4,547 nt of DNA from a virus. Its lineage: Duplodnaviria; Heunggongvirae; Uroviricota; Caudoviricetes. Below, in pieces: positions 1 through 4,547 of the stretch. Under the pieces are notes generated by a model. That model ran no database searches and had not been told where the DNA came from. It was given only the letters and a program-made list of their open reading frames with translations. The stretch lies in the IMG/VR virus record IMGVR_UViG_2548876941_000010; one strand, given 5' to 3'. How positions within the stretch are numbered: the stretch's first letter is position 1; each line of letters opens with the position of its first letter. The position numbers were made by a program, and so were the translations under genes.

Positions 1-405
1 TCCGCGTGCGCTTAGCCGCATTCACCGCATCACAAAATTCACTTTAAAAAGGGCGGACATCAGTTCATGGGCAAACAGATGCCGCCAAACGTCACCAGAA
101 AATTGATAACAGAGGGCGTTGCAGCGGGGTTGTCACTTAAGCGTATGGTCAACCTGACAACCCGGTGTCCTCAACGGGGAAGGAATAACCCCGCCATACT
201 TACCGCCGCGCCATTTCGCGGGTTGCCACAACCGGAAGCGCACGGTCGACGAAAATTTAACGACAGGCTATCTATGAACCAGCTACCTCGCCGTGCGCTT
301 TCGCGTTATGGTCTGACTTTTCAGGGAAATATCCTTTCAGTAAACTGTCAGTGCCGGATGCTCACCCGTGTCCGGCGCACGCACTCTACCTCACCCGTGA
401 ATAAA

Positions 406-780
406 TTAATGATTAATTGATATTTTATAGGTGGATTCAACTTTCCCATCGGATGTGTGATGCTTTAAATCACAGGAATTAATACTGCTTGCTGTAAAGT
501 GATTTTCAAGGGGGTCTATTCGAATCCCTTTCTTTTTCATTAACAGGCCAAATCCCTTATTAATGATGTCCATTAATTCCAGAAAGTATTTTTCATGTAA
601 ATCCTGGTTATCAGAGAGCTGCTTCTCTTTGTATAGCCCGATAAAGGCTCGGCGCACGTTACCGGATATATTATCGATGGTTTCTTTTTCTACGGTACTC
701 AGGTCAAGAGTAGCCAATTGAGAACGAACTATATTCGCTGCCATTTCCTGGAATGGTATTGGTAAATCTTTAAATTCCAT
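406..780 (-). CDS. hypothetical protein, AT-rich accessory gene; second gene of leftward two-gene operon
   Basis: Open frame on minus strand ending at TAA (408..406). The ATG at 780..778 has a GAGG Shine-Dalgarno 6 nt upstream; the ORF track uses an alternative ATG at 792 with no SD. Region is visibly AT-rich with several ATA codons, unlike the neighbouring upstream gene. No family recognised from the protein sequence. Confidence 0.55.
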   Translation of the reverse strand: MEFKDLPIPFQEMAANIVRSQLATLDLSTVEKETIDNISGNVRRAFIGLYKEKQLSDNQDLHEKYFLELMDIINKGFGLLMKKKGIRIDPLENHFTASSINSCDLKHHTSDGKVESTYKISINH

Positions 781-791
781 CGTCAACCTCA

Positions 792-1022
792 TCAGTCAGT
801 GTTTCTGGCTAACCAGCGACGCGCGCCAGATTCGGTTTTAAGCGTTTTGCTTTTGGTATACGTCATTGCGGTGAACGTACCGTCCTGGTTTGGGAACACG
901 CCGCACACCAGAGATTCGTTGTTGCCAAGATCGATAGTATCCATGCTGACCTCATTTCCCCTTAACGCCGGGGTAGCGGAACAAAAACCTGCTGCATAGT
1001 TAAAGTTGAACCCTGCCGTCAT
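792..1022 (-). CDS. hypothetical small protein; first gene of leftward operon
   Basis: 76-codon minus-strand ORF with mostly common enterobacterial codons (CTG, CGT, ACC, GGC, AAC). Its TGA stop (794..792) lies 11 nt before the SD-preceded ATG of the next gene, or overlaps the alternative ATG by 1 nt. An internal ATG at 944..942 with a GAGGT SD would give a 50-aa product. The antisense plus-strand ORF 799..999 has poorer codon usage. Confidence 0.45.
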   Translation of the reverse strand: MTAGFNFNYAAGFCSATPALRGNEVSMDTIDLGNNESLVCGVFPNQDGTFTAMTYTKSKTLKTESGARRWLARNTD

Positions 1023-1096
1023 GTTCTTACGCCTCGGGCTGGCTACTTAACCCCTGACCACTGCCGGGTAACTCGAAGTATTGCCCGGCGTTCTGT

Positions 1097-1105
1097 GGGG
1101 GGGGG
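1097..1105. repeat. G9 homopolymer tract (C9 on the minus strand)
   Basis: Nine consecutive G at 1097..1105, between the left palindrome (1122..1160) and the start of the leftward operon (1022). Confidence 0.9.
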
Positions 1106-1121
1106 TTGGTGAAAATAATCT

Positions 1122-1160
1122 ACAATTAAAAACTGTTTTATGTCAACAGTTTTTAATTGT
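1122..1160. promoter_or_regulatory. 39-bp perfect palindrome; putative operator (OL-like) with embedded leftward promoter
   Basis: ACAATTAAAAACTGT (1122..1136), 9-bp spacer, ACAGTTTTTAATTGT (1146..1160); the arms are exact reverse complements. On the minus strand the spacer contains TTGACA (1146..1141), followed about 18 nt later by TAGATT (1122..1117), a plausible sigma-70 promoter reading leftward. Confidence 0.5.
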
Positions 1161-1170
1161 TGGTTTAGGC

Positions 1171-1196
1171 AAAAAAACTCCCTCGAATGAGGGAGT
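1171..1196 (-). terminator. intrinsic (rho-independent) terminator for the repressor transcript
   Basis: GC-rich 7-bp stem CTCCCTC (1178..1184) / GAGGGAG (1189..1195) with a 4-nt loop. On the minus strand the hairpin is followed directly by a run of seven T (plus-strand A7 at 1171..1177). It sits about 170 bp downstream of the repressor stop. Confidence 0.6.
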
Positions 1197-1366
1197 ATGA
1201 AAATTGTTCTGCTTAGATAGAGAAGGGAAATTGTCGTCGGGCATGCACAATATTTGCAATTTCAATGCTTGAAGTTGTAACTGTCTTCTTGTTCGGTTGT
1301 TTCGAATTCTGAAACTATCGGAGAAAGGGCTGTACTCATGGCATAACTCCTCTTCTTGTTCAGTGG

Positions 1367-1768
1367 TCACGCCAGGCGGCTTTTTTGTGCCGCTAACCAT
1401 CGGGCAATGGTTTCTTCCATTGATTTTTTCTTGTCTTTGATTTCTTGAAGCATTTTTTCCTGGTCTTCCTCAGGAAACGCACTAAAAGCTTGGAGCAGTT
1501 CGCGTTGGCGAGGACCAATTTTCATCGTATCAGGGGTGAAAATTTGCTCCCTCTCTTCAGGAGGCAATAAAAACCAATGCAATGGATGCCCTGTAACCTC
1601 AACCAGTTTATCCAAACTTGAGGCTTTAGGTGTTGCCTTACCGCTGACCCATTGTTGAACAGTTTGCTGTGTCACACCAATTCTACGGGCAAGCTCAGCC
1701 TGGCTCCATCCAGTTTCCTGAAGAAGCTTGCTGATTCTGTACATAGATACTTCTAGGGCGTTCATCAT
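1367..1768 (-). CDS. XRE-family helix-turn-helix repressor (cI/RacR-like prophage repressor), no peptidase S24 domain
   Basis: 133-aa ORF with an N-terminal HTH signature (SQAELARRIGVTQQTVQQWVSGKATP). It is transcribed divergently from a Cro-like gene. The C-terminal ~60 aa is short and shows no Ser/Lys autoprotease motif. The start may be the second ATG (1765), which has a GGAA 4 nt upstream. Confidence 0.8.
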   Translation of the reverse strand: MMNALEVSMYRISKLLQETGWSQAELARRIGVTQQTVQQWVSGKATPKASSLDKLVEVTGHPLHWFLLPPEEREQIFTPDTMKIGPRQRELLQAFSAFPEEDQEKMLQEIKDKKKSMEETIARWLAAQKSRLA

Positions 1769-1804
1769 TTTCCAATTTTACAGGCAAATACTGTTAAAAG
1801 CATC

Positions 1805-1843
1805 ACAATAAAAAACTGTTGATCGCATACAGTTTTTTATTGT
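1805..1843. promoter_or_regulatory. 39-bp perfect palindrome; putative operator (OR-like) in the divergent repressor/cro promoter region
   Basis: ACAATAAAAAACTGT (1805..1819), 9-bp spacer, ACAGTTTTTTATTGT (1829..1843). The arms differ from the 1122..1160 palindrome at one position. The spacer carries TTGATC (1819..1824) on the plus strand, a -35-like hexamer facing the cro-like gene. A TACAAT -10-like hexamer on the minus strand (1844..1839) overlaps the right arm and could serve the repressor gene. Confidence 0.5.
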
Positions 1844-1877
1844 AGGCTTTGCTTATAGTTTTTCAGAGGAGGGCAAA

Positions 1878-2150
1878 ATGCTAGATAGCACTCGCGAAAA
1901 AATTAGGCAGAAACACACTCAAGCTGAAATAGGTCGTTATATGGGAGTTGCTCAACAGACTGTTTGGCAATGGTTTAGCTTTGGTGTTCCCCCAAAGCAG
2001 GTAATTCCGTTATGCCAGCTAATGAAGTGGGAAGTTACCCCGCATGAAATTCGCCCTGATATTTATCCTAACCCAACCGACGGTTTACCTGTTGGATGTA
2101 AAGTTAACACACCAAATACACCGGGGATGATTCATGAAAATCAAGCATGA
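1878..2150 (+). CDS. Cro-like HTH transcriptional regulator (YdaS/Cro family-like)
   Basis: 90-aa ORF with a strong SD (GAGGAGGG at 1866..1873) 4 nt before the ATG. HTH-like segment AEIGRYMGVAQQTVWQWFS followed by an RPDIYP motif, which I recall as typical of YdaS-type Cro proteins. Position is divergent from the repressor. Confidence 0.7.
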   Translation: MLDSTREKIRQKHTQAEIGRYMGVAQQTVWQWFSFGVPPKQVIPLCQLMKWEVTPHEIRPDIYPNPTDGLPVGCKVNTPNTPGMIHENQA

Positions 2151-2559
2151 ACACATCCGCATGGCGATGAATGCCTGGGCGCGTCCGGACGGTGAAAAAG
2201 TTCCGGCAGCTGAAATAACCCGGGCTTATTTTGAGCTGGGTATGACATTCCCGGAACTGTATGACGACAGCCATCCGGAAGCCCTGGCTCGCAATACTCA
2301 GAAAATTTTCCGCTGGGTGGAGAAAGACACCCCTGATGCGGTTAAAAAAATTCAGGCTTTGTTACCAGCGATCGAAAAGGCAATGCCACCTCCGCTGGTG
2401 GCCTGGATGCGCAGCCACAGTTCCGATTATTTTCGGGAACTGGTGGATACGCATGAACGACTGGTGAGAGACGCTGATGAACTTGTCGCGGTGGTAATTG
2501 CTGGTTTCAATCAGATGAATCGTGGTGGTCCGGCGGGAAATGCCGTGGTGGCGCATTGA
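2134..2559 (+). CDS. ydaT: YdaT-family protein (reported functional analogue of CII)
   Basis: 141-aa ORF beginning MKIKHEHI and ending VVAH, resembling my recollection of E. coli Rac-prophage YdaT. It sits immediately after the Cro-like gene with a 17-nt overlap, as in Rac-type racR-ydaS-ydaT modules. Identification is from memory of the family, not a search. Confidence 0.7.
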   Translation: MKIKHEHIRMAMNAWARPDGEKVPAAEITRAYFELGMTFPELYDDSHPEALARNTQKIFRWVEKDTPDAVKKIQALLPAIEKAMPPPLVAWMRSHSSDYFRELVDTHERLVRDADELVAVVIAGFNQMNRGGPAGNAVVAH

Positions 2560-2580
2560 TAACGTGTTCTGGGGGAGGGG

Positions 2581-3570
2581 ATGAAGCTCCTTTTTGCTGA
2601 ACGCCCGCTGGTTATAAACACGCAGCTGGCGATGAAAATTGGTCTGAACGAAGCCATCGTGTTGCAGCAGCTGCATTACTGGTTGAGAGATACCGGTTCC
2701 GGCATGGAATGTGATGGTGTTCGCTGGATTTATAACACAACAGAACAATGGCTGGAACAGTTCCCTTTCTGGTCAGAGTCAACGTTAAAACGCGCATTTG
2801 CAAGTCTGAAAACGCTGGGGCTTTTGCGTTGTGAAAAGCTCAACAAATCAAAGCGTGATATGACTAATTTTTACACGATTAATTACGAGAGCGAGCTTTT
2901 AGATGGTGGCAAAGTGAGCGAATCCATCATGTCAAAATGCGCCGCTCCATCAGGTCAAAATGACACGATGGAAGGAGCCAAAATGACACGCTCCATTGGT
3001 TCAAAACGACCCAATGTCATCGGGTCAAAATGGCCCGATGATCTTACAGAGAATACAACAGAGATTACTACAGAGAATACAACAGAGATTACTACAGAGA
3101 ATAAAAACACTTCTCGTCCGGAAGCTTCGCAACCGGACAGGCAGACGGCTGAACAGGATTTTTTAACCCGACACCCTGACGCTGTTGTGTTCAGTGCGAA
3201 AAAACGCCAGTGGGGCAGCCAGGAAGATTTGGCGTGTGCGCAGTGGATCTGGGGGCGAATCGTGAGTCTTTACGAGCAGGCTGCCAGCGATGATGGCGAA
3301 ATCATGCGACCGAAAGAACCAAACTGGACTGCATGGGCCAATGATGTGCGCACAATGCGGATGCTGGATGGCAGAACTCACAGACAAATTTGCGAAATGT
3401 TTGGTCGGGTACAGCGGGATCCATTCTGGGTAAAAAACGTCATGAGCCCGTCAAAGCTTCGCGAAAAATGGGATGAGCTGGTTATTCGTCTGGGGCGTTC
3501 GCCTGTACAGCGTTGCGTGAATCACATTTCTGAACCGGATAACGAAATTCCGCCGGGCTTCAGGGGGTAA
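2581..3570 (+). CDS. phage replication initiation protein (O-like / replisome organiser) with origin repeats embedded in the linker
   Basis: 329-aa ORF with SD GGGAGGGG directly upstream of the ATG. The N-terminal ~90 aa has the winged-helix pattern seen in phage replication initiators (LAMKIGLNEAIVLQQLHYWL ... STLKRAFASLKTLGLL). The central region is encoded by iterons and tandem repeats. The C-terminal ~150 aa is a separate domain I cannot assign. Confidence 0.8.
   Translation: MKLLFAERPLVINTQLAMKIGLNEAIVLQQLHYWLRDTGSGMECDGVRWIYNTTEQWLEQFPFWSESTLKRAFASLKTLGLLRCEKLNKSKRDMTNFYTINYESELLDGGKVSESIMSKCAAPSGQNDTMEGAKMTRSIGSKRPNVIGSKWPDDLTENTTEITTENTTEITTENKNTSRPEASQPDRQTAEQDFLTRHPDAVVFSAKKRQWGSQEDLACAQWIWGRIVSLYEQAASDDGEIMRPKEPNWTAWANDVRTMRMLDGRTHRQICEMFGRVQRDPFWVKNVMSPSKLREKWDELVIRLGRSPVQRCVNHISEPDNEIPPGFRG
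2925..3040. repeat. iteron array (five ~23-bp repeats), putative replication origin
   Basis: Core GTCAAAATG(A/G)C-like motif recurs with its CAAAA starting at 2933, 2956, 2979, 3002 and 3026 (spacing 23, 23, 23, 24 bp). Four units carry their own flanking inverted arms: CCATC/GATGG, GGAGC/GCTCC, CATTGG/CCAATG and CATCGGG/CCCGATG. The first unit is degenerate. Confidence 0.55.
3046..3103. repeat. perfect 24-bp tandem duplication plus partial third copy (A-rich, built from 12-bp subrepeats)
   Basis: ACAGAGAATACAACAGAGATTACT at 3046..3069 is repeated exactly at 3070..3093, then ACAGAGAATA at 3094..3103. It encodes TENTTEITTENTTEITTEN in the replication protein and directly follows the iterons, the usual position of an AT-rich unwinding region. 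Confidence 0.85.
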
Positions 3571-3610
3571 GTGTTAATTTCTGGTCATGAGGTAATTTTC
3601 AGGAGGGCTT

Positions 3611-4033
3611 GTGGCAAAAGTTTTTACACAAGAAGAGCGGGAAAAAATTAAAGGGCAGGTTGTTGAACTCGTACGCCAGAGTGGGCGCGAGACGTTACGA
3701 CAACTGGAAGCTAAAACTGGGGCAACAAGATATCTGATGAGCGTTCTGGCCAGAGAGCTGGTTGCCAGTGGCGATGTATGCAACTCTGGTTACGGGTTAT
3801 TCCCGTCTGAACAGGCGCGTAAGGACTGGCAAAATGCCCGTAAAAAGCTCTCAAGGGCAAAGCTGAAGAAACCATCTGCGGTTGATCCGGACCTTATCTG
3901 GTCATTACCTGATGGAGAAATACGTCGTTACGACAGGCGTCATAATATGATTTGTACTGAGTGTCGTAAAAGCGAAGTTATGCAGCGCATATTGTCGTTT
4001 TATCAGGGGGATGTTCGGTATTTATTGAAGTGA
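3611..4033 (+). CDS. hypothetical protein, 140 aa, possible winged-helix DNA-binding protein
   Basis: GTG start at 3611 preceded by AGGAGG (3601..3606), 40 bp after the replication gene, so probably co-transcribed. N-terminal helix-rich segment (VVELVRQSGRETLRQLEAKTGATRYLMSVLARELV) and a basic middle region. No family recognised. Confidence 0.55.
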   Translation: MAKVFTQEEREKIKGQVVELVRQSGRETLRQLEAKTGATRYLMSVLARELVASGDVCNSGYGLFPSEQARKDWQNARKKLSRAKLKKPSAVDPDLIWSLPDGEIRRYDRRHNMICTECRKSEVMQRILSFYQGDVRYLLK

Positions 4034-4173
4034 CGAGATTAAAGTGCATTAGTTCAGATGTAAATTGACATTTTGTGGCACAGGGTAGAGCTAGCGTGGT
4101 TGTCCGCTTTGTGCCAAAAGCAGATATTGATAACATTGAGATATGTTAATTTATAGGGAGCAGCTCAAGGCCC

Positions 4174-4192
4174 ACTGGAACTTCCAGTTTTT
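4174..4192 (+). terminator. candidate intrinsic terminator for the rightward early operon
   Basis: Inverted repeat ACTGGAA / TTCCAGT around a central C, followed by a TTTT(T) run on the plus strand (4188..4192). The stem is AT-rich, so strength is uncertain. Confidence 0.4.
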
Positions 4193-4228
4193 GCCCCTGA
4201 AACCGTTCCCAGTGAGCACTTCCACCTG

Positions 4229-4250
4229 AAGACTGCGCAGTCTTAGTTTT
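4229..4250 (+). terminator. second hairpin, possible weak terminator
   Basis: 16-bp perfect palindrome AAGACTGCGCAGTCTT (4229..4244) followed by AGTTTT on the plus strand. It lies between convergent genes. Confidence 0.3.
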
Positions 4251-4271
4251 CGTTGCCTTTAGTTTATCCCT

Positions 4272-4547
4272 TTATGATACCGATAAAAACTTTTTTGTAA
4301 TTTCTGCTGCCGTTTTCTCCATGCTGGGATATACAGTGCTTTCGGATATATTAAGCTGCGCCAGTTCTTCCAGAATTTTATTTTTGTTCGCTATCTCCAC
4401 TCTGTTAAGAGGAAACTCAGCATCTGTTTCCGGTAAAATGGGATCAAGTCCGAACAGAAGAAAAGCTCCTGCCTGAGATTGTATGCGTTCATTATTTATT
4501 TTAGCCTTAAGGAAAACAACTTTCCTTAAGTCATCAGGAATTATTCT
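4272..4547 (-). CDS. hypothetical protein, C-terminal 91 codons only (5-prime end beyond the window), AT-rich accessory gene
   Basis: Minus-strand frame is open from the window edge to TAA (4274..4272) and translates to ...QAGAFLLFGLDPILPETDAEFPLNRVEIANKNKILEELAQLNISESTVYPSMEKTAAEITKKFLSVS. It is convergent with the rightward operon and AT-rich. No family recognised with confidence. Confidence 0.55.
   Translation of the reverse strand, partial: RIIPDDLRKVVFLKAKINNERIQSQAGAFLLFGLDPILPETDAEFPLNRVEIANKNKILEELAQLNISESTVYPSMEKTAAEITKKFLSVS

Follow-up and report, generated by a model that had tools for sequence, protein, structure and literature searches.

The window, that is, the whole stretch of 4,547 nucleotides analyzed here, carries next to the immunity region, as the initial annotation described, two tightly linked, leftward small genes, which lie in minus-strand open reading frames at 792-1022 (gene 1) and 406-792 (gene 2) and are separated by an 11-nt gap. 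From right to left, the features of the locus are the following:

1367-1768, minus strand: DicA/cI-like repressor, 133 aa (Pfam HTH_3, 2e-13)
1213-1339, minus strand: RelE/ParE toxin-antitoxin remnant (identified by alignment to L001, a relative in which the pair is intact)
1117-1160, minus strand: predicted PL-like (dicBp-like), sigma-70-like promoter (promoter scan, 10/12 positions matched)
945-1110, minus strand: conserved 5′ untranslated region of the operon (91-94% nucleotide identity, from about 1110, in all loci compared)
792-944, minus strand: gene 1, ydfA-like, 50 aa, DUF1391 family (Pfam PF07151), sequence MDTIDLGNNESLVCGVFPNQDGTFTAMTYTKSKTLKTESGARRWLARNTD
406-780, minus strand: gene 2, 124-aa cassette protein (phrog_6937; start codon ATG 780)
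625-780, minus strand: shared N-module of gene 2 (codons 1-52)
409-624, minus strand: variable C-module of gene 2 (codons 53-124)
101-400, minus strand: conserved untranslated leader, DicF precursor region (homologous to the K-12 ydfC-dicF spacer)
51-100, minus strand: DicF small RNA variant with terminator hairpin (Rfam RF00039; U-run at 46-50)

Anatomy of the leftward operon

The repressor scores 53 bits against the NCBIfam DicA model NF007257, under the cut-off of 101, and is followed by its own terminator (1177-1196), which insulates the operon promoter downstream. The RelE/ParE remnant occupies a slot that is cotranscribed with the repressor and lies outside the operon. It arose by an internal deletion of about 350 nt: positions 1150-1277 of the window align with 4856-4983 of L001, a relative with an intact RelE/ParE pair beside the repressor, and positions 1274-1420 align with L001 5332-5478. 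What is left encodes the first 22 aa of the antitoxin and the last 19 or so aa of the toxin, in different frames.

The PL-like promoter that had been proposed for this region was recovered, with a -35 box TTGACA at 1146-1141 and a -10 box TAGATT at 1122-1117, directed leftward and separated by an 18-nt spacer. It overlaps an operator palindrome at 1122-1160 (ACAATTAAAAACTGT-N9-ACAGTTTTTAATTGT), and this palindrome of 39-41 nt has a second copy at 1805-1843, in the repressor-cro intergenic region. Because nucleotide homology to other loci ends at about 1110, the segment 1117-1160 is immunity-specific. A consensus scan detected no minus-strand promoter or terminator between 1117 and 101.

Gene 1 is a member of the DUF1391 family (PF07151; 6.4e-28 and 96.6 bits compared to a cut-off of 27.3), which runs counter to the original impression that neither protein belongs to a recognizable family. 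Positions 1-47 of the 48 in the model align with residues 28-74 of the 76-aa open reading frame; the gene also matches phrog_751 and is nearly identical to the 51-aa YdfA of K-12. Of the two lengths initially considered, 76 and 50 aa, only the shorter one stands, as does the length of about 124 aa given for gene 2; the 76-aa form was rejected as not conserved. Among 45 haplotypes of gene 2-centred loci, homology extends only about 12 codons upstream of the MDTID start, a stretch that takes in the Shine-Dalgarno region, and beyond this point there are unrelated sequence, in-frame stops and frame-shifted stretches; the 26 codons earlier counted as a possible N-terminal extension are contained in the 5′ untranslated region. 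The 50-aa gene has a GAGG Shine-Dalgarno motif 5 nt ahead of ATG 944 and a stop codon at 792-794, and evolves under purifying selection in its own frame only (pN/pS of 0.20, compared to 1.3-1.9 in the other frames of gene 1 and gene 2). As the first gene, of about 50 codons, after a DicA/RacR-type repressor, it holds the position of ydfA in K-12 and in relatives of this element, and its DNA is present in 4102 of the 5426 complete E. coli genomes. The AlphaFold2 model has a low-confidence beta3-alpha fold (pLDDT 65) and gave no match in a Foldseek search of the PDB (best E value of 1), and the best hit of a YdfA profile search of the PDB, to 19 residues of a phage head decoration protein (E 0.018), was judged to be due to chance. 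Pfam, NCBIfam and PADLOC yielded no toxin, antitoxin or defense match for gene 1, only DUF1391, and a literature search found no functional study of the DUF1391/ydfA/ydaF family.

Gene 2 starts at ATG 780, which is preceded by a Shine-Dalgarno motif (TGAGGT) that overlaps the stop codon of gene 1; gene 2 is probably translationally coupled to ydfA. The length of 124 aa agrees with phrog_6937, with the RefSeq annotation of relatives and with the position of the Shine-Dalgarno motif, whereas a 128-aa form was rejected because ATG 792 lacks such a motif. With a pN/pS of 0.21 in its own frame compared to 1.3-1.8 in the other frames, gene 2 is, by this measure of selection, a real gene. Its composition differs sharply from that of its neighbors, in accord with the shift that had been noticed at the outset: the GC content is 0.51 in gene 1 (GC3 0.58, no ATA codons in the 50-aa core), 0.37 in gene 2 (GC3 0.38, five ATA codons) and back at 0.55 in the leader downstream, with the change falling at the boundary between the two genes. 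A composition unlike that of the flanking phage genes is characteristic of morons, and the locus had been described as a moron position; however, no promoter or terminator of its own was found, and the sole promoter shares the operator of the repressor.

The leader begins 6 nt past the stop codon of gene 2 in 72 of the 73 gene 2 loci, is 78-99% identical to other loci independently of the cassette and, in a comparison by eye, matches positions 3090-3380 of the K-12 locus L002. DicF aligns to RF00039 over the full length of the model (positions 1-52; 43.5 bits, E 2.4e-8), below the gathering score of 48; the first 19 nt are those of K-12 DicF, the 3′ half departs from the common allele, and the terminator hairpin folds at -17.3 kcal/mol with UUUUU next to it. 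A plus-strand open reading frame at 67-420 was dismissed as a gene because it stays open in no more than 15 of 52 haplotypes.

The leftward unit thus continues past gene 2 into the leader and DicF, with no terminator found by the consensus scan directly 3′ of gene 2, and the original description of a two-gene operon does not hold. In relatives (H1 and H21), the order beyond DicF is dicB, DUF1482/ydfD, exo (an exonuclease), xis and int, and dicB is present downstream in 58 of the 59 gene 2 loci whose sequence extends far enough. The position of dicB falls beyond the left end of the window, so its presence in this element is inferred from the relatives. Here, then, are a promoter upstream of ydfA that is predicted, from its repeated operator, to be controlled by the repressor and, on the same strand, a long untranslated leader followed by DicF. 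Taken together, it is highly likely that the two small genes form the first, promoter-proximal coding segment of a Qin-type ydfA...dicF-dicB early-left operon of a lambdoid prophage. This operon type is well studied (for its structure and processing, see PMC5069750, PMC9438474 and PMC10448788), and its recognition removes a false lead, given that the pair shows no sign of a toxin-antitoxin or defense module; the pair being the start of a dicBF operon, annotation can name ydfA, the DicF leader and DicF at this locus.

A modular protein family in an exchangeable cassette

Searches for a known domain or fold were negative for gene 2. There was no match in Pfam, NCBIfam or PADLOC, the defense models of PADLOC-DB v2 returning no families for either protein at E values up to 1, and the best hits among PDB sequences were at the level of noise (E 0.19 with the single sequence and 0.28 with a profile). 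The AlphaFold2 model (pLDDT 64) consists of three helices and a tail, with the last 34 residues modeled as disordered, and Foldseek searches of the PDB and BFVD retrieved only generic helical bundles (best E values of 0.8-1.9). The protein is predicted to be small, soluble and mildly acidic (pI 6.2), and no membrane segment or enzymatic domain was found in it. The possibility that gene 2 encodes an antiterminator of the N type or an analogue of cIII was rejected, given the mild acidity, the absence of an arginine-rich motif and the lack of similarity.

Gene 2 matches phrog_6937 from end to end (1.6e-76) and shares only the N-terminal 55-64 or so residues with phrog_1363, phrog_2151 and phrog_9419. 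The shared part, predicted to form two helices with the consensus MEFKDLP..IQEIAA..NVRDAFTGLY, contains residues that are invariant across alleles only 40-50% identical to each other. Proteins with this N-module carry many unrelated C-termini, at least 9 in all, and different N-module alleles also occur on the same C-module (P0072 and P0085). Although PHROGs keeps 6937, 1363, 2151 and 9419 as separate families, these sequence comparisons suggest that the four form one modular family, whose members share the N-module and differ in C-modules that can be swapped. The conservation of the N-module could be partly due to recombination homology rather than to functional docking. Searches of Pfam with seven alternative C-terminal variants produced nothing below an E value of 0.03, and truncated alleles of 106-109 aa exist.

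The family is small, phage-borne and found mainly in Escherichia phages. When 1.84 billion representatives were searched exhaustively with a HMMER profile, only 49 matches were obtained, nearly all via the N-module, and a search of a 5.8-billion protein set with the N-module profile returned mostly fragments. A 2331-aa match with 8 short stretches in the former search was judged to be low-complexity noise. Stx phage PA2 and a Rac-like prophage also have N-module genes in an early-left position; in the latter, the family member lies upstream of KilR.

The two genes do not form an obligate pair. The slot after ydfA holds many different genes, including ydfB+ydfC, to which gene 2 is unrelated (hhalign probabilities of 0.4% for YdfB and 0.1% for YdfC; separate clusters in the slot census). 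DUF1391 is encoded upstream in all 80 gene 2 loci but is not adjacent in 22 of these, where it ends about 410 nt upstream of gene 2, and members of the N-module family are found in loci without ydfA as well as in loci without DicF. Gene 2 DNA is present in 848 of the 5426 E. coli genomes, so that ydfA is about five times more common. The two genes are not, therefore, conserved as an obligate adjacent pair.

On either side of the cassette, nucleotide homology to other loci breaks off at discrete positions (802, 785, 724, 621 and 464 on the left; 399, 381 and 321 on the right), in agreement with the mosaic acquisition that had been suggested for the AT-rich second gene. Judging by these breakpoints, the AT-rich cassette is exchangeable, gene 2 being one of its alleles, and is flanked on each side by a conserved block of host-like GC content; the stretch from ydfA to the DicF leader serves as a hotspot of recombination. 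The positive result of this analysis is that the hotspot holds a modular protein family hitherto undescribed as one family.

Possible roles of the cassette protein

The sole promoter found carries the operator of the repressor. In K-12, DicA represses dicBp 22-fold (PMC10448788), and by analogy little expression of the operon genes is expected in the lysogen, with activation upon loss of the repressor. Transcription would start at about 1110, from the promoter whose operator recurs between the repressor and cro, and would proceed through the conserved 5′ untranslated region, ydfA, the 124-aa cassette gene and the leader of about 300 nt to DicF and, past the window, to dicB, ydfD, exo, xis and int, to go by the relatives. 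Given that such a transcript reads through the leader into DicF, the 3′ untranslated region of the gene 2 mRNA would be the source of DicF, and because DicF is processed from this region, the cassette may influence DicF output.

Most E. coli carry the dicBF operon, and EHEC strains often have several copies. Three of its products, DicF, DicB and YdfD, are directed at the host. A variable cassette in an operon of this kind is accordingly a reasonable place for further host- or phage-directed small proteins. We tentatively propose that the N-module is a common docking or oligomerization part and the C-module determines target specificity. The gene 2 protein would then be a soluble accessory effector, produced early and directed, once derepression has occurred, at a target in the host or in a competing phage, and would share a functional class with its operon neighbors. 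The broader and more speculative possibility is that proteins with the MEFKDLP N-module comprise an undescribed polymorphic effector family of enterobacterial lambdoid prophages, in which, at a fixed early-left hotspot, a docking module is recombined with C-terminal modules that set specificity and can replace one another, driven by an arms race in exclusion or counter-defense. The hotspot would then occupy the beginning of the early-left operon or a site close to it, in this locus the interval from ydfA to the DicF leader, and the 124-aa allele would be one such effector.

Several alternatives deserve consideration. Gene 2 could encode an early anti-defense or host-takeover protein that inhibits a host immunity or housekeeping factor, with lambda Ral or Gam as the closest analogy; the diversity of C-modules would then reflect an arms race against host targets that vary. 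The small, soluble, mildly acidic protein, the conserved N-module joined to hypervariable modular C-termini, the purifying selection inside each allele and the retention of an early-left, repressor-controlled position in Stx phages and Rac-like elements are all contextual observations compatible with such a role, but no known anti-defense protein is similar by sequence or fold, and a pI of 6.2 is too mild for a DNA mimic; we regard this as conceivable but doubtful. Somewhat less probable is a role of gene 2, by itself, as a cassette for superinfection exclusion or anti-phage defense that acts at low basal or stationary-phase expression or, like DicB, upon transient derepression. Gene 2 is AT-rich, polymorphic and horizontally exchanged, as many defense morons are; DicB, encoded in the same type of operon, protects against lambda when expressed (PMC6832061), and ydfA transcripts from dicBp are detectable in stationary-phase K-12 (PMC10448788). 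Against this role are the negative PADLOC search, the absence of a dedicated promoter or terminator, the presence of the repressor's operator in the only promoter found and the lack of a membrane segment or enzymatic domain. In addition, deletion of dicB alone restored plating of λvir on K-12 (PMC6832061), a mapping of lambda resistance that does not, however, cover gene 2 because K-12 lacks this cassette.

Two further readings fare considerably worse. That gene 2 has no protein function and serves as a spacer or carrier that provides the mRNA context and the 3′ untranslated region for DicF biogenesis would fit the wholly unrelated content that the slot accepts, the truncated alleles and the concentration of conservation in the flanks rather than in the cassette, but is improbable in view of the frame-specific purifying selection, the N-module residues that stay invariant between highly diverged alleles and the occurrence of the family where DicF is absent. 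Least probable is that ydfA and gene 2 are a type II toxin-antitoxin pair or a two-component abortive-infection system, as the initial annotation surmised in considering a toxin/antitoxin or anti-phage pair. The genes are indeed small, tightly linked and probably coupled in translation, and they adjoin the immunity region, a site of toxin-antitoxin modules such as the intact RelE/ParE pair of L001. Yet the pairing is not obligate, with so many other genes following ydfA, DUF1391 non-adjacent in over a quarter of the gene 2 loci, family members without any ydfA and the unequal abundance of the two genes, and this lack of co-conservation largely refutes a toxin-antitoxin pair. Furthermore, neither protein matches a toxin-antitoxin or defense family in PADLOC, Pfam or NCBIfam, no promoter dedicated to the pair was found, and, as indirect evidence, Plac-driven expression of K-12 ydfABC-ydfD without dicF and dicB caused no toxicity or growth inhibition (PMC5069750).

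Comparison with known systems

The accessory genes downstream of the lambda PL promoter (ral, sieB, kil, cIII, gam) are small and non-essential. Gene 2 resembles these genes, as well as kilR and sieB of Rac, in its small size and its location downstream of a leftward early promoter, but is similar to none of them in sequence or structure. Whereas sieB and rexAB have an independent promoter, gene 2 has none, so no expression would be expected from a fully repressed prophage.

The closest counterpart is the Qin dicBF operon of E. coli K-12, reportedly described by Bouche and Bouche in 1989 and Faubladier in 1990. Its gene order is ydfA-ydfB-ydfC-dicF-dicB-ydfD (Balasubramanian 2016, PMC5069750; Ragunathan 2023, PMC10448788). 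The locus analyzed here differs from it in three respects: a single unrelated 124-aa gene replaces ydfB and ydfC (hhalign probability below 1%); the immunity region (repressor, operator, cro) differs in specificity and is accompanied by a Rac-like right arm (YdaS, YdaT, DUF977); and the 3′ half of DicF is divergent, with a score just below the Rfam threshold. The common features are a DicA-type repressor followed by a leftward promoter with ydfA as the first gene, an untranslated leader of about 300 nt, DicF with the same 19 nt at the 5′ end and a terminator hairpin and, in near relatives of this element, dicB, ydfD and an exonuclease next in order. Gene 1 itself matches the DUF1391 proteins YdfA and YdaF over the whole length, with the same size of about 50 aa, the same repressor-adjacent position and no substantive difference.

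The early-left operon and its control

The window is a lambdoid prophage immunity region, with the following features around the leftward promoter:

1367-1768, minus strand: HTH_3 repressor of 133 aa, weakly DicA-like (NF007257, 53 bits, under the cut-off)
1177-1196, minus strand: intrinsic terminator of the repressor
1146-1117, minus strand: sigma-70-type promoter, TTGACA-18-TAGATT
792-944, minus strand: gene 1, ydfA-like
406-780, minus strand: gene 2, the cassette gene
101-400, minus strand: untranslated leader
51-100, minus strand: DicF small RNA
Plus strand: YdaS-type cro, YdaT-type gene, O-like replication gene and DUF977 gene

Transcription of the repressor is halted by its terminator ahead of the leftward promoter, which overlaps a 39-nt palindrome, ACAATTAAAAACTGT-N9-ACAGTTTTTAATTGT, at 1122-1160. 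The palindrome recurs with 76-83% identity at 1805-1843, in the repressor-cro interval. Because the leftward promoter and the OR region share the same operator, this promoter is a true PL analogue, as the initial annotation had proposed. Homology to other prophages stops exactly below the left operator copy, at about 1110.

Between the repressor stop (1367) and the terminator lies a decayed RelE/ParE toxin-antitoxin module (1213-1339, minus strand) that has lost about 350 nt relative to the intact pair in a related locus of E. coli CP180607, retaining antitoxin codons 1-22 (ATG at 1339) and, in a different frame, the last ~19 codons of the toxin. Being co-transcribed with the repressor, this slot represents the region's real 'moron/TA' position, expressed in the lysogen. 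On the plus strand, the O-like replication gene (2581-3570) contains a tandem peptide repeat, TENTTEITTENTTEITTEN, at ~3045-3105, which, by analogy with lambda O, may be an intragenic iteron/origin region; its last 20 residues show weak similarity to DnaT (NF002770, E 0.0024). Past the DUF977 gene, the AT-rich stretch 4040-4547 holds only short minus-strand ORFs (e.g. 4272-4400) and continues off the window.

The initial annotation described a two-gene operon; no terminator follows gene 2, and neither a terminator nor a promoter was found on the minus strand between 1117 and 101. Instead, starting 6 nt past the gene 2 stop, positions 400-101 are a ~300-nt homologue of the untranslated ydfC-dicF spacer of K-12, followed by a full-length match to the DicF family (Rfam RF00039, E 2.4e-8, 43.5 bits against a gathering score of 48) that shares its first 19 nt exactly with K-12 DicF and forms a hairpin with a U-run after it. 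Since the score falls just under the gathering threshold, default Rfam annotation misses DicF here. In gene 2-containing viral contigs, the leader lies immediately 3' of gene 2 in 72 of 73 cases and dicB is encoded downstream on the same strand in 58 of 59; the nearest E. coli relatives with annotation continue past the left edge of the window with dicB, DUF1482/ydfD, exonuclease, xis and int. A repressor-controlled early-left transcript thus carries ydfA, the cassette gene, the DicF precursor and DicF, and the locus very probably belongs to the published dicBF operon type (ydfABC-dicF-dicB-ydfD).

[quoted passage not shown] By analogy, the operon described here would be silent in the lysogen and expressed on derepression, and DicF would be processed out of the 3' UTR of the cassette gene.

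The DicF allele combines the canonical 5' 19 nt with a divergent 3' hairpin, in which the unaligned loop segment is one base shorter and the 3' arm carries one deletion. Most related loci match just its first 28 nt, a comparison that points to several 3'-half variants of DicF among prophages. The leader (GC 0.55) is 78-99% identical between prophages irrespective of the preceding cassette, and a 42-nt piece of it (~340-381) with a GCCGGA...TCCGGC hairpin is kept even in Stx phage PA2, where it sits right after an N-module gene (see below) and no DicF was detected. A plus-strand ORF antisense to the leader (67-420, 117 aa) was rejected as spurious: just 15 of 52 leader haplotypes keep it open, its length variants are not divisible by three, and it has no family matches.

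Two real genes and an exchangeable cassette

Both ORFs are real genes, with pN/pS among related loci of 0.20 for the gene 1 core and 0.21 for gene 2 in the annotated frames, and 1.3-1.9 in the other two. For gene 1, 76 or 50 aa had been considered. In 45 haplotypes from loci picked solely for gene 2 content, agreement 5' of the MDTID start (ATG 944) extends for ~12 codons, including the Shine-Dalgarno (SD) sequence, and beyond that the haplotypes are either unrelated or contain stops in frame or frame-shifted segments; conservation thus does not extend to the 76-aa reading, and gene 1 encodes 50 aa. The length of about 124 aa given for the second gene stands: ATG 780 is preceded at the correct spacing by GAGG, and PHROG 6937 and the RefSeq relatives begin at MEFKDL. 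The alternative ATG 792, which has no SD, was discarded. Gene 2 starts 11 nt from the ydfA stop, which its SD overlaps, an arrangement that suggests translational coupling to ydfA.

The abrupt composition shift between the genes, with an AT-rich second gene containing ATA codons (five), is confirmed.

Table. Base composition of the two genes and the leader
Gene 1: GC 0.51, GC3 0.58
Gene 2: GC 0.37, GC3 0.38
Leader: GC 0.55, GC3 0.53

Nucleotide comparison with loci holding other contents in the slot between ydfA and the leader shows a common left block that begins at ~1110, the predicted transcription start directly below the immunity-specific operator, and ends discretely at 802 (the ydfA stop), 785, 724, 621 (where the N- and C-modules meet) or 464; the common right block restarts at 399, 381 or 321. 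Given these discrete breakpoints on both flanks, the proposed mosaic acquisition of gene 2 is correct, and the gene occupies a hotspot of exchange bounded by two conserved blocks.

A modular family and the question of a defence pair

The statement that neither protein resembles a known family is wrong for gene 1, which matches DUF1391 (PF07151) at 96.6 bits (cut-off 27.3), the family that includes YdfA of K-12 Qin; a member of its cluster is named 'YdaF family protein' at the source. Gene 2 has no Pfam match. Gene 1 DNA is present in 4102 of 5426 complete E. coli genomes, in up to 8 copies per genome, and no functional assignment was found in the literature on DUF1391, ydfA or ydaF. Gene 2 DNA occurs in 848 of the 5426 genomes, and the exact protein, always labelled 'hypothetical protein', in 73 public contigs of E. 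coli and E. albertii. The structural searches yielded no significant match for either AF2 model: gene 1 is predicted as a beta3-alpha fold (pLDDT 65) and gene 2 (pLDDT 64; Foldseek) as helices 8-22, 32-53 and 59-83 with residues 91-124 unstructured. With a pI of 6.2 and no hydrophobic segment, the gene 2 protein is soluble.

Among 80 viral contigs centred on DUF1391, the slot is filled by the window-type protein, by ydfB (alone or together with ydfC), by small unrelated ORFs, or by one of at least 8 further proteins (52-216 aa) whose resemblance to gene 2 is confined to the first ~55 residues. This N-module is merely 40-50% identical between alleles, with M1, E2, F3, K4, L6, P7, Q11, A14, R43, A45, F46 and L49 invariant. 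Some proteins (P0072 and P0085) join a divergent N-module allele to the C-module of the window, and there is a C-module that is found as an ORF of its own as well (clusters C62 and C71). A profile run against 1.84 billion representative proteins recovered only 49 relatives, nearly all via the N-module, with C-termini ranging from none to ~150 aa; named members come from Escherichia and a few Salmonella. PHROGs assigns N-module proteins to 6937, 1363, 2151 and 9419, all of unknown function, and the tested C-terminal variants contain no Pfam domains. Gene 2 thus appears to belong to a modular family not previously described as such.

The suggestion of a toxin/antitoxin or anti-phage pair fails on co-conservation and gained no positive support. 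The neighbourhood comparison showed that the two genes are not an obligate pair: many different genes can follow ydfA, and for 22 of the 80 gene 2 loci the end of DUF1391 lies ~410 nt 5' of gene 2 without adjoining it. In PPompW phages an N-module gene follows ydfC; in Stx phage PA2 it adjoins recT, and in a Rac-like prophage (L166; GCA_006259655.1, AAEZMU010000010.1, 3389-6163) a distant N-module protein (101 aa) is the first gene past the repressor, ahead of a Phage_ASH/pRha antirepressor-like gene, KilR and exonuclease VIII. DUF1391 is absent from the latter two loci. The conserved feature of N-module genes is their early-left, repressor-proximal position rather than partnership with ydfA, and the Rac-like locus shows that the family accompanies division-inhibitor operons of both the dicB and the kil type. 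Neither protein matched PADLOC or the toxin and antitoxin families of Pfam and NCBIfam. In K-12 experiments, which take in YdfA and not gene 2 of the window, a Plac-driven operon with ydfABC and ydfD, lacking dicF and dicB, did not inhibit growth (PMC5069750), and lambda-vir resistance was lost on deletion of dicB only (PMC6832061).

Judged from context, gene 2 alone may be an exclusion or counter-defence effector. The favoured model, drawn from family architecture only and of low probability, is that of a soluble early accessory effector whose N-module would dock or oligomerise and whose C-module would set target specificity.

Comparison with known systems

The locus is ordinary and largely explained: it is the known dicBF operon in a new combination of alleles, in which gene 1 is a known DUF. 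Its modest interest lies in the ydfA-to-leader slot, a recombination hotspot with a modular protein family not yet described as such. The operator, with 15-nt arms and a 9-nt spacer, was seen in only one copy per site, in contrast to the tripartite OL and OR of lambda. Gene 1 (50 aa) and K-12 YdfA (51 aa) are alike in length. The slot that holds ydfB and ydfC in K-12 Qin is occupied here by the unrelated gene 2 (hhalign probability <1%).

Follow-up and report, generated by a model that had tools for sequence, protein, structure and literature searches.

The two near-identical palindromes in the stretch of DNA analyzed here (the window, 4,547 nucleotides in full) are very probably the left and right operator-promoter regions of a lambdoid prophage switch, each carrying two 15-bp sites predicted to bind the repressor encoded between them. 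Read from sequence, the arrangement is most likely an ordinary textbook switch made up of OL/PL on one side and OR/PR/PRM on the other. The window itself is the immunity region of an E. coli lambdoid prophage. Its genes run in the order DUF1391, read leftward from the predicted PL, an intrinsic terminator, the repressor gene, read leftward from the predicted PRM, and then, rightward from the predicted PR, a YdaS-like gene, ydaT, an O-like gene with iterons, and DUF977. The repressor and cro genes are divergent, with an intergenic region of 109 bp between them, and are followed on the right by the CII-like (YdaT) and replication genes. An initial annotation had proposed that the palindromes form an OL/PL and OR/PR pair, and this is supported by the gene context, by homology to the CP-933P prophage and by the conservation of sites and promoter hexamers across genera.

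The left palindrome (1122-1160) reads ACAATTAAAAACTGT-tttatgtca-ACAGTTTTTAATTGT and the right palindrome (1805-1843) reads ACAATAAAAAACTGT-tgatcgcat-ACAGTTTTTTATTGT, each being made up of perfect 15-bp arms around a 9-bp spacer (15 + 9 + 15 = 39 bp). Re-reading the sequences bore out the initial description of two such palindromes flanking the repressor gene, with arms that differ at one base and spacers that are not conserved. The differing base is a T/A change at arm position 6, mirrored in both arms, and the spacers are unrelated apart from the -35 hexamers within them. The 133-aa repressor ORF (1367-1768, minus strand) lies between the palindromes, and the Cro/YdaS-like and YdaT ORFs lie to the right. 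When the window was scanned with the arm consensus, ACAATWAAAAACTGT, allowing up to three mismatches, the four palindrome arms were the only matches, and none of 200 dinucleotide shuffles reached four (mean 0.55).

Taken alone, each 15-bp arm already forms a complete pseudo-dyad, ACART-N5-AYTGT, and is thus a predicted operator rather than a half-site. Each palindrome is therefore two adjacent predicted operators (O1 and O2), 24 bp apart from centre to centre, and not one operator with giant half-sites. This replaces the original view of the arms as unusually long operator arms. On the left, predicted operator OL1 (ACAATTAAAAACTGT, 1122-1136) is the left arm and lies between the -35 and -10 of PL, and predicted operator OL2 (1146-1160) is the right arm. 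On the right, predicted operator OR2 (1805-1819) is the left arm and abuts the weak -35 region of PRM, and predicted operator OR1 (1829-1843) is the right arm, between the -35 and -10 of PR. Among the 38 sites compared, ACA occupies positions 1 to 3 in 35 to 37 and TGT occupies positions 13 to 15 in 32 to 37, with an internal mirror that pairs position 4 (R) with 12 (Y) and position 5 (T) with 11 (A) around an A/T-rich centre. A third and weaker predicted operator, OR3 (ACAGGCAAATACTGT, 1780-1794), which was absent from the initial annotation, sits over the predicted leaderless PRM; it matches the arms at 11 of 15 positions and lies 25 bp from OR2, centre to centre. No third site was found at OL, leaving two sites only. 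A candidate OL3 near 1167-1185 was rejected, as 1167-1181 agrees with the arm consensus at only 9 of 15 positions by hand comparison and overlaps the terminator.

The outward-pointing hexamers that had been noted to start at the last base of an arm are indeed present, as TTGATC (1819-1824, plus strand) on the right and TTGACA (1146 to 1141, minus strand) on the left, and the TTGTAG(A/G) said to follow both of them contains the -10 hexamers TAGGCT and TAGATT, each 18 nt on. The predicted PL is TTGACA-18-TAGATT (10/12), with its -35 (1141-1146, minus strand) within the 9-bp spacer of the left palindrome, its -10 at 1117-1122 (minus strand) and a predicted leftward start near 1110. The TTGAC of this -35 is invariant in the OL spacers of seven genera and 32 IMG/VR contigs, and the -10 position is held in seven genera as TAGATT, TAAATT, TAGCAT or TAATCT. 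The predicted PR has its -35, TTGATC, within the spacer of the right palindrome, followed across an 18-nt spacer by a poor -10, TAGGCT (TANNNT; 1843-1848, plus strand), that begins on the final T of OR1. Its predicted start, near 1855, precedes the RBS GAGGAGGG and the cro ATG at 1878. Among eight loci, the TTG of the PR -35 is invariant and TTGAY is found in seven, and the T, A and final T of the -10 are invariant columns. The true PR start is uncertain because a better -10, TATAGT (1854-1859), is also present in the E. coli version, and in that version only. A leftward promoter, CTGAAA-16-TACAAT (1866 to 1839), was set aside because the final T of its -10 is not conserved in the relatives, according to our own reading of the alignment. 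The PRM -10, TAAAAT (1775-1780, minus strand), stands 6 nt ahead of the repressor ATG, and this predicts a leaderless repressor mRNA starting at 1768. The combination of TA(A/G/T)AAT, 6 nt and ATG is kept in all group-A loci, and the paaR2 mRNA of CP-933P is leaderless (PMC8630535).

The repressor (133 aa) is made up of a 434-like Cro/C1 helix-turn-helix (HTH) domain (residues ~4-67; HTH_3, E 2e-13), a linker and a PaaR2-like C-terminal domain. In its AF2 model, a Cro/C1 domain of five helices, which matches 434 (1pra, TM 0.76) along with many other HTH proteins, is joined by a low-confidence linker to a PaaR2-like C-terminal domain of two helices. A domain search returned no Peptidase_S24 match in the 133-aa protein, whose model has just the two C-terminal helices. 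The best PDB sequence match is the 434 repressor, with TQQTVQQW facing TQQSIEQL of 434; the conserved residues are, in standard 434 numbering, Q17, Q28, Q29 and Q33. Q34 and Q35 of the repressor are invariant across 20 homologues, and Q39, the equivalent of 434 Q33, is replaced by K or R in divergent homologues. Over its C-terminal 98 aa the repressor shares 41% identity with PaaR2, which is an octamer in solution (PMC8630535). The Cro-like protein (YdaS family, 90 aa; 1878-2150, plus strand) has the recognition helix AQQTVWQW, almost the same as that of the repressor, and the title of reference 24 in PMC8630535 reports the YdaS of CP-933P as monomeric. The YdaT ORF (2134-2559, plus strand) matches PDB 3C4R (E 1e-82) and 8BT1 (E 2e-74). 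A predicted YdaT (CII-like) operator, ATGATTCATGAAAATCAA (2127-2144), lies at the ydaS/ydaT junction and has one mismatch to TTGATT-N6-AATCAA, the YdaT site defined in PMC9986795.

In the switch proposed here, for which we infer binding, its order, cooperativity, activation and looping from sequence, a dimer of the 133-aa repressor would bind each near two-fold symmetric ACART-N5-AYTGT arm. The O1/O2 pair would bracket the -35 of the outward promoter and touch its -10, and repressor at O1/O2 would occlude both PL and PR. PL would drive the leftward DUF1391/ydfA-like operon and PR the rightward cro/ydaS, ydaT and replication genes. Repressor at OR2, next to the weak -35 of PRM, could activate PRM, and, at high repressor concentration, occupation of OR3, which overlaps the PRM -10, would turn PRM off. 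The PaaR2-like C-terminal domain is the probable driver of cooperative or higher-order assembly and may also promote OL-OR looping. The Cro-like protein would be expected to compete for the same sites because the two recognition helices are almost the same. The repressor and Cro were among the binders first put forward, and both stand given their common 434-like helix; YdaT, the remaining candidate, has its own known site at 2127-2144 and was dropped. The 434 contact model serves as an analogy only, since the site is 15 bp and not the 14 bp of 434. As a separate observation, O1 and O2 in E. coli mirror each other exactly, oriented A-tract included, and OL differs from OR by a symmetric T/A change, which together go beyond what a simple model of two independent dimers needs.

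Conservation of the sites was followed in eight relative loci (Salmonella, Serratia, Raoultella, K. michiganensis, Pluralibacter, Morganella, a metagenome contig and Arsenophonus), where the repressor is 61-81% identical in seven and 49% identical in Arsenophonus. Relative to the repressor ATG, the 15-bp sites lie at -75, -51 and -26 in the seven loci other than Arsenophonus; in Arsenophonus, if the start codon is moved 27 nt upstream as we read the sequence, they lie at about -76, -52 and -27. A downstream pair of sites, 23-24 bp apart, is present in seven of the eight, K. michiganensis having only one downstream site. In a gapless alignment of the OR regions from eight loci, the start codon, the PRM -10 positions and most of the ACA/TGT triplet positions of the three sites are invariant, the promoter hexamers keep a fixed register with the sites, and the palindrome spacers vary among the relatives. 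Closer to the window, in 41 IMG/VR contigs the adjacent repressor, where the gene falls within the locus, is 91-100% identical. Of 50 IMG/VR loci that match a degenerate pattern, about eight have no repressor and non-mirrored arms and are therefore unrelated. The arms in the 41 contigs are invariant, the unconstrained N5 included, and the mirror symmetry of O1 and O2, with its oriented A-tract and the symmetric T/A change, is invariant in 41 OR copies and in 31 of 32 OL copies. The OR spacers fall into 12 variants, 11 with a TGAT core that is present in 40 of the 41.

The exactness of the palindromes could also be explained if each 39-bp unit were one indivisible operator, with 15-bp half-sites read by a closed PaaR2-like tetramer or octamer. 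In its favor, the arms of the E. coli lineage are perfect mirror copies, asymmetric A-tract included, the difference between OL and OR is symmetric, the A-rich orientations of O1 and O2 mirror each other in most relatives, and PaaR2, with the same C-terminal domain, is an octamer. This reading is nevertheless quite improbable, as OR3 occurs as a stand-alone 15-bp unit of the same spacing, at -26 from the ATG and overlapping TA(A/G/T)AAT, in all eight aligned loci, each arm has an internal dyad in which positions 1-5 mirror 11-15, and the arms of Serratia, Raoultella and Pluralibacter, compared as inverted copies, differ at 3-5 positions with the ACA/GT ends kept. We also consider it unlikely that the exact mirror symmetry is functional, with a closed PaaR2-like tetramer or octamer reading each 39-bp unit and bridging OL and OR across a distance of 683 bp in the window, or 1035 bp with the toxin-antitoxin pair. 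Were the 39-bp unit read whole, the architecture of the switch would be unlike lambda's graded O1>O2>O3 affinities.

Action through DNA or RNA structure, either as cruciforms or as hairpin terminators or insulators that border the immunity cassette, is very improbable. The window copies do form strong single-stranded folds (-13 kcal/mol; z -6.7 and -8.4), and the left copy on the minus strand, followed by AGATTATTTT, is flagged as terminator-like just past the repressor terminator. However, Serratia, Raoultella and Pluralibacter have kept the sites and their positions but not the hairpin potential (z -1.2 to -2.2), and the cruciform extrusion raised in the initial annotation is left unsupported by such relatives. 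The stems are also A/T-rich with loops of 7-9 nt, a combination unfavorable for cruciform extrusion, and the right copy lies upstream of both the PR and PRM transcripts, given their predicted starts. A search of Rfam returned no match. A cruciform or terminator as the selected feature was rejected on the lack of conserved pairing potential among homologues. That the palindromes are instead sites for YdaT or a host factor, and not for the repressor or Cro, would fit with a YdaT tetramer that can hold two operators (PMC9986795) and with the resemblance of TTGATC in the right spacer to a TTGATT half-site. The site of YdaT, however, is found at the ydaS/ydaT junction, as in CP-933P, and is absent from the arms, and CP-933P YdaT has no effect on PR, PRM or PL (PMC8630535). 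The arm motif tracks the DNA-binding heads of the repressor and Cro rather than YdaT, as in CP-933P a matching YdaT (E 2e-74) is found together with a repressor whose N-terminus differs, a YdaS that is unrelated and repeats of the GTTTAGT type in place of the arm motif. In view of its known site elsewhere, YdaT was rejected as a binder of the arms, and we give this reading almost no credence.

The preferred reading, with a repressor dimer predicted on each 15-bp arm, can be set beside several known systems. In CP-933P of E. coli O157:H7, paaR2-paaA2-parE2 and ydaS-ydaT are controlled by PR933P, PRM933P and PL933P with operators OR1-3 and OL1-3 (Jurenas et al. 2021, PMC8630535), and EMSA, footprinting, 5'RACE and reporters established PR, a leaderless PRM, PL and the binding of OR and OL by PaaR2 and YdaS (PMC8630535). 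The window is like CP-933P in its gene order, its leaderless PRM geometry, its operators on both sides of the repressor operon, a homologous repressor C-terminal domain (41% over 98 aa), and a near-identical YdaT (E 2e-74 to PDB 8BT1) and YdaT site; the paaA/parE pair is carried by the window's relatives. In contrast, the repressor N-terminal domains do not align, the Cro/YdaS proteins and the intergenic sequences are unrelated, the window has lost the toxin-antitoxin pair, and the operators are ACART-N5-AYTGT here rather than 18-bp GTTTAGTAA inverted repeats. Identity with the CP-933P operators was rejected because the PaaR2/YdaS heads and the GTTTAGTAA repeats differ. Because the DNA-binding domains and operators differ, the window is a heteroimmune relative of CP-933P, and its operators lie outside the study in PMC8630535. 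No description of operators for this immunity type was found in the literature, and a literature search with the arm sequence returned no relevant paper.

The operators of phage 434 are 14 bp, ACAA-N6-TTGT, with three sites each in OR and OL. The sites in the window share with them a conserved outer ACA...TGT, an A/T-rich variable centre and a recognition helix common to repressor and Cro, and the base-contacting glutamines are conserved in the repressor HTH. They differ in being 15 bp, with one extra central bp that takes them outside the 14-bp ACAA-N6-TTGT pattern, and in that only two sites were found at OL; the repressor has a short helical PaaR2-like C-terminal module, not a RecA-cleavable S24 peptidase domain. 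The lambda OR and OL are tripartite operators serving PR, PRM and PL, with cooperative O1-O2 binding and OL-OR looping. The likeness to lambda lies in three OR sites, an O1-O2 centre spacing of 24 bp equal to that of lambda OR1-OR2, a -35 between O1 and O2, an O3 that overlaps a leaderless PRM (predicted here), and a second copy of the operator pair beyond the repressor operon. Neither the proteins nor the operator sequence is related to those of lambda, however, and in the window O1 mirrors O2 perfectly. Like DicA/DicC (Qin) and Gifsy-type systems, the window has a short (~130-aa) HTH repressor without a peptidase domain and a leftward operon of the ydfA-ydfB-ydfC-dicB type under its predicted control. 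DicA-annotated and Gifsy-1/2 repressors are detectable homologues, but identity is low (28-31%). The centre of the 434 operator is non-contacted (PMC1636474).

The immunity region reveals no new principle. Its ACART-N5-AYTGT operators do give predictions, namely three promoters, a leaderless repressor mRNA and a specificity common to repressor and Cro, and they would extend the PaaR2/YdaS/YdaT work on CP-933P to a second specificity on the same oligomerization domain. The window and CP-933P make up a natural domain-swap pair for the study of how prophage immunity diversifies.

Downstream of the repressor gene, the intrinsic terminator of its operon (ACTCCCTC-attc-GAGGGAGT then T7; 1177-1196, minus strand) is accompanied by the remnant of a paaA/parE-type toxin-antitoxin pair (1213-1339, minus strand), made up of the 3' end of parE and the 5' end of the antitoxin gene. 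The pair is present downstream of the repressor in most relatives and as remnants only in the window, where 348 bp of the toxin-antitoxin region present in IHE3034 are deleted. At least seven other genera have repressor homologues; the contig search with the repressor protein alone gave one locus, that of Arsenophonus, and the other relatives came from separate searches. A megablast of the OL region against E. coli genomes gave three matches, a number probably limited by the low-complexity filter and word size, and so was uninformative. Most of a 1.2-kb stretch of the region is found in 508 of 5426 complete E. coli genomes.

The repressor gene of the window (HTH_3, 133 aa; 1367-1768, minus strand) is flanked by two perfect palindromes, each made up of 15-bp arms around a 9-bp spacer: ACAATTAAAAACTGT tttatgtca ACAGTTTTTAATTGT at 1122-1160 and ACAATAAAAAACTGT tgatcgcat ACAGTTTTTTATTGT at 1805-1843. 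This description from the initial annotation was borne out in every detail by a sequence check and a consensus search. With up to 3 mismatches allowed, the arm consensus matches only the four arms in the window, a count reached in 0 of 200 dinucleotide shuffles. The outward TTGA hexamers are also present as claimed, TTGATC at 1819-1824 (plus strand) and TTGACA from 1146 to 1141 (minus strand), each sharing its first base with the end of an arm and followed 18 nt on by TAGGCT and TAGATT, respectively.

The palindromes are real, but their arms are unlikely to be long, exact operator half-sites, as each arm is itself near two-fold symmetric (ACAAT-N5-ACTGT). Together with conserved cross-genus sites, this suggests that each palindrome is a pair of operators, O1 and O2, with a centre spacing of 24 bp, the same as that of OR1 and OR2 in lambda. 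Homologous loci fetched through the repressor protein (n=8; 49-81% identity) came from Salmonella, Serratia, Raoultella, Klebsiella michiganensis, Pluralibacter, Morganella, Arsenophonus, and a metagenome contig. Seven of the eight have 15-bp sites of the arm form at -75, -51, and -26 relative to the repressor ATG; those of Arsenophonus lie at about -76, -52, and -27, given our reading of its sequence in which the start codon is re-set 27 nt upstream. The -26 site of the window is OR3 (1780-1794, ACAGGCAAATACTGT). A further pair of sites, 23-24 bp apart, is located downstream of the repressor operon in 7/8 loci, with a single downstream site, not a pair, found in K. michiganensis. Among 38 sites, the opening triplet (positions 1-3) reads ACA in 35-37 and the closing one (positions 13-15) TGT in 32-37, positions 4/12 (R/Y) and 5/11 (T/A) are mirrored, and the centre is A/T-rich yet variable.

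The eight OR regions align essentially without gaps, and identical in all of them are, among other columns, the start codon, positions within the PRM -10, most of the bases in the ACA/TGT triplets of the three sites, the TTG of the PR -35, and the T, A, and final T of the PR -10. In the OL spacer, TTGAC is invariant in seven genera, with a TAGATT-like -10 after O1. In each O1+O2 pair, the -35 of the outward promoter lies between the two sites and its -10 directly adjoins the pair. The proposal of an OL/PL and OR/PR pair around the repressor gene is thus backed by cross-genus sites and promoter columns, as well as by a gene layout like that of prophage CP-933P. The PRM -10 (TAAAAT, 1780 to 1775, minus strand) is overlapped by OR3. 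Close homologues all place this hexamer exactly 6 nt upstream of the start codon of the repressor and have no Shine-Dalgarno sequence there, so the repressor mRNA is predicted to be leaderless. A strong -10-like TATAGT (1854-1859), which only the E. coli version has, lies 11 nt past the conserved PR -10 and may mark a second or alternative start for PR. A nine-G run (1097-1105; C9 on the PL-transcribed strand) begins a few bases past the predicted PL start; the leader around it (CACCAACCC...CACAGAACGCCGGGCAA) is conserved in part between genera, and the stretch could be slippage-prone or a regulatory leader.

Cruciform extrusion of the palindromes had also been raised as a possibility. The two in the window do form good single-strand folds (z -6.7 and -8.4), but their counterparts in Serratia, Raoultella, and Pluralibacter do not (z -1.2 to -2.2), though sites and positions are kept, and an Rfam search gave no match; the loss of folding in relatives argues against a hairpin or cruciform role. 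On the minus strand the left palindrome is terminator-like and, situated after the real terminator at 1177-1196, may have a minor role as a back-up terminator. Alternatively, each palindrome could be a single indivisible 39-bp operator, a reading disfavoured by OR3, which stands alone as a site, and by the dyad within each arm. Independent dimers do not explain why the E. coli palindromes are perfectly mirror-symmetric or why the T/A difference between OL and OR is symmetric; both features may reflect a symmetric higher-order complex.

Within the lineage, IMG/VR was scanned for the degenerate architecture; of the 50 loci returned, about 40 have an adjacent repressor that is 91-100% identical. 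The arms of 41 OR copies are invariant, even at the five central positions left open in the pattern, while the 9-bp spacer occurs in 12 variants, with the TGAT core kept in 11 of them. The 32 OL copies show one variant of the arms and three of the spacer, all with TGAC. The same pattern caught several copies of ACAGTCTTCTACTGT-N9-ACAGTCTTCTACTGT in large metagenomic viral contigs (L030 5149-5679, L040 281-457, and L060 8880-8918). These are direct, not inverted, repeats with no repressor homologue nearby, and were rejected as unrelated.

Among PDB sequences, the repressor is matched best by that of phage 434, with recognition helices of TQQTVQQW and TQQSIEQL, respectively; Q17, Q28, Q29, and Q33 (standard 434 numbering) are the conserved residues. 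The outer bases of 434 operators are ACAA/TTGT, to which Q28, Q29, and Q33 are assigned. The 434 sites are 14 bp long; their outer bases are conserved, and the centre, which is not contacted, modulates affinity (PMC1636474). An AF2 model of the window repressor (pLDDT 82) consists of a Cro/C1 domain of five helices, a linker modelled with low confidence, and a pair of C-terminal helices. Foldseek matched it to generic Xre/Cro-C1 HTH proteins, among them 434 (1pra), SinR, and P22 c2, with no match for the C-terminal part, and neither Pfam nor the model contains a peptidase domain. In more divergent repressors (60-65% identical), the Q33 equivalent is K or R (QQSVQKW, QQTVQRW), and most of these adjoin sites with ACAC...GTGT rather than ACAR...YTGT ends, as at three loci (L010 2376-2500, L015 1291-1415, and L016 1267-1391), which hints that recognition helix and operator ends may covary. 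The Cro-like protein (YdaS family; 1878-2150, plus strand) has nearly the same recognition helix (AQQTVWQW) and aligns to the repressor HTH with 38% identity over 56 aa (E 5e-8), a likeness also seen between repressor and Cro of 434. YdaT (2134-2559, plus strand; PDB 3C4R, E 1e-82; 8BT1, E 2e-74) has the operator TTGATT-N6-AATCAA (PMC9986795). A predicted site with one mismatch (ATGATTCATGAAAATCAA, 2127-2144) lies at the ydaS/ydaT junction, so a PRE-like element is probable in the window too, and this separate site would account for YdaT.

The same layout has been dissected experimentally in CP-933P of E. coli O157:H7, where PaaR2 is CI-like, octameric, and translated from a leaderless mRNA, a feature demonstrated there and predicted here (PMC8630535). 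PaaR2 and the Cro-like YdaS footprint the intergenic region and act as repressors of PR, PRM, and a PL located past the toxin-antitoxin genes, and the CII-like YdaT activates a PRE (PMC8630535). Judged by sequence, the window would be heteroimmune to CP-933P: likeness to PaaR2 is restricted to the C-terminal 98 aa of the repressor (41% identity), the Cro-like proteins do not align, and CP-933P carries intergenic GTTTAGT-type repeats and no arm motif. The element would work like the OR/OL regions of lambda and 434 and like CP-933P, with binding, cooperativity, activation, and looping all steps that we infer from the observed sites, geometry, conservation, and protein similarities. Its operator specificity is not shared with CP-933P, and, strictly speaking, it is no member of the 434 operator family because its sites are 15 rather than 14 bp and its repressor lacks a cleavable C-terminal domain. 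A literature search for the arm sequences found no paper with them in a relevant context; the immunity specificity is an uncharacterised one, in a prophage family widespread in E. coli and enterobacteria.

The window is 98.7% identical to a prophage of E. coli CAU16175, and 508 of 5426 complete E. coli genomes contain most of the length of a 1.2-kb query. In most relatives a paaA/parE toxin-antitoxin pair lies between the repressor and the left palindrome; the window retains remnants (~1213-1339), with 348 bp deleted versus IHE3034 and most relatives, so that OL and OR are 683 bp apart instead of ~1035 bp. ORF and Pfam analysis, from which the gene assignments come, also gave a DUF1391 (ydfA-like) gene left of the repressor region (minus strand), a DUF977 gene, and an O-like replication gene. 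The latter contains iteron-like arrays (2910-3104), five ~23-bp repeats (2910-3040) and, after them, four overlapping TACAGAGAATAC/AACAGAGATTAC repeats at a spacing of 12 bp (3045-3104), which are probably the prophage origin. Only ~1000-1111 is common to several sequenced phages (Evi, vB_EcoS-666R9, and others; 93-97% identity), and this stretch stops where PL is predicted to start, which places a mosaic junction at the border of the immunity-specific segment.

Follow-up and report, generated by a model that had tools for sequence, protein, structure and literature searches.

The window, by which we mean the whole stretch of 4,547 nucleotides of viral DNA that was analyzed (IMGVR_UViG_2548876941_000010), covers the part of a lambdoid prophage (Qin/mEp460 type) that serves immunity and replication. 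Its genes are a DUF1391 gene (792-1022, minus strand), a cI-like HTH repressor (1367-1768, minus strand), a cro/YdaS-like gene (1878-2150), a cII/YdaT-like gene (2134-2559), an O-like replication initiator gene of 329 amino acids with the putative origin inside it (2581..3570, plus strand) and a DUF977/Ren-like gene (3611-4033) recognized by Pfam and by PHROG 142 'Ren-like'. The open reading frame of the initiator belongs to PHROG 391 'replication initiation O-like', which it matches significantly over the full length of the profile (E 6.3e-98, residues 18-329 against profile positions 13-298 of 298), and several PHROGs named replisome organizer or DnaD-like match parts of the protein. Pfam gave no family for the initiator at E <= 0.01 and nothing relevant for its N-terminal domain at E <= 5; with Pfam and NCBIfam together, the only match was to a DnaT-like tail. 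A search of the whole window against Rfam at gathering thresholds returned nothing. No P-like or DnaC-like loader gene follows the O gene in the window, where the DUF977/Ren-like gene is found instead; phage PhiR42_1 has the same arrangement downstream of O, and one relative (L007) has a gene for an ATP-binding protein at this place. Among E. coli copies of the initiator gene, the closest has 97.5% identity; the isolated phages PhiR42_1, HannyBb and mEp460 carry this gene and its iterons too, and the O gene was found by megablast in 3,835 of 5,426 complete E. coli genomes, in 1,747 of them near full length.

The initiator can be divided into three parts. The N-terminal DNA-binding domain (2581..2900, plus strand) is predicted by AlphaFold2 to be a winged helix, in a model with a pLDDT of 84 that has a helix-turn-helix and beta-wing topology and ends at about residue 110. 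Foldseek matched this model to winged-helix regulators and to the N-terminal domains of plasmid RepA proteins at E about 1e-2; because these are only generic winged-helix matches, we claim no homology to plasmid RepA. A BLASTP comparison of the domain with the N-terminus of lambda O found no similarity. In relatives the domain always has iterons after it, and it is the likely reader of the iterons described below. The second part (3019..3486, plus strand) is homologous to the C-terminal half of lambda O, with 35% identity over 156 columns between residues 147-302 and lambda O residues 135-270 (BLASTP, E 9e-28). The C-terminal half of lambda O contacts the helicase-loading partner. The third part is a C-terminal tail, VQRCVNHISEPDNEIPPGFRG (3505..3567, plus strand), which resembles the end of host DnaT and matches the PDB chains 6aep, 2ru8 and 9zbt in a phmmer search and positions 160-179 of the NCBIfam DnaT model. 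When the initiator was searched against the PDB sequences, the tail alone gave matches. The open-access papers searched on DnaT gave no explanation for the role of its C-terminal tail; from the resemblance, the tail of the initiator possibly has a role in recruiting the host machinery.

Copies of a GTCAAAATGAC-like core start at positions 2931, 2954, 2977, 3000 and 3024, with spacings of 23, 23, 23 and 24 bp. The initial annotation had described five such cores at a period of 23-24 bp, and they are present, phased and above chance: with no more than two mismatches the whole window contains 7 matches against 1.9 expected, five of the seven being the phased copies. The other two (148 and 3828) are at chance level, and the window contains no second iteron cluster. 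A scan with a position-weight matrix (PWM) added a sixth, degenerate copy that had been missed, GGCAAAGTGAG, centred at 2913 and exactly one period upstream, which gives spacings of 23, 23, 23, 23 and 24 bp for all six iterons. This iteron 0 (2901..2925; PWM score 20.6; 23 bp upstream of iteron 1) is kept in relatives, where its core is GGTCAAAGTGAC in those from Klebsiella and Citrobacter; in the window it has no dyad and a minimum free energy of 0. Iteron 1 (2924..2948, centre 2936) has a good left half-site and a right arm that is not symmetric, with 4 of 11 positions complementary and a hairpin minimum free energy of 0. Iteron 2 (2947..2971, centre 2959; CCATCAGGTCAAAATGACACGATGG) is the best fit to the family consensus, with the exact core, the highest PWM score (33.6) and complementarity at 9 of 11 positions, and it is nearly invariant in 36 orthologues. 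Iteron 3 (2970..2994, centre 2982) has the boundaries TGGA...TCCA, inverted with respect to the TCCA...TGGA of iteron 2, and its dyad is limited to the outer arms. The dyad is clear in iteron 2 and again in iteron 4 (2993..3017, centre 3005), whose arms are CATTGG/CCAATG. Iteron 5 (3017..3041, centre 3029; TCATCGGGTCAAAATGGCCCGATGA) is the most symmetric, with 10 of 11 positions complementary and a hairpin of -9.4 kcal/mol (z -5.5). Dyad symmetry is thus significant in four of the six iterons and absent at 2936 and 2913. The earlier claim of individual inverted arms for every iteron is correct for four of the five copies it covered, and fails for the copy at 2936, which has no dyad.

The iterons are followed by an A-rich tract of five ACAGAGA units repeated every 12 bp (3045..3104, Tandem Repeats Finder), the proposed unwinding element. 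The perfect 24-bp tandem duplication reported at first is real (3045..3092, as 3045-3068 and 3069-3092 with 100% identity); its unit, TACAGAGAATACAACAGAGATTAC, continues as a perfect tandem of 2.5 copies over 3045-3103. The substructure that had gone unseen is that this tandem is built from 4.8 copies of a 12-bp unit, ACAGAGAWTACW (Tandem Repeats Finder, period 12). The expectation that copy number varies between relatives was also borne out. Three ACAGAGA units, a gene of 966 nt and no 24-bp duplication are the rule among the close relatives (86 of 88); the other 2 gained 12 bp independently and have four units in a gene of 978 nt. In the window the perfect 24-bp duplication brings the number of units to five and the gene to 990 nt, and the range across the family is 2-5. 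The tract (about 3045-3110) is 68% AT, with 53% A in the top strand, and it is of low duplex stability: the least stable 50 bp of the gene are found at 3057-3107, with a dG of -57.5 against a window mean of -68.9 (sd 5.0).

Past the tract there is an imperfect palindrome, GTCCGGAAGC TTC GCAACCGGAC (3116..3138), which the initial annotation did not include. Its hairpin in the window has -7.1 kcal/mol (z -2.9). Complementarity between the 10-bp arms reaches 88% in 21 relatives, compared with 80.5% for shuffled arms and 18-38% for slid ones, and four pairs have changed on both sides (for example GGTTGC/GCAACC, GGTTCC/GGAACC, GGTTTC/GAAACC and GGCTCA/TGAGCC). Two relatives, L013 (Edwardsiella) and L016 (Scandinavium), have a lambda-like palindrome, TCGTC..GAATTCTGRCGAATCC..GAC. 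By its place in the order of elements, the palindrome at 3116-3138 corresponds to the inverted repeat that lambda has to the right of its AT-rich tract.

All of these elements are found within translated DNA, and the repeats could for this reason be protein-coding, that is, a low-complexity linker (xGSKxP, TENTTEITTE) kept or tolerated at the level of the peptide and with no cis role in DNA. The peptide TENTTE(I/N)TTE is invariant in six diverged proteins, as this explanation would have it, and slippage repeats are frequent in linkers. The variation among relatives points the other way. We compared 56 unique close relatives and found that codons 106-186 (nt 2896-3138) have a synonymous codon diversity of 0.023, and the remaining codons one of 0.182 (Mann-Whitney p = 1e-12), a drop of about 8-fold relative to the flanking domains, while amino acid diversity is higher inside these codons (0.063) than outside (0.038). 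Silent change is suppressed in a poorly conserved linker, which is the signature of a cis-acting sequence and of purifying selection at the level of DNA, although part of the low synonymous diversity could come from recombinational homogenization of the block among prophages. Because the period is 23 bp, the core is also read in three frames (ATG TCA AAA TGC, GGT CAA AAT GAC and GCC AAA ATG ACA) and gives unrelated peptides. In the relatives from Firmicutes, the CAGAGA units are spaced by 11 and then 12 nt and fall in different reading frames, and the DNA motif is still kept. With these observations we consider the peptide explanation extremely improbable, and the comparison argues for repeats that are an element of the DNA and not of the protein. 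The synonymous-diversity drop also sets the edges of the element at about 2896 and 3138, past the 2925-3105 first proposed on both sides.

We found the N-terminal domain in Enterobacterales, Pseudomonas, Xenorhabdus, Vibrio, Staphylococcus, Bacillus, Listeria, Lactobacillus and Clostridia. At some 50 diverged loci (from Enterobacteria, Pseudomonas, Xenorhabdus, Staphylococcus, Lactobacillus and Clostridia) dyad iterons come after the domain, with a remarkably constant period of 23 bp, sometimes 22 or 24. The family consensus is TCGATCAGGTCAAAATGACCCGATCGA, with 27-mers overlapping by 4 bp at TCGA, TCCA, TGGA or TGCA boundaries, and the order of the cassette is iterons, CAGAGA repeats and then, in Enterobacterales, the palindrome. 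The CAGAGA units number 2-5 per locus with a spacing of 12 nt (11/12 in Firmicutes), and they start 15-18 nt past the centre of the last iteron in most relatives, across phyla. The inner half-site varies by phage (GGTCA, GGGCA, GGACA, GATCA or TATCA), with T-A versus G-C covariation at ±4 in the pooled comparison between phages; such shifts are the pattern that matching initiator and iteron specificities would give. The C-terminal domains encoded downstream of the palindrome differ, being lambda-O-like in the window and Phg_2220_C in relatives from Klebsiella, Pantoea and Staphylococcus, and this exchange indicates that the N-terminal domain and the origin are inherited together and travel as one unit.

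The conservation of the CAGAGA nucleotides at a fixed offset across phyla, which is greater than plain AT-richness would predict, is to us the most interesting point of the analysis. One extension of it, which we put forward as speculative and rather unlikely to be correct in full, is that the ACAGAGA tract is a sequence-specific element recognized, perhaps in single-stranded form, by a conserved host replisome protein or by the conserved part of the initiator, and that together with the conserved palindrome and the DnaT-like tail in Enterobacterales it provides a route of helicase loading that needs no phage-encoded loader. By analogy, a sequence-specific reading of ACAGAGA could resemble that of the DnaA-trios at bacterial origins. 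In the open-access literature, older lambdoid-origin papers excluded, we found nothing on this iteron type or on the CAGAGA motif, no mapped origin for any member of the family with this N-terminal domain and nothing relevant on in-gene origins of 'replisome organizer' phages.

The arms of the iterons had been described at first as differing in sequence while covarying to preserve the dyad; this was called unusual and taken as selection for symmetry over arm sequence. Neither statement finds much support. The arms are variants of one half-site consensus, CCATCRGGTCA / TGACCYGATGG, and the iterons of lambda are themselves normally imperfect inverted repeats (PMC7466680), which weakens the claim that the arms are unusual. 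Pooled covariation across phages mixes specificity shifts between phages with effects within an origin, and it was replaced by shuffles of the arms within each origin. In 44 loci with 208 iterons these gave an excess of complementarity of z = 5.3, located at ±8, ±9, ±11 and ±12. Double changes that stay complementary were enriched at ±8 (13 versus 6.7), ±11 (18 versus 13.0) and ±12 (19 versus 11.1), and iterons bounded by TCCA...TGGA or TGGA...TCCA numbered 27, against 4 with TCCA...TCCA or TGGA...TGGA. This excess is what would be expected if the dyads were extruded as cruciforms or single-strand hairpins, for example as structure-specific loading sites, with symmetry selected over sequence, and such an explanation also agrees with the good single-stranded folding of iteron 5 and of the downstream palindrome, and with the compensatory changes in the arms of the latter.

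When the loci were thinned to 16 or 9 clades, however, the overall z fell to 2.7 or 1.9, the pooled inner arms (±4-9) had no excess in either set (z = 0.3 and 0.2), and ±8, ±11 and ±12 alone stood out. In 36 orthologous sequences the substitutions in the left and right arms are near independence; at ±7 of iteron 5, for example, GC, GT, AT and AC occur 12, 19, 3 and 2 times, against 12.1, 18.9, 3.1 and 1.9 under independence. The exception is ±8 of iteron 4 (T-A 28, C-G 6, T-G 2). Pairing in one strand, as hairpins of a DNA strand or of the mRNA, was considered and dropped: in the same 36 orthologues G-T intermediates (29) are about as common as A-C intermediates (25), so that they give no pointer to strand-specific hairpins. 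With two of the six iterons lacking a dyad and one consensus shared by all arms, as expected of the half-sites of a dimer, we regard extruded or single-strand structures as very improbable. Most simply, the alignments can be read as the sites of a dimeric protein that binds two degenerate half-sites, in the manner of lambda, and there may be a small extra constraint at the shared boundaries of the contiguous array. Under the speculative reading of the ACAGAGA tract given above, the remaining compensatory evolution at ±8, ±11 and ±12 would mean that the array has a structural requirement as a whole and does not consist only of two independent half-sites per iteron.

Taken together, the block of about 2896-3138, in the part of the O-like initiator gene that encodes the linker, is very probably the vegetative replication origin of this Qin/mEp460-like prophage. 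That a lambda-type origin is found inside the initiator gene was already proposed in the initial annotation, and the comparison supports it well through the homology and co-linearity with lambda ori, the homology of the C-terminal half of the protein, the constraint on synonymous sites and the low stability of the tract. In the mechanism that we propose from these sequence features, dimers of the N-terminal winged-helix domain would bind the six iterons spaced by 23 bp, each consisting of two inverted CCATCRGGTCA half-sites around an AAA centre. A spacing of 23 bp is about 2.2 helical turns, so that successive dimers would be progressively rotated around the helix, and together they would wrap the DNA into a nucleoprotein complex of the lambda O-some type. 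The resulting strain would open the adjoining low-stability, A-rich tract of 12-bp repeats, which starts 15-18 nt from the centre of the last iteron, and the lambda-O-like C-terminal half, possibly with the DnaT-like tail, would bring in the host helicase machinery. The palindrome past the tract belongs to the same cassette and is conserved.

The iterons could also be mainly regulatory or serve in exclusion, through autoregulation of O at translation or transcription, handcuffing or interference with superinfecting phages, with initiation taking place elsewhere. Plasmid iterons also serve in copy control, the computed features fit binding and firing alike, and extra copies of the lambda origin are reported to inhibit related phages (PMC3349717, PMC4488673). 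Against such a division of roles stand the constant 15-18 nt between the iterons and the low-stability tract and the palindrome that follows it, in the order annotated for lambda ori, and the lack of any other iteron cluster in the window. The regulatory and initiation roles are compatible with each other, and we judge a mainly regulatory or exclusion role, with initiation elsewhere, to be very improbable. A likely origin is now placed for a very common type of E. coli prophage. The three-part cassette and one uncharacterized winged-helix domain, found across phyla, give a simple sequence rule for the annotation of phage origins, and the approximately 50 natural variants can be used for studying the joint change of initiator and iteron specificity.

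Three known systems can be compared with the window. The RepA_N plasmid initiators of Gram-positive bacteria have their origin iterons inside the rep gene and, as the pSK41/pTZ2162 RepA structures (PDB 4pql, 5kbj and 4pt7) illustrate, share a winged-helix N-terminal domain with the window initiator. These structures are among the best fold matches, which are weak and generic (E 6e-3 to 5e-2, TM about 0.5). The window protein cannot be placed in the RepA_N family, as there is no Pfam match and the Foldseek match (E 6e-3, TM 0.5) is inseparable from those to other winged-helix proteins; the RepA_N initiators also differ in having other C-terminal domains and in giving no sequence match. The 'replisome organizer' or DnaD-like initiators of Firmicute phages, such as SPP1 G38P and lactococcal Rep, bind repeats in or beside their own gene. 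The likeness here is that Phg_2220_C C-terminal domains are found in the Firmicute relatives of the N-terminal domain; the difference is that the window protein has no match to Pfam DnaD or Phage_rep_org_N.

The closest comparison is with lambda. Lambdoid origins have iterons and an AT-rich tract in the middle of O, the iterons being imperfect inverted repeats of 19 bp that are bound by O dimers (PMC7466680), and the lambda record has four ori iterons inside O with spacings of 20, 24 and 23 bp, after which come an A-rich tract and the palindrome TCGTCAGAGAATTCTGGCGAATCCTCTGAC. In the window the origin block is likewise in the linker-coding middle of the initiator gene (codons 107-186 of 329), with tandem imperfect inverted-repeat iterons in the range of 4-6 at spacings of 20-24 bp that is seen in lambda ori and in the six-iteron variants of Stx phages. 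An AT-rich tract, A-rich in the top strand, comes directly after the iterons and is followed by an inverted repeat, the two initiators have homologous C-terminal halves, and the gene order is cI, cro, cII and O in both. The window differs from lambda in its N-terminal DNA-binding domain, which is unrelated in sequence and does not belong to the N-terminal family of lambda O, and in its iteron, CCATCRGGTCAAAATGACCYGATGG against ATCCCTCAAAACGAGGGA in lambda. Unlike those of lambda, its successive 27-bp dyads share 4 bp where they adjoin and form a contiguous array with a very regular period of 23 bp, and its AT-rich tract is a phased 12-bp ACAGAGA repeat where that of lambda is a homopurine-like run. 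A P-type loader gene directly downstream of O is lacking, and the protein ends in the DnaT-like tail. The in-gene design of lambdoid origins is textbook knowledge, and the picture of how such an origin is built is unchanged by the present locus. What is new here is the other DNA-binding domain and its iteron, and the branch of lambda-like origins that carries them appears to be previously undescribed.

The repeats within the initiator gene (six iterons spaced by about 23 bp) were compared with those of relatives carrying the same N-terminal domain. From Enterobacteria to Firmicutes (L009-L088, drawn from the genome collection), the iteron period is 23 bp, occasionally 22 or 24 bp, and it stays constant while the half-site sequence varies. 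Neighbouring 27-bp dyads in these relatives overlap by a 4-bp boundary, which reads TCGA, TGCA or alternating TCCA/TGGA. In the Shigella flexneri SFBU0723 relative (L021), iteron 1 has one additional A in its A-run (CAAAAATG) and the reading frame of the initiator gene copy is broken; apparently, the same initiator gene and origin have decayed at this locus. After the A-rich repeats lies a conserved palindrome (3116-3138), which is found at the same position in L003, L004, L013, L016 and L024-L028 and whose arms carry compensatory changes from phage to phage. A near-identical version of the lambda ori palindrome is present in the Edwardsiella (L013) and Scandinavium (L016) relatives.

The last 21 aa of the initiator (3505-3567, VQRCVNHISEPDNEIPPGFRG) closely match the C-terminal extremity of DnaT, a primosomal protein of the host (PDB 6aep, 2ru8, 9zbt), corresponding to positions 160-179 of the NCBIfam DnaT model. 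An IPxGFRG-type tail is repeatedly present in Enterobacterales relatives with unrelated C-terminal domains, and is absent from the Pseudomonas and Firmicute relatives. With its DnaT-like tail, the initiator may mimic a docking motif of the host.

Two related palindromes of 39-41 bp each, lying 683 bp apart, resemble a pair of operators: one is on the 3' side of the cI-like gene (1120-1160, ACAATTAAAAACTGTT...AACAGTTTTTAATTGT), the other between the cI-like and cro-like genes (1805-1845, ACAATAAAAAACTGT...ACAGTTTTTTATTGT). An intergenic run of nine G (1097-1105), upstream of the left-hand palindrome, is possibly a slippage-prone tract.

The next gene after the initiator (3611-4033) encodes a DUF977 protein (PHROG 142, 'Ren-like exclusion protein'), and its counterpart in PhiR42_1, an isolated phage with the same initiator gene, is annotated LygF. 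Neither the window nor PhiR42_1 has a P/DnaC-like loader gene after O, and in one relative (L007) the same slot is held by a gene for an ATP-binding protein. In lambda, the slot after O is occupied by P, whereas in the window it is occupied by the DUF977/Ren-like gene.
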